From contig CAVQEQ010000003.1 in assembly GCA_963711565.1 (NCBI GenBank), positions 352,001-416,000 on the forward strand: a stretch of DNA of 64,000 bases, read 5' to 3'. Source of the stretch: an uncultured delta proteobacterium. Its GTDB lineage: Bacteria > Desulfobacterota > Binatia > Binatales > Binataceae. How positions within the stretch are numbered: position 1 is the first letter of the stretch; each line of letters begins with the position of its first letter. The notes under the pieces were generated by a model that was not told the DNA's origin, did not search any database, and saw nothing but the letters and a program-made list of their open reading frames with translations. Of the stretch, positions 1 through 64,000 are shown piece after piece. Both the position numbers and the translations under genes were made by a program.

Positions 1-1
1 C

Positions 2-301
2 GGCAGTCAGCAGTCGGCAGCGAACAGTGCGTTGTGTTCCGCGATTGGGAGCCATTTCCCCAATCCCGCCGCTGCCGGTCCGTCCGCATTGAGCGACCCA
101 GCCGTGATGTCGACCGCGGCTACGTCATTCGCAGGCAGCACGAGTCTTCCGCTATCGAGCGCCACCGACATGCTGAAAGGGTACGTAGCTCAACATGCCA
201 CCGACATCCTCGCGACGTGCGCAACGAGCAACGCGACGAGCGGCTTGACGTCGAAGATTCCGGGGGGCGGAAGTTTGCCCTCGGTTCCAAAAATGCCCTG
301 A
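2..301 (+). CDS. 3' part of a hypothetical Ser/Ala-rich protein, truncated by the window start
   Basis: The frame of ORF 32..301 is open back to base 2 (GSQQSAANSALC...), with a stop at 299-301. Confidence 0.55.
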   Translation, partial: GSQQSAANSALCSAIGSHFPNPAAAGPSALSDPAVMSTAATSFAGSTSLPLSSATDMLKGYVAQHATDILATCATSNATSGLTSKIPGGGSLPSVPKMP

Positions 302-355
302 ATCAGGCGGGACACGCTTGCAGGGCGGCGTTATCTGCGGGCAGAGTATTCCGAC

Positions 356-1114
356 ATGGGCAGTCATCCGCAGGCTTCATCTTATACCGCTGCCGCGCCG
401 CGCGGCTTCTTCAACCTCATCTGGGGCATCGTCGCGACGATTCTGTCGGTGCTGTGGACCGCGATCTGCGCGATCAGCGCGGCCAGCGCGGCTTTGATAA
501 ACAAGCCGCACTGGGTCACCCTGGTTACGCGAGCGTGGGGGCGCGGAATAATCGGAGTTTCTGGCATCAAGGTGCAAATCGAGGGCCTCGAAAATCTCAC
601 CGGCCTGCGGTCGTACGTGCTGGTCGCCAATCATCAGAGCTTCTTCGATATCTTCGCGACCGCCGCCTACATGCCGGGCGAGCCGCGTTTCGTCGGCAAG
701 AAAGAACTGCTCAAAGTCCCGCTGGTCGGCTTCGCGATGAAGCATGGCGGCCACATCCTGATCGACCGCGAGGCCGGCGGCCAGGCAATTCGCAAGGCGA
801 TCAAGATCATCCAGAGCGGCCTCGACGTTTGCGTCTTCGCCGAGGGCCATCGCTTCAACGACAATCGCATCCACGAGTTCGAAGACGGCGCGGCGTGGCT
901 CGCGATCCTGTCGAAGCTGCCGGTGGTGCCGATGTCGATCAGCGGCTCGGGCGTTTTCTTCCCGCGCGGCGCGATGTTCGTAACGCCGGGCCTGACGATG
1001 AAGATGAGGATCGGGAAGCCGATCTCAACCGACGGAATGCGCAGCGCCGACCGCACCGAACTGACGCATCGCCTCGAAGAAGCGGTCCGCGCCAGTTTCA
1101 CGACCGAGGTGTGA
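356..1114 (+). CDS. plsC: 1-acyl-sn-glycerol-3-phosphate acyltransferase (PlsC family)
   Basis: NHQSFFD (HX4D) motif, KKEL and FAEG blocks, N-terminal hydrophobic helix. Confidence 0.85.
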   Translation: MGSHPQASSYTAAAPRGFFNLIWGIVATILSVLWTAICAISAASAALINKPHWVTLVTRAWGRGIIGVSGIKVQIEGLENLTGLRSYVLVANHQSFFDIFATAAYMPGEPRFVGKKELLKVPLVGFAMKHGGHILIDREAGGQAIRKAIKIIQSGLDVCVFAEGHRFNDNRIHEFEDGAAWLAILSKLPVVPMSISGSGVFFPRGAMFVTPGLTMKMRIGKPISTDGMRSADRTELTHRLEEAVRASFTTEV

Positions 1115-1126
1115 GAGGTCTCGCGC

Positions 1127-1759
1127 TTATCTGACGTGAGTTTCGCGCGATCGCGTGTGCGGCGCAGTTGACGTGATCAGCGGCGCGAGCATCAAGCCCG
1201 CGGCGTGATTCAGCACCTCCTCGAAGTCGAGGTCGGGGTTCACTACCCAGAGCAGCGTCAGGCCCTCGAACAGCGCGACGCCGCTGATTGCGGCCTTGCG
1301 CGGATCGACCGGGCGCAGCTCGCCCTTCTCGACACCGTCGGCGATCAGCCGCGAGAAGGCGTCGATGTAGGCCTCGAAGTAACCGCGCGCGCTCCGGCGA
1401 ATCGAGGGATTGCGCGCCGCCATCGCGTAGGCCTCGAGCTCGACGCCGGCGACCTGGCGGGCGTTACGGACCTGCTCGGTGGCGCATCGCGCAACCGTCA
1501 TAATGCGCTCGACGACGGGGCGGTCTGATTCGAGCTGCTCGGCAACGTCCTGGAGCGAGCGCTCGAACATGCGCGCGAGCGACGCCGCGATAATTTCGTC
1601 CTTGCTCTTGAAGTACCAGTAGATTGCGCCCTTGCTGAGTTGCGACTCCTCGACGATTTGTTCCATCCGCGATTCGGCAAAGCCGTTGCGCGCGAAGACC
1701 TTCTCGGCGGCGTCGAGGATCTGATGGCGGCGTTCTTTGCTGACTTCGGGTCGCGACAT
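1127..1759 (-). CDS. TetR/AcrR family transcriptional regulator
   Basis: N-terminal HTH ILDAAEKVF...SKGAIYWYFKSKDEI; directly downstream of the P450 gene. Confidence 0.92.
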   Translation of the reverse strand: MSRPEVSKERRHQILDAAEKVFARNGFAESRMEQIVEESQLSKGAIYWYFKSKDEIIAASLARMFERSLQDVAEQLESDRPVVERIMTVARCATEQVRNARQVAGVELEAYAMAARNPSIRRSARGYFEAYIDAFSRLIADGVEKGELRPVDPRKAAISGVALFEGLTLLWVVNPDLDFEEVLNHAAGLMLAPLITSTAPHTRSRETHVR

Positions 1760-1774
1760 TTTACGCAGTCTCGC

Positions 1775-3190
1775 TTAAGACTGCGCCGGATCGACCGTCA
1801 TCTTCAAGCCGTAGCGCGGGCGCAGCGTGACCAACGGTTGCAGCTCGACGGGATGCCCCGGGACCATGCGCAGGCGAAATTTCTGCGCGATGGCGGCGAG
1901 GATCAAATTTGCCTCGGTCAGTGCAAAAGTGTTGCCGATGCACAGGCGCGGGCCGCCGCCGAAGGGAAAGTATGCGTAGCGCGGGCGATTGGCGGATCGC
2001 TCCGGCGAAAAGCGATCGGGATCGAAGCTTTCGGGATTCTCCCAGAAATCCGGATGGCGATGGGTCAGCCATTGGCTCAGCATCACGCTGGCGCCCTTGG
2101 GCACGCTGAAACCGAGGACCTCGTCGTCGGCGAGCGGCGAGCGTCCGATCGACCACGCCGGCGGATAGAGCCGCATCGACTCGTCAATAACCATCGAGGT
2201 GTAGCGCAGGTTGGGCAAGTCGGCGACCGTGGGCGCGCGCCCGCCAAGCACGGCGGCGAGTTCGGCGTGGAGCTTTTGCTCGACCGCGGGATTTTGAGAA
2301 AGCAGATACCAGGTCCACGCGAGCGCGTTGGCGGTGGTCTCGTGGCCGGCGGCGATCAAGGTGAGCGCCTCGTCGCGAACCTGTTTGTCGCTCATCGCTT
2401 CGCCGGTGTCCTCGTCGCGCGCGGCGAGCAGCAGCGAGAGCATGTCGCCGCGATCCTCGCCGTGACGCCGATGATCGGCGATCATGCCGGCGATGAGCGC
2501 GTCGAACGATCGGATGGCGCGGCGGAACTCGCGGTTGCGTCGCGTCGGCAGCCACGGCAGCAGCGTGCCGAGGTCGAACTGGCCGAGGCGTTCGTTGGTG
2601 ACGGTTACATCGTGGCCGATTTCATGCGCCAGCTCGCCCGCGATTTCCACCTTGAACAAAACGCGCGCGACGATCTCGAGCGTGAGTTGCATCATCTCGT
2701 TGCACACGTCGAAGGTGGCGCCCTCACCGGCGAGCGAACTCCACTTATCGAGCATCTTGAGCGTGCTATCTACCATCGTGGCGCCGAATTCCGCGATGCG
2801 CTGGCGATGGAACATCGGCGTCATCAAGCGGCGCTGACTCAGCCACAGCGGATTCTCGCTGGTGAGCAATCCTTCGCCGAGAACGCGCTTGAGGATTTTA
2901 TAGTCGGGGGACTTGACGTAGTTGCGATGGTTCTCCTGCAGCACGTGCTTGACGCCGTCGGGATGCACGACCAGGAAGATTCGCATCGGACCGATCCGGT
3001 AGCCGACCACGTCGCCATAGCGCTTGAAGTCGACGCTGGTGTGCTCGATCGGTTTGCGTACAATCCGGAACCCGGAGAGCGGCCCGCGCGGTCCCGGCAC
3101 TGCTCGCGAGGGTCGAGCGAGCGGACCGACGCGTGGCGCGAGTTCGGGCGAATCGAGAGTGGAAGCCTGGGGAGCGTTCAAAGTATTCAT
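1775..3190 (-). CDS. Cytochrome P450
   Basis: I-helix AGHETT, ExxR (ESMR), heme-binding PFGGGPRLCIG. Confidence 0.96.
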   Translation of the reverse strand: MNTLNAPQASTLDSPELAPRVGPLARPSRAVPGPRGPLSGFRIVRKPIEHTSVDFKRYGDVVGYRIGPMRIFLVVHPDGVKHVLQENHRNYVKSPDYKILKRVLGEGLLTSENPLWLSQRRLMTPMFHRQRIAEFGATMVDSTLKMLDKWSSLAGEGATFDVCNEMMQLTLEIVARVLFKVEIAGELAHEIGHDVTVTNERLGQFDLGTLLPWLPTRRNREFRRAIRSFDALIAGMIADHRRHGEDRGDMLSLLLAARDEDTGEAMSDKQVRDEALTLIAAGHETTANALAWTWYLLSQNPAVEQKLHAELAAVLGGRAPTVADLPNLRYTSMVIDESMRLYPPAWSIGRSPLADDEVLGFSVPKGASVMLSQWLTHRHPDFWENPESFDPDRFSPERSANRPRYAYFPFGGGPRLCIGNTFALTEANLILAAIAQKFRLRMVPGHPVELQPLVTLRPRYGLKMTVDPAQS

Positions 3191-3197
3191 CGTCTAA

Positions 3198-3253
3198 ACC
3201 GACCAGTCAGTCTGGAATGAAATAAATTTACGCGGCGAGCATCGAAGAAGCAA
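3198..3253 (-). promoter_or_regulatory. Sigma70-type promoter of the P450-tetR operon with a putative TetR operator
   Basis: Minus-strand TTGCTT (3248-3253), 17 nt, TAAATT (3225-3230). Imperfect palindrome ACCGACCAGTCAGT at 3198-3211 just upstream of the ATG. Confidence 0.5.
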
Positions 3254-3357
3254 GGGAATCCCCTACCCTCTAAATCGCGAGCGGCAGATCTAATCTTGCG
3301 GAGAAGACGCGTGCTCATCTATACCCGTAGCTGAAGTCATCGCAGGAGTATCGAAAC

Positions 3358-4950
3358 ATGACGACAGCTACCGCGCCCAAAGAGTCGGCTGCTCAATCTC
3401 ATCCGATCGTTGATACCGCATGCGGCAAGGTTCGCGGAGTTGCCGCGAACGGGGTCAGCAGCTTCAAGGGCATTCCGTATGGCGCTTCGACTGCGGGACG
3501 CAATCGCTTCATGCCGCCGCTTGCGCCGACGCCGTGGGCCGGAGTGCGCGACGCGCTCAGCTATGGACCTACCGCGCCGCAGAATCCGTCTTCGATGCGC
3601 GGCCTGGTCGATCCACGCAGCGGGTTTGCTGCGTACGCCGACGCTGACGGTATCGTCGAGAGCGAGGATTGTCTCGTGCTCAACGTATGGGCCAGCGACG
3701 CGAGCGACGCTCGCCGGCGGCCGGTGATGGTCTGGCTGCATGGCGGCGGCTTCCAGGCCAGTTCGGGATCGCCGCTGATTTACGACGGCAGCAACCTGGT
3801 GCGGCGCGGCGACGTGGTCGTCGTCAGCGTCAACCATCGCCTAGGCGCGTTGGGCTATACGTATTTCGCCAGCATCGGCGGTGACGAATTTAGTGCGTCG
3901 AGCAATGTTGGGATGCTGGATTTGGTCGCGGCGCTGCAATGGGTGCGCGACAATATCGCGAAGTTCGGCGGCGATCCGCGCAACGTGACGATCTTCGGCG
4001 AGTCGGGAGGCGGGCAGAAAGTCTCGACGCTGCTCGCGATGCCGTCGGCGAAGAATCTTTTTCATCGCGCGGTGATTCAGAGCGGCCCCGGATACAGGAT
4101 GAACAAGCCCGACCACGCGGCGAAGGTGGCGGAAATGCTGCTGGCTGAGCTCGGACTCAGCGGTGAGCAGCTCCGCGACGCGCAGACCGTGCCAGTCGAA
4201 CGCATCGTGGCCGCGCAGGCGGCAGTCCAGGCCAAGCTCGCCGCGCGCGTGCCGGGCTTTATCCAGGGTTTCTCGCCGGTGGTCGATGGCGTTACGTTGC
4301 CGCAGCATCCATTCGATCCCACCGCGCCCGAGGTTTCCGCCGGCGTGCCGTTAATCATCGGCTACAACCGCACCGAGATGACGCTGTTCGTCGCCGGCGA
4401 TCCGACGGCCTTTGCGCTCGACGAGGACGGGCTGCATCGACGTGCCGGGCGTCTGCTTGGAGCGGAGGCAGATAGCGTGATCGAGGTTTTCCGCAAAGAG
4501 AATCCCGGCGCGAGTCCGTCGGAGCTGATGTTCCTGATTGGAACCGAGTATCCGACCGCCGCCTACTCGAGAAAGATTGCGGAGCGCAAGGCCGCCGCGG
4601 GTGGCGCGCCCGCGTACCTGTACCGCTTCGATTGGGAGACTCCGGTTGCGGGCGGACGGCTCAAATCACCGCATGCGCTCGAGATTCCGTTCGTGTTCGA
4701 CAACACCGCGTATGCCCCGCGGCTCGCGCCGGACCGCCCGGACGTCCACGCACTCGCTCACGCGATGAGCGATCAATGGATTGCGTTTGCGCGCACCGGC
4801 GATCCCAACGCCGACGCGGCGCCTCGATGGCTCCCTTACAATGCACCGGATAGGGCGACGATGATTTTCAATAGCGAGTGCAGGGTCGAGAAGGATCCAA
4901 ATCGCGCGGGGCGGCAGGCGATCGACAACATCCTGTTTCGGGAAAAGTAG
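3358..4950 (+). CDS. Carboxylesterase type B (alpha/beta hydrolase)
   Basis: [15 protein letters not shown] oxyanion loop, GESGG nucleophile elbow, HALEIPFVF. Confidence 0.94.
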
Positions 4951-4958
4951 TCGAACGG

Positions 4959-5315
4959 TCACGCTTTGCGGTCGAAGATGAACAGGGGGACCTGATTGGA
5001 GAGCTTGGGATCGATCGTCAGGATGCGGCGTCCCGACTCGATCTGAATCGTACCGGCGTCGAGACCGGCGATGTGAAAGTTCGCTACTACTTGATCGACA
5101 TCCTCCGCTTCGAGCCACAGACCGATCATTCCTTCGCTCGACGCATCGATCTTCGCGCCGGTGACGAGGCGAATGTCCGCGCGGCCGACCTGCACCGACG
5201 CCGACTTCCCGTCCGTCGATCGAGTTACACGGAAACCGAAGTTCTTTTCGTAAATCGACGCTGCGTCCGCGAGATCCGTGGTCGCGACTTCAAGTGTATC
5301 GAGGCGTTTGATCAT
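4959..5315 (-). CDS. VOC/glyoxalase family protein
   Basis: MIKRLDTLEVATTDLADAASIYEKNFGF is a typical VOC N-terminus; start placed at ATG 5315. Confidence 0.7.
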   Translation of the reverse strand: MIKRLDTLEVATTDLADAASIYEKNFGFRVTRSTDGKSASVQVGRADIRLVTGAKIDASSEGMIGLWLEAEDVDQVVANFHIAGLDAGTIQIESGRRILTIDPKLSNQVPLFIFDRKA

Positions 5316-5322
5316 CGTTTGA

Positions 5323-5355
5323 GAAAAAGACGGGGCCGGATTGCTCCAGCCCCGC
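5323..5355 (-). terminator. Rho-independent terminator after the cytochrome operon
   Basis: Minus-strand GCGGGGCTGGA-GCAA-TCCGGCCCCGT followed by CTTTTT. Confidence 0.65.
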
Positions 5356-5356
5356 A

Positions 5357-5394
5357 CCTCACCCCTAGCCCCTCTCCCTTCAGCAGAGGGGAAT
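5357..5394. repeat. Isolated REP-like unit related to the 41.2-42.3 kb repeats
   Basis: CCTCACCCCTAGCCCCTCT...AGAGGGGAA resembles CCTAACCCCTGACCCCTTCCCC...GGGGAAGGGGAA at 41817. Confidence 0.5.
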
Positions 5395-5415
5395 TGGAAC
5401 CAAGGTTGACCGCGA

Positions 5416-6126
5416 CTAGCCCTTGGGCTTCAGCGAGAAATTCGCCGTAGTCGCCGCGCCGTCCTTCACATTAACTTTCTGAGTGTCAACACCAAGCTTC
5501 TCCTGCCACACTTCGAGCGTGTAGTCGCCAGGCGGCACGCCCGCGATCGAGAAGTTGCCCTTGTCGTCCGTCACCGCGAAGTATGGAGTGTCGGTCGCGA
5601 CCCACCATCCGTGCATCCAGGCGTGCGCATCGCAAGTGACCTTGATCACTTCCGGCTGATCGATTTTTTCCTCGATCACTTTCTTGAACTTGGGCTGCGC
5701 CATGTTGAACGACGGATTCTTTTCCGAATAGGTGTGGATGTTGTGCAGAATCCCGTCGTCGTTCACGATTTTCACGGTGCTGCCGGCCGGGAACGCGAGC
5801 ACATGCGGCACGTAGTCGCATCCTTTTTGATCGAAGGTTACGTCGCCGGGCTTCATGTCGCCCTTGGCACCTTTCACAACCACGACGGCGTTCGCGATTC
5901 CGCCGCTGCTGTCAACGATGAGATCTTCCGTGAAGTGCGGATGGAGTCCGCAGACTTCCTTGTCCTTGGTCACTTCGACCGGCTTGGGTGCCGGCGCCGT
6001 GCCGTCGTACTTGACGGTTCCGCTAATCGTGCCGCCGGCTGCGCTCGCGATGCCGGCGCCGACGCTCATGCTGAGCGCGACTCCAGCGCACGCCGCCAGT
6101 ACAACTGCATACTTTTTCATTACCAT
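5416..6126 (-). CDS. Periplasmic cupredoxin-like protein with a carboxypeptidase-regulatory-like domain
   Basis: Signal peptide; HNIH and CDAHAWM give type-1 copper ligands (H, C, H, M); GGAGG RBS before ATG 6126. Confidence 0.75.
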   Translation of the reverse strand: MVMKKYAVVLAACAGVALSMSVGAGIASAAGGTISGTVKYDGTAPAPKPVEVTKDKEVCGLHPHFTEDLIVDSSGGIANAVVVVKGAKGDMKPGDVTFDQKGCDYVPHVLAFPAGSTVKIVNDDGILHNIHTYSEKNPSFNMAQPKFKKVIEEKIDQPEVIKVTCDAHAWMHGWWVATDTPYFAVTDDKGNFSIAGVPPGDYTLEVWQEKLGVDTQKVNVKDGAATTANFSLKPKG

Positions 6127-6227
6127 TGCCTCCTGGGAAATTACCCGGATAGTTCTACTCAGTCTTAAACAAAAACTCACTTTAGCGAATACTCAGTTGC
6201 CAACTCAATCAACTGGACGATCATAAC

Positions 6228-9017
6228 CTACTTCTTACTCACTTTCGTCGGTGCCTTCTCCGCCTTACTCACTTTTGCCGGCACCGCGGCCACCTGGCCC
6301 GGCAGCGTCTGTCCCGGATGAGTTCCGAACCAGAAAATATAGTCGCGCAGCGCACGGATTTGATCGTCCTGGTTGCCGCCCAGGATGTCGTCGGGACCCC
6401 CCGGATAGAATGAAGGCATGTGGGTCCCGGGCTGAATCGCCGACGGATTTGCGATCCACTTCAGTATCCAGTCGGGATTCAAGCGCTGATGCGCCAGCGC
6501 CAAATCAGGCGCCCATCCCGATTCCGGCCCTTCGGGCTTCTTGTCGCCCTGCTGATGGCAGCTGAAGCAGTTGAAGTAATCCTTGGTCATCAGCTTGGCG
6601 CCCGCCTGCAACTCGGCCGGCGGAATCAGGTCGGTGTTGATGAACATGAAGGGCACGTTGATGTCCGACATGGCCGTGAAGTAGTTCACGATGGTGTCGT
6701 CTTCGCTGTTGGTGAAATGGAAGGTCGGCATCCTGATTTTCAGCCACGGACGAATCGGGGTCGGGCCCTGCAGGAATGTGAATAGCCACTGGGGCTGAAC
6801 CTTGAAGCCCTCGCCATTGAGTATTGGCGGCGCGAAGTTGATTTCGTCTTCTGAGTAGAAGCGCCGGATGTAGCCGCCGCGATTGTCGATGATGTGGCAG
6901 CCGACGCAGTTGTAGTAATTGACCATTCGCCGGCCCGCGACGATTTCTGTCTGATGCTCCGAGCCGGGCATCCGGTAGCGCTCCTGCACCTTGCCGTCGG
7001 TCATGCCGGCCAGGAACACGACCAGGTTGTTGATGTCGGCGTCGTCGAAATCGAAATTCGGCATCAACTGCTCGACGTCCTTGGTCTGGTAGATGCGCGG
7101 CGTCTGCAGTTTGTGGAACGTCCATTGATCCCAGGTCTCGGGAATCTGGGTCTGGTTGCCGAAAAACAATTCGTCGAGATGCTTGCTGCCGAACACCGTC
7201 AGCTCGACACCGATGCGCGACTCCTTGTCCATCCCCTCGATCTCGTGGCAGCCGAAGCATCCGTACTTGCGCACGAGCGCTTCGCCCTTCTGGATATTCG
7301 CGGGATCCTTGAGCGCGGTTTCGACGCCGGGGTCTTCTTTCTTCTCGCCATGCGTCATCAGGAACGCGGTCAGCGCCTCGGCCTCGTGATCGCTCAGGCG
7401 CAATGACGGCATCGCGGTGTGCGGCGAGAAGTCGCGCGGATTTTTCAGCCAGGTGTAAATCCATGCCGCCGAAGTCTTCTCCGCGATCTTGTCCAGGTTC
7501 GGCGCGAAGTCCTTGGTCGTGCGCGCCTCGGCCGGCTTGAAGCCCTCGGCGACGCCGACCGGCGTTCCATAATTATCAGGATCGATCGCGTGGCATCCTT
7601 TGCAGCCGACCGATTCGAACAGCCCCTTGCCCTCTTCGACGAACGCCGGATTCTTGATGTCGGCCTCGAGCGTCGGCAGTTCCGGATGCGCCGCGAGCCA
7701 GTCTTTCGAGTTCTTCGCCGAGCTGTCCAGGATGAAGGCGGCCAGCTCCGTCGCCTGTTCGGTCGAGAACATGAAATTCGGCATGCGTGTATGCGGCCGG
7801 AAGACGTGCGGATCGGTGATCCAGCGCACGGTCCACGACGGGTCGAGCTTGGCCGACGCCAGTTTCAGGTACGGGCCGATCTTCGGCATCTCCTCGTAGC
7901 CCGCGACGAGATGGCATCCCGCGCATCCCATCTGCTGGAACATGCGCTCGCCGTCAACCCAGTTGGCCGCGATTGGCTTACCCGCAGCGTCGTGCAGCGA
8001 GCCGACGTTGATGTGGCACTTGATGCATCGCGATTGCATCTTGTCGCCGCGTAGCATCGGCGAGTCCCAATCCTTGTCATCGCCATGCGCGAGCCGCACC
8101 GAGCTGACCGCGGGCCCCTGGCCGTCGTGACAGGGAGTGCAGCCGAGTTTGTCGGGCGGATGCTTGCCGATGATTTGATCGAAATTGCTATGCGTGCGAA
8201 ACGGCTGGGGCGCGTTCTCGAAGCCCTTCTTGTCGGCGCCCATGTGGCAGCTCTGGCATCGATCGACCCGCGCAATCGCCTCGTCGAAGGCGTTGCGGTC
8301 GAAGTCGTCGATCGCGGTCTGCTGAATCTTGGGAATTTTCGGATAGCGGAAGAGGATGGTGTTGCGGAATTTGACCGGGATCATCCACGAGTCGGCCTTG
8401 TCGAAAAAGTCGTCGCGCTTCGCGGTCAGTTTCTTCAGCTGGTCGGTCAGGCTGTCGACTTTCGAATTCAGCGCCGCGATCTGATCCTTGACTGCCTGCA
8501 GATCTGCCTTGGCCTTGTCGGAGTCGATATTTTCCTGCGCGAGTTCCGCGTCGAGCCTGTCGATATCCTGTTTGAACGGAGTCGGATCCTGCTTGTACTG
8601 AATGGCGTGATTGTAGTCGTACCATCGCTCGGTCAGATACGACTTGGTGAACCGCACCAGTTGATCCTTGTCGTTGTAGGTGTTGTTCAGACCGACCAGC
8701 TGCGCCTTCAAGTCATCCAGCTTGGCCGCGGTCGCACCCGAATCGAGATCCTTCTGCGCCTCGGCCAGGTCCTTCGATGCTTTCTGATAGGTCGGATCGG
8801 CGTTGAGACGCGCCTGTTCGTCGGCCGCGTCCTTCATGTACTTGTCGTACGCGATGTGATCCCACTCGACCTGGTATTGCTTCCATGGCCGGCGCGAGAT
8901 GTTGTCGTCCCAGATCGACCAGACCGCGCTGACCAGCAGCACCGCTACCAGCAGCACGAACAACGCGCTGTATGACTTCCCTTCTTCGGTGGGATCAAGC
9001 CCCGGTCTGCCAGCCAT
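6228..9017 (-). CDS. Membrane-anchored octaheme c-type cytochrome
   Basis: Eight CxxCH motifs (CQSCH, CTPCH, CIKCH, CAGCH, CKGCH, CFGCH, CVGCH, CFSCH), N-terminal TM helix and coiled coil, repeated MP(N/S/T)F distal-Met motifs. Confidence 0.93.
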   Translation of the reverse strand: MAGRPGLDPTEEGKSYSALFVLLVAVLLVSAVWSIWDDNISRRPWKQYQVEWDHIAYDKYMKDAADEQARLNADPTYQKASKDLAEAQKDLDSGATAAKLDDLKAQLVGLNNTYNDKDQLVRFTKSYLTERWYDYNHAIQYKQDPTPFKQDIDRLDAELAQENIDSDKAKADLQAVKDQIAALNSKVDSLTDQLKKLTAKRDDFFDKADSWMIPVKFRNTILFRYPKIPKIQQTAIDDFDRNAFDEAIARVDRCQSCHMGADKKGFENAPQPFRTHSNFDQIIGKHPPDKLGCTPCHDGQGPAVSSVRLAHGDDKDWDSPMLRGDKMQSRCIKCHINVGSLHDAAGKPIAANWVDGERMFQQMGCAGCHLVAGYEEMPKIGPYLKLASAKLDPSWTVRWITDPHVFRPHTRMPNFMFSTEQATELAAFILDSSAKNSKDWLAAHPELPTLEADIKNPAFVEEGKGLFESVGCKGCHAIDPDNYGTPVGVAEGFKPAEARTTKDFAPNLDKIAEKTSAAWIYTWLKNPRDFSPHTAMPSLRLSDHEAEALTAFLMTHGEKKEDPGVETALKDPANIQKGEALVRKYGCFGCHEIEGMDKESRIGVELTVFGSKHLDELFFGNQTQIPETWDQWTFHKLQTPRIYQTKDVEQLMPNFDFDDADINNLVVFLAGMTDGKVQERYRMPGSEHQTEIVAGRRMVNYYNCVGCHIIDNRGGYIRRFYSEDEINFAPPILNGEGFKVQPQWLFTFLQGPTPIRPWLKIRMPTFHFTNSEDDTIVNYFTAMSDINVPFMFINTDLIPPAELQAGAKLMTKDYFNCFSCHQQGDKKPEGPESGWAPDLALAHQRLNPDWILKWIANPSAIQPGTHMPSFYPGGPDDILGGNQDDQIRALRDYIFWFGTHPGQTLPGQVAAVPAKVSKAEKAPTKVSKK

Positions 9018-9088
9018 CTGCTCTACCTGTCCTCAAATGCCGCCGCGCGGCCACCGTCCAAATACTCAGTCGAATAGTCAGTCGTCAT

Positions 9089-9265
9089 TTACCCGCGCGA
9101 AACCCACACACCCTCGATGATGTAGCCGGCCAGAAAAACCAGGATGCCGATCCCGGTGAACTTGTATTCGTTGCCCATCCCGTGCGTCTGCGTGATTCCC
9201 ACGTAGAGCGCGAACCCGACGTCGGCGAGGCCGAGCGCCTGCAATACTTTGGCGAGGATGAACAC
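9089..9265 (-). CDS. Small two-helix membrane protein (58 aa), absent from the ORF track
   Basis: GTG start; MFILAKVLQALGLADVGFALYVGITQTHGMGNEYKFTGIGILVFLAGYIIEGVWVSRG; co-oriented within the operon. Confidence 0.7.
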   Translation of the reverse strand: MFILAKVLQALGLADVGFALYVGITQTHGMGNEYKFTGIGILVFLAGYIIEGVWVSRG

Positions 9266-9283
9266 GGAGTCGTCGCGGCCACG

Positions 9284-10186
9284 TCAGATGTTAATCCAGG
9301 GCGTGACCAGGATGTACTTGATGTTGAGCGCGTGCCGCAGCGCCATCTTGATGAACACGCCGGCCATCGCGATCAGCAGAAATCCTGTGATGCCGAAGCG
9401 CACCGGTCCCCACTTCTGCAAAATTTCGGGACCGCCACCGGGGAACGCGGACCACGGATCGCCCGCGGGCCGCGATCGTATCCAGAAATACAAAGCCGCG
9501 TAGCCGACCACGAAATAGCCGACTATCAGAAACAGCCCGAACAGAGCAGACGCCAGGTAGTCGCGGAAGCCGAACATGTACGGCAAATCGACGTTGGTCA
9601 GCGCCTCGACCAGATGAGGATCCCAGACCTGGCCGGGCCAGAACCAGTTCCAGCCGGGACCGCGGAAAAACGTGCCGATGATAATGAACGAGACCCACAA
9701 GATGTGGAACCCGACGAAGAAAGCCATAATCTCGAAAAATCGCTCCTTCAGGGTGTAGTAGCCGTTACCCTTCGGATTGATGTCGAGAAACGGGATCAGC
9801 ATCAGGCCCACGATGATGAAGCTCGGCAGCACCACGCCCGCATACCAGGGATCGAAGAACACCAGCATTTCCTGCAGGCCCAGGAAGTACCATGGCGCCT
9901 TTGACGGGTTGGGCGTCCGGGTAGGATTCGACGGCTGTTCAAGTGGCGCGTTGAGCAGCAGCGACCACACCGTCAAGACGATGATGACCAGGATCGACAT
10001 CAGGAATTCGTTGCGCACCAGGAACGGCCAGGTGTGCAGTTTCTCCTCGACGCCGCTGCCCGCCTTCTTGATCGGGACTTCGATTCGCTTGCCGCCCGCC
10101 GCGGGCGGAGTCCGCGACGCGGCCCCTGCGCCAGCGCCCGCCGCGCGCATCACGATGCCGCCTTCGTTACCTTCCGGGCTTGCCAT
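9284..10186 (-). CDS. Cytochrome b C-terminal / subunit IV-like protein (PetD/QcrC type) with extra TM helices
   Basis: HTWP..., APLEQPSNPTRTPNPSKAPWYFLGLQE (PEWY-equivalent loop), IPFLDINP. Confidence 0.88.
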   Translation of the reverse strand: MASPEGNEGGIVMRAAGAGAGAASRTPPAAGGKRIEVPIKKAGSGVEEKLHTWPFLVRNEFLMSILVIIVLTVWSLLLNAPLEQPSNPTRTPNPSKAPWYFLGLQEMLVFFDPWYAGVVLPSFIIVGLMLIPFLDINPKGNGYYTLKERFFEIMAFFVGFHILWVSFIIIGTFFRGPGWNWFWPGQVWDPHLVEALTNVDLPYMFGFRDYLASALFGLFLIVGYFVVGYAALYFWIRSRPAGDPWSAFPGGGPEILQKWGPVRFGITGFLLIAMAGVFIKMALRHALNIKYILVTPWINI

Positions 10187-10196
10187 GATTAATCCC

Positions 10197-10340
10197 TTAG
10201 TGAGGCGCTCCGTCGTCGTCAGTCCACGGCGGCGGCGCCGCCAGCCGGTACATTATATACAGCAGGATCGACATTGCGATCGGCACCGACAGCACCCGCA
10301 CGATTCCCTGGTGCAAAAACCACGAAAATACGTCTCCCAT
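10197..10340 (-). CDS. Small single-pass membrane protein (47 aa), absent from the ORF track
   Basis: MGDVFSWFLHQGIVRVLSVPIAMSILLYIMYRLAAPPPWTDDDGAPH fills the gap between cytochrome b and subunit IV. Confidence 0.65.
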   Translation of the reverse strand: MGDVFSWFLHQGIVRVLSVPIAMSILLYIMYRLAAPPPWTDDDGAPH

Positions 10341-10360
10341 CCCGCAGCCTCAGTCCAGTC

Positions 10361-11134
10361 CTAGAGCGGCCCCGACATGCCGTCGCGGCGGATTCGCCAG
10401 AAGTGCACCGCCATGAAGATGCTCGCGATCAACGGAAAAAATATGCAGTGCAAAATGTAGAAGCGCAGCAGCGTATGCGGTCCGATCTCCGCGCCGCCGA
10501 AAATGAACGCGCGCGCGTCGTAAACCGGATTCACGCCGAGCACTTCGTGGAACGGGCCGCCATGCCCAAGCAGCGGCGTCGCGCGCGCCATGTTCGATCC
10601 GACCGTCACCGCCCAGATCGAAAGTTGATCCCACGGCAGCAGGTAACCGGTGAACGACAGCAGCAGCGTCAGCACCAGCAGGATTACGCCGACCACCCAG
10701 TTGAATTCGCGCGGCGGTTTGTAGGAGCCCGTCATGAACACGCGGAACATATGCAGCCACACCGCGATCACCATCCCGTGCGCGGCCCATCGATGCATGT
10801 TGCGCATCAGCATCCCGAACGGCATGTCAAACTCGAGATACTTCATGTCGGCGTAGGCGTACTCCGCCGTCGGTCGATAGTAGAACATCAGGTAAACGCC
10901 GGTGATGACGGTCACGAGGAAAAGCAGGAACGTGATACCACCCATGCACCAGGTGAAGCGCAGGCGCACCGTATGCTTCTGCACCTTCGACGGATGCAAA
11001 TGCAGGAAGACGTTGCCGGAGACCATGAGGATCCGGTTGCGCGGCGTGTCTTCGTAGCCGTGCCTGAAGATCGACTGCCAGGCCTGCGAGTCGGTTATCT
11101 GGCGCTTGGTTTCGTTCCAGTCAAACTTTGCCAT
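10361..11134 (-). CDS. Cytochrome b6-type N-terminal subunit (PetB/QcrB type)
   Basis: WCMGGITF (heme ci-type Cys), RNMHRWAAH...LHMFRVF, TGYLLPWDQ, RFYILH...VHFWRIR heme-b ligands. Confidence 0.93.
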   Translation of the reverse strand: MAKFDWNETKRQITDSQAWQSIFRHGYEDTPRNRILMVSGNVFLHLHPSKVQKHTVRLRFTWCMGGITFLLFLVTVITGVYLMFYYRPTAEYAYADMKYLEFDMPFGMLMRNMHRWAAHGMVIAVWLHMFRVFMTGSYKPPREFNWVVGVILLVLTLLLSFTGYLLPWDQLSIWAVTVGSNMARATPLLGHGGPFHEVLGVNPVYDARAFIFGGAEIGPHTLLRFYILHCIFFPLIASIFMAVHFWRIRRDGMSGPL

Positions 11135-11374
11135 CCGCTACCACCCGAAACTTCATGGAGCCGCCCGCGCGGGCGCTCACAGCATTCTCTCTCAATGCAA
11201 ATACCGCGAAAGAGTAAAAAATTCCAACGCTTGCGACTCGATCCTCGCGGTCCTGCTCGAAATCCGGCGTAAGGCTACCTAATTTTGCCCGCTCTCTGCA
11301 ACAAAAAAGAGTCATTGAACCGGGATTTTTTGCGATACGCTCGCACGCCGGAAAGCGAGCAGTCCCGGCAGGAG

Positions 11375-11420
11375 AAAAGTGAAACCGCCGCCCCGATTGA
11401 ATCGGGCCGGCGGTTTTCTT
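11375..11420 (-). terminator. Terminator hairpin downstream of the first S53 gene
   Basis: AAACCGCCGCCCCGATT-G-AATCGGGCCGGCGGTTTT stem with T-rich flanks. Confidence 0.6.
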
Positions 11421-11449
11421 CATCACGTGAGCCTCGGCGTCCGCTCAAA

Positions 11450-11855
11450 TCATTGCTTCGGCTCCTTGCCGCTGCCCTCGAGCTTGACGCTCTTGTCGTC
11501 ACCCACCTCGAGGTTGGTGTCTATTGTGAGCGTGCCGCTGTACTTCATCGCGGCGGTCGGCGCGAATTCCACCGAGACTTCGCAACTGCCAGGGGCCACG
11601 CCTTTGGATTTCGGGCCGAGGTCATCGTCGTTGCATTCCTGGGTCAGCGTGAACGGACTCCCGACGCCGGATTCCATCTCGATCAGAATCGGCAGCGGGA
11701 CCTTTTTCTTTTTTACCTTGCCCGCGTTGGTGATCTTTAGCGTCTTGATCTTATTCGAGCCCACCTCAACGGCGCCAAAATTCAGTCTCTTGGGCGAAAT
11801 CTTTAGCTTGCCGGGGACCGGAGTCGGTGTTGCGGTTGGGGTCGCAGTGGCGGTT
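11450..11855. repeat. ~400-bp direct repeat, copy 1 (C-terminal domain coding sequence)
   Basis: About 10 mismatches by eye versus 16033-16438; identity ends at the stop codon. Confidence 0.92.
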
Positions 11856-14800
11856 GCAGTTGCCGTTGCTGTCGCAGTAGCCGTAGCGGTTGGGGTCGCG
11901 GAAATCGTGAGCACGTCGAAACCGGTCGAGGCGTTCGACGCGAGCAACTCGCCAGTACCAGCGAAGGTCGCAGTCAGAGTCTCGAAACCAGCACCGCTCG
12001 CCGTTACCTGACAGGACGCGATGCCTTGCGCGTTGGTCGGCGCATTGCAGTTTTGCCCGCCGACGGAGAAGTCGATGGTCTCGCCCGAGAGCGCTGTCGC
12101 TGGACTCTGCGAGACGTTGGTCAACGATCCGATGAGGGTGACTGTTTGTCCAGGAACGGCACCCTCAGGACTCTGGTTGAGGCTGACGAAGGTAGTGTCG
12201 GAACCAGGGCCCCAGGTCACAACGGCTTGATTGGAAGTAAGCGGCGTACTGCTGACGGTGGTGGACGCCGTTATGGTATCGACGCCCTGATGCGCGGCGA
12301 CGTAACTGAACGACGCCTGCCCGCTTGCGTTCGCGATCACCTGCTGGACCTGCGGGTTGGCGCCGGTGACTGTGAACTGGATCTGTGTTCCCGCTGGAGG
12401 AGTCGTGTAGTGGATGCTCGCATTGAAGGTCTGGGACGTCCCCTGTGCCGGATTCGGCGACACCGAAGTCGGCGATAGTACAATCTCCGGAGACGTGAGA
12501 GCGCTCGCATAAGTGCAGTCGCCGGCGGTGTCCGTGATCCTGAAGACGGTGGGCCCCTGCGAGGCGTAGATGCATCCGTCGGTGCCGATGGTCAGGAAGT
12601 TGGCGCCCGCTTTCGTGGCCAGCGGGGTCGCCAATGTCGGTGGAGTGGTCGTCAGGTCAACCTCGTTAATGCCAACGACAGCATCGTTCACGAATGGCGT
12701 CCCAATCAGAGAACGTCCCCGCACCGGTCCCGCCTGCCAGTAATCCCAGATTGGCGAGCTGTAGGCCAGAAAGAGTGGTAACGGTCGGCGTCGTCGGACC
12801 ATTGGTACCGCTTATTTCGGCGACGTTGACCTCTGAGCCGTTGAAGGTCCACGCGTAAATCGTTCCTCCCGGAGCGAAGGCCAAGGTCGCATTGGGACCC
12901 GGCGACAATGTGGTGTACACAGAGGTGGAGGGCGACGCACCGCCTGGATCGGAGACGCGCCAGACCGAGGTGTTTGCGTAACTCTCGGTGCATGTGTCGT
13001 CGGTAAATAGATCTCCGCTGAGCGGATCGATCGAAATTGTCGTGGGACAAACCTCAGTGGAAGAAATCGTTCTTGTCACCGTGCCATTGGAGGGATTGAG
13101 CTGGAGTATAGAGCCGGTCGTGGAACTCGCAGAGCTCACATCCAGGCTGGCAAACAAATTACCGCTCGAATCGAAGACCAGGCCCGACAGCGTCTGGCCG
13201 AGCGAAGTGCTGTTGAGCTTCGTGCTGGGGCCTGCCGCGCCGCCGCCGGGCGGGAACTTGTAGATATTCCCGGTGGTGAACTCGTTGACGTAGAGATTCC
13301 CCGAGCTGTCGAAGGCGATCCCGGTTGCTCCCTCGCAGTCGAAATTGACGCCAGTGCCGCCGCCGGTAGTGAGGCTCTGGACTGTAAAACCCGTCGCGTA
13401 GGGCGTGATGACGAATCCCGGCGCAGCGACCGGAGCGGGGCTGGCGCAGGCGTTGCTCGGGTCGCCGCTGAACGTCACGACAGCAGAGCCTGGAACCGGC
13501 AAGCTGCCGTCGGTAACGTCCACCGCCGTGTAGGTAACCGCCTCGCTGGCGATATCGGTCGCGTTGAACTCGATAGTGCCTTCAGCGCCGGTCACCTGCG
13601 GGCTCGGGCCAGTGACCACCGAGCTGCCGGTTTGCGATATGTTGACCAGCTTGCCCGGCGTCGGCCGCCCCAGCGAATCCTTGAGCGTGACCGTGATGGT
13701 GGAGGCCGAGGTGCCGTCGTTAGCAACGCTGGTGAGATTCGGGACGATGCTCGCACTAACGGCGGGTGGAGTTGCGAAGGTGACGCCTGGCGTAGTGCTG
13801 GGTGTCAGTGTGACGCCGTCCGTCGTGTCTTCCGCGGTGAAGGTAGTTGCCTCGGCAACCAGGTCGGTCACCGTAAAGATTACTGCTCCGTTATCGACCG
13901 TCGAAGGACCGCTGGCCGCGCTGATTTGCGCACTGCTGCCTGAGTCCGCGGTTAGAGTCACCGTCTTGCCGCTCACGATATTACCGTCGCTATCGAGCAG
14001 CCTAACCACCACGTATGAGGGCGTTGCACCGTCGGCGGGGATAGTTGATGGCGGTGTGGCTCCGCTCAGCGGCGAAGGGATCCCCACACCAACCGAAACC
14101 TCAGAGATGGTGGCGTCAACGGGACCAGCGGTGTCCCCGAGCAACTTGAGATGAAGAGCGTCAACATTTGGTGATCCAAGTCCGACGTGAGCAAAGTCAC
14201 TGCCCATCGATGCTGCGTCGTGAAAAGCCGTGGAGCTGGCGAACGGATAGATTAGCGGGTTCAGGAAGCCCAGGTTTGTCCCCTGAGATTGGTTCAGGAG
14301 CGCAGCGTAAACAGCCCACGTTGGCGTCGAACTGCTCGTTCCGCTGTACAAGCCACCGGTCGGACAGCCGCCCGCGCTGGCCTCGCAGATAACCACGCCC
14401 TCCTCTGGATCGGCGTTAGCTACAACATCCGGTACCGAGCGCTGTGCGGTACCGCTCAACGTCGTTTGGTAGCTTTTGGCGGAGAAGAACTTGCTCACTC
14501 CGAAACCACCTTGGCCGGTGGGCGGAGTGTCCGTAGTTCCATCCCACCAGGTCTCTGAGCCGTAAGTCGCTCCCGGTCCTAATGCGAGCGAGGATCCGCC
14601 GACCGCGGTCGCATTCGGCGAATCCGCAGGCACCGAAACCGTATTGGCTGCTCCGTCGAGACAGGTGCTCCCGCTGTCCCCGCTTCCGTTGAAGATTGAG
14701 ATTCCGCCGGCAGCGGCATTCTGAAAGATCAAGTCGATGCTCTGGACGTCGGCTAGAGTGGTTTCGTCCTCGCAATAGGCCCAACTGTTGCTGATGATCG

Positions 14801-15905
14801 TGGAACCGCCACTGATTGCGGCATTGAAGAGCGATTGAAAGCTGGCGCCGGACCCTGTGAAAGGTTGGTCATACACCACGACCTTTGCGCCGGGGGCGCC
14901 GGACATTACGTCGTCGATATCGAGTAGTACTTCGTCCTGGTTGGGACCCGGCGATGCGCCGCCATTTACTTTGACTTCGGACAGATTGGTTATCTGCGTA
15001 GCCGGCGACCCGACCAAGTTGAGAAAGTCGGCCACATCGCTCTGCTGGAAGGTGTCAAATTCGATCAGGCCGATGGTTTGTCCGGTGCCATCCACTCCGA
15101 GAAATGACGGTGCCGGCGGATCCAATCCGAAGGGCGCTTTGCCGGTCGGAACAATATATTTCTTCTGCGCCGCGTAGCAGGTCTTATATGCATTTTGTAT
15201 TGCTTCGGTCCCGTGGTTCACGATCGGGATTTGAAGCAGGGCGCAAACAATACTAGCGCCAATCAACCTGATCGCGACAACGTCGGAATGGGGCGTAGCT
15301 AAATTCGACAGACCTGCAATCGCTTCCAGGTGCAGAGCCAGGTCAGCCGGCACAGCCGGATCGCGATCATTCGCAAAGAAGATCCGCTTGCCAATCCTAT
15401 AACTGCTGATTCGCAGATCGAACGCGTTTTGCGCCTGCCCGCGCGTTCCGCGCACCGAGAGCGTCAATCGATTTTTCGAGCCGCCGGTGACCTCGAATCC
15501 GTTTTTCCTGAGATACGCTGCCAGCTGCCGATATTCGGAGCGTGAAGGACCGAAACGATCTGCGATTTGGTTCTGTGAAAGAAAGTGATGAAAATTCTTC
15601 GAATGCGGATCATAGATCTCGTGGAGGTAACGTTCGAATCCGGCCTGGTCGTCATGCTTGAGAACGATCGTCAGCGTTATCGGCGCATTCTCATTTTTGG
15701 GATTCGACGACGGAACCAGGGTCGCCTTGGTCAGCGCCGGCAACACATGACCGGGCAAGCGAACCATCGCCGGCGCGGCGTCGGCTTGTTCGGTACTTGC
15801 TTTAGCTGTCGATGATCTCGCCGCTAAAACCACCGCCAAAAGCGGAACCAACAGCCATAGGCGGCGTCGAGACAACTGAGCCGGACTTCCCATTTTGATC
15901 CCCAT
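11450..15905 (-). CDS. Secreted S53 (sedolisin/kumamolisin) protease with pro-domain, Big_1/invasin Ig domains, beta-propeller and C-terminal ASH-like domain; +1 frameshift near 12710
   Basis: Signal peptide, pro-domain, DEVLLD, SGDSG, GTSSSTP. ORFs 12666..15905 and 11450..12802 join if one base near 12710 is removed (TF-LIGTPF), which matches the paralog. Confidence 0.85.
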
Positions 15906-16032
15906 TCTTAACTGGCGATGACGAATTTAGACTCGCATCGACCATTACTTCATCGGCAATGCGAGATTCAAGCTCAAATTTACGCTCAAATCTCTTTTCA
16001 CCGCGTCAGAACAAATTTCGCCCATCACCTTG

Positions 16033-16438
16033 TCATTGCTTCGGCTCCTTGCCGCTGCCCTCGAGCTTGACGCTCTTGTCGTCACCCACCTCGAGGTTGG
16101 TGTCTATTGTGAGCGTGCCGCTGTACTTCATCGCGGCGGTCGGGGCGAATTCCACTGAGACTTCGCAACTGCCAGGGGCCACGCCTTTGGATTTCGGGCC
16201 GAGGTCATCGTCGTTGCATTCCTGGGTCAGCGTGAACGGACTCCCGACGCCGGATTCCATCTCGATCAGAATCGGCAGCGGGACCTTTTTCTTCTTTACC
16301 TTGCCCGCATTGGTGATCTTGACCGTCTTGATCTTGTTGGAGCCCACCTCAACGGCGCCGAAATTCAGTCTCTTGGGCGAAATCTTTAGCTTGCCGGGGA
16401 CCGGAGTCGGTGTTGCGGTTGGAGTCGCAGTGGCGGTC
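16033..16438. repeat. ~400-bp direct repeat, copy 2
   Basis: Near-identical to 11450-11855, offset 4583 bp. Confidence 0.92.
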
Positions 16439-19400
16439 GCGGTTGCAGTTGCAGTGGCGGTGGCGGTTGGAGTCGGCGGAGTTAGTCCCACGACCGTGAA
16501 TGGCCTGGAGTCGCTCGACGGATTGTATTGCGAGGTTCCAGGGAAGTTCGCGGCAAGTCTCATGAGTCCAGTGCCCGATGGCGTGATCTGACACGAGGCG
16601 TTGCCGTTGCTGTCGGTTGTGGCGCCGCATCCCGCGCCGCCGATGGTGAAGTTCACAGTTTCACCCGCAAGCGCGACTTGAGGAATCGCCGATTGATCCG
16701 TCAGGTTCGCCGTCACGGTGACAAGTTGGCTCGCGGCCGCGCTGGACGGGCTCGCGTTGAGAGTAAGGAAGGTCACATCCGATCCGGGTCCCCAGGTGAT
16801 GACGGCCTGATTCGAGACGAGCGACGAACTGGCCACGGTCGCCGAGGCTGAAATGGTATCCACTCCCTGATGGGTCGCGGTGTAGGTGAACGATGCCGCG
16901 CCGCCTACGCTGTTGGCCTCGACAAACTGCGGGTTCGCCCCGGTCACACCCAGCAAGACCGGCGTTCCATCGGTGACGGTGACATTGTGGAAGCGTGCCG
17001 TGAACGTCTGCGCGCTGCCCTGCGGCGGGTTGGGCGAGACGGTCGTAGGCGTCAGAACGAGCGATGGTGCCGAGAGGCTGGCCACAAAGCCGCAAGTGCC
17101 GTCGGGATTGCTGATCCTCAATACTTCGTTACCATTGGCAATATAGAGGCATCCGTCGGGACCGAAAGTCGCGTTCTCTGCCGCGGGGACGATGCCGCTA
17201 TTCACCAGGATAGAGCCGGTGCTGGGAGGGTTGGTGGTGAGATCAAGCGTGGCGACCGCGTCGCTGAGCGTGCCGATTGCGGTGCCGAAGATAAGGAACT
17301 GCGCTCCGCCGCCTTTTGCGGTTCCCGATGCGGCCAGAAATTCTGCCGCCGGCATCGGGCCGGAGAGCACGTTGACGGGAGCCGGTTGAGTGCCGGCGGT
17401 GCCGCCCACCTCGACGATTTGGCCGTCGCCGGCATTGCCGAACACGTAGATGGTCCCATCGGCCGCGAAGGTAATCTGGTAGTTGCCCTGATTGGGCAGG
17501 GTCGCGTAGGTGGAAACTGTGGGAGTGGTCGCAAGATTGGAGATACGCAGCAGCGCGCCGCTACCGTTGGGACCCTCGCAACCATCATCGACGAAGAGAT
17601 CGCCACTGAGAGGATCGACCGCCATCTCGAGCGGGCAATTGAGATTCCCGGCAACGGTGTTGAGAACGGCGCCGGTGCTCGGATCGATTTGAAGCACGGC
17701 GCCGGTGCCCAGATTGCTGCCAGTCGAGCCGCGGACCGCGTAGAGGTTGCCGCCGTCGAATACCAGTTGGCCGAGGAGGGGACCGATGGTGCCAATCAGA
17801 TTGCTCGCGCTCGCGGCGCCGCCGCCTGATGGAATCTTGTAAATGGCGCCGTTGAACTCCTCGCCTACATACAGATTGCCCGAAGCGTCGAACGCGAGGC
17901 CCCACGCCCCGGGGCATCCGCCAAAGTCTCCGCCTGCGTATGAGAAGTTTTCCGAAAACAATCCGGTGACATACGGAGTGACGAGGTACCCCGGTGCCGA
18001 CATGGTATTTCCGTTTCCGCATCCCGTTTCGGGCCCGCTGCTGAAGGTCACCTGGGTGGTTTCGGGGAAGGCAAGATTGCCGTCGGTCACATCGGTCGCC
18101 GTGTAAGTGACGGTCTCATCGTCAGTGTCATATCCTGTGAACACGATTTGGCCCGCGGAGTCGGTGACCTGCGGAATGGGCCCAGTGATGACAGAGTTGC
18201 CGGTCTGATTGAGCTGGATCTGCTTGCCCGGCGATGGACGCCCGAGTGTGTCCTCGAGCGTCACGGTAATAGTGGTGGGATGTGCGCCGTCAGCAGTGAC
18301 GGTCGTCGGGAACGCAGTCAGCCCGGCCGACGTTGCGGGCGGCGGAACGAATGAGAGTGTAGGTTGCTGCGCCAAGATTACGCTGTCGGTCACATCCGTA
18401 GCAGTAAGAGTAAGATTTTCAGTGTTGAGATCGGTGATGGAAAAGACCGCGGCGCCGTCATTATCTGTCACGGCGAAGGGAGGGGTAATCGTGGCACTGC
18501 CGGCGGCTGCTGTTAGCGATACACTCTTACCACTGATTGGAAACCCGTTGGTGTCCGTAAGGACCGCCTGCGACAGCGCGGTGGTGACGCCGTCGGCGGG
18601 GGCAGAACCGTCCGCGTTGGCCCCTGCCGCGAATGCAACCGAGAGACTCGGGCTGGCCGCGCCTGGGGATAAGCCGGTTAGAGCCAGCCGCAACTGCAGA
18701 AAATCGGGCGATCCCAAGCCGACGTGCGCGAAGTCGGAACCCAACGATGCCGCGGAGTGGAACGCATTGGTATTTGCCAGCGGATATAAATGCAAGTTGG
18801 CGTTGCCGAGGTTGGAGCCCAGCATCGCGTTCAGGGCGGCCGCGTAGGCCGCCCATTCCGGCGCCGCCATACTGGTCCCGCCAAAGCGACGCCCGCTCAG
18901 ACAACCGCCCAAATCCGCCTGGCAAATCTGAAGGCCCTGCGCCGGGTCAGCATCAATCACCACGTCCGGTATCGAGCGCATCGTGGAGCCGCTCAATCCG
19001 CTTTGGTAAGCCGGGGCGGGGAAGAATTTACTTACGCCGTAACCACCCTGCCCCGTGGGTGGCGTATGACTGACGCCATTCCACCACGTCTCGCTCCCGT
19101 ACGTCAGGCCGGGGCCGGGCGCGGGACTGGTGCCGCCGACAGCGGTCGCATTGGGAGAATCGGCAGGCACTCCGATGGTGTTTGCGCTGCCGTCAAGGCA
19201 GGTGGTGCCGGAATCGCCGCTGCCGTTAAAGACGCTAATCCCGCCCGCCGCGGCCGATTGGAGAACCGTATCAATGCTTTTCACCTCGGACAGTGACATC
19301 TGGTCTTCGCACTCTGACCACGAGTTGCTGATGACAGTATCGCCATCGTCGATCATGGCTTGGAACATCGTCCCAAACGAGGTTCCATTGGGGGCGTCGT

Positions 19401-20578
19401 AAACGACGTAGCTGGTCGCGGGCAACGCAGCCAGCGACATTACCGTATCGACGTTGAGCAGAACCTCTGACTCCCCTGGTCCCGGTGTCGCCACGCCGCC
19501 GTCCACCGGCACTGTGCTTAGCTGTCCGAAGTCGGCGCCGCCGCCGCCCACCTCCAACCAGTCTTGTACATCGCTGGGCGTGAATGTGTCGAACTCCAGC
19601 AGGCCGATTTTCTGTGGGTTGGTGCCCAGATTCGAGGCCGGGGCCGCTCGGGATGAATCTCTCGCGGCAGGTGCGCGCACACCGGCAAGGAAAGCGTTGT
19701 AGAAGTCGGCACACCCCTTGTTGGTTGACCAAATAGAAGAGTCGATACCCGCCAAGAGAGAACAAAGCCCATAAGCCCAGCCCGACGCGAACGCAAAACC
19801 GAGGCAGGCTACCTCGACAACCTCCGCCGCTGGCGGGGCCACCGTAATGATGCCGGCTTCCACAATACCAATCGCGGAAGGAGTGGTGGTCGGAGTTAAC
19901 GGGAAACAGAACGTCGTTGGTGACCTCCCAGTCCGGTGCGGACGCCGCAGGCCGGGCGGCCAGCCCGGTGTCCGGCGCCGAGCGGGACGGGATCGCGAGA
20001 TTTGACAAACCGGCAATCGATTGCACTCGCGACGCCAATTTGAGCGGCAACGCAGGATCGCCGTCATTGGCGCGAAAAGTCCGGCTACCGATGCGATAGT
20101 CCGCGATGCGCACGTCGAACGCGCGCTCTACATTCGCTCGCGTGCCGCGCATCGTGAGCGTCAAGCGATTCTTCGCGCCGCGTTCGAGTTTGAATCCCTT
20201 CGATACCATCCAGCGCAGGACGGAGTTGTACTCGGCGCGGCTCGGGCCGAAACGATTGGCAATCTGCCGCTGGGTCAGAAATTTGTGGAAATTTCTTGAA
20301 TGCGGATCGTAGAGGTCCTGCAGGAAGCGCTCGAAGGACGGCTGATCGTCGCGCTTGAGCACGAGCGTCAGCGTGAGCGGCTCAGTTTCGCTGGTGACGC
20401 TCGAAGGAACAATGGTTGCCTTCGACAGTGCCGGCAGCACGTAACCCGGCAGACGAACCATCGCGGGCGCGTCATCACCACGGTCGGCGCTCGCTGTTGC
20501 AATCGAGGGGCTAGCGAAGAAAAGCGAAGCTAACGAGAGAACCCACAGCCACAAACGAGCCAGAGAGAGAACTTTCAT
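16033..20578 (-). CDS. Second secreted S53 protease paralog with the same architecture; frameshift near 19910
   Basis: ORF 19271..20611 carries the signal peptide and pro-domain; ORF 16033..20067 carries SEVLLNVD, SGDSG, GGTSMAAP and the Ig domains. Start MKVLS at 20578. Confidence 0.85.
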
Positions 20579-20880
20579 TTTCAACTCTCTTGATTTCGAT
20601 CCCGCGTCCACCTTCGCAGGGCTCAGAAGCGAGCCAAGACTGAGCTAATCCAAGATATAGGGCAGCTAACTACTATTGCATTGAGATTGTGTCAAATAGT
20701 TCCTAGAAGCAGAACATGACTTCCAGCTCGCATTTCAGCTTCCAGCATGCATATTCCGGCGATTCGTGGCCATATATGGCGCTTGTGTGCCACAAACGGC
20801 GCGGCAGGAAACCTAACCGCCGGAGAGATTATGTCGCCCCGGCGGTTTCGGGATCGGAATGGTCAAGCTGTTCTATCAGC

Positions 20881-23244
20881 TCATGGTCCGATCCCCGTCA
20901 TGCTGATGTTATGCGGGCTGTCGGGATCGCTGCCGACGCTCACCGCGATGCTCGCGCTCTCCGGCGATCCGCCGCCAGTCGGCATAAACGTCACCGCGAT
21001 CGTGCAACTCGAGTTCGCCGCCACCATCGAGCCGCAGGTACCGCCGTTCAGAGCGAAATCGCTTGCGTTGGAGCCGGTGATGCTCGCACTCACAGACAAC
21101 GAAGACCCCGACAGGTTGGTGACTGTCACGTCCTTGGTCTTCGACGAAGTCCGCGCCGTCAGCGTGCCGAACGCGAGCGTAGCCGCCGGTGTGACCGTTG
21201 CCGGGATCGTCGAGCCAGTGGTGAATCCAACCGTGTACGAATCAAGCGGGTCGGGAGAGTCGGTAACCGTCATTGACGTCGCTTCCGTGCCCAGCGCGGT
21301 CGGTGCGTAGGTAACAATCAGTGTGCAAGTCGACTTGGCCCCGAGGGTCGAAGTGCAGGTGCCGCCCGTGACGCCGAAGTCACCGGCGTTCAGGCCGCTG
21401 AAGGTCGGCGGGAGCGTCAGCGAAACCGCGTTGGTCTGATAATTGTGCACCGTGATCGTCTTGGTCTTGCTGGAGCCAATCTTCACGCTGCCGAAGGCGA
21501 AGCTGGCGGGCGTAACGGCCATAGTGATCGTGCCGGTGCCGGTGAGCGTCACATGCTGCGGGCTGGTGGCGGTGTTGTCTTCGACCGAAAGAGATGCGCT
21601 GCGCGCGCCAAGCGCGTTGGGCCTGAAGCCGATCGCGATGGTGCAGCTGGTCAGCGGCGCGATTCCGCCCGCTAGGCAGGTAGTGGTACCGGTGGAGGCG
21701 AATTCAGGGTCAGACGAGGTCACATGAACGAACAGCGGGTTGGTGTGGCCGGTGTTCCTGACGGTGAGGTTCTTCACGATCTTGTCGCCAACCGGCGAGT
21801 TGCCGAGTGCCAGCGAGGCAGCCACCGAAATCGTGGTCGGAGCGTTGGCGATCTCATACACGGTGCCATTGGCGACAACACCGAAAGAGCCGCCGTCCAG
21901 AGTCGTGCCGTAGAGATTGCCGATCGGATCGATGAGCAGGCTCGCCCAGGGCAGAGAGCCGTCGGTGGTGGCGGGGTTGCCAAAGTTCCAGAGGATTGTC
22001 TCGCCCCAGCTTCCCCCGCCCATCGTAGGCGGAGTCAGCTTGTACGCCGTGCCCCCTACATAAGGTTCATCGCTATAGAGCCCGCCGTATTCGGTGGTGC
22101 CGTAGACATTGCCGTTCGGATCGATCACCACGCCGCCCACCGGGGAAAAGCCGTCCGTGCCGTTGTCCTGAAAATTCCAGAGAACTTGCTCGGTCCACGA
22201 ACCCCCGCCGCTGCCCGGAGGTGACAGCTCGAACGCCGTCCCGACTCCGCTTACGCCGGTTGCAAAATCCGCGGAAGTCCCGCCTAACGCGGTCGTGCCG
22301 TAGATATTGCCCAGCCTATCCATTATCAGGCCGGACACCGGTTGGGCGCCGTCATCGACGCTGCTGGGGCCGTAGGTGTCGCCAAAGTTCCAGAGGACCG
22401 AATAGCCACCGCCCGAAGTGATCTCGAACAACACTCCGCCCGGGTCAGAACTGCCATAGTTGCTCCCGCCGCCCGAAGTCGTGCCGAAGAGATCGCCGCT
22501 GCCATCTCCAATCACGCCGGCATAGGGAAGAAAGCCGTTAAGGCCGGGATTGCCGGCGCCACCTTCAGCGAATTGCATCAGGATTTTCTCGGTCCACCCC
22601 GGACCGCTTGAGGGCGGTGATAGCTCGTACACCGTCCCATCGAAGCCCGGGCCGTCAAACGTCTGACCTTCGAGCGTCGTGCCGAACAGATTGCCGTTCT
22701 TATCCATGATCAGGCCGGAAGTGGGCTCATAGCCGTCGGTGACGGCGGGGTTGCCAAAGCTCCAGAGAATCGTCTCGGTCCAAGGTCCCCCACTTATGAT
22801 GGGCGGTGACAGCTCCCACGCGGCGCCAAGATTGTAAGCGCCTCCAGCCTGAGTCGTCCCGTACAGGTTGCCGTGCGAATCCATCACCAGGCCGGATCCC
22901 CAGGTCCAGGGGAGATAGCCGTCGGTGCCGTTGTTGTTGAAGTTCCAGAGGATTGTCTGCGTCCACATTCCGCCGCCGGTCGTCGGCGGTGACAGCTCGT
23001 ACACGACGCCCTCGCTGTGAGTCCCGCCGTTGGGAGCCGTGCCGTAGAAATTACCCTGCCCATCCTCGATCAGGCTGGAATGGGGGTAAGACCCGGTCGC
23101 TCCTGTGCCGCCTGAGTTGAAGTTGAAAAGCACGCTCTCGCTAGGACTTGGGCCGGAGTCGCTGTGAGCGCTTAAGCTCACCATCGCTAGCGTAAGGAGA
23201 AGGCCGAGAATGATCAGCGGGAATGTCGGTTTTGAAAATCGCAA
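20881..23244 (-). CDS. Secreted GloVer-type tandem-repeat (beta-propeller) protein with three ASH/choice-of-anchor-D-like Ig domains
   Basis: Seven D..GNLYGTT..GG....G.V(Y/F)EL repeats; C-terminal repeats with C...LA...SCTI.V.F.P. Confidence 0.85.
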   Translation of the reverse strand: MRFSKPTFPLIILGLLLTLAMVSLSAHSDSGPSPSESVLFNFNSGGTGATGSYPHSSLIEDGQGNFYGTAPNGGTHSEGVVYELSPPTTGGGMWTQTILWNFNNNGTDGYLPWTWGSGLVMDSHGNLYGTTQAGGAYNLGAAWELSPPIISGGPWTETILWSFGNPAVTDGYEPTSGLIMDKNGNLFGTTLEGQTFDGPGFDGTVYELSPPSSGPGWTEKILMQFAEGGAGNPGLNGFLPYAGVIGDGSGDLFGTTSGGGSNYGSSDPGGVLFEITSGGGYSVLWNFGDTYGPSSVDDGAQPVSGLIMDRLGNIYGTTALGGTSADFATGVSGVGTAFELSPPGSGGGSWTEQVLWNFQDNGTDGFSPVGGVVIDPNGNVYGTTEYGGLYSDEPYVGGTAYKLTPPTMGGGSWGETILWNFGNPATTDGSLPWASLLIDPIGNLYGTTLDGGSFGVVANGTVYEIANAPTTISVAASLALGNSPVGDKIVKNLTVRNTGHTNPLFVHVTSSDPEFASTGTTTCLAGGIAPLTSCTIAIGFRPNALGARSASLSVEDNTATSPQHVTLTGTGTITMAVTPASFAFGSVKIGSSKTKTITVHNYQTNAVSLTLPPTFSGLNAGDFGVTGGTCTSTLGAKSTCTLIVTYAPTALGTEATSMTVTDSPDPLDSYTVGFTTGSTIPATVTPAATLAFGTLTARTSSKTKDVTVTNLSGSSLSVSASITGSNASDFALNGGTCGSMVAANSSCTIAVTFMPTGGGSPESASIAVSVGSDPDSPHNISMTGIGP

Positions 23245-23310
23245 GACTAATCGCCTATTTGCCTAACGTGAGTTACTAATGATTCACGAAGCGTTTATAT
23301 CTCTTACTTT

Positions 23311-23356
23311 GACGCTATATTTCGTACTAAAAGTTACTGTTGCGATACTTGACGTA
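23311..23356 (-). promoter_or_regulatory. Degenerate LuxR-type box and -10 for the GloVer-repeat gene
   Basis: Minus-strand TACGTCAAGTATCGCA (12/16 match to TACGTCAATTGACGTA), then TAGCGTC 23 nt later, as in the 32.9 and 34.6 kb promoters. Confidence 0.55.
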
Positions 23357-23412
23357 CGGCTACGGCATTTGACCCAAGCCGGGCAATGGGGAAATGTACC
23401 CCCTACTCCTCA

Positions 23413-24504
23413 ATGACCGAGTGGCGACAATACGAGACGTTGGTGCGTCTGCTTCCGGAGTTGTATTCAGCGCAGACGCTCGAAACCTTGCCGAAGCACG
23501 TAACTGGCCTGCTTCCGCGATTGATGGGGGTCGATTCGTCCGGCTACAACGAAACCAACTTCGCGCGCCGTCGGTTCGAGGCCCTCTCGCATCCTTCAGC
23601 GGAGGCGTGCGGAATTCCCAATGCGCCCGAAACCCTCGCCCGCCTGATGCATCAGCATCCGATGGTCGTGCACAATCGCAACGGCGACCAGCGCGCGCTG
23701 AAGATGTCGGACCTGATTTCGCAACGACGGTTTCATCGGCTTGAGCTGTACGACATGGTCTATCGGCCGACGCGGGTCGAATACCTGATGACCGGGGGAT
23801 TCAAGCTGTCCCGGGCCGGCGACATCGTAACGGTCGGCTTCGGACGCGAAACGAGGGACTTCAGCGAAGACGAGCGGGATTTGCTGAATCTGTTTCTGCC
23901 GCATCTGCGACAGGCCTATGCGAACGCAGACGCGATGACGACGTTCCAGAGCCAACTCGAAGGCCGCCAACAATTTCTCGAAGAGCAGTTGAATACGGCG
24001 GCCGTCGTCGTTCAGGACCTGGCGATCAAACACGCAAGCCGGCTCGCGATCCGATGGCTGTCGAGCTTTTTCCGCGACGATCCAGCTCGCAATGACAAGC
24101 TTCCCGACCGGCTCGAGCGGTGGGTTCGGTTCTGCCAAACCTCGATGGACGGCACGCAGTCCGAGATCAAGCCGTGCTCGCCGTTGACGGTGGAATCAGA
24201 GGAGGCGCGCCTCGAAATCCGGATGCTCAAGACCAGTCGGGACGGCGAGGTCGTTCTGTTGCTGAAGCGCGAGACCACTCGCGATTGTCCGGAGATGCTG
24301 CAGCGACGGCTGGGCCTCGCTCCGCGCGAAGCGGAAGTACTGTTTTGGATATCGAAGGGCAAGACTAGCCGCGAGACCGCCGCGATTTTGTCGATCACGC
24401 GCAAGACCGTGGACCATCACGTCGAACGCATTCATCGGAAGCTCGGCACCGAGACCCGCACCGCGGCCGCCGCAATCGCATGGAACGCGATGCGCGATTC
24501 CTAG
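23413..24504 (+). CDS. LuxR-family HTH transcriptional regulator with an N-terminal sensor domain
   Basis: C-terminal LAPREAEVLFWISKGKTSRETAAILSITRKTVDHHVERIHRKLG; start at 23413 or 23386. Confidence 0.88.
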   Translation: MTEWRQYETLVRLLPELYSAQTLETLPKHVTGLLPRLMGVDSSGYNETNFARRRFEALSHPSAEACGIPNAPETLARLMHQHPMVVHNRNGDQRALKMSDLISQRRFHRLELYDMVYRPTRVEYLMTGGFKLSRAGDIVTVGFGRETRDFSEDERDLLNLFLPHLRQAYANADAMTTFQSQLEGRQQFLEEQLNTAAVVVQDLAIKHASRLAIRWLSSFFRDDPARNDKLPDRLERWVRFCQTSMDGTQSEIKPCSPLTVESEEARLEIRMLKTSRDGEVVLLLKRETTRDCPEMLQRRLGLAPREAEVLFWISKGKTSRETAAILSITRKTVDHHVERIHRKLGTETRTAAAAIAWNAMRDS

Positions 24505-24572
24505 CGTTCTCTTCCTATCGATTTCGTCTCGATTGTTGAACGCGGCGCGGCCTCAGCGAGCCGGGCAGCCGT

Positions 24573-24965
24573 TTATGACTTCGGCTTGCTGGTGTCGCGG
24601 CGGAAGCGGCTGAAGAACATCACGATCACGCCCCACAGCACCATCAGCAGTGCGATCCCGATCACGCCGAGACCGACGCCTGCCAGGATTCCCGTCGCGC
24701 ATAGGACAGCGCCGATCACGAACAGCGGGATTGCGAATGCGATCGGATTGAACGGATCGTTGCGCGCCGCCCGCTCGACCATCGCCGCCGCCTGCTCGGA
24801 CGTGCCCGCATCCTCGTTGCTCTCCTTGAGCAGGCTCACCGCGTAGTCGGTGAGTTCCTGCCGATTGGGCATCGCGCGCAGACGGTCGGCGAGCTCTTTG
24901 GCAAGCTCCTCGACGCGTTCGTCGTTGGACTGGGACTCAGAGTCGGGTTTGTTGGATTCAGCCAC
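24573..24965 (-). CDS. Hypothetical membrane protein (two C-terminal TM helices)
   Basis: ORF with an acidic N-terminus and a hydrophobic hairpin. Confidence 0.65.
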   Translation of the reverse strand: MAESNKPDSESQSNDERVEELAKELADRLRAMPNRQELTDYAVSLLKESNEDAGTSEQAAAMVERAARNDPFNPIAFAIPLFVIGAVLCATGILAGVGLGVIGIALLMVLWGVIVMFFSRFRRDTSKPKS

Positions 24966-25145
24966 GCTGCGCTTGGGGTTTCTTCTCGATCGCAGTTAAC
25001 ACCTATCGGACATGAGATCGAATTGTCAACGAAGCGGCAAGCTCACGCGTTCTCACGGCAGGCTCGGCCGACGCAAGCCGGCTCTCATTTTGAAATTTAC
25101 GATTCGCTCTTGTTGGTCTCGTTCCACTTCGGACAGAGTGTATGC

Positions 25146-26282
25146 ATGCGCATCAATATTCTTCTTCTTTCAGTCGCGATCGCCCTGTTGCCGCGGATCG
25201 CGACGGCTCAAGACAGCTGCGGCACGCCCAGCGCCGGCAGCGATCATTGGCCCGTGGCGAATAGTGACAGCGTGGGAATCTCGAGTACGACGCTCTGCCC
25301 GATGGTAAAGTGGCTGAACGACTGGAAGGAAGGCAATGTTCATTCCGTTTTGGTTGTCCGTCACGGCAAGCTCGTGTTCGAGCACTACTTCACGGGCATC
25401 GACGAGAAGCTGGGCAACCCCCTCGGCGAAGTAACGTTCGGCCCCGAAACCCGGCACGACGCGCGCTCGATGACCAAGAGCGTTACCGACTTGCTGGTCG
25501 GGATAGCCATCGATCGCGGCTGGATCAAAAGCATAGACGCGAGCGTGTTCTCTTTCTTTCCTCAATATGCGGATCTTCGTACGCCGGAGAAGGATCGGAT
25601 CACGCTACGCCATCTGCTGACGATGTCTTCCGGATTGGAGTGGCACGAGTTCGATACTCCCTATACCAGTGACGCCAACAGCGAGAATCAGATGGACAAC
25701 GCCAAAGATCCCTACCGCTATGCACTTCAGCAGCCGGTCGTGGCGCCGCCGGGGCGCGTGTGGAACTACAATTCGGGATCAACAGAATTGCTCGGCGCGA
25801 TTCTCCGCAAAGCGACCGGCAAGCCGCTCGATCAATTGGCTCGGTCGCTACTCTTCGAGCCACTCGGGATAACGGACGTTGAGTGGTACAAATATGCGCA
25901 AGGTAATCCCAGCGCCGCGGCCGGCCTTCGTCTGCGGCCGCGGGATCTCGCGAAAATCGGCCAACTTGTATTACAGCGCGGCGCCTGGAACGGCAAGCAA
26001 ATCGTCTCCGCGGGATGGATCGACGCGTCAACCACGCCTCAAATCAATGGTTTCCTGGTCTTCTTCTACGGCTACCAATTCTGGCTCGGCCGTTCGCTCG
26101 TCGATAGGCATCCCGTGGATTGGGCGGCCGCATGGGGACTAGGAGGACAGCGCGTGTTTATCATTCCCGATCTTGATCTTGTCGTCGTGGTGACGGCCGG
26201 CCTTTACCGAAGCGACATCCAGGCCCAGGTGCCTCTCAAGATCCTCAACCAGTACGTGTTGAGCGCTGTCCAGACGCGCTAG
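25146..26282 (+). CDS. Serine hydrolase, beta-lactamase class C/NylB-like family, secreted
   Basis: SMTK (SxxK), LLTMSSG, WNYNSG, GLGGQ; signal peptide from MRINILL. Confidence 0.88.
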   Translation: MRINILLLSVAIALLPRIATAQDSCGTPSAGSDHWPVANSDSVGISSTTLCPMVKWLNDWKEGNVHSVLVVRHGKLVFEHYFTGIDEKLGNPLGEVTFGPETRHDARSMTKSVTDLLVGIAIDRGWIKSIDASVFSFFPQYADLRTPEKDRITLRHLLTMSSGLEWHEFDTPYTSDANSENQMDNAKDPYRYALQQPVVAPPGRVWNYNSGSTELLGAILRKATGKPLDQLARSLLFEPLGITDVEWYKYAQGNPSAAAGLRLRPRDLAKIGQLVLQRGAWNGKQIVSAGWIDASTTPQINGFLVFFYGYQFWLGRSLVDRHPVDWAAAWGLGGQRVFIIPDLDLVVVVTAGLYRSDIQAQVPLKILNQYVLSAVQTR

Positions 26283-26341
26283 GTAGGAGTCAAACAGAGA
26301 TGTAGCCGGAGATGAGAAGCTCGTGACGCCACGGCGGCAAC

Positions 26342-26959
26342 TCAGACGTTTTTGCGCGCGACGATCACCGTGTGCACCGACATCGGGCTGGCCTTTGCGT
26401 TGCGCTCGAGCGTGATCGGATGGCCCTTGAGCACATCCCTCTTGCGCAGCTTGGTGGTCCATCCCAGTTGCCGCGCGACCGGATTGAATATCGTATTGAG
26501 AAACGCGACCACCGGGTTGGCGCTCTGGAAATGCGTCGTGATCGCGATCCGCCCGCCCGGCCTACACACCCGCACCATCTCCGACATCATCCGGTACGGA
26601 TCGGGCACCACGGTGAGAACGTGAAATGACGTGACGTAGTCGAAGCTGTTGTCGGGATAGTCGAGGTTCAGCGCGTCGCCCTGCCGCAGCTCGATATGTC
26701 CCCAGCCGTTCTCGGTCACGCGGTTTTTTGCCCGCGCGAGCATGTCGGCCGACGGGTCGATCGCGACGACATGCGCGTACGGCGGATATCCGTCGAGGGC
26801 GATTCCAGTGCCGACGCCGACTTCGAGCACGCGGTTGCCGGGCCTGAGATTCAGGCTCTCGATAACCTCGTGCTCGCGATCGACAAAAACCCGGCCGAAG
26901 AAAAAATCGTAGAATCGCGCCAGATCGGAATAGACGCGGCTCTCATGCGGTTGGGACAT
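26342..26959 (-). CDS. Class I SAM methyltransferase, PmtA-like phospholipid N-methyltransferase
   Basis: VLEVGVGTG motif I, YDFFFGRVF, VVPDP...EMVRVCRPGG. Confidence 0.8.
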   Translation of the reverse strand: MSQPHESRVYSDLARFYDFFFGRVFVDREHEVIESLNLRPGNRVLEVGVGTGIALDGYPPYAHVVAIDPSADMLARAKNRVTENGWGHIELRQGDALNLDYPDNSFDYVTSFHVLTVVPDPYRMMSEMVRVCRPGGRIAITTHFQSANPVVAFLNTIFNPVARQLGWTTKLRKRDVLKGHPITLERNAKASPMSVHTVIVARKNV

Positions 26960-27028
26960 CGAAGAAACTCCCTTGGGTAGGACGCAGCCCAGGAGATCAG
27001 TGCGGGACGGGATCTACGGCGCGCCGGT

Positions 27029-27223
27029 TCAGGCCGCCGCGTTGATTCCCCGCAACTGACGTTTGACAGAAGTTATATCACGTTTGCGAAATCGCCACTG
27101 GCGGCCTTTTTTGAAGGCCGGAATAATATTGCGCCGCGCGAACTCATTCACCGTGTCCGGGCTCAGGTCGAGCATGAACGCGACTTCGCGGGAGTTGAGC
27201 AGTATGTCGTCTTTATCGGCCAT
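27029..27223 (-). CDS. Small excisionase-like (HTH_17) DNA-binding protein
   Basis: LLNSREVAFMLDLSPDTV...IPAFKKGRQWRF. Confidence 0.82.
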   Translation of the reverse strand: MADKDDILLNSREVAFMLDLSPDTVNEFARRNIIPAFKKGRQWRFRKRDITSVKRQLRGINAAA

Positions 27224-27386
27224 GTGAGTCCAACAAGACGCCTTTCAGGGGATTTTGTCGGGACGCGATTTTGTAGTATGCGCCCATCGCCGAAGTCAAG
27301 TTAAGAGCCGCCGAGAACCGAAACTTTGCTCACACCCAGCCAAGTGCTTGAGTTTCAACTGCATCATTCAGCTTCATTAACGCTAA

Positions 27387-29048
27387 TTAAACACTGATAC
27401 GGGTGAGCTTTCTCATCGAAATTCTGTAGTCGTACCAAGCTCTCGTAACTACGATACACGAAAACAATCCGGTCAGCACTCCGACGCATAGAGTGACGGC
27501 AAAGCCCTTCACCGGTCCCGTTCCGAACTGAAACAGGATCAGCCCCGCCGCGAAGGTCGAAATATTCGAGTCGCGAATCGCCGACCACGCGCGTTCGTAG
27601 CCGAGCTTCACCGCCTCGCGCGGCGACTTGCCGTTGCGCAACTCCTCGCGCATGCGCTCGTTCACCAGCACGTTGGCGTCAACCGACATGCCGAGCGTCA
27701 GCACGATCCCGGCGATACCCGGCAACGTGAGCGTCGCGCCGAGCGCGGCCATCACGCAGATCAGGAGCAGGATGTTCAGCGACAACCCGAAGTCCGCGAG
27801 CAGACCGGCGCCGCTGTAGTACAACGCCATGAAGATCAGCACGGCGCCCGCGCCAATCACGAATGACAGCTCGCCCTGGCGAATCGAGTCGCGCCCAAGC
27901 GACGGGCCGACCGTGCGCTCCTCTTCGATTTCGACCGGCGCCGGCAGCGCGCCCGAGCGCAGCACAATCGCGAGATCGTGCGCCTCGTCCATCGAGAAGC
28001 GTCCCGTTATCTGCACGTGACCGCCGGGGATTCGTTCCTTGATGACCGGCGCCGAGTAAACGGTGTTGTCCAGCACGATCGCGAGGCGCCGCCCGACGTT
28101 CTCCGACGTCATCGCGTCGAAGATGTCCGCGCCGCGATTGTCGAGTTCGACGGCGACGTACGGACCCTCGAGCCGCGCGCCGGGACGCACGCGCGCGTCG
28201 GTGACAACGTCCCCCGTCATCAGCACCGGCGATTCGACCAGATACGGCTCGCGACCGCCGGTCTCCGAGGTGCCATACAGGATTTCATCACCCGGCGGCG
28301 GACCATTTTTGATCGCGTCCTGCACGTTATTAGTGTCGTCAACCAGCTTGAATTCGAGCACCGCGGTCTTGCCGATCAGCTCCTTGGCGCGCTCGGGGTC
28401 CTGGATGCCGGGAAGCTGCACCAGGATTTCGTCCTCACCCTCTTTGGCGACGGTAGTTTCGCGCACGCCGAGCTGATCGATTCGATTGCGAATCGTCTCC
28501 AGCGCCTGGTCCATCGCGTTGGATCGAATCGTCTGCAATTCCTGCGGCTTGTACGCCAGCGAATACACCGGACCGATGCTGGACGAGTCGGTGTTGCTCG
28601 ACACGGTCAAATCCGCGAACGATTTATCCACGAGATCGAGGAACGCCGAGCGGTCGGCGCTGGACTTGAGCTTGACGCTCATATTGCCGGAGGCGTCGAT
28701 CGAGACGTCGCCGTCTATCTTGTTGTCCTTGAGCTCTTTCTTGAGGTCGTCGGCGCGGCGACCCAGCTGCGTTTTGACCGCGTCGTCGAGCTTCACCGCC
28801 ATCAGCAGGTGCGTCCCGCCTTGCAAGTCTAGGCCCAGCTGGATTTTGGTCGAGCCGAATCCAGCCTTGAACCAATCGGGCAGATCGATGTTGAGGCTCG
28901 GCAGCAGGATAAGAATCGCCGCGACCACGATCGCGCCGGCGATGTAGATGCGCGTCAGGCCGCTGCCGTTGGTGAAATGCATGTAGAGAAAGGACACGAT
29001 CAGCACGAGCAGAATCAGGATCGGTCCGAAACTTTGCGTCTGGTCCAC
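27387..29048 (-). CDS. secD: Protein translocase subunit SecD
   Basis: LGLDLQGG, IRNRIDQLGV, LRSGALPAP, GMSVDANV, GPVKGFA. Confidence 0.97.
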   Translation of the reverse strand: MDQTQSFGPILILLVLIVSFLYMHFTNGSGLTRIYIAGAIVVAAILILLPSLNIDLPDWFKAGFGSTKIQLGLDLQGGTHLLMAVKLDDAVKTQLGRRADDLKKELKDNKIDGDVSIDASGNMSVKLKSSADRSAFLDLVDKSFADLTVSSNTDSSSIGPVYSLAYKPQELQTIRSNAMDQALETIRNRIDQLGVRETTVAKEGEDEILVQLPGIQDPERAKELIGKTAVLEFKLVDDTNNVQDAIKNGPPPGDEILYGTSETGGREPYLVESPVLMTGDVVTDARVRPGARLEGPYVAVELDNRGADIFDAMTSENVGRRLAIVLDNTVYSAPVIKERIPGGHVQITGRFSMDEAHDLAIVLRSGALPAPVEIEEERTVGPSLGRDSIRQGELSFVIGAGAVLIFMALYYSGAGLLADFGLSLNILLLICVMAALGATLTLPGIAGIVLTLGMSVDANVLVNERMREELRNGKSPREAVKLGYERAWSAIRDSNISTFAAGLILFQFGTGPVKGFAVTLCVGVLTGLFSCIVVTRAWYDYRISMRKLTRISV

Positions 29049-29061
29049 TATGATGAAGCCT

Positions 29062-29421
29062 CTACTTGTCTTCTTTTTTCGCCGTCGCCTTGTAATTCGA
29101 GATCGACGCGACTTGCGAGCGCTCGACCTTCAGCCTGACGTTGGGCGCGACTTCGAGTGTGATCACCTTGTCGCCAACGTCCTGGATCCGCCCGATGATG
29201 CCGCCGGTCGTCACAACCTCGTCGTTACGCTTGAGCCCGCTCAGCATCTTGGCCTGCTCCTGCGCCTTCTTGTTCTGCGGCCGGAAGACCAGGAAGTACA
29301 TGACGGCGACGACCAGCGCCATGATCGGCCCAGGTCCCGTCATCAACTGCTGGACAAACGACGGCGCGTCGGCTGGATTGGCGGCGGCGGCCTGCGCCCA
29401 TGCGGTACCTTCGAACAACAT
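29062..29421 (-). CDS. yajC: Preprotein translocase subunit YajC
   Basis: YFLVFRPQ, DEVVTTGGIIG; lies between tgt and secD. Confidence 0.96.
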   Translation of the reverse strand: MLFEGTAWAQAAAANPADAPSFVQQLMTGPGPIMALVVAVMYFLVFRPQNKKAQEQAKMLSGLKRNDEVVTTGGIIGRIQDVGDKVITLEVAPNVRLKVERSQVASISNYKATAKKEDK

Positions 29422-29471
29422 CAGATAGCGTCCTTACGATCGATCAAGCTTAAGTTTCCCACGAACAAAAG

Positions 29472-30599
29472 TCACTCCGCAGCCGGTTCGGACTCGCGCC
29501 AGCCCGACGATGCGACCATTGCGTACGCCCTGAAATTCCCGGATGCGATAGCATCGCGGGATTCGCGCATCAAGCTCGCGAAGAAGTGAAGATTATGCTC
29601 CGTCAGCGCCCGCGCCGCGAGTATCTCGCCCGACAAATATAGATGACGCAGATAGGCGCGTGAATGGGTCCGGCAGGGGCGGCATTGGCAGGCCGGGTCC
29701 AGCGGCATCGAGTCGCGCGCGTGCGAGGCCTGCTTGATCGAGACGGGGCCGGCGCTGGTGAACGCCATCCCGTTGCGCGCGTTTCGCGTCGGCAGCACGC
29801 AATCGAACATGTCGAAGCCCATCGCAATCGCGGCGAGCAAGTCCGACGGCGTGCCGACGCCCATCAGGTAGCGCGGCTTGTCCGCCGGCATCATCGAGGC
29901 CGACAGCGCCGCCATTTCGAGCATCGCGGCCTTCGGCTCGCCGACTGAAAGTCCGCCGGCCGCGTAGCCGTCGAACTCGATCGAGGTTATCTGCGCCGCA
30001 CTCATTTTGCGCAGATCGTCGAAAATGCTGCCCTGGATAATTCCGAACAGCGCTTGCGTCGCGCTTTTTCGCGCCGCGAGACTGCGCTCGGCCCATCGCG
30101 CGGTGAGCTCGAGCGACTTGAGCGCGCGGCGATGCTCGGCGGGGAATGGCGTGCACTCGTCGAGCGCCATCATGATGTCAGCGCCGAGCTGCTCCTGGAT
30201 GTCGATCGCGCTTTCGGGCGTGAGCATCAAGGGCGCGCCGTCGAGATGAGAGCGAAAACGGATACCCTCTTCATTGATCGAATTGATCTTCGCCAGGCTC
30301 ATCGCCTGGAAGCCGCCGGAATCTGTCAGCACCGCGCCGGGAAATCCCATGAATCGCGCCACGCCGCCCATCTCGCGGATCAGCTCGGCGCCGGGACGAA
30401 TCGCGAGATGGTACGCGTTGGCGAGCACCATCGTGTAGCCCATCGCCCACAACTCATCGGGCGCCATCGCCTTGACCGCGGCGCGGGTGCCGACCGGCAT
30501 GAAGGCGGGCGTCGCGATCGCACCGTGGGGAGTTACGATTTGTCCGGTGCGCGCGTCGCCGTCAACGGCATTGACGCTGAATTCGATCGGCCCGCTCAC
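29472..30599 (-). CDS. tgt: tRNA-guanine transglycosylase
   Basis: TPAFMPVGT, TDSGGFQ, PRYLMGVG, DCVLPTR, Zn site CQCRPC...H. Confidence 0.97.
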   Translation of the reverse strand: MSGPIEFSVNAVDGDARTGQIVTPHGAIATPAFMPVGTRAAVKAMAPDELWAMGYTMVLANAYHLAIRPGAELIREMGGVARFMGFPGAVLTDSGGFQAMSLAKINSINEEGIRFRSHLDGAPLMLTPESAIDIQEQLGADIMMALDECTPFPAEHRRALKSLELTARWAERSLAARKSATQALFGIIQGSIFDDLRKMSAAQITSIEFDGYAAGGLSVGEPKAAMLEMAALSASMMPADKPRYLMGVGTPSDLLAAIAMGFDMFDCVLPTRNARNGMAFTSAGPVSIKQASHARDSMPLDPACQCRPCRTHSRAYLRHLYLSGEILAARALTEHNLHFFASLMRESRDAIASGNFRAYAMVASSGWRESEPAAE

Positions 30600-31624
30600 A
30601 GGATCAACATCGCGTCGCCGTAGCTGAGGAAGCGATAGCGATGGCGAATGGCTTCGCGGTATGCGGTGAGAATCTGATCGCGTCCCGCAAACGCCATCAC
30701 CAGTGCGAGCACCGTCGTGCGCGGCATGTGGAAGTTCGTCAGCATCGCGTCTGCCAGCTTGAAGCGAAAGCCCGGATGAATAAAGAGCCCGGTGAAGCCC
30801 TCAACGTCGCCCGTTATCGCCCACGATTCGAGCGCGCGCATCGAGCTGGTGCCCACTGCAATTATACGCCCGCCGATCCGTCGCGCATGCTCGATTGCTG
30901 CCTGGGTCGCGGGCGGAATCGTGTACCACTCGGATTCCATCGTGTGGCTCTCGACTTCGACGGCGCGCACCGGCGCGAAAGTCCCCGGCCCGATATGCAG
31001 CGTTACCTTCGCGGTGCGAATTCCCGCGTCGGCGAGCGCCTTGAAGACCTCGTCGGTGAAATGCAGCCCCGCGGTGGGCGCCGCGATCGCACCCGGTTGG
31101 GCCGCATACACGGTCTGGTAGTCGTCGATATCGGCGGGGCCAGCGGTGCGATGTATATAATGAGGCAGCGCGAGCGTCCCGTCGCGATTCAGTATCTGCT
31201 CGATCGATGCATCGCCCTCAGCCACAACGATCGGGCGTCCCGGCCGCGCATAGCCGACGATCTTCAGCACATGTCCGTCGCTCAGAAGGAGCCGCGCATT
31301 GTCTTTCAGCACGCGATGCGTCCGAATAAGCGCGAGCCACGCGCCCGCCGGACCTTCAAGCGGGCTCGCGGCCCGCACCATCAGCAGCTCGACGCGGCCG
31401 CCCGACTCCTTCTGCGCGAAGAGGCGCGCCGGCAGCACGCGGGTGTCGTTGAGGACGATCAGGTCGCCCTCGCGAAGGTGACGCACGAGTTTGTAGAAGC
31501 GCGAATGCTCGACCGATTTGGTTTTGCGATCGAGCACCAGCAATCGCGCCTCGTCGCGGCGGGCCAGCGGCTCCTGCGCAATCAGTTCTTCAGGCAAGTC
31601 GTAGTCGAGTTCGGAAAGCCGCAT
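30596..31624 (-). CDS. queA: S-adenosylmethionine:tRNA ribosyltransferase-isomerase
   Basis: DYDLPEELIAQ, YQTVYA, AAPTAGLHF, TNFH.P, YRFLSYGDAM. Confidence 0.97.
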   Translation of the reverse strand: MRLSELDYDLPEELIAQEPLARRDEARLLVLDRKTKSVEHSRFYKLVRHLREGDLIVLNDTRVLPARLFAQKESGGRVELLMVRAASPLEGPAGAWLALIRTHRVLKDNARLLLSDGHVLKIVGYARPGRPIVVAEGDASIEQILNRDGTLALPHYIHRTAGPADIDDYQTVYAAQPGAIAAPTAGLHFTDEVFKALADAGIRTAKVTLHIGPGTFAPVRAVEVESHTMESEWYTIPPATQAAIEHARRIGGRIIAVGTSSMRALESWAITGDVEGFTGLFIHPGFRFKLADAMLTNFHMPRTTVLALVMAFAGRDQILTAYREAIRHRYRFLSYGDAMLIL

Positions 31625-31781
31625 CGGAGGCAAAGCAGACAGTTCTCAGATATCAGCCCACGAGCGCGCGCGCTATGAGCGGAAAGCCGGCTTGTCATCG
31701 CGGCAGGAGGGATCTCGGACAGCTTCGCGCCAGCGAAGCCGGTACCGGTTTTGAGTCGCTGCGTCCGCGAAACGGCAGAAC

Positions 31782-32855
31782 TTAGAGGTTCGCGGCTTCG
31801 AGTGCGCACGCGGCGGCGGCGGTGCGTGTCTCTACGCCGAGCCGCCCGAGGATGTGTTCCACGTGTTTCGATACGGTCCGCGAACTTATGCCGAGAATAG
31901 TTCCAATCTCCGGATTGGTCTTGCCGGCCGCGATGTAAGCCAGGATTTCTGACTCACGCCGGGTCAGCGGAAGACTACTGAGCGTCCCAGAATCGATCGC
32001 GCCGCGGTGTTCTTCGAGCACCATGAAATTCTGTTCGGGCTTCGAAAGCAGATGGACAATAAGACGGTTGCCGTCCCGCTCTATTACAAGGGGACGGCGA
32101 ACATCCGGGACATCAGTGGCCTTGCGCACGGTTTTCTCCGACCGCGAAATCCATTGCGCAAGCTCCTCCGGCAACCCGTGAGTTGTTCGCTTCGGGAAAA
32201 ACTTCTCAAGCGCTTTTGTCGCGCCGGCGGTTTCCATCGTGATGGTTCCGTTCAGGTCCATCGCGATAAGACCGCGCCCGGCGCAATTCGGGCCGCTCTT
32301 CATCGCTGCCATTTCGATCAGCGCCGAGGTGACATGCGCAACGCGAAAGGCCTGACGCACGTGCGCTGAAACTGACACCAGCATGTCCCGGTGGGCATCC
32401 GGAGTTTGCTTGTGCTGACCGACCCCTAAGAATTCGATGCGATCGGGCCTGGAGTACAAGAACAAGCTGCAACCATCTCGCATTCCTAGCGGCCGATACA
32501 CTTCGTTGTAAAGCGCTGAGCGCAAAAATTGTGACACGGGCTGCACGTCGGACCATCGCGTGAATTGCTCGCAGCGAGTGCGCTGGAAATGGACGACAAT
32601 CGGGCTGCTGGGCGCAAGTCGCGCGAGAATTGCGTCACCCTCCGGGAGCCTGAGCTCAGGCGGATCCATGCGCTGGGTTCGGCCCTGCTGAGGAGCCCCA
32701 ACTTCAAACGATGCGTCGGCAGCGAATATGGCGGGAACCAGCGCTCGGAGTGCTGACATTAAATGGTCCCTGAGCCCGTCAGGGGTTCGGGGCTCGTAGA
32801 GTCCTCTCACGAACTCGAGCACGCGATCGAAGTCGGTTCGCGTATAGCGGTACAT
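31782..32855 (-). CDS. LuxR-family HTH transcriptional regulator, paralog of 23413..24504
   Basis: LTRRESEILAYIAAGKTNPEIGTILGISSRTVSKHVEHILGRLGVETRTAAA; shared LY..VYRP sensor motif. Confidence 0.9.
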   Translation of the reverse strand: MYRYTRTDFDRVLEFVRGLYEPRTPDGLRDHLMSALRALVPAIFAADASFEVGAPQQGRTQRMDPPELRLPEGDAILARLAPSSPIVVHFQRTRCEQFTRWSDVQPVSQFLRSALYNEVYRPLGMRDGCSLFLYSRPDRIEFLGVGQHKQTPDAHRDMLVSVSAHVRQAFRVAHVTSALIEMAAMKSGPNCAGRGLIAMDLNGTITMETAGATKALEKFFPKRTTHGLPEELAQWISRSEKTVRKATDVPDVRRPLVIERDGNRLIVHLLSKPEQNFMVLEEHRGAIDSGTLSSLPLTRRESEILAYIAAGKTNPEIGTILGISSRTVSKHVEHILGRLGVETRTAAAACALEAANL

Positions 32856-32896
32856 ATGAATCGCTGTCTACGCGGGATTGTCCGCCTGCCTGCCGC

Positions 32897-32946
32897 ATAC
32901 GTCAATTGACGTATTGCTCAAATAGGACTACCTGCTAGCGTCCACG
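32897..32946 (+). promoter_or_regulatory. Promoter with perfect 18-bp palindrome ATACGTCAATTGACGTAT (putative LuxR-family operator)
   Basis: Palindrome at 32897-32914, TTGCTC, 16 nt, TAGCGT at 32936 preceded by TG; duplicated at 34645. Confidence 0.8.
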
Positions 32947-33069
32947 CGGGGTGGAGACCGCATAAGCAAGCAATCCGTATATTCTCACCGCCGCGACAGG
33001 GTGAGTCTCATCGGGGTGGGGACTGATGAAGGCATCTCCGGGAAAGATGCGCAAATTTGGGGAGACGGT

Positions 33070-34530
33070 ATGAAACGAATTTTTCTTACGCTCGCATTGT
33101 CAGGCGCTTTTGGAATGGCGTTGCTAGGAAGTGCATCAAAGTCGATGGCTACTTGCGCGCCTGGGACGGTCGGCGCCGCCATTCGGGGAAACTACGCGAT
33201 CAAGATCGTAGGCGGGGAAGTCGATACAGGCTCCGCCGGTGATCCGAAGCCGAATCCGATCGTGGGAATCGGTGTGATCGCGGTGGATGGCGCCTGCGAC
33301 GTAACTGGCGGCGAGTTGATCTATAACGTTGGCGGCACCATTACCGGTCCGGCAAATGACGCACCGCCCAGGAACGCAGTTGTAGCCTTCTCGGGATCGT
33401 TGTCAGCAAATATTTCCGCCGGCACTTCCTATAATCTCAATACCAACGACACCGGCTTTCTTACCTTGACTGACACCGCCGGCGGAATGAACGACGGAAA
33501 CCCGGTTACCTTCGGTATCACAGTCGAATCGGGCGGCACCGAGTTCCGCGGTGTCCGCACCAATGGCGGTACCGCTGCCGGGTCGCCTCCGGCTGATGAT
33601 GCCCCCCTCACCATCCTTGGTGAGCGGCAGGGCTCGGCGACGCCCGGGACGCCGGCGCTTACTACCGCGACATTCGAAAGTCCCTTTGCGATCAGTTGCG
33701 ACACGGTGAACACGACCAGCACCGGTCTCGGATTGGGCTATCAACCGCTTTCGGGAGCCGTGCAGGAGCATCCATATCCGCCGGTCGGCAGCTCGATCAT
33801 ATCGATTAACAGCAATCTCTGGTTCAACAACAACGGCGGGACGATCAATGGCTCGACGACTCTCGTTCCTCCTAATGGCGGCGCTTACCTTTGCGACCTA
33901 GGTGGTTCCATACTAGGGGCTCCGAGTCTGGTGGATGGTACGCAGAATACCGACGCGCTCTTCGAAAACAGTTTCGGTTGCCCTATCGGAGCGAATACCG
34001 ACTCTTCATGGGTACTCTGGGGTCCCTCATACCAGAACGCGTTCACAATTTTGACCGGGGTACAGGTGGACGCAGGAGGTTTCATGCCCGTCACCAGCGT
34101 CTCAAGCTGCACTGCGGGTAAAACTATTGTTGGCGGAACCGACCATCTGGTTCCCGCGGCAGTTACGGTGCATTCGACCGGCGCGAATGAGACGATCACG
34201 ATCACGAACGACTCCCCCGTCCCGATGACCTACGCGAGCATCACGCTAAGCGCTGCTCTGAGCGGGTTCGTAACGATCACGGGCGGGGCCTGCACCACGA
34301 GTGCCGGCTCGATCCCTTCGGATAACCTGGCGTTTGGTCCGGGCGGCTGCACAATCACTCTTGCAGACACCGGGACTCATTGCGCAGCCACGGGCCCCGA
34401 CCACATCACTGGTAGCGCTACTCCGGGTCCGGGGCTAGGAACCTTGAGGGTTGCGTTGAACGATCACTCGATCGCGGGTGGTACTGAAGACGCCAATGGT
34501 GACGAAGTCGCAGTAACCTGCACGCATTAG
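33070..34530 (+). CDS. Secreted Gly/Thr/Ser-rich hypothetical protein with a C-terminal Ig-like domain
   Basis: GGAG RBS, signal peptide MKRIFLTLALS, paired Cys, beta-rich composition. Confidence 0.75.
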   Translation: MKRIFLTLALSGAFGMALLGSASKSMATCAPGTVGAAIRGNYAIKIVGGEVDTGSAGDPKPNPIVGIGVIAVDGACDVTGGELIYNVGGTITGPANDAPPRNAVVAFSGSLSANISAGTSYNLNTNDTGFLTLTDTAGGMNDGNPVTFGITVESGGTEFRGVRTNGGTAAGSPPADDAPLTILGERQGSATPGTPALTTATFESPFAISCDTVNTTSTGLGLGYQPLSGAVQEHPYPPVGSSIISINSNLWFNNNGGTINGSTTLVPPNGGAYLCDLGGSILGAPSLVDGTQNTDALFENSFGCPIGANTDSSWVLWGPSYQNAFTILTGVQVDAGGFMPVTSVSSCTAGKTIVGGTDHLVPAAVTVHSTGANETITITNDSPVPMTYASITLSAALSGFVTITGGACTTSAGSIPSDNLAFGPGGCTITLADTGTHCAATGPDHITGSATPGPGLGTLRVALNDHSIAGGTEDANGDEVAVTCTH

Positions 34531-34569
34531 TCCAACATCTTGAACTTCCACTTTTGGAAGTGAGCCTTA

Positions 34570-34604
34570 AGGGCGGGCCGGCGATGGCCCGCCCTGATTT
34601 TTTT
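34570..34604 (+). terminator. Rho-independent terminator
   Basis: AGGGCGGGCC-GGCGAT-GGCCCGCCCT followed by GATTTTTTT. Confidence 0.85.
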
Positions 34605-34644
34605 CGCGCGTCGAGATCGACTGCAAACGGTATGCGGCGATCGC

Positions 34645-34694
34645 ATACGTCAATTGACGTATTGCCGAAATTTGACTCGTTGCTAGCGTCCACG
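34645..34694 (+). promoter_or_regulatory. Second promoter with the same 18-bp palindrome
   Basis: ATACGTCAATTGACGTAT at 34645-34662, TTGCCG, 16 nt, TAGCGT at 34684; the TGCTAGCGTCCACG block is identical to copy 1. Confidence 0.8.
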
Positions 34695-34751
34695 TTGTGA
34701 AGTCGCGTTTTCGACCGGCGTGACCAGGACTTTCCAAGGAGGACGCAAGAG

Positions 34752-35552
34752 ATGAAAAGGGAGAAACTGGCGGCGGTATTCTTTGCCGCCGTGACGATGC
34801 TCGTATTCGCCGCATCGGCGGGCGCCGCGGACGGCACCATCGAGATCAACCAGGCCAAGGTGCTCGCGAACGGCGGGTTTCCCTACACCATAGGCACAGG
34901 AAGCTATCGACTCACCGGCAACCTAACAGTTCCATCTGGTACCAACGGAATTAACGTAAATGCGGCCAACGTCACCATCGATCTGAACGGATTCTCGATT
35001 ATCGGGCCCCTCACTACTCTCACGAGCGCAACGCCAATCGGAATTGATGCGTTCGAAATCCTGGTTACGGTGGAAAACGGGATCGTCACCGGATTCGGCA
35101 CCGGCGTTGAGGTGGGAGGCGGCGGCATCATCAGAAACGTCCACGTCGATGGGAACTTCAATGGCATCGAGGCGAGCAACAACAGTGTGGTCACAGGCTG
35201 CACGGCAAACAACGGCAATGTTGGCGGTACCGGCATTGCGTGCGCGGCGACCTGCACGATCTCCGGCAATACTGCAAACGGCGATGGCGCCGGCGGCATT
35301 ACATGCGGCGGGGACGCCTGCGTGATCTCCGGCAACACCGCGAGCGATGACGGCGTTGGCATCCATTGCAAGGGATCGGGATGTCTGATTTCCGGCAATA
35401 CTGTGACCAGCGCCGGCACATATCCTATCGAGGCCTCTGATGCCACCACCGGCTACGGGGGGAATGTACTCGCGGGTCTCGTAGTCTCCTTGGGCGGCAC
35501 CTCGTTTGGCAACAATGTCTGCACAACCCTCTCGGGCACTGTCATTTGCTGA
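34752..35552 (+). CDS. Secreted right-handed parallel beta-helix repeat protein
   Basis: AGGAGG RBS, signal peptide, GSYRLTGNL..NVTIDLNGFSI, repeated GI.C...C.ISGNT. Confidence 0.82.
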   Translation: MKREKLAAVFFAAVTMLVFAASAGAADGTIEINQAKVLANGGFPYTIGTGSYRLTGNLTVPSGTNGINVNAANVTIDLNGFSIIGPLTTLTSATPIGIDAFEILVTVENGIVTGFGTGVEVGGGGIIRNVHVDGNFNGIEASNNSVVTGCTANNGNVGGTGIACAATCTISGNTANGDGAGGITCGGDACVISGNTASDDGVGIHCKGSGCLISGNTVTSAGTYPIEASDATTGYGGNVLAGLVVSLGGTSFGNNVCTTLSGTVIC

Positions 35553-35650
35553 GGCTTGGCGATGCTGCTTGCAATCGCCGCTGACCGGAAAGCTCGACGG
35601 CCGGCATCCGGCGCCGCAGGCTCGGGCGGTTTGCCGCAAGCATCGTTGCG

Positions 35651-37213
35651 ATGCTGGCAGCGGCGGTCGGGATAAGCGTCACACCCGCCGCAGCGCAAAC
35701 CCCATTGAGCATGCTATGCGTCTCGCCCGATATCACCGTCGCTCTGAGCAGCAGAACCGTCACACCCCAGCAGGTGCAATGTTACTCGTTTCCTTCCGGC
35801 ACGGCTTCGAAGAGCTTTGCCGGTATTCCGGCGGGCGTGAACGTGACCGGGTACTTCCCGCTGAGTGCGACGCAGACCCTGCTCACGATCGACACCACCG
35901 CCGCACTGCCGACCAACGGTACCGGTGGGATCGTAACCGTAACTCCGCACGATGTGGCGTCGTACAATCCGTCAACCGGCTTTTTCTCGTCATCGCTTTA
36001 CTTCGCGGGCGCGAGCAACAGCATTCCCGACGGGACGCAGATCGACGCACTCGGGATGGACACCGCAGGAGACCTGCTGCTCTCGTTCGACGTGACCATA
36101 GCCGTCCCCAAATCCGGCGGCGGGACGATAACCGTCAACCCGGCAGACTTGGTCTCGTTCACAGGCGGTGTTTATACGCTGGTTTTCAACAGTGCCGTGG
36201 CCGGCATCCCCGATGGAACAAATCTCGAGGGCGCTACGATGCTGCCTAACACCGACCTGTTGCTCACCTTCGATGTGATCGGCTCGATCGACGGAATTGA
36301 TTTCACGCCGACCAACGTCCTGGAGTTCAATTCCGGCGCCAACAGTTGGGTGCTGTCATTCAGTGGCGCCTCGAGCGACGAATGGCCGGACGGCAGCTTG
36401 TTCCAGGGAGTATGGGCCGCAGCAGCCCCCACGCCCACTGCGACGCCAACGCGGACAGCGACGCCAACCGCCACTGCGACTTCAAAGGCGAGCGCGACGC
36501 GGACGCCGACTGCGACCACGACGCATACCGCGACACGGACTGCGACGCCCACCGCCACGGCGACCGCGACCAAGACGCCAACAGCGACCGCGACCAGGAC
36601 CGCGACGGCCACAGCGACTGCTTCGGCAACTCGGACTGCCACCGCGACGGCAACGGCCACAACGTCCACCGCGACCGCGACGCGGACATCTACGCCGACT
36701 GCAACTGCGACGTCCACAACTCCGACTGCAAGCGCAACGCCGACCAAGACCGCCACTGCGACTGCGACGCCGACTGCGACGGGGACCACCGCGGCGACTC
36801 CAACTGCAACTGCCACGCTAACCGCCACAGCTACTGCAACCGCGACTGCCACTTCAGCCACGACCACCGCGACGCCAACGCCAGTGCCGATTGTACTGAA
36901 GATCAGGCCGGCGTCGCTGAAGTTCGGCACTGTGAAGGTCGGCAGTCATAAAGGAAAGAGTGTCGGCGTGACCAACCCCAAAAGCAGCAAGAAGAAGCCA
37001 GGTCTTACGGTGTTGATGGAAGGGGTCAGCGGAGTGGTCAGTCCGTACAGCGTCAGCAATGGCTGCGACGCGCCGTTGGCGCCAGGCGCGAAGTGCTCAA
37101 TCGAGGTCACTTTCGCGCCGACTGTATCGGGAGCTCAGGACGGCGCCGTGATGATAATCGACAATGCGGAAGACGCGCCGCAGACGGTGAGGCTAACGGG
37201 CAAGGGCAAATAG
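35651..37213 (+). CDS. Secreted surface protein with a long Thr/Ala/Pro linker and a basic C-terminal ASH-like domain
   Basis: D.LLSFD repeats, ~150-aa TATATPT tract, C-terminal LKFGTVKVG...CSIEVTFAPT...LTGKGK; start uncertain. Confidence 0.8.
   Translation: MLAAAVGISVTPAAAQTPLSMLCVSPDITVALSSRTVTPQQVQCYSFPSGTASKSFAGIPAGVNVTGYFPLSATQTLLTIDTTAALPTNGTGGIVTVTPHDVASYNPSTGFFSSSLYFAGASNSIPDGTQIDALGMDTAGDLLLSFDVTIAVPKSGGGTITVNPADLVSFTGGVYTLVFNSAVAGIPDGTNLEGATMLPNTDLLLTFDVIGSIDGIDFTPTNVLEFNSGANSWVLSFSGASSDEWPDGSLFQGVWAAAAPTPTATPTRTATPTATATSKASATRTPTATTTHTATRTATPTATATATKTPTATATRTATATATASATRTATATATATTSTATATRTSTPTATATSTTPTASATPTKTATATATPTATGTTAATPTATATLTATATATATATSATTTATPTPVPIVLKIRPASLKFGTVKVGSHKGKSVGVTNPKSSKKKPGLTVLMEGVSGVVSPYSVSNGCDAPLAPGAKCSIEVTFAPTVSGAQDGAVMIIDNAEDAPQTVRLTGKGK
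36428..36880 (+). repeat. Degenerate ACNGCN coding tandem repeat (Thr-Ala linker)
   Basis: Visible low-complexity tract; shorter equivalents near 11820-11900 and 16405-16480. Confidence 0.85.
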
Positions 37214-37298
37214 ACAACGCGCCGTGGCCGCGGATGACTCGCGCGACATGCTCAGAATGGATAGTTGATGCCGGGGACCAGTGCTCGCCTCGATTCGA

Positions 37299-37865
37299 TC
37301 AATTTCTTAGCAAAGACTTCCGCATTGCCTGATGCTTGGTTTGCGGATGAAGCCACACGCTCATGATCGCCGGACAGAAAGACGGATCGTCAACCGCGGC
37401 GACGCTCGAATTGTTCAAATAGGAAAGCGTCCGGTTCGTGTCTGAGCAGAATATGACGATCTGATCGCCTTGCCGGACGTTGGGAATAAGCTTCGTCAGC
37501 TCAGCCTGCCAGATGCCAAGTTGACGCGCGTCGCCAACCTTGAGATCGCGCATCTCGGCGATTGCGCTCTTCACCAAGATGTCGGCGGCAACATCCCGGC
37601 CCGGCTCGATATCGAGAGCGTGCGGCACTGTGGCCGACCATTGCGGGCCGACAATCCACAACGTCGCATCGTACATCCGGATGCCCCACCACGTCTGGCG
37701 GCCTTTCCCCAACGGATGCATTCCCGGTGCTTTGGAAATCACCTGCGGCGGCAACGGTCTGGCGCCACCCGACGGCGCGGCTATCGCGAAGGTAGCTGAA
37801 ATCAGAACCAGGAGCATTGTTGCCAGTCGTAAGGACTCGGCGCCGGCAGGAACTCGGTGTCTCAT
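37299..37865 (-). CDS. Chalcone-isomerase-like family secreted protein
   Basis: G.G...WWGIRMYDATLW, IPNVRQGDQI, F..IWL.P.T....RKSLL; start uncertain (37865 or 37904). Confidence 0.7.
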   Translation of the reverse strand: MRHRVPAGAESLRLATMLLVLISATFAIAAPSGGARPLPPQVISKAPGMHPLGKGRQTWWGIRMYDATLWIVGPQWSATVPHALDIEPGRDVAADILVKSAIAEMRDLKVGDARQLGIWQAELTKLIPNVRQGDQIVIFCSDTNRTLSYLNNSSVAAVDDPSFCPAIMSVWLHPQTKHQAMRKSLLRN

Positions 37866-37910
37866 CAGCAGCCGCATGATGGCCGACAGTCGGGCGGCCC
37901 GCAAGCGCGA

Positions 37911-39245
37911 CTAGAAAGGATAGTTGATGCCGGAGAAGACGGCGGCGCCTTCGCCACCCCATCCGATATCGACGAAGCCGACTACGAACGGCTCCGCGAT
38001 GCCGCGAAAGCCGATGCCGCCAACCGGGTGCAGATCCGTGAACGGGTTGTAGCCCATGTCATGGCCGACGCGGCCCGCCTCGGCAAACGGCGCGAGCTCG
38101 AGGGTCCCGTGAGTGCCCATAACGTCTTTGTCCCAGACCCGCGTGCGCATCTCGAGGTTCATCACGAACAGATTGTTATCGATATAGCGGCCCGTGCCGT
38201 AGCCGCGCAGCGGCTCCTGATCGGTAAGGATACTGTCGTCGCCGCCCAGGCGCGCCTGCGACCAGAACGGCATCTCGTTACCGGCCGGCTCGTACTCGGT
38301 GAAAAGATGACCGGCAAAGGTAATGCGCTCGCCGACGGTAATGTACTGGCGCAATTCGCCGCCGAAGCGATTATACGAAACCGAGCTGCCGAACCTGCGA
38401 TCCGCGTTACCATAGTAGAGCCGGCCGAGCGTGCCCGATCGCGGGATATCCACCGAGTCGCGTGAGTCGTATTGGAGCATCACCTGCTGCAGAACTTCGC
38501 TGCCGCCGTTAACGCCTTTCTGATTTGGGAACAAGCTAAAAATCGAGGGCACCGAGTTGAAGCCGCCATCATGGATTCGCACCCAGCGCGGGCGTTCGGT
38601 CAGAGAGGCCTGCCATTTGTCATTCAGGTTCAAGCCGAAAACCCCCTCGCCGTAAACCTGCTCGGTGGTGTAGTTGGTCTGGTTGCCGTAGTGGGAGTTG
38701 TTGCCCAATCCGTAAAAGCGCTCGGTCGGATCTTTCTCGAAGAAGAAGCGCCCCTCGAACGACCACCACTTCTTATGCTCGCGCCCGGTCTGGTAATCGA
38801 GATCGACGTTGCGCGAGATGGTCTCCTGCGCGCCTGCCTCCGCGTACCAATTGATATCCGACGAGGGATACGCCAGGTAGCGAAAGTTGCCGCCCGGGCC
38901 GAGCGTGCTGTTGGAGTTGATATCGGGCGCCAGGATGCTGCTGATCTCGTTCTTGTTGTCGGTGAACAGCCAAACCGGCAGCACGCCGTAAGTGACCCCG
39001 CCGTTAGGATCGGTGGCAACTTCAGGCACCGGTATGAACGGCCACGAGTTGGGGTCCTGAATCTTGAACGAACTCCAGTCGTACTGCGGCATTCTCCAGG
39101 TGCTGGGGTCAATCAACGAGAACCCGGGTGAAGACGTTGGCACCGAAGGGTTCGGGGGCACCTGCGGGATCGAGTCGGCGTGCACAGTGGCCGCCGCAAC
39201 TACAAAAGCCGTGATTAAGATGAGTGAGGCGAAAACTCTCCGCAT
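37911..39245 (-). CDS. Omp85/BamA-TamA family outer-membrane beta-barrel without evident POTRA domains
   Basis: Signal peptide, YDSRD...P..G, LGG...LRGYGTGRY, terminal GINYPF. Confidence 0.82.
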   Translation of the reverse strand: MRRVFASLILITAFVVAAATVHADSIPQVPPNPSVPTSSPGFSLIDPSTWRMPQYDWSSFKIQDPNSWPFIPVPEVATDPNGGVTYGVLPVWLFTDNKNEISSILAPDINSNSTLGPGGNFRYLAYPSSDINWYAEAGAQETISRNVDLDYQTGREHKKWWSFEGRFFFEKDPTERFYGLGNNSHYGNQTNYTTEQVYGEGVFGLNLNDKWQASLTERPRWVRIHDGGFNSVPSIFSLFPNQKGVNGGSEVLQQVMLQYDSRDSVDIPRSGTLGRLYYGNADRRFGSSVSYNRFGGELRQYITVGERITFAGHLFTEYEPAGNEMPFWSQARLGGDDSILTDQEPLRGYGTGRYIDNNLFVMNLEMRTRVWDKDVMGTHGTLELAPFAEAGRVGHDMGYNPFTDLHPVGGIGFRGIAEPFVVGFVDIGWGGEGAAVFSGINYPF

Positions 39246-39520
39246 TGGGATCCTGGGGAATTAGATTTGATCTGTTGGCATTCGGCTACTCCTCCATCAC
39301 CTTCACCACCACCATCGAAGCGCCCGGATTCTCCCGAGCCCGCAGCACCGAATGATGGTCAAAGCTGACAGGCTTGCACGCGGCGATCAACCCTGTTGGC
39401 GCTCGCCGAAGCAATGCATCTCGCAATCTGTCGTCATCGACACGCGCGCGCTTTTCGGCGACGCGGTAAATGTGCAAGGATTCGGATCAAGCGGAAAGAT
39501 TTCCTCAAAGGAGCTCAGTA

Positions 39521-41212
39521 ATGGCGAAAGCTGACGGTGGAGAATTAATCGCGCGCGTGATGCGCGAGAATCGGGTGAAGTATTGTTTCGCGATCAACGG
39601 CGGGCATCTGTTCCCCATCCTCGGCCAGTTGCGCAATCACGACATCAAGTTGATCCACATGCGTCACGAGCAGGCCACCGCCTACGCGGCCGACGCCTAC
39701 GCGCGCACCTCGGGCGAGGTGGGAGTATGCATGGTCACCGCGGGATGCGGCCTGACCAACGCGGTGACGGGACTGTGCGTCGCGGGACTGACCAACAGCG
39801 CAGTGGTCTGCATCTCGGGACAGCATCCGAATACCGAGGATCATCTCGGCTCGTTCCAGGAGGCCTACGGCTCCGAAGTCGTCGCCAGCTTCTCCAAGTT
39901 CACCAAGCGCGTGACCGATTGGTCCACGATTCAGTTCGACCTGCGCTCCGCGTTCCGCGAGGCGATCTCGCCGCCGCAGGGCGTCGCGCTGTTCGAGATT
40001 CCGCAAAACATACTGTATCACCACGAGGAAGACGCGGGGCAGCGCAAGGGCGCGCGCGAATTCACGATCGACGACGTGCGCTCCGCGGCGGATCCCGCAA
40101 AGATCGATCGCGCGCTCGAGATGCTGGTGGCGGCCGATCGTCCAATAATCGCGTGCGGCGACGGCGTGTTCTGGTCGCAGGCGGGCCCGGAGATGCGCGA
40201 GTTCGTCGAGCTGACGAACATTCCGATCTACGCGCGCCGCGCCGGCCAGGGCGTCGTGTCCGAGGAGCATCCGCTGGCGATTCGCGGCGCGTTCAAGAAG
40301 CCGTTCACCGGCGGCGCCAACGTCGTGGTCGCCATCGGCTTCCGCTTCTGGAGCGGCGAGCATTTCGGACAGCCGCCGACCTGGACCGACAAGGCCAAGT
40401 ACATCCAGATCGATCCGACGCCGACGCGCATCGGATGGCAGGTCAACGCGGACCTGCCGATGGTCGGCGATCCGAAGATCGTGCTGCAGCAGATGATCAA
40501 ACGCATCAAGGAGCTCAAGCTCGACTTCTCGAAGAACAAGACGTCGCCGTGGGTTAAGCAGGTTTGGGAGACGCGCCAGCGCTTCGACAACACGATCAAG
40601 GAGCAGAACGCCAAGGTCGCGAAGAATCAGCCGATACATCCGGCGCGCCTGTGCGAGGACCTGATCACCGTGCTCGACAAGAACGCGACGACGGTAATCG
40701 ACAGCTTCACGCTCTCCGGATGGATGAGCCGCGCGTTCACCTGCCGCTTCATGGGCCAAGTGGTTGACGCAGGTCCGCTCGCTCCAGTCGGTCACGGCGT
40801 CGGCATGGGCATCGGCGCGCAGCTCGCGCGTCCGGGCCAGCAAGTCGTCGTTATCAGTGGCGACGGCGGATTGGGAATCGGCGGATGGGACATGGAGACG
40901 GCGGCGCGCTACAAACTGCCGGTGATCACGGTGCTGTGGAACAACAGCTCATGGGGACCTAATTTCGATCAGATGCCGGGACTGAAGGGCCGCACCGATC
41001 CGTTCAACATGCTGCCGAACATCCGTTACGACAAAATCTTCGCCGAGATGGGATGTCACGGCGAGCAGGTCGAGACCGTGGATCAGATCAAACCGGCACT
41101 GGAGCGCGCCTTCAAATCAGGCAAGCCGGCATTGATCAACGTGATCGGCGACGTCTCAGTCGGCAACGCAACTCTCGGCGGCAACCTGCTAGGCTCGACG
41201 GGCTCGAATTAG
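39521..41212 (+). CDS. Thiamine pyrophosphate-dependent enzyme (acetolactate synthase / 2-hydroxyacyl-CoA lyase-like)
   Basis: MRHEQATAYAADAYAR, GDGG...WNN TPP motif; AAGGAG RBS before ATG 39521. Confidence 0.9.
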   Translation: MAKADGGELIARVMRENRVKYCFAINGGHLFPILGQLRNHDIKLIHMRHEQATAYAADAYARTSGEVGVCMVTAGCGLTNAVTGLCVAGLTNSAVVCISGQHPNTEDHLGSFQEAYGSEVVASFSKFTKRVTDWSTIQFDLRSAFREAISPPQGVALFEIPQNILYHHEEDAGQRKGAREFTIDDVRSAADPAKIDRALEMLVAADRPIIACGDGVFWSQAGPEMREFVELTNIPIYARRAGQGVVSEEHPLAIRGAFKKPFTGGANVVVAIGFRFWSGEHFGQPPTWTDKAKYIQIDPTPTRIGWQVNADLPMVGDPKIVLQQMIKRIKELKLDFSKNKTSPWVKQVWETRQRFDNTIKEQNAKVAKNQPIHPARLCEDLITVLDKNATTVIDSFTLSGWMSRAFTCRFMGQVVDAGPLAPVGHGVGMGIGAQLARPGQQVVVISGDGGLGIGGWDMETAARYKLPVITVLWNNSSWGPNFDQMPGLKGRTDPFNMLPNIRYDKIFAEMGCHGEQVETVDQIKPALERAFKSGKPALINVIGDVSVGNATLGGNLLGSTGSN

Positions 41213-41235
41213 CAGCTAGCCTCCGAAAAATCCGG

Positions 41236-41412
41236 TCCCCCCTTTCCATTCTGGAAAGGAGGCCAGGGAGATGGGACCCGCACGAGGCTACAACGAATTC
41301 TGTTCCCCCTTTCCATTCTGGAAAGGGGGTTAGGGGGATAGGACCACCCGACCCCACAGCGTTTCTGTTCCCCTTCCCCATTCGTTCTGGGGAAGGGGCT
41401 AGGGGTTAGGGT
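41236..41412 (+). repeat. Three REP-like hairpin units (A', A, B) on the left of the DUF559 gene
   Basis: A = TTCTGTTCCCCCTTTCC-loop-GGAAAGGGGGTTAGGGGGATAGGAC (41298-41344); B = TTCTGTTCCCCTTCCCCA-loop-TGGGGAAGGGGCTAGGGGTTAGGG (41362-41412); degenerate A' at 41236-41277. Confidence 0.9.
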
Positions 41413-41929
41413 CTTGCCAGCGCAGCGCCGCTCGAATTCCGCCAATCACTGATGCCAAATCATTCCGCACCGATGCGTTCGGCACCCTCAGCACCCGGAT
41501 CCCGCGCCGTCTGAAATATTCGTCGCGCACCCCGTCGTATCCTTGTTGCCGGCGATGCGGGCTTCCATCGATCTCCACTACCAGCCGCGCAGCATGACAA
41601 TAGAAATCCAGAATGTACGGCGCGAGCACCTGCTGTCGCCTGAAATGCGCGCCCAACCGATTACCGCGAAGCTCCTGCCAGATGACGCGCTCTTCCGGAG
41701 TCATGTGTGCGCGGAGTTCTCGCGCGCGCCGGATCAGTTCCGGATCTCTCTGTTCGCTCAGAGTTAACAGTATCATCTGGTAGTGATTAGCATTGAGATG
41801 CGGCGAACGAAAGCACCCTAACCCCTGACCCCTTCCCCATAAGAATGGGGAAGGGGAACCAGAGAAAAACCGGGCGCTTCCGTCCTATCCCCCTAACCCC
41901 CTTTCCGGGGCGGAAAGGGGGAACAGAAA
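41298..41929. mobile_element. Putative REPtron/MITE-like element: DUF559 nuclease gene between ~115-bp inverted repeats
   Basis: Symmetric A>B> gene <B<A layout; no transposase and no clear target duplication. Confidence 0.55.
41399..41776 (-). CDS. DUF559 (YcjD-like, Vsr/PD-(D/E)XK fold) endonuclease
   Basis: RARELR..MTPEE..IW..LR, FRRQ, YILDFYC...RLVVEIDG..H, D..RD.....GIRVLR..N. Confidence 0.9.
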   Translation of the reverse strand: MILLTLSEQRDPELIRRARELRAHMTPEERVIWQELRGNRLGAHFRRQQVLAPYILDFYCHAARLVVEIDGSPHRRQQGYDGVRDEYFRRRGIRVLRVPNASVRNDLASVIGGIRAALRWQDPNP

Positions 41930-42258
41930 GGAGATTCGGGTTCCCCTTATCTGTTAGTCAGCGGCGTCAGATTCTCCATCGCCGGCGGGGGGAACAGGCA
42001 GGAGCTTTGGAGGATCCTTGTTCATCTTGAAAGGCTTCTAGGGAGGTGGGAGGGACACAACCTTGAAAGGGTGCTCGGCAGGTGGAACACGATTTCTGTT
42101 TCCCACTTTCCGCTTGGAAAGGGGGTGAGGAGGATAGGACAGCCCGCTCCCGATGAATTCTCTCTGTTCCCCTTCCCCATTCTCATGGGGAAGGGGCCAG
42201 GGGTTAGGGCTCCGGATCCCTCTCATCCCGCCCTTCCTTGCTCCAAGGAGGGATGAAC
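41815..42258. repeat. REP-like hairpin units on the right of the DUF559 gene (<B, <A, A>, B>, one degenerate)
   Basis: Units at 41815-41863, 41882-41929, 42093-42140 and 42161-42210; degenerate unit at 42215-42258. Confidence 0.88.
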
Positions 42259-42472
42259 TTTTCAGCCTGATCAAGCCTCGCTCGACGTGCTAAGTAATTG
42301 CTGTGGATACCGTTCATGCAAGCCGCTCTCGCTCGTCTTCGACCATCAGCGAAATCTCGCTCGAACGAATTATTAAATTTGACGGAACGAAGCTACGCTC
42401 GGTGGTGTGCCCGTCTCTGGCACACAAGTAGTGGTATAAATTGTTCCTATCTCGCCCAGCCTAATCCTCAAA

Positions 42473-42925
42473 ATGAGAGCCAAAGTTGCACTTCTAATCC
42501 TCGCCGCAGCCTTCTTTGGCTGCAAAACGGTGCCGCAATGCCCGCCCGGCAGCCGGCTCGTCGGGGATCCTCCGCCCACCGGGTCCGAAACCGCATGTGT
42601 CGAAACCGTCAACGGCGCGGACGTCAAAGAAGGGCCGTACGTGCTCTATCACGACGACGGCTCGAAAATGATGCAGGGCGAATATCACGACGGTAAACAG
42701 AACGGCGAATGGACTATGTGGTACGACAACGGCCAGAAGAAGTCGGTCGATCACTACAAGGACGGCGTGCAGGACGGCGAGCATACCGGCTGGTACACCG
42801 ACGGCAAAATTGCCGCCATCGGCATGTACAAGGACGGCAAGCCCGACGGCGTCTGGAAGCGATGGGATCCGCAGGGTTTCAAAAACTGGGAGGAGACCTA
42901 CAAAGACGGGGTCAAACTCCCATGA
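42473..42925 (+). CDS. MORN-like repeat (YwqK antitoxin family) lipoprotein
   Basis: Lipobox FFGC; repeated G.Y.DGK..G.W..WY.NG. Confidence 0.82.
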   Translation: MRAKVALLILAAAFFGCKTVPQCPPGSRLVGDPPPTGSETACVETVNGADVKEGPYVLYHDDGSKMMQGEYHDGKQNGEWTMWYDNGQKKSVDHYKDGVQDGEHTGWYTDGKIAAIGMYKDGKPDGVWKRWDPQGFKNWEETYKDGVKLP

Positions 42926-43413
42926 CGCTCACGGCAACAAATGTGACGATCCTCGACGCAGATCTCTCGCGCGCCGAGCATCAAAATGCGCTGGTCACGA
43001 TGCTCGACTCGTTCATGCTCGATCAGGACGGCGAGCCGCTGTCGAAGCAGGCCAAGCGCGACATGATCCCGGGGCTGCGCGCGCATCCGGCGTGCTACGT
43101 GTTCCTCGCGTATCGCGACGGCTCGCCGATCGGCTTTTCGATCTGCTTCCTGGGATTTTCGACCTTCATGGCGCGCCCGCTGATCAACATCCACGATATC
43201 TTCGTTGACGCCTCAGCGCGGGGCCTCGGGATCGGCGCGATGCTGCTCGAACGAATCGAGGCGAAAGCGCGGGAACTGAATTGCTGCCGTATCACGCTCG
43301 AAGTGCGCGAGGACAATCGCGTCGCGCGCGGCCTCTACCGCAAAGTCGGTTTCGATCGAGTCGTCGTCGGCCCCAACCGCATCCCGATGGAATTCTGGCA
43401 CAAGCCGTTGTAG
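42922..43413 (+). CDS. GNAT family N-acetyltransferase
   Basis: INIHDIFV...RGLGIG, LEVREDN..A..LY.KVGF; ATGA overlap with the upstream gene. Confidence 0.9.
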   Translation: MTLTATNVTILDADLSRAEHQNALVTMLDSFMLDQDGEPLSKQAKRDMIPGLRAHPACYVFLAYRDGSPIGFSICFLGFSTFMARPLINIHDIFVDASARGLGIGAMLLERIEAKARELNCCRITLEVREDNRVARGLYRKVGFDRVVVGPNRIPMEFWHKPL

Positions 43414-43436
43414 TGGCAAGGAACCGGCTACAGTGG

Positions 43437-45029
43437 TCAGAGTCTCCTTATGAGGCTGGCGACGACGGTCGCGAGCTCGACCGGTTCCACCGGCTTGGGC
43501 ACGTGCATCTGGTAGCCGGCGGAGATTACCTTGAGACGATCTTGGGTGCGGGCGAATGCGGTCAGGGCAATCGCGGGAACCCGGCCGCCTCCTTCCGGCG
43601 GCAACGCGCGCACCTTGCGTATCAGCTCGTAGCCATCCTCGCCGGGCATGCCGATATCGGAAACCAGGACATCCGGGTTCAATTCACGGACCATCTCCAG
43701 CGCCGCTCGAGCGCTCGCTGCACTGGCCACCTCGGCACCGGCTGCTCCCAGAATGGCCGCGACTACCTCCCTCGCGTCCGGCTCATCATCTACTAGCAGG
43801 ATGCGCAATCCCGCCAGCGACGGCATCGGACCCTGGATAGCTTCTCCGACGATGGGATCGATTCGAGCTCGTTTGTCAGGCTCCGGCAATCGAGCGAGCA
43901 CGGAAGTCGGCAGCTCGACGACAAATTCGGCGCCCTTCCCTTCACCCTCGCTGCTGGCGCGAACCGCGCCCCCGTGGAGTTCGACCAGGTGGCGCACTAT
44001 CGCCAGCCCGAGCCCGAGTCCGACGTGTTCGCGAGTCGTGCTGCTGTCGCCCTGGCGGAAGCGGTCGAAAACAAACGGCAGCAGCTTGCGATCGATTCCT
44101 TTGCCAGTATCGGAGACGATCACTTCCAGATGAGAGTCGGCTCGTTTCACGCGGACCTGAACCTGGCCGCCTTTCGGAGTGAACTTGATCGCGTTGGACA
44201 GCAGGTTCCAGAAAATCTGCTGCAGGCGGTCGGGATCGGCGGTGATCGGTCCGGCTGCAGGATCGATCAGAGTCTGCAGATCAATAGATTTCGCCGAGGC
44301 ACTCGGCCGGACCGCTTCGAGCGCCGCATCCAGCACAGTGGCGATCTCAACCGGTCGGATATTGAGCCGCATCTGGCCGGAGACAATCCGTGAAACATCC
44401 AGCAGATCCGCGATCAGTTGAGCCTGGGTCTGGGCGTTGCGCTGGATCGTCTCAATCGCGTGCGCCGTTTGCTCATCCAGTTTTCGCATCCGCAACAGCG
44501 AGGCCCAACCCATAATCGCATTCAGAGGCGTCCGCAGCTCGTGGGACACGAGCGCCAGGAATTCGTCCTTGAGACGGCTGGCCTCCTCGGCCTGCGCGCG
44601 CGAATGTTTTTCGGAGGCGAGCAGGCGCTCGCGCTCTTGTTCGGCGAGCTTGCGTTCCGTTATGTCGCGCGCGACCTTCGACGCCCCGATGATCCTGCCG
44701 CTCCGATCCTTTATCGGCGAGACGGTGAGCGACATATTCAGAAGTCGTCCGTCTTTAGCGCGGCGCACCGTCTCGAAGTGCTCGACTCGTTCGCCGCGCC
44801 CGATTCGCGCCAGCACCTCGTCTTCCTCGGCCCACCGATCGGGCGGGATGATCAGCCTGATATGCTTGCCGATCGCTTCGGCCGCACGGTAGCCGAATAT
44901 TCGCTCGGCAGTCGGATTCCAGGACGTGATTATGCCTTGCAGAGTTTTGCTGACGATTACGTCATCGGAGAAAGCGACAATCGCAGCCAGATGTGCGGCG
45001 ACGTCCAAGGGTGCGTTGAAGTCACTCAT
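43437..45029 (-). CDS. PAS-domain hybrid sensor histidine kinase/response regulator
   Basis: PAS domain, SHELRTPL, NLLSNAIKFT, GLGLGL, receiver LLVDD..SDIGMP..KP; start uncertain (45029 or 45128). Confidence 0.93.
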   Translation of the reverse strand: MSDFNAPLDVAAHLAAIVAFSDDVIVSKTLQGIITSWNPTAERIFGYRAAEAIGKHIRLIIPPDRWAEEDEVLARIGRGERVEHFETVRRAKDGRLLNMSLTVSPIKDRSGRIIGASKVARDITERKLAEQERERLLASEKHSRAQAEEASRLKDEFLALVSHELRTPLNAIMGWASLLRMRKLDEQTAHAIETIQRNAQTQAQLIADLLDVSRIVSGQMRLNIRPVEIATVLDAALEAVRPSASAKSIDLQTLIDPAAGPITADPDRLQQIFWNLLSNAIKFTPKGGQVQVRVKRADSHLEVIVSDTGKGIDRKLLPFVFDRFRQGDSSTTREHVGLGLGLAIVRHLVELHGGAVRASSEGEGKGAEFVVELPTSVLARLPEPDKRARIDPIVGEAIQGPMPSLAGLRILLVDDEPDAREVVAAILGAAGAEVASAASARAALEMVRELNPDVLVSDIGMPGEDGYELIRKVRALPPEGGGRVPAIALTAFARTQDRLKVISAGYQMHVPKPVEPVELATVVASLIRRL

Positions 45030-45182
45030 GGAATTGCTCAAGCCACCAACTTCAAGTCTAAGCGCTTTGGCTTGGGCGGCGCCAGTCAGACTCCGCGCGC
45101 GGCGCCCGAGGCGGGCTCGCGTTGTCATTCCGGCTCGCAGGCGGCAGTAACCGTCGCGCGCACCATCTGCTGTGAGACTCGA

Positions 45183-45599
45183 TCAACCGGATCGACGGAC
45201 GGTAAATTTCTTGACGGTCTCGAGCAGCTCGTCTGGCTCGACCGGCTTACGCAAAAGTTCGTCGGCCTTGATTGGCCTGGAGATTTCTCCCACCGCCGAA
45301 AGCACGACGACCGGAATGTTCTTGAACTTTTTATCCCGGAGCTGCGCCTGACGAAATGCCCATCCGTCCATTCGCGGCATCATCAGGTCCAACAGGATTA
45401 GGTCGTACAAACCGCCCTGGCCAAGCATCTGGAGCGCGACCAGGCCATCTGTCGCATGCGAAGCGCGATAACCCGACATCTTCAGGATTTCACATACGGT
45501 TTCGCCGAGATCCAAATCGTCCTCGACGACAAGAATCCTTGCTACGCCGTCGTCGCTCGGTTGCTTGCGCCGGGCGGGGTTTTTACGACCCTTAACCAC
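45183..45599 (-). CDS. Single-domain response regulator
   Basis: ILVVEDD, LLDLMMP, LRKP. Confidence 0.9.
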   Translation of the reverse strand: MVKGRKNPARRKQPSDDGVARILVVEDDLDLGETVCEILKMSGYRASHATDGLVALQMLGQGGLYDLILLDLMMPRMDGWAFRQAQLRDKKFKNIPVVVLSAVGEISRPIKADELLRKPVEPDELLETVKKFTVRRSG

Positions 45600-45659
45600 G
45601 GTAGATTCGTAAGACAGCAGCTGCCCGGCAGGGCAGAAGCGCGGGAGGGAATTGGATCC

Positions 45660-46886
45660 CTATACTTTTCTTTCTTCGTCCGTATCTTTGTCCAGAGGAA
45701 GCTCGATCACGATACGTGCCCCTCCGCCGGACCTGCTCTCGGCCCTGATCGAGCCGTTATGCTGTTCGATGACCTGCCTGGCGATATAGAGTCCGAGACC
45801 TAGTCCGCCGTAATTGTGAGTGATTTTAGTTCGCACGAAGCGCCCGAAAATTCGCGACAAATCTTCCACCGGAATACCGATGCCGCGGTCTTGCACGACC
45901 AGTGTTGCTTTGCCGTCGTTCGCTGTCAGCTCGATAGCAACCGGCTTTCCGGCGCCGTATTTGATTGCGTTCGAGATGACGTTGCCGATCGCTTCGTCGA
46001 GCCGAAACCTGTCCACTCGCGCGGTGATTCCTTTCTGCGCAGTCAAATGAAGTTCCGACTTGGAGTTCGATGCGTCCTCGGAGAACCGCTCCGCGGCTTC
46101 CTTGACCACTTCAGCGAGGTCGCCGTGCTCTAACTCCAGCTGAAGTCTTCCGCTGGCCAGTTGCGAGACGTCGAGCAGGCGGTCCACCAGACGGCGCATT
46201 CTCTCCGTCTGATCTTTGGCCCGATTCACGCTCGTTTTCACCTGGTCCAGGTCGCCGGCTTGGGCATGGCGCTCGAGCAGTCCCAGCCGAAGAACCAGCG
46301 TGCTGAGCGGTGTGCGCAACTCGTGCGAGGCAATTGCCAGGAACTCGTCGCGCATTCGGACCGCGGCTTCAGCCTCCTCCTGACGTTTGCGCTGACTCAA
46401 GTCGGTCACAACAACTCCGATCGACGGTTTGCCCTCTAGGTCCACCGGATTGAGCGAAAATTGAGTTGGCAGAGGATCGCCCGATCGCGGCAACAGAATT
46501 ACCTCGGCGCGAACAGATCGATGAAGTCCCTGTCTGATCAACTTTCCGAGTGTGTCGCGATCTTCGGCAGGTACGTATTCGCACACGTCGCTGCCCATCA
46601 TCCGATCCAGCGGGGTGCCGACCATCCTCGCAAACGCGGAATTGCAATAGAGGATGGTTCTCTCGTCAGAAAGCGACACGGCGCCTTCGTTCATGCTTTC
46701 CACTAAAACGCGGTAGGGATGCTCTGCGCCCTCAAGGGTGAAGACCTTTTCTCCCAAAGGTCCGGAGACCACCAGCGCATCGACCTCGCCGCTGCGAATC
46801 GCGTCGAGAGTTTCTTCAGCTTCCTGGAGACGTTGGCGAAGGTCGTCGAGCTCCAGCCGCACCGAGGGCTTTTGATTAGCCTTCAT
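45660..46886 (-). CDS. PAS-domain sensor histidine kinase of the kai locus
   Basis: N-terminal EAEETLDAIRSGEVDALVV, PAS domain, SHELRTPL, SNAIKYG, GLGLGL. Confidence 0.92.
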   Translation of the reverse strand: MKANQKPSVRLELDDLRQRLQEAEETLDAIRSGEVDALVVSGPLGEKVFTLEGAEHPYRVLVESMNEGAVSLSDERTILYCNSAFARMVGTPLDRMMGSDVCEYVPAEDRDTLGKLIRQGLHRSVRAEVILLPRSGDPLPTQFSLNPVDLEGKPSIGVVVTDLSQRKRQEEAEAAVRMRDEFLAIASHELRTPLSTLVLRLGLLERHAQAGDLDQVKTSVNRAKDQTERMRRLVDRLLDVSQLASGRLQLELEHGDLAEVVKEAAERFSEDASNSKSELHLTAQKGITARVDRFRLDEAIGNVISNAIKYGAGKPVAIELTANDGKATLVVQDRGIGIPVEDLSRIFGRFVRTKITHNYGGLGLGLYIARQVIEQHNGSIRAESRSGGGARIVIELPLDKDTDEERKV

Positions 46887-47233
46887 TTTGATTTACCACC
46901 GATCGCAAGACCGAGCAGCACTTTGGGCCGATCCGACAGGTCGCCCACCATGCGTTTTGTTGGGGGCGGTTCTTCCTTGATCAGGGTTGGCGCGGCGATG
47001 ATGTCCGATTCTGTGGCGCGCCCCGGTTCCTGGTAGATATCGACTACCTCCAGATCGTAGTTGCCCTGTAGATCGGTCTCGCAAATGTCGCGCAGATTTT
47101 GCAGCGCCCGGGTTGATCGGGGAGTGCTGCCGCTGGTGAACAGACGCAGCATATAACGCCCGGGCCGTGACTTGGACGCCTTCGCGCGCTCCCGGGATCT
47201 GAGGTGGTGTATTTTTGCCACTATTTTCCTCAA
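46883..47233 (-). CDS. kaiB: KaiB family protein
   Basis: LRLFTSGSTPRSTRALQNL..IC, LEVVDI.Q.P, IIAAPTLIK..P.P...VGDLSD. Confidence 0.93.
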   Translation of the reverse strand: MRKIVAKIHHLRSRERAKASKSRPGRYMLRLFTSGSTPRSTRALQNLRDICETDLQGNYDLEVVDIYQEPGRATESDIIAAPTLIKEEPPPTKRMVGDLSDRPKVLLGLAIGGKSK

Positions 47234-47592
47234 GCCACACTCAGCTCCAAAGCGATAAGCACCTTTTCGGTCGCTGAGAGATCGCCGATGATGCGCCGTG
47301 CTGGTGCCGGGAGTTTTCTGACCAGCGTCGGAATCGCGACGATCTGGTCGTCTCTCGCAAGTTCCGGATTCCGCATGAGATCGATTACCTCGACCGTGCA
47401 GCGGCCGGGCATGTGGCTATCGCAGATGCGGCGCAGGTTAGTAATCGCGGCGAGCGACCGCGCCGATTGCCCCGCCACGTAGAGGCGCATACTCCACGAT
47501 TCATTCATCGCTGGTTTGTTTTTTTTCACAACCCTCGAATCTTGAGACCGCGATCTATCGCGATTGTCGCGCGGAGCGATCTTCTTCTTCAC
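47230..47592 (-). CDS. kaiB: KaiB family protein
   Basis: RLYVAGQSARS..AI.NL..IC, DQIVAIPTLVRKLPAP.RRIIGDLS. Confidence 0.94.
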   Translation of the reverse strand: MKKKIAPRDNRDRSRSQDSRVVKKNKPAMNESWSMRLYVAGQSARSLAAITNLRRICDSHMPGRCTVEVIDLMRNPELARDDQIVAIPTLVRKLPAPARRIIGDLSATEKVLIALELSVA

Positions 47593-47611
47593 CTGACAGC
47601 TCTACCTTTGA

Positions 47612-49396
47612 TTATTTCCTGTTTGGAGTTTGAGACAAGTGACCGTTCGCTCTGCGGCTCCTGGCCATGGCCGCTTGATTTTCGATCACCTTCTTTTCGC
47701 GCTTGTTTTCGAGCGATACCGCCTTCTTCACCCCTGCCGCGTCGGCTTCGAATTCGGCGCGCAGCGCTTCGATGTGCGCTTCCATCGCCTTGCGCCGGTG
47801 TTCGAGCTGCGCAAGTTTGAGGTCGTTCTCGTCGGTCTGCCGAGCTGACGCGTCGCGTTCGTGCTCCTCGAGCGCCACTCGTGCCGAGCCCGTAAGCATG
47901 CCGGAGGGCCCGAGATAAACCTCGACCAGGCGGATCCCTTTGGCGCTCAGCAGGAACTCCCGAATCTGGTTCGAGTGATTCATCCCGCGCGACTTCAGCA
48001 CGTAGAGGCCGCGATTGCGCTCTCCCGAAACCTCGATATCACGCACCATCATCCAGGTGTCGATTAGCGAGGAAATTCCGACGTCGGAGGTTTCGAGCAG
48101 CCCGCTGTTTTCGGTAAGCACGGTAAAAAAGCCGGTGATGCCTTCGGTCTTCAGGAAGTCGATGAGCAGCGTGAGCATCGCGGTCACTTCCCGCGGAGTT
48201 CCGGCCGAAATCAAGTTCGAAATCGGATCCACCACAACCACTGCCGGCCGAAATCGCCCGACTTCCTTGTGCATCGAAACGAGATGCATCTCGAGGCCGT
48301 AGAGAAACGGACGCTGCGCGATTATCCGGAGCCGCCCGCTGTCCAGATGAGGCTGCAGATTGATGCCGACCGATCGCATGTTGCGGACGATCTGTTGCTC
48401 CGACTCTTCGAACGCAAAGAAAAGGACCCGCTCACCGCGCTCGCACGCAGCACGCGCCAGTGCTGCCGCGAAGCTGCTTTTCCCCATGCCCGCCGTTCCC
48501 GACAACAGAACGGTGCTGCCGCGATAGTAGCCACCGACGCCCAGCATCGCGTCCAGGTCCGGCACGCCGCTGGAGATAACCTCGCTCGAAACCTTGTGGC
48601 GCAGCGCCATCAACGTCACCGGCAATACCGAAAATCCCTGCTCGTCGATGATGAACGGATACTCGTTGGTGCCGTGGCTGCTGCCGCGATATTTCACGAT
48701 CCGCATGCGGCGCGTCGTGATTTGATCCATGACCCGATGATCGAGCAGGATCACGCAATCCGCGACGTATTCCTCCAGCCCGTAACGGGTGAGCGAGTTC
48801 TCGCCGCGTTCGCCGGTGACGATCGCCGTGACGCCGAATGATTTCAGGAATTGAAACAGCCGCCGGATCTCGGCGCGCAAAAGTGCGGTGTTCGAAAATC
48901 CCGAAAAGAGTGTCTCGATCGTATCCAGCACCACCCGCTTCGCGCCGACCGACTCGATCGCGTACTTGATCCGGATGAAGAGTCCCTCGAGGTCGTAGTC
49001 GCCAGTCTCGGAAATTTCGTTCGGATCGATATGGACGTGATCGATCGCGAGCTTGCCCTCGCGCACGAGTTTGCCGAGATCGAAATCGAGCGACGCGGCA
49101 TTTACCACCAGCTCGTCCCTGGTTTCCTCGAACGCGACGAACACCCCCGGCTCGCCATACTCGCGAACGCCGTTGACGAGAAACTCGACCGCGAGCATCG
49201 TTTTGCCGCATCCGGCACTGCCGCAGATGAGCGTCGCTCGTCCGCGCGGGAGTCCGCCAAGCGTTACTTCGTCGAGCCCGGTGATTCCGGTCGGCGCCTT
49301 TTCGAGGCGGTCAACTGCCCTGGTTGCCGCGCTGCGGGCGGATTTCGGTTTTGCAAACCTTGAGTTCGTTGCGCCGGTAGAGTGGTTGGAGCTCAT
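47612..49396 (-). CDS. kaiC: Double-domain KaiC ATPase/kinase (KaiC2 type)
   Basis: Two P-loops (GSAGCGKT, GTAGMGKS), KYRGS.H, KSRGMNHSNQIREF, phosphosite ISSLIDTW, C-terminal coiled coil. Confidence 0.96.
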   Translation of the reverse strand: MSSNHSTGATNSRFAKPKSARSAATRAVDRLEKAPTGITGLDEVTLGGLPRGRATLICGSAGCGKTMLAVEFLVNGVREYGEPGVFVAFEETRDELVVNAASLDFDLGKLVREGKLAIDHVHIDPNEISETGDYDLEGLFIRIKYAIESVGAKRVVLDTIETLFSGFSNTALLRAEIRRLFQFLKSFGVTAIVTGERGENSLTRYGLEEYVADCVILLDHRVMDQITTRRMRIVKYRGSSHGTNEYPFIIDEQGFSVLPVTLMALRHKVSSEVISSGVPDLDAMLGVGGYYRGSTVLLSGTAGMGKSSFAAALARAACERGERVLFFAFEESEQQIVRNMRSVGINLQPHLDSGRLRIIAQRPFLYGLEMHLVSMHKEVGRFRPAVVVVDPISNLISAGTPREVTAMLTLLIDFLKTEGITGFFTVLTENSGLLETSDVGISSLIDTWMMVRDIEVSGERNRGLYVLKSRGMNHSNQIREFLLSAKGIRLVEVYLGPSGMLTGSARVALEEHERDASARQTDENDLKLAQLEHRRKAMEAHIEALRAEFEADAAGVKKAVSLENKREKKVIENQAAMARSRRANGHLSQTPNRK

Positions 49397-49591
49397 TACC
49401 TTATGTCGGTTATGGACGCTGACAATAGTGCAACTTGCAATTGATAACAAAGCAAACGAGGATCCGAAAATTTATTTTTCGAGCCGCATCGGTAAGATTT
49501 ACAATCTGAGATTTACAGATAGAGGTATCTGGGGTGAGATCCCTCGCGTCAGAGTGCGCTTCCACTACTCGCTTCGTCAGGATGAAAAGAG

Positions 49592-50611
49592 TTACAAAGT
49601 TCTGCCGACCGCCTCGGCCAGCGGCTTCAGCGACTTCATCAGGTCGGCGAAGCGCGACGGCTTCAACTGCTGCGGGCCGTCGGACAGCGCGCTGTCGGGT
49701 TTCGGATGGACCTCTATCAGCAATCCGTCGGCGCCTGCCGCGATCGCTGCCAGCGCCATCGGCGCCACCATCTTGTAGATGCCTGTTCCGTGACTCGGAT
49801 CGACCAGCACCGGCAGATGCGTCCATTCCTTGAGCAGCGGTATCGCGTTCAGATCGAGCGTGTTGCGCGTGGCGGTCTCGAAGGTGCGAATCCCGCGCTC
49901 GCATAGCACTACGTTGGGATTGCCCTCCGACAAGATGTACTCCGCCGCCATCATGAACTCTTCAAGCTTCATCGACATCCCGCGCTTGAGCAGCACCGGC
50001 TTCTTGATTCTGCCGAGGCGGCGCAGCAGCGAAAAATTCTGCGCATTGCGCGCGCCGACTTGCAGCATGTCGGAATGCTCGACGACCTTGTCGATATCGT
50101 GCGGGTCCATGATTTCGGTGACCACCGGCAAACCCACGCGCCGCCCGGCGTGCTCGAGCAATACGAGACCCTCGTTTTCCATTCCCTGGAACGAGTACGG
50201 CGACGTGCGCGGCTTGAACGCACCGCCGCGCAGCGCATGCGCCCCGGCTGCTTTCACCGCATCGGCGGCCGCCTCGACTTGCGCCTCGCTCTCGATCGCG
50301 CACGGTCCCGCGATCACCGCGATTCGATTGCCGCCAATTTCCATGTTGCCGACTTTGATGCGCGATCCTTCGGGCCGCACCTCGCGCGACGCCAGCTTGA
50401 ACGACCGAACTACCGGCATCACTCGCTCGACGCCGGCGACCGACTCGAGATGGGTCAGTTGATGCTTCTCGCCGCGCTCATCGCCCACGCACGCGACCAC
50501 AGTGCGCTCGATGCCGCGGATGATGTGCGCGTTGTAGTCGAGATCCTCGACCATCTTTGCTACGGCCTGGATTTCCGCTTCGGTGGCATGCGCTTTCATT
50601 ACGACGATCAA
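49592..50611 (-). CDS. aroF: 3-deoxy-7-phosphoheptulonate (DAHP) synthase, type I-beta, with an N-terminal regulatory domain
   Basis: IAGPCAIE, RGGAFKPRTSPYSFQG, GARNAQNF, CERGIRTFE, DPSHG. Confidence 0.95.
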   Translation of the reverse strand: MIVVMKAHATEAEIQAVAKMVEDLDYNAHIIRGIERTVVACVGDERGEKHQLTHLESVAGVERVMPVVRSFKLASREVRPEGSRIKVGNMEIGGNRIAVIAGPCAIESEAQVEAAADAVKAAGAHALRGGAFKPRTSPYSFQGMENEGLVLLEHAGRRVGLPVVTEIMDPHDIDKVVEHSDMLQVGARNAQNFSLLRRLGRIKKPVLLKRGMSMKLEEFMMAAEYILSEGNPNVVLCERGIRTFETATRNTLDLNAIPLLKEWTHLPVLVDPSHGTGIYKMVAPMALAAIAAGADGLLIEVHPKPDSALSDGPQQLKPSRFADLMKSLKPLAEAVGRTL

Positions 50612-50729
50612 GTGAGAACCCCTCTGCGATAACGCTTTACGATGGAATGCGTACCGGAACTCTAGTAAATCTGACTCTACAGCATGTTCTCATCGACCGG
50701 AACTGACGCGATTTTGAGGAAGGAATAGC

Positions 50730-51077
50730 ATGATCGAGTCATCGTGCGTTTGCGGAGCAGTCCGTCTCGCGATTACTCGCGCTCCGGACGAATTGGTGGA
50801 TTGCAACTGCTCTATCTGCCGGCGCTACGCTGCGCTCTGGGCCTACTACCCGCTCAAGGATGTGATCGTTCCGGGCGGATTGACGGACACTTTCATGCAA
50901 GGGCCGAAGAAGATCGAGTTCCACCGCTGCAAGATTTGCGGATGCGTTACCCACTGGTCGCCGATCGACCAGCGCGACCGGATGGGCGTGAATGCGCGTC
51001 TCATGGAGCCCGAAGTAGTGGCGCGCGCGCGTGTGCGCCACCTCGACGGCGCAAACACCTGGAAATATCTCGACTAG
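50730..51077 (+). CDS. GFA / CENP-V family Zn-binding protein
   Basis: SCVCGAV, CNCSICRR, CKICG. Confidence 0.88.
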   Translation: MIESSCVCGAVRLAITRAPDELVDCNCSICRRYAALWAYYPLKDVIVPGGLTDTFMQGPKKIEFHRCKICGCVTHWSPIDQRDRMGVNARLMEPEVVARARVRHLDGANTWKYLD

Positions 51078-51089
51078 AAGGACTCGATT

Positions 51090-51845
51090 TTGCCAGCTAA
51101 GCCGCCACATCGCCCGCTCAGCATCGTTCATACTTCCGACGTTCATCTCGAGACCGACACGTTCGGGTCCGGCGAGCGCGGCATCCAGTTGCGCGACAAA
51201 GTGCGCACCGCGTTCGGCCGCGTCATCGACATCGCCAACGAGCGCAACGCCGACATGCTGCTGATAGTCGGCGACCTGTTCGATTCGGCGCGCGTAACTG
51301 AAGAAGGCCTCGCCTTCGCGCTGGGCACTATCGCGCGCGCGAAGATGCCGGTCGTGATGATTCCCGGCAACCATGACGCGCACGACGAGCGATCGATTTA
51401 CGCGGGCCTGGCGCCGGGCACCCTCCCCGAGAACCTCCATCTGATCCTCGAGCCCGAGGGCCGTTCGATCGATTTCCCCGATCTTGCGACTCGCGTGTGG
51501 GGCCGAGCGCTGGTCGAGCACACTCCCGACTATCGCCCGATGAGCGGCGTGCCCGAGCCCGAAGAAGGACTGTGGAACATCGCGCTCGCGCACGGATTCT
51601 TCATGGAGGAAGGCGAGATCGAGCGCTCGTCGCCGATCACGCCGGCGGAAATCGAGCGCTCGCATTATGACTACGTCGCGCTCGGCCATGTCCACGTGCT
51701 GAGCGACGTGTCGCAGGGCTCGACGCGCGCCTTCTACTGCGGTACTCCCGCGCCGCTTTATTCGAGTGAAAATTCCGGATGGGTCCTGTTGGTCAATTGC
51801 GTACCCGGCCAGCCCCTCTCAATCGAACGCCTGACGGTCGGGTAG
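51090..51845 (+). CDS. Metallophosphoesterase, SbcD/Mre11-like exonuclease
   Basis: HTSDVH, GDLFD, PGNHD, AHG, YVALGHVH. Confidence 0.88.
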   Translation: MPAKPPHRPLSIVHTSDVHLETDTFGSGERGIQLRDKVRTAFGRVIDIANERNADMLLIVGDLFDSARVTEEGLAFALGTIARAKMPVVMIPGNHDAHDERSIYAGLAPGTLPENLHLILEPEGRSIDFPDLATRVWGRALVEHTPDYRPMSGVPEPEEGLWNIALAHGFFMEEGEIERSSPITPAEIERSHYDYVALGHVHVLSDVSQGSTRAFYCGTPAPLYSSENSGWVLLVNCVPGQPLSIERLTVG

Positions 51846-51908
51846 CAAGTCACCGCCCGGATGCCGTGCCGCAAGGCAAGAAACGAACCGGCTTGTAACG
51901 TGGAGGCC

Positions 51909-51977
51909 GTGACCGTGACGATCCTCGACCCGAAGTCCGCGGTCGTTGTCATCGATCTTCTGGATAAGAGCGCCTGA
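51909..51977 (+). pseudogene. Internally deleted isochorismatase-family remnant
   Basis: GGAGG RBS then MTVTILDPKSAVVVIDL-LDKSA*, matching the typical family N-terminus. Confidence 0.5.
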
Positions 51978-51979
51978 CC

Positions 51980-52303
51980 GTGGATTGGCTTCACGACATA
52001 TCCTACCTGTTCGGCGGCGCCTTTCTCGCGAATGCCGTTCCGCATTTTGTCAGCGGCATGATGGGACGGCCCTTTCAGAGCCCGTTCGCCAAGCCGCCGG
52101 GCAAAGGTCTTTCGTCCTCGACGGTGAACGTGCTCTGGGGATTTGCGAACTTCGTCGTCGCCTACGTTCTCATCGCTCGTGTGGGAAGCTTCGATTTGCG
52201 CGCCGGCGACAACGTCATCGCCATGGGTTCGGGCATGCTGCTGATGGGTGTGATGGCCGCGCGCTCGTTCGGGCGGTTCCACGGCGGCAATTCGCCCACT
52301 TGA
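51980..52303 (+). CDS. Conserved hypothetical membrane protein
   Basis: GAFLANAVPHFVSG..G.PFQSPFAKPPG..SS..VNVLWG; three hydrophobic segments. Confidence 0.78.
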   Translation: MDWLHDISYLFGGAFLANAVPHFVSGMMGRPFQSPFAKPPGKGLSSSTVNVLWGFANFVVAYVLIARVGSFDLRAGDNVIAMGSGMLLMGVMAARSFGRFHGGNSPT

Positions 52304-52380
52304 CGGCGTGGCTAAGGGCACGTTCCGCTCGCCAGAGGTCTTCAGCTATCACGTCCGCTAACTAAACGAAGGACAAACAT

Positions 52381-53334
52381 ATGCAACAGCGCAAGATTGG
52401 TCGATCTGATCTGAAGATAGCGCCTCTCGTGCTCGGCACGAATACCTTCGGATGGTCGGCGGATACCCAGACGTCATTCGCCATCCTCGATGCTTTTGTG
52501 GAGGCCGGATACAATGCCATCGATACGGCTGACGTTTATTCCTGCTGGGTTCCCGGTCATGTGGGTGGGGAATCCGAGACGGTCATTGGCGAGTGGCTGA
52601 AGGCGCGCGGCAGACGTGAACGGGTGGTTATTGCAACAAAGGTCGGCGCGCGGATGCTCAACTGGGGCGAGGGGCTGTCGGCCTCATACATCGTCAAAGC
52701 GGTCGAAGGATCGCTGAAGCGGCTGCAGACCGATTATATCGATCTTTACCAGTCGCACGTGGATGATGCCCGAACGCCGCTGGACGAGACCCTGGAGGCT
52801 TATGATCGGTTGATCAAATCCGGCAAGGTGCGCGCCATCGGCGCGTCCCACTACGATGCCCCGCGACTATCGGAAGCTTTGAGGGTCAGCCAGGACAAGG
52901 GGGTGTGCCGCTACAACAGTCTGCAGCCGCGTTACAATCTTTGTGACCGCGCCGACTTCGAAACCGCCGTGCAGGAGGTATGCGTCAAGAACGATGTCGG
53001 AGTGATCTGTTACAGCGTGCTAGCCAAGGGTTTTCTGACTGGCAAATATCGGCCCGGCGTGGACAATTCCCAGAGCAAGTGGGAGGAAATGGTGAAGCGG
53101 CGCTACGTGAACGATCGGGGGCGGCGCATCCTCAGCGCTTTGGAAGAGGTCGCGGAGGAACAGAACGCCACACAGGCCGAGGTTGCCGTTGCATGGCTGG
53201 TCGCCCAACCTGGCATTGTCGCTCCGATCATTGGCGTAAGAAGCGTCGGGCAGCTGAACGACCTTATCAATGTCGGACGGTTAGCGCTCGATAAACGGCA
53301 GCTTGATGTTCTCTCTGCCGCCAGTGCACCGTGA
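52381..53334 (+). CDS. Aldo/keto reductase
   Basis: IDTADVY, IATK, SLKRLQTDYIDLYQSH, GKVRAIG.S. Confidence 0.94.
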   Translation: MQQRKIGRSDLKIAPLVLGTNTFGWSADTQTSFAILDAFVEAGYNAIDTADVYSCWVPGHVGGESETVIGEWLKARGRRERVVIATKVGARMLNWGEGLSASYIVKAVEGSLKRLQTDYIDLYQSHVDDARTPLDETLEAYDRLIKSGKVRAIGASHYDAPRLSEALRVSQDKGVCRYNSLQPRYNLCDRADFETAVQEVCVKNDVGVICYSVLAKGFLTGKYRPGVDNSQSKWEEMVKRRYVNDRGRRILSALEEVAEEQNATQAEVAVAWLVAQPGIVAPIIGVRSVGQLNDLINVGRLALDKRQLDVLSAASAP

Positions 53335-53496
53335 TTAATCACGACGCGTGATGTAGGAAGATCTCAGAAGGAATGCCGTGAAGGGTTGCGTTGGCAACCT
53401 GTTGCTCACGTTGAATTGCACTCCCGGCCAGCCCCTCTTGGTCGAACGCTTGATGGTTGCAGCAGAGCGTTAGACAGATTGGCCGGGTTAGCCGTT

Positions 53497-53913
53497 TCAG
53501 CGCCCGGAAGCCGCCTCGTCGCGGCGCTTGAGCTCGGGGTAGATTTCCGATAACCGCCGCCACATCCGCTCCAACCCATAGCTGTCGAACGGCTCAACGA
53601 TGCACTCAAGCGCGCCCTCGCGCAGATAGATTCGCTGGTCGTCGGGTGCCCGCGACGCGCTGACGATCACGATCGACGTTTGCGGCGACTCGCGACGAAT
53701 CATCCTGAACAGTGACAACGCATCGAGCCCGCGCTCAGTGCGCAGCCCGATGTCGAGTGTGACCACATCCGGCCGCGTGGTGCGAAAGAGGTCGATTGTC
53801 TGCGCGACCGTCTCGGTCTCCGCCACCACCTGACATCCGCCGCATTCGAGATGATTGCGCATTATGTCGCGCGTGATCCCCGAGCTGTCCGCAATGAGCA
53901 CCCGTACTGCCAT
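53497..53913 (-). CDS. CheY-like single-domain response regulator, atypical
   Basis: MAVRVLIADSS, PDVVTLDI, GALECIVEPF. Confidence 0.8.
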   Translation of the reverse strand: MAVRVLIADSSGITRDIMRNHLECGGCQVVAETETVAQTIDLFRTTRPDVVTLDIGLRTERGLDALSLFRMIRRESPQTSIVIVSASRAPDDQRIYLREGALECIVEPFDSYGLERMWRRLSEIYPELKRRDEAASGR

Positions 53914-54257
53914 CAGCGGCAACCTCCATGGACGAGCACTGCGCCAGCCCAGTCCCCAAGGCGTCACAGCTGCGATCCGTTTGGGTTATTTAGCAAGGCC
54001 GGGGCCAAGAATGGCGGGCTTCGAAGGCGACCGCCCATTTTGTCGGCAAACTAGCCAAGGGCGATTCGCGGCCACTTAATTGACTATTTAGGTGCTGTCG
54101 AACCCGCCTCCCTACGATCGTTATTCACGATCGCCGTTGCACGCGAGCGATTTGTTGCATCGCAGTGACATCTGACCCTTCACCTTGTCGCCAAAAGAAC
54201 AGCGGCGGAGCCTCGATGGCGCCCGCCGCTGCGCGAGTCGCAAATGTCTTCTGCGGG

Positions 54258-55922
<1,665 letters not shown>

Positions 55923-55965
55923 TCAGTGGTTAAAAACTGGAACTCGTTGACGAGCCGGCGAATGC

Positions 55966-56256
55966 CTACTCGATGATTCCCAAGATGTCGTCTTCGCGCA
56001 GGATCAGCAGGTCTTCGCCCTCGAGCTTGAACTCGCTGCCCGAATACTTGCCGAACAGGATCTTGTCCCCCTCCTTCACTTCGATCGGTATCAGTTTGCC
56101 GTTGTCGTCGCGCTTACCCTTGCCGACGGCGACGATTTTGCCTTCTTGAGGCTTTTCCTTGGCGGTGTCCGGGATGATGATTCCACCCTTGGTCCGCTCC
56201 TCTTCCTTGACGCGCTTGACGAGAATTCGATCTCCCAGTGGCCTTAATCCTTTCAT
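55966..56256 (-). CDS. groS: Co-chaperonin GroES
   Basis: [28 protein letters not shown]. Confidence 0.99.
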
Positions 56257-56349
56257 TGGGAACCAGTAGCCTCCTTGGCTTACGAAAAGTGTTGCTGGAC
56301 GGGAGGATTCCCGCCGTCGGAAAGTTAATTACTGTCCGGGTTTTGTCAA

Positions 56350-56376
56350 TTGGCACTCGCAACGACTGAGTGCTAA
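56350..56376 (-). promoter_or_regulatory. CIRCE element (HrcA operator)
   Basis: Minus-strand TTAGCACTC-N9-GAGTGCCAA, one mismatch to consensus. It lies between candidate promoters TTGCAT/TAAAAT (56408-56381) and TTGACA (56349-56344). Confidence 0.93.
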
Positions 56377-56459
56377 CGGCATTTTAGCCAGATCGGGTGG
56401 AAATGCAAGGGCTGTGGATAAGGTTGCGGATCTCTAATTCCGGGCCCCCGTCCCGCTAT

Positions 56460-56654
56460 CCGGGTTTCCTCAACTAGTGCGGGCCGGGTTTCCTCAGTGG
56501 GGTTCGCCGGGTTTCTTCAGTGGGGCGGGCCGCCGTGCCCGCCGCTCCTGGGGGCAAGCGTCTGCTGTAGAAGAAATATCAGTCATTCGTTGGTAAGCGC
56601 GGTCGCAGACGCCCGCGCGTCGATGGCCGGCACGGCGGCCCGCCCCACTATCAA
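56460..56654. repeat. GTGG/GTAG-type REP inverted pair (REPIN-like) preceded by three short tandem repeats
   Basis: AGTGGGGCGGGCCGCCGTGCCCGCC (56519-56543) is inverted to 56625-56649; CCGGGTTTCYTCA occurs at 56460, 56484 and 56507. Confidence 0.8.
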
Positions 56655-57808
56655 ACCAGCGACCCGCGCTCGCTCGCGGGAATTCCGTAGGGGCCGAATA
56701 CTTGCGTCCGGTACTCGTCGTCGCGCGAGGCTCTTAGCAGCGCGTCGGGGTCGCGCAGGATTCGCAACTGGGCGCGGACGTAATCGACCTGGCGATCGAC
56801 CTCGTACCTGCGGCCCTCGACGTACGGCGCGAATGCGCTCGCGGAGAGGTCGCCGGCGCGCAATGCGCTCTCGGCGGCGATAGCGGCGAGTCGTCCCGTT
56901 CGCATCGCGAACTCATTGCCCTGCCCCGTTATCGGCGAGAGATATCCCGCCGCGTCTCCCACCAGCAGAATGCGGTCGCGCGCGACTGCGCTGACACGAT
57001 ACCCCAGCGGCGCCATCGACCATTGCCGTCCCACTCGCGGCTCTCGCATCACGCGCTCGTAGAGCCATCGATCGTGATGCCGTGCGACCGATTCGTAAAA
57101 TTCGATCGCGCCGAGCCGGTCGCTCTGCTTCTCGGCCAGGTCCGCTTCGAGGATGTATCGATACAGCCCCGGCCGAATCCGCGAGCCGCTGATCATCGCA
57201 CCGCGGACGCCGTAGAGATGTCGATCCCACGTATGCAGCGGAGTGCCGTCGAACGCCTCGAAGAAAACCGCGACGCCGATTTGCGAGAACTCCGGGTCCT
57301 CGGATTTGAGATTCAGCGCGCGCAGCGACGGTGCGTAGCGGCCGCCGGCGTCGATCAGCATCCGCGCCGCATGACGGTTGCCGTCGCCGGTGATTGCGAT
57401 CGCCGCGTCGCCTTTGAATTCCAGGTCGGTGACCCGCGCGTTCCAGATTAAGCGTCCCCCGGCCTCGACCAGTCGGCGGCGGAGCGCGGCGTTGAAGCCG
57501 CCGCGATCAACCTGCACGGGGAAAACGGAATCTGGAATCGGATGGTACGTCCACGACAAATCGGGATAGACGTTGCGGAAGCCCGTGATCCGGTCGAGAA
57601 CCCAATCGCCTTCGAACTTGACGCCCAACTGCGCGCATTCATTTTGTGTCGGGACGACCAGCACCTCGCCTGACGTGATATCCTCGCCATCCTCGCGCTC
57701 CTTGCGTTCGAGCGCGAGCACGTTGTAGCCCGCGCCGACGAGTCTGATCGCCGCCGCACATCCGGCGGGCCCCGCTCCAATCACGATAACGTCGGCGTCG
57801 AGGTGCAT
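56651..57808 (-). CDS. FAD-dependent oxidoreductase (geranylgeranyl reductase/halogenase-like)
   Basis: DVIVIGAGPAG, DR..F, IDAGGR, LVGDAAG..SPITGQG. Confidence 0.88.
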   Translation of the reverse strand: MHLDADVIVIGAGPAGCAAAIRLVGAGYNVLALERKEREDGEDITSGEVLVVPTQNECAQLGVKFEGDWVLDRITGFRNVYPDLSWTYHPIPDSVFPVQVDRGGFNAALRRRLVEAGGRLIWNARVTDLEFKGDAAIAITGDGNRHAARMLIDAGGRYAPSLRALNLKSEDPEFSQIGVAVFFEAFDGTPLHTWDRHLYGVRGAMISGSRIRPGLYRYILEADLAEKQSDRLGAIEFYESVARHHDRWLYERVMREPRVGRQWSMAPLGYRVSAVARDRILLVGDAAGYLSPITGQGNEFAMRTGRLAAIAAESALRAGDLSASAFAPYVEGRRYEVDRQVDYVRAQLRILRDPDALLRASRDDEYRTQVFGPYGIPASERGSLV

Positions 57809-57871
57809 TGGTGATTCACCGGCTGCGATCAAGAGCACGGCTCCGGATAGGGCACAAGCGCCGCGTAGATA

Positions 57872-58192
57872 CTAAAAAACGACAGGGTGTCCTAGTTGCT
57901 CGGATATCGTCTCGGCCAGGCGCGGGAACAGCTCGTGGCCGTCCTTGTCGTCGAGCCACAGACCGCGCCCGGCGTCCCAACTGTAATGGAATCCGTGGGA
58001 GCCAGCCGCGAGCCACATCTGCTTCATCTGCGATTGCCGCGACAGAATAAACTTCGCGCCGGCCGCAAACTCGATCGTCACGACGCCATCGGCCGTCGTG
58101 TAATCAACTTCGTCAGGGTCGAGGTCCTCGAGCCACTTCGCGACTCTGGTGAGAGCGGCATCGGAACGCTCGCGAAATTCGTTTTCGTCCAT
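57872..58192 (-). CDS. cyaY: Iron donor protein CyaY (frataxin)
   Basis: MDENEF, DGVVTIEF, ILSRQ...QMWLA...GFHY. Confidence 0.9.
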   Translation of the reverse strand: MDENEFRERSDAALTRVAKWLEDLDPDEVDYTTADGVVTIEFAAGAKFILSRQSQMKQMWLAAGSHGFHYSWDAGRGLWLDDKDGHELFPRLAETISEQLGHPVVF

Positions 58193-58240
58193 GTGGAGAT
58201 TGTAGCAAAGCGCGGACGCGATGCGGTACGCACTTCAGTC

Positions 58241-58510
58241 GGTGGGGCAGGCCGTCATTCATTGGTGAGCGCGGGCGCGGACGCCCGCGCGTCGATGGCG
58301 GGCACGGCGGCCCGCCCCACTATCAAGCAAGGCGATTGGTGGCGACAAATCGCCAGCCGCGAGAGGTAATTCAAGATCCGGGATTCTTCCCTTCGGCCTC
58401 GCTCAGGGCTTCGGCTCAATCACAGCGGCTTTCGCTCTGAATGACACAAAACACTGGGTGCAGGGCTCAGCCCTGCCCAAGGAAGCGTGAAACCCACGGC
58501 GGGTTTCACA
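58241..58510. repeat. Mosaic of REP-like elements
   Basis: 58253-58326 is near-identical to 56582-56655. GATTCTTC...GCTCTGAATGACA-type repeat at 58381-58446. Hairpins GCAGGGCTCAGCCCTGC and GTGAAACCC-GGGTTTCAC. Confidence 0.75.
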
Positions 58511-58538
58511 TTGAATAATGTGATTTACCCTTCCCTAC

Positions 58539-58817
58539 TCAGCGCTGCGGGCCCTTCTTCCTCATCTCTTCGTCGCGGTAGCGCTTGTACAGAATCGTCC
58601 ATTCATTCGAGCCCTCAACGACGCCGCGTTTGATCGAATTGATCTTGCGCCGCACGATCGCGTCGAGCTCGTCGCCCTGCTCGTTGAATTGCGCGACGAT
58701 TTCGCGCGCCTGCCGCAGTGCGAGCGGAAAGTTCGCGATCTCGGCCAGGCCCTCGTCGCGCAATTTTGCCAGCGACTCGCGCGCCAGGTACAGAACTCGT
58801 GCTTCGGTAAGCTTCAT
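58539..58817 (-). CDS. DUF507-like protein
   Basis: MKLTEARV..LA, VRRKI.S.KR.VVEGS.EW.ILY.RY..EE. Confidence 0.75.
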   Translation of the reverse strand: MKLTEARVLYLARESLAKLRDEGLAEIANFPLALRQAREIVAQFNEQGDELDAIVRRKINSIKRGVVEGSNEWTILYKRYRDEEMRKKGPQR

Positions 58818-58824
58818 GGAGATT

Positions 58825-59100
58825 TCAGAGCGTGAAGTTTTTCTTCTCGGCCAGGCGCTGGCGGATCAGACTGCGCAGCCGCGTGACGTCGAGGCGCGTA
58901 TCGCGCCGCGCTTCGGCCTCCGCCATCTTGTCGGCCTCTTCGTCGATTTGCGCTTCGGTCTCGAAGTTCGCCGACATCAATTCGACCACGCACGCAATCA
59001 GTTCCTTGGCGTCAGCCTTGGGTTTGATCAAGCCGCGTTCGATCAGCCCATTGACGAGATGAGTCGCGAGCGCGTCGATCTGAGCCTCCCGCATCGCCAT
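58825..59100 (-). CDS. DUF507-like protein (tandem partner)
   Basis: E..IDEEA.KM ... IRQRLAEKKNFTL. Confidence 0.7.
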   Translation of the reverse strand: MAMREAQIDALATHLVNGLIERGLIKPKADAKELIACVVELMSANFETEAQIDEEADKMAEAEARRDTRLDVTRLRSLIRQRLAEKKNFTL

Positions 59101-59196
59101 ACGATCACAGCTTGGCCGGATCGCACGCACCTTGTCAAAAGCGCGCGGCTGCTTCCGTCGGCGGCATGATGCGAAATCGACGCGCGCGAGTTTCGT

Positions 59197-59827
59197 CTAC
59201 GCCGCGTCCTGCGAGAACCAGGCGACGATCGTGAATCGCTGTCCGAACTTTACCGGCTTGATCTGATGCTCTTGTTGAGAGCGATACGCGATCAAAATTC
59301 CGGCCGCCGGCTTCGAGCGAGAAGCCGTACTCCTTCCAACCCGGATCGTCGATCAAGCTGTACAAGACCAGCTCACCGCCGCCGTATCCATCGCCGATCG
59401 CTCGATCGCGCACCCATGGATTCAGGAAGGCTACGACCGAAACCACGCGCCTGCGGATTTCGAGCGGAGCGTCGGGACGCACATCGCTATGCTGCACGTA
59501 GAAGCCGCCTTCGTCGTATTTCAGAAAATGCGGGCCCGAGCGAGTGCTCAGCCGAACGTCGAAATGCGTCTCGAGTTTTGGCCGCAAACTGTCCAGCCGC
59601 TCCGCAATCTCCAACTCCGTAGCCGCGCCAACCTGTACGGTCCATACCTTGCGCCCGGATTCGTCGATCACGCCGCCCTTGTCGCGCGCCTCGCGCTTGC
59701 CTACGACTGTCCCCCTTTCGGCGGGCGCCGCCCGCATCTCCGCGACGATGCGAGCGCAGGTGGCGGCGTCGAGAAACTCGTCTTCTACGAACAGTCCCAG
59801 TTTGCGGAAGAAACCAGCGTCGGGCAT
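59197..59827 (-). CDS. 2OG-Fe(II) oxygenase; +1 frameshift near 59311
   Basis: YVQHSD, YGGGEL, then in the shifted frame EHQIKPV..GQRFTIVAWF; span is 631 nt (3n+1). Confidence 0.8.
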
Positions 59828-59868
59828 TTTTCGGAATATATAACGACGACGCAACTCTTGGCGACGGT

Positions 59869-60895
59869 CTACTTCCGCGCGACGATTGCCTGGGTCGTTA
59901 TCGGCCCGGGCACCGCTTTGAGCACGACATCGCGAAAGGCCGGCCTCGAGCATCCGCTTGTATTCCGACAGGGTGAAGGTGTCGCCCTCGTGGGTCCAAA
60001 TCAGCATCGTGAGCGCGAACATCAGCGCGAATCGCTCATGCTCGCGCGCCTCGTCAGGCACCATGTCGACCAGCACCAACACGCCGCCCGGCGCCGCCGC
60101 GGCAGCGAGCCTGCGCGACAGCTCGAGATTCTTCGCCATGCTGAAGTGATGGTAGATGTTGACGGCGAGCACCAGGTCGTAGCCGTCGCCGAGATCGTCC
60201 GTGAAGATATCGCCGGCGCGGAACTCGATTCGGTCTGCGACGCTGGCGTTGCGCGCGTTCACCTCGGCATGTTTGATCACGCCGGGCCAATCAACCTGCA
60301 CCAGCCGCGCCGCGGGAAAACGCTTGAGCGCGCCGATGCCATAGAATCCCGAGCCGCATGCGATGTCGAGGATTTTCGCCGGCGCCGAACCGCCCTTGAA
60401 CGACTCCGCCGCAATCTCCGCCACCACCGGTCCAACGGCCTGCGCCATCTGGCGCGAGCCGCGCGCGAAGTCCTGCCAGAACGGGTTGTCGTCGGTCTCC
60501 GCCGATTGATCGAGCAGCGTGTGCCCCGCCTTGACCACGTCGGTCAGCCGTCCCGCTTCGTTCCACAACGCCCGGTTGCCGATAGTTCCCGCCATCCCGC
60601 CGGCATACAGCGACGAGCCCTTGACCAGCAATGCCTGCGACAGCGGCGGCAGCGAGTAGCGTCCGTCGGATTTCCCCACCACCTCCAACGCCACCAGCGC
60701 GTCGCACAGGATTCGCGTCGAGCGCAACGGCAGATGCTTGGCGGCTGAAATCTTCTCCGCCGTGTCGGCGCCGTTGGCGATATGCGTGAAGATCTCGAGG
60801 TCGAGCGCGGCTTTCATCGCCGCCGCGCCCATCAATCCCTGCAGCAGAGAAATCGGATTAGCCCCCGCCCGCGCGGCATTCGTCTCGTCAGCCAT
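59869..60895 (-). CDS. O-methyltransferase with dimerisation domain; frameshift near 59938
   Basis: KAALDLEIF, ILDIACGSG, AGDIF, NIYHHF; C-terminus FRDVVLK...AIVARK* lies in the shifted frame. Confidence 0.82.
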
Positions 60896-60924
60896 GATGG
60901 TCCCCGAAGTGCGCGCGCGACGCG

Positions 60925-61713
60925 TTACGGCGTCGGCGGCTTCTTGGCGTTCTGCTTGTCCTGCTCTTCCTTGTAGACCTCGTCCATCTTGGGCTCGAGC
61001 GTCTCGTAGAATTCCTTGATGTGCCCGACGTTGGAGCCGAGGTCGCCGGGGAAGTAACGCACCATCGAGGTCGCATCGGGGCGCGCCAGGCCGGAGCGCG
61101 AGCACACCGCAATATCGCCGGACGGCTCGACCGTGATTCTCACATCATCTTCGATCTTGAGAATTCGCGACGTGTAGATGCAATCCAGGGTGAAGTTGCT
61201 CGGGTTCGACTTTACGATTCGCCATCCGCCGAGCGAGTTGACCGTATCCTGCGAGAGTTTGAACAGTGTCTGTCGCGAAATTCCGGGAAAGCTGCGTTGA
61301 ATCAATTCGGGAAAGACATCGTCGAGCGGCGCCGGCGCCGCGCTCGTCACGACGTTGCGGGTCGTCTGAATTTCGGGGGCGCTTTCTTTCTTCACGTGCT
61401 TGTGCGGCGCGGTCTCGGCAGGCGCGGGCGCAGGCGGCGGGCTCTCCGGGTCGCAAGTCACCGAGCTGGAACCGGTGGTGCTGGATGCTGCCGAGTTCAT
61501 CGTGAGGAACCTCACGACGCGCTGCCCGAGGCCGGGCCTTTCGAAAATAGTTTCGTTGTTCAGGATCATCGTGACTCCCGCCGCTGCGATCCCGACGGCA
61601 ACGAAAAAGATCGCAAGACGGAAAATCAGTCCGAGCAGACGGCGCAGGATTGGAATGAAGATCAGTGCCGCCAGGACGACAGCGGCAATGACAATTTCAG
61701 CCGGCGTGAACAT
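60925..61713 (-). CDS. Membrane-anchored DUF1499-like protein
   Basis: Two N-terminal TMs; SRIL..EDDV.I.V...V.SRS...GDLG.N..HI. Confidence 0.65.
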   Translation of the reverse strand: MFTPAEIVIAAVVLAALIFIPILRRLLGLIFRLAIFFVAVGIAAAGVTMILNNETIFERPGLGQRVVRFLTMNSAASSTTGSSSVTCDPESPPPAPAPAETAPHKHVKKESAPEIQTTRNVVTSAAPAPLDDVFPELIQRSFPGISRQTLFKLSQDTVNSLGGWRIVKSNPSNFTLDCIYTSRILKIEDDVRITVEPSGDIAVCSRSGLARPDATSMVRYFPGDLGSNVGHIKEFYETLEPKMDEVYKEEQDKQNAKKPPTP

Positions 61714-61889
61714 AGATGATGAATTCCCCGATGGATTCCCTAGCCGTTTATACGCCTGTGGTGCAAGCCGGACGGTGATTGTTCCACGGCGATGCGACCG
61801 TTAGAAGCATTTAACGCCCGAAAAGCAAACCGGCGCGATCCTGGTCTGGATCGCGCCGGCAATCTGCAAGTTTGTGAAATTGTGGTGGC

Positions 61890-63758
61890 TTACGCCGGCG
61901 CTCCGGCGAATCCTTCGCCGCCATCGCCGCGCAAGATCGCGTCGAAGCGCTTGCCGAGGTAGAAGCGGCGCGCTTCGTCGTCGGTGACGGCGGCGCGGCG
62001 CACGTCGCGGCGGCGAATCGGCCAAATCCCGCCGACCATCGGATGCCGTCCCTGGCGATAGCTGAAGAAATAATAGGTGAACTGGCGCAGCACACCCATG
62101 CGTGCTTCCGCGCCGAGTCCGCGGCCGGCGCATACGGTGAACATCGTGTGCAGGAAACGCGGGATCGAATAGAAGCCCGTGTATGCGTCGCGATACGCGC
62201 CGAGCCAGCTTTCCTTGTCCAGCTTGTCGTGTCGGAGCGTGACGTGCTGCGAATCAAGCTGGTTGAAATCCCAGTCGATGATCGCGCCTTCCTTGGTGAA
62301 GCGCACCTGGTCTTCGGTGCCGGGCAGCGGCGTCATGATGAAGAACGACACGATGTCGAAGCCGATCTTCTTGAGCGTAGCCGCTGCCACGCGTCCGCAA
62401 TCGGGCCCGTCGAACGGGAATCCCAGCATGTAGCCTGCATGCACCGACACGCCGACCTTGTGCCAGTTCTCGACCACGCGCCGATACTTGTCGATCACGT
62501 GCGCGCGCACCGCTTCAAGCTTGCCCTTATGCTGGCGGTCGTCGGTGTTCTGGTATTTGGTCGCAAAATTCAGGTTGTCGGGATTGAGAGACTCGATTCC
62601 GACGAACGCCTGGTAGCATCCCGCGGCCGCGGCCAGCTCAGTGAAGCGCTTGCTGCGCCGATGCTTGGCGGTCTCGGTCTCGCCCTCGGCGACGTTCGCG
62701 TAGCACGAGGCGTCAACGTCCACCTGCATCATGAAGGAGAGCTTGGGATACTCTTTCTTAACTTCGACGAGGCCGGTGAGAATCTCTTCCCATCGCGGCG
62801 AGCGGAAAAAATCGTCATCGACCAGAAACAGCGACTCGATGCCGTGATGCCGGCATGCGTCGCGCACCCAGCTCACGACCGCGTCGGGCTCGCGCGAGCG
62901 CATTGTGCGGCCCATCACGTTCTTCACGCTGCAATACGAGCAGGTGAACGGGCATCCGCGCGAAGTGTCGAGCGTGGTCATCGTGTCGTTGAAAAATCGC
63001 GTGAGGTAACGATCGTCGAGCACCGGCAGCAGCGACTCGGTGATCAGCGGAACGATGATGTCTTCCTGGCCGGTCTTCGCGCGAATTCCCTGCGTGACCG
63101 CGTAGCTGATTTTCAGATCGCCGCGCAGGAAGTCCTCGACGATATCGCCCCAGATGTTCTCGGCCTCGCCAACGACGGTCGTCACGCCGCATTCGTTGAG
63201 GAATTTGCACGAGTCCGGGAAGCCGCTGACGTGGAATCCGCCCATCATCGTGGGCAGCCCCTCGGCGACGAACTGAAGCGCGAGGTCGCGGCCGCGCGGA
63301 TACTGATTCGATTGTACGCCTGCCAGTCCAATGAGCAGCTCGACGCCGTCTTCGCGGGCCTTGTCCTTAATCGCCGCGATTGTCTCGGGGCTGACAATGC
63401 CGTCGCAGATTTCGTCCCAAATTACCGTCTCGAGGCGGACGTTGCGCTCGACCGCATAGCGCTTATTGAACGCCTCGTTGAGCGCCGTCATCACGGTCAA
63501 AGTGTTGTTCGGCTGGACGCCGTAGCGGAAATACTGGACGAAGCCGTCCTCGTCGTAGCGTGAGGGCTTGATGAAATAGACGCGCACAGTCCGGCAAGGC
63601 TCAGGCTTCATCGCCGCCTCGGCGGTGGCGCCCTCGCGAGCCGTCAATTGGAGCTTCGCACCCGGACGGTCGCTGCCGTAGCGATTGGTCCCCAAAAGCC
63701 AGTAGAGGACGGATATAGCGAAAATCAGGAATGCGCCTACAGATACAAGAAATACCAT
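61890..63758 (-). CDS. Cobalamin-binding radical SAM enzyme with an N-terminal TM helix
   Basis: SRGCPFTCSYC, B12-domain GVQSNQ...GGFHVSG, LVDDDF, GIES, TPLPGT. Confidence 0.88.
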   Translation of the reverse strand: MVFLVSVGAFLIFAISVLYWLLGTNRYGSDRPGAKLQLTAREGATAEAAMKPEPCRTVRVYFIKPSRYDEDGFVQYFRYGVQPNNTLTVMTALNEAFNKRYAVERNVRLETVIWDEICDGIVSPETIAAIKDKAREDGVELLIGLAGVQSNQYPRGRDLALQFVAEGLPTMMGGFHVSGFPDSCKFLNECGVTTVVGEAENIWGDIVEDFLRGDLKISYAVTQGIRAKTGQEDIIVPLITESLLPVLDDRYLTRFFNDTMTTLDTSRGCPFTCSYCSVKNVMGRTMRSREPDAVVSWVRDACRHHGIESLFLVDDDFFRSPRWEEILTGLVEVKKEYPKLSFMMQVDVDASCYANVAEGETETAKHRRSKRFTELAAAAGCYQAFVGIESLNPDNLNFATKYQNTDDRQHKGKLEAVRAHVIDKYRRVVENWHKVGVSVHAGYMLGFPFDGPDCGRVAAATLKKIGFDIVSFFIMTPLPGTEDQVRFTKEGAIIDWDFNQLDSQHVTLRHDKLDKESWLGAYRDAYTGFYSIPRFLHTMFTVCAGRGLGAEARMGVLRQFTYYFFSYRQGRHPMVGGIWPIRRRDVRRAAVTDDEARRFYLGKRFDAILRGDGGEGFAGAPA

Positions 63759-63944
63759 GAATAGATCCTCTGCTTTTGCTTCCTACCCAGCAACCCGTCC
63801 TGCCCACCATAGCCGAATGCGGGGGGAGGTTCTAACCGCTCGGTCAGAGAATAGTGTAAGCAAATCCCGACCGGCGCTGTCAACAATTACATTGAACCAC
63901 GTTATTTGGGCGGAAGTCGAGGGCAAAATCGGGGGGAAGGGTCG

Positions 63945-64000
63945 CTAACGGTACATTTCGACCAGATTGATTAGGCCGAGGTCGCGGTAGCGCTCGACTA
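63945..64000 (-). CDS. 3' end of a gene running in from beyond the window
   Basis: ...VERYRDLGLINLVEMYR* with the stop at 63945-63947. Confidence 0.4.
   Translation of the reverse strand, partial: VERYRDLGLINLVEMYR

Follow-up and report, generated by a model that had tools for sequence, protein, structure and literature searches.

Stand-alone genes of the nuclease family DUF559 are framed, in genomes of several bacterial phyla, by inverted dispersed repeats that read as intrastrand-triplex motifs. This association is real, widespread and lineage-specific. The case described here is a 125-aa DUF559 gene in a stretch of 64,000 nucleotides (the window; G000:C3:352001-416000, where G000 is the genome with the window). 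The repeat class and the protein family are both known; the pairing of DUF559 with BoxC/PIT/TM repeats was not found in the literature searched, mostly openly accessible main texts. We consider it somewhat probable that gene and repeats together are a transposase-free mobile cassette, whose DUF559 nuclease is predicted to nick its own folded ends.

At the window locus the gene lies between two arms, 41298-41412 and 41815-41929, which align at 95 of 119 columns when one is inverted (Table 1). Each arm has an outer A and an inner B unit with the tails directed inward. The A pair (47 nt) is 91% identical and the B pair (49 nt) 78%; the spacer between A and B is not conserved. The left arm folds as DNA with z = -5.0, and 0 of 200 shuffles fold equally well. 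The last codons of the protein (..DPNP-stop) fall in the tail of B1. These results bear out an earlier note on this DNA, which had described a 125-aa DUF559 gene between inverted doublets, two ordered units in each arm, and the end of the gene inside unit B. A start shared by all units, also described there, fails for B2, which begins TCTGGTTCCCC, and for A3, which begins TCTGTTTCCC. The extra copies that it listed (a third A-B pair, degenerate units and a distant solo near 5357) are present, but the solo is of subtype E and not an A or B unit; the partner DUF559 clade of subtype E is found in other genomes of the genus. Contigs from four independent soil runs contain pieces of the array; none of them spans the whole stretch. 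These contigs gave no usable sign of inversion, excision or expression.

Table 1. Features of the DUF559 locus and its surroundings (positions in the window)
Feature	Position	Strand	Remark
Thiamine-pyrophosphate enzyme gene	39470-41212	+	context, outside the element; array starts just past its stop
Degenerate A unit A0	41232-41278	+	about 20 bp past the stop of the upstream gene
Unit A1	41298-41345	+	class II triplex motif by sequence; outer unit, in the arm on the gene's 3' side
Unit B1	41364-41412	+	inner triplex-type unit; tail contains the gene's last codons and stop
DUF559 gene, 125 aa	41399-41776	-	intact ORF; Vsr/EDxHD-type nuclease fold predicted
Leader between B2 and ATG	41777-41814	-	short; conserved in the clade
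Unit B2	41815-41863	-	inner unit upstream of the gene; tail directed to the start codon
Unit A2	41882-41929	-	outer unit upstream of the gene
Decayed repeat remnants	41950-42090		between A2 and A3
Third A-B doublet	42093-42210	+	A3 42093-42140, B3 42163-42210; gene-less arm copy
Degenerate terminal hairpin	42228-42252	+	
MORN_2-repeat protein gene	42473-42925	+	context, outside the element
Solo triplex-type repeat, subtype E	5357-5393	-	

DUF559 (PF04480) is the sole domain found in this intergenic ORF, and the Pfam match covers the whole domain at 102.5 bits against a cut-off of 20.6 (E 1.5e-29). The closest relatives are titled Candidatus Binatus or Binataceae; the protein scores below the YcjD equivalog cut-off (66 vs 218 bits). 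A structure model from a 44-row alignment reached pLDDT 85, and a single-sequence model (pLDDT 48) was discarded. With the 125-aa model, Foldseek retrieved 3HRL at E 6e-7 and the homing endonuclease I-Bth0305I (3R3P) at E 2e-3, ranks 2-3; the match to Vsr was weak (E 0.4-0.6). A profile search against I-Bth0305I gave E 6e-4, and the sequence searches agree with the fold matches. Enterotoxin B chains also appeared (PDB profile E 0.03-0.1) and were judged chance short-motif matches. Vsr and the stand-alone DUF559 proteins (E. coli YcjD; PDB 3HRL) are of the same family or fold group as the window protein, and a passage of PMC3424549 places Vsr, DUF559 and 3R3P in one group (group 58). Unlike Vsr, the window gene is not beside a cytosine methyltransferase.

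E29, D57, E68, D70, H74 and D81 are all present and are likely catalytic residues, their roles being assigned by comparison with Vsr and with I-Bth0305I (residues named in passages of PMC3239194). D57, E68, H74, D81 and R84 are invariant in 200 of 200 rows, a few of which are possibly one gene reached twice. Median pairwise dN/dS by DUF559 clade is 0.21 for A-B, 0.09 for C, 0.18 for E, 0.13 for F and 0.10 for D; by this ratio the A-B cassette gene is under purifying selection. Passages of PMC12817139 and PMC1189080 describe YcjD as a putative nuclease of unknown role and, within those passages, do not mention repeats alongside it. The literature passages covered report no activity of DUF559 proteins. 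In some relatives a TATAAT-like box about 8 nt before the ATG is a possible leaderless promoter; a consensus scan found no minus-strand promoter at 41777-41814 and no terminator. A profile search at the locus found no transposase of a known class in the cassette.

The repeat units were first seen as a strong hairpin with a G-rich tail. The hairpin stands; the purine tail is instead the mirror third strand of a triplex motif. Each unit consists of a pyrimidine arm, a loop, a purine arm, a 3-nt loop and a purine tail that mirrors the purine arm, at 10 of 10 positions in the A tail (T allowed for A) and 9 of 10 in the B tail. In sequence terms, A and B are class II intrastrand-triplex motifs of the BoxC/PIT/TM kind. 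Triplex-type motifs with a stem of at least 9 number 185 in G000 and 0 in one shuffled genome. In a swap test on 29 stems, where hairpins were found first and G-rich tails afterward with no mirror required for detection, tails matched the mirror of their own stem at 8.13 of 9 positions versus 6.53 ± 0.18 for swapped tails. Since the third strand varies with the stem, the swap test points to selection on DNA structure. A common variant of the motif has an extra hairpin inserted in the second loop. Identification of A and B as TMECO, whose strict pattern is CCCTCNCCC N3-6 GGGNGAGGG N3 GGGNGAGGG, was rejected, as the stems differ by inspection and the strict pattern is absent from both; a D-type unit elsewhere in G000 matches it exactly.

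BoxC/PIT/TM repeats have been known since the 1990s from hundreds of genomes and are tied to local genome instability. No enzyme or spreading route for them is on record in the accessible literature. In passages of Holder et al. (PMC4666352), BoxC/PIT/TM(ECO) repeats resemble the cassette units in having a C-rich stem, a loop, a G-rich stem, a 3-nt loop and a mirror G-rich strand, and are likewise intergenic, in inverted pairs and strain-variable in number; A and B differ from TMECO in their stems and in forming ordered A-B doublets. The same passages report triplex formation in vitro (CD, NMR) for TMECO oligonucleotides, in vivo footprinting that did not show a stable triplex, variable copy number and instability of the repeats, and a link between TM sites and small deletions for which the authors blame replication problems. 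Passive slippage or homologous recombination, the account preferred by Holder et al. (PMC4666352, same passages), can give rise to collapsed hairpins and inversions, which counts against the mobile-cassette reading. The available main text of that paper contains 0 matches for ycjD, nuclease, endonuclease or RAYT and names no partner enzyme.

A role at the level of RNA, in which the units would be 3'-end RNA structures past stop codons and the protein would bind or cut RNA, is very improbable. It would suit the enrichment of repeat loci between convergent genes in G000 (33 of 103, versus 401 of 2,213 intergenic gaps), their position right after stops, and weak Foldseek matches of the window protein to mitoribosomal proteins. 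However, the conserved purine-motif third strand cannot form in RNA according to Holder et al., who also cite an absence of terminator activity for PIT elements (both in passages of PMC4666352); solo repeats are oriented against transcription in just 22 cases versus 14, and Rfam gave no match near the gathering score.

Repeats of this type accompany DUF559 genes well beyond the window, as the earlier note's reading implies for homologs. Two sets of loci were compared: a distant set of 76 loci from the best 80 of 479 confirmed, 72 of them with enough flank, and a genus set of 109 loci, nearly all from the 150 matches listed of 221, with enough flank in 108. A triplex-type motif lies on at least one side of 55 of the 72 distant loci (from the best 80 of 479) and 93 of the 108 genus loci (among the matches listed). 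Of the same loci, 49 of 72 (best 80 of 479) and 95 of 108 (matches listed) have inverted repeats between their flanks. Distal control windows of the distant loci held the motif (strict only) in 4 of 133 and inverted repeats in 1 of 133, and these controls are lenient because they are mostly coding DNA. The pairing is also present in loci titled Proteobacteria, Bacteroidota, Planctomycetota, Patescibacteria and Verrucomicrobia, each time with other repeat letters. In E. coli K-12, ycjD has repeats of the BoxC/TM class on its 3' side only, one intact and one degenerate, which counts against the mobile-cassette reading.

Each DUF559 clade tends to have its own repeat. In a quickly built tree of 123 proteins over 104 columns, in which many forks are open, and with the repeat-type labels written after the flanks had been seen and before the tree was made, 16 of 16 members of the A-B clade (SH-aLRT 95) carry A-B and 25 of 25 members of the C clade carry C. 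Types E, D, F, G, H and I keep largely to clades of their own; the type patterns leave the flanks of some rows, among them one clade of 12 rows, unlabelled. With regard to the co-phylogeny of nuclease and repeat raised in the earlier note, the subtypes are clade-specific. Such flanks would be expected, with or without any action of the protein, from a cassette that is inherited as a unit, which counts against the mobile-cassette reading. Taken together with the many unrelated sites occupied, the possession of its own repeat type by each gene lineage suggests that the enzyme is likely to spread the repeats.

Several gene-repeat pairs coexist in G000. PF04480 matches nine times in this genome: eight of the matches are stand-alone genes, and the ninth is a domain within a frame of 1,814 codons. 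Inverted triplex-type units frame 8 of 8 stand-alone genes but not the helicase-fused one. Of the stand-alone genes three are of type A-B, three are D variants, one is C and one is H; 2 of 8 copies are broken, an A-B copy by a frameshift and a D variant by a stop. The frameshifted A-B paralog, at G000:C3:421311-421684 about 5 kb past the end of the window, is 86% identical over the first 96 residues. A fourth A-B copy (C1:17025-17363) has lost the middle of the gene, and the junction of this internal deletion (joint 41452-41733) is present in 3 of 4 sequencing runs. With rough ORF calling, strict motifs lie on both sides of 23 of 4,232 ORFs in G000. Six of the 23 are DUF559 loci; among small doubly flanked ORFs the share is 6 of 10.

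Gene-less derivatives include A-B doublets, solos, the internal-deletion copy and about 14 H-type doublets. Strict-pattern units in G000 number 23 for A, 16 for B, 46 for C, 18 for E, 8 for F, 3 for G and 42 for H, and 15 of the 16 B units are preceded by A. Among 16 paired H/G loci, 14 are H-H, namely 13 gene-less doublets and the full cassette, and the spacers of the H-H doublets (114-140 bp) are similar to the non-coding ends of the cassette. The H-type cassette lies at G000:C1:274317-274911, with about 25 other loci (e.g., C4:302600-302850), some degenerate. The 13 intact gene-less H doublets, of about 230-255 bp, are the clearest MITE-like family in G000 and the best for mapping ends. For subtypes E, F and G no cognate gene was found in the 95%-complete G000 assembly, which counts against the mobile-cassette reading. 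Tail-less 'footprint' hairpins give few clear cases in G000, which likewise counts against that reading; most 'outer-outer' rows taken for them proved to be degenerate tails or other subtypes and were set aside. A short hairpin unlike the triplex subtypes occurs in six near-identical copies with shared flanks (G000:C1:898704, C1:1119206, C3:96900, C3:229854, C3:1266036 and C4:703682) and is probably an IS end.

Repeat abundance tends to vary with presence of the gene, with clear exceptions. Within the genus, the 17 genomes with an A-B gene have a median of 7 exact A units and the 30 that lack it a median of 0 (p 4e-5 by Mann-Whitney, or 0.002 when two units per cassette are deducted); these p-values overstate the difference because kin are not independent. 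Three genomes without an A-B gene are rich in A units (G048 with 26, G009 with 18, G045 with 13) and count against the mobile-cassette reading; G051 has the gene and 0 exact A units. A second, independently drawn sample comprised 248 genomes from the class of G063, many of them MAGs, with the seed, G102 and G282 left out and the first loop of the TMECO pattern widened to 3-8. Here the motif occurs in 31 of 55 DUF559-positive versus 24 of 193 negative genomes (OR 9.1, the gene counts being at-least values and kin again not being independent). When motif-rich DUF559-negative genomes were rechecked, 4 of 5 stayed negative and one had fragments, which again counts against a mobile cassette.

The same sample bears on whether the repeats follow RAYT genes instead, the outcome that would have spoken against the earlier note's reading. 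With gene counts that are at-least values throughout, DUF559 tracks the motif better than RAYT does (OR 9.1 vs 3.5), and the DUF559 link is found within both RAYT-positive (OR 9.0) and RAYT-negative (OR 7.7) genomes. It is rather improbable that DUF559 is a captured passenger on repeats spread by a RAYT, by an IS transposase or by host recombination. G000 does contain RAYT-like genes, the weak RAYT-motif association exists across the class, repeats are found without a DUF559 gene, and other genes are occasionally bracketed (17 of 4,232 ORFs). Yet the REPs of the two RAYT-like (PF01797) genes of G000 are palindromes of their own, unrelated to the triplex repeats, the RAYT link weakens within DUF559 strata, and a passenger would leave the recurrence of the pairing across phyla, with different letters each time, unaccounted for. 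These two HUH genes lie at G000:C1:341305-341535 and C3:1344719-1344988, each flanked by its own palindromic REP.

The A-B unit is found at unrelated sites, with empty orthologous sites in relatives, as a mobile element should be. The 25 A-B loci form 18 groups by flank similarity, or 17 after L115 is merged with the window site, and the number of sites is possibly below 17, as four loci have a flank cut by a contig end. At the window site seven cassettes point one way and two (G061, G058) the other. Among 19 relatives, the window junction holds a near-complete gene in 2, a truncated gene in 1, A-type repeats only in 3, one of which (G009) has a single tail-less hairpin, and no A-B unit in 13. 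Three other junctions were compared. At two of them, what relatives have directly past the stop codon ranges from a full cassette, a doublet or a collapsed hairpin, through units of different subtypes, down to as little as 3 bp. At the third, 4 of 30 loci have an E unit. At one orthologous site a single subtype is represented by full cassettes in G007 and G004, by doublets in G000 and G045 and by single hairpins in G059 and G020. Tandem partial copies end in the loop or right arm, several possibly being of one origin.

No general target-site duplication was found: 6 of 147 loci score at least 9 versus 2.7 expected, which counts against the mobile-cassette reading. There is one possible 3-bp case; the relatives compared are about 80-93% identical, which blurs the junctions. 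In L115 (G005), the successive D-, G- and A-type units past the stop of the TPP-enzyme gene are separated by repeats of its last 15-30 bases, a single case that resembles long target duplications. IS-like elements, by their appearance, are inserted in the A-B array at the window junction in L102 (G017) and L106 (G007). Six loci (L007, L039, L063, L069, L013 and L034) have repeat-framed DUF559 in frame inside unrelated genes. The host genes include a methyltransferase (restriction-modification), a helicase, an HMGL-like protein and a phosphoribosyltransferase, and the repeats of these cassettes are translated as peptides.

A homing variant has also been considered, in which the nuclease would cut gene-less alleles (solo, doublet or collapsed hairpin), recombinational repair would copy the gene in, and the repeats would spread otherwise. 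We regard it as unlikely. I-Bth0305I is the nearest characterised relative, and the full cassettes, doublets and single hairpins of one subtype at one orthologous site are what homing would leave. As described in passages of PMC3239194 (PDB 3R3P), this EDxHD enzyme has a Vsr-like catalytic domain with equivalent acidic and histidine residues, and the selfish spread of its kind may be likened to that proposed for the DUF559 cassette. In contrast, the DUF559 protein is about half the size, lacks the N-terminal DNA-binding (NUMOD/HTH) domain, has no intron or intein host and is framed by dispersed repeats; a 125-aa, single-domain, intergenic protein was therefore not assigned to the EDxHD homing family. 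Homing also leaves unexplained the many gene-less copies at new sites and the different subtypes at the same junction in different genomes.

The protein may instead be a domesticated caretaker that clears triplex or hairpin blocks from stalled forks or has some other use for the host, with flanking repeats that regulate or merely carry the gene and spread by replication slippage and recombination. This too seems doubtful. Purifying selection on DUF559 fits such a role, as do the deletions at TM sites ascribed to replication problems and the rarity of the gene on plasmids (42 of 72,556 records, many of these megabase replicons). In the literature passages covered, ycjD lies at one site and is highly conserved in E. 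coli phylogroups A, B1 and C. Against a caretaker stand the 0 to 22 PF04480 matches per genome within one genus, the broken and internally deleted copies in G000, the many sites, the in-frame insertions into unrelated genes, and the pairing of each clade with one repeat type, for which a general caretaker would have no need.

Among known systems, the closest parallel to the favoured mobile cassette is REPIN-RAYT, in which, according to passages of bioRxiv 10.1101/2021.07.10.451892, an enzyme gene is likewise framed by inverted dispersed repeats, each enzyme lineage has one repeat type, and gene-less doublets occur. Repeats are fewer there where the gene is missing, for which the A-unit medians above, with their clear exceptions both ways, may be a parallel. 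The differences are a Vsr fold versus HUH/tyrosine chemistry, triplex-type cassette ends, and a multi-copy, many-site gene, whereas RAYTs in those passages are single-copy, vertically inherited and not self-moving. The label REPtron-like, given in the earlier note, is apt for the cognate inverted dispersed repeats only: the locus has no HUH tyrosine transposase gene, PF01797 genes lie elsewhere with other REPs, and in place of a fixed single-copy site there are three A-B copies and a deletion derivative in G000 and up to 17 sites in the genus. Given the several copies and many sites of the gene, a small mobile cassette with non-autonomous derivatives is a better description. In this it resembles an IS with MITEs, having an autonomous-looking cassette, terminal inverted repeats and shorter gene-less copies with the same ends. 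Unlike these, it lacks a transposase of any known class, and the 147 loci showed no fixed target duplication.

Movement of the cassette without a transposase is likely, because DUF559 is predicted to recognise and nick its own folded ends. When a strand is transiently single during replication, transcription or supercoiling, the units would fold into a hairpin and third strand. The DUF559 protein would then bind a folded cognate end and nick in or beside the hairpin. Host repair or recombination at the palindromic stems would copy the unit, or excise and reinsert it, mostly just past stop codons. Movement of gene-less copies would be in trans, comparable to that of REPINs through RAYT and of MITEs through an IS. 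The two orientations, the tail-less hairpins and the tandem partial copies would all follow from hairpin breaks; collapsed hairpins, inversions and partial copies can also be accounted for by passive slippage or homologous recombination. We know of no strand-joining activity for a 125-aa nuclease.

More broadly, chances are about even that this is a new class of mobile element, widespread from Binatota to E. coli, whose nuclease would read and nick triplex ends in a lineage-specific manner and so spread itself together with BoxC/PIT/TM repeats, the hairpin-looped variants included, without needing a transposase, recombinase or reverse transcriptase. If true, BoxC/PIT/TM repeats would gain their missing mobiliser, DNA would move without a transposase, and a natural protein would recognise an intrastrand triplex. 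DUF559 domains annotated inside methyltransferases, helicases and metabolic enzymes would then be insertions. To these questions the locus adds several cognate pairs in one genome, specificity at the level of clades, two orientations at one site and a RAYT-stratified test; the cognate protein-repeat pairs of G000 number five (A-B, C, D variants, H). For the common family DUF559/YcjD no function has been assigned, and its pairing with the repeats makes both questions testable.

Other features have been observed at the window junction in a relative and elsewhere in the window. In G002 this junction contains a nuclease frame of the GIY-YIG type (L112:1579-1893, 105 codons, Pfam E 4e-13), with several copies of another hairpin repeat, starting GTCATTC or GTCATCC, on its flanks. 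This repeat fills other junctions without a GIY-YIG gene, and the two are possibly a second small-nuclease-plus-repeat system. Upstream of the MORN gene, window positions 42260-42470 form a block that is conserved in many relatives, with a similar block at other loci; it is possibly another dispersed element or a promoter module. Positions 35651-37213 of the window encode a secreted-looking protein of 520 aa with a long Thr/Ala/Pro repeat region.
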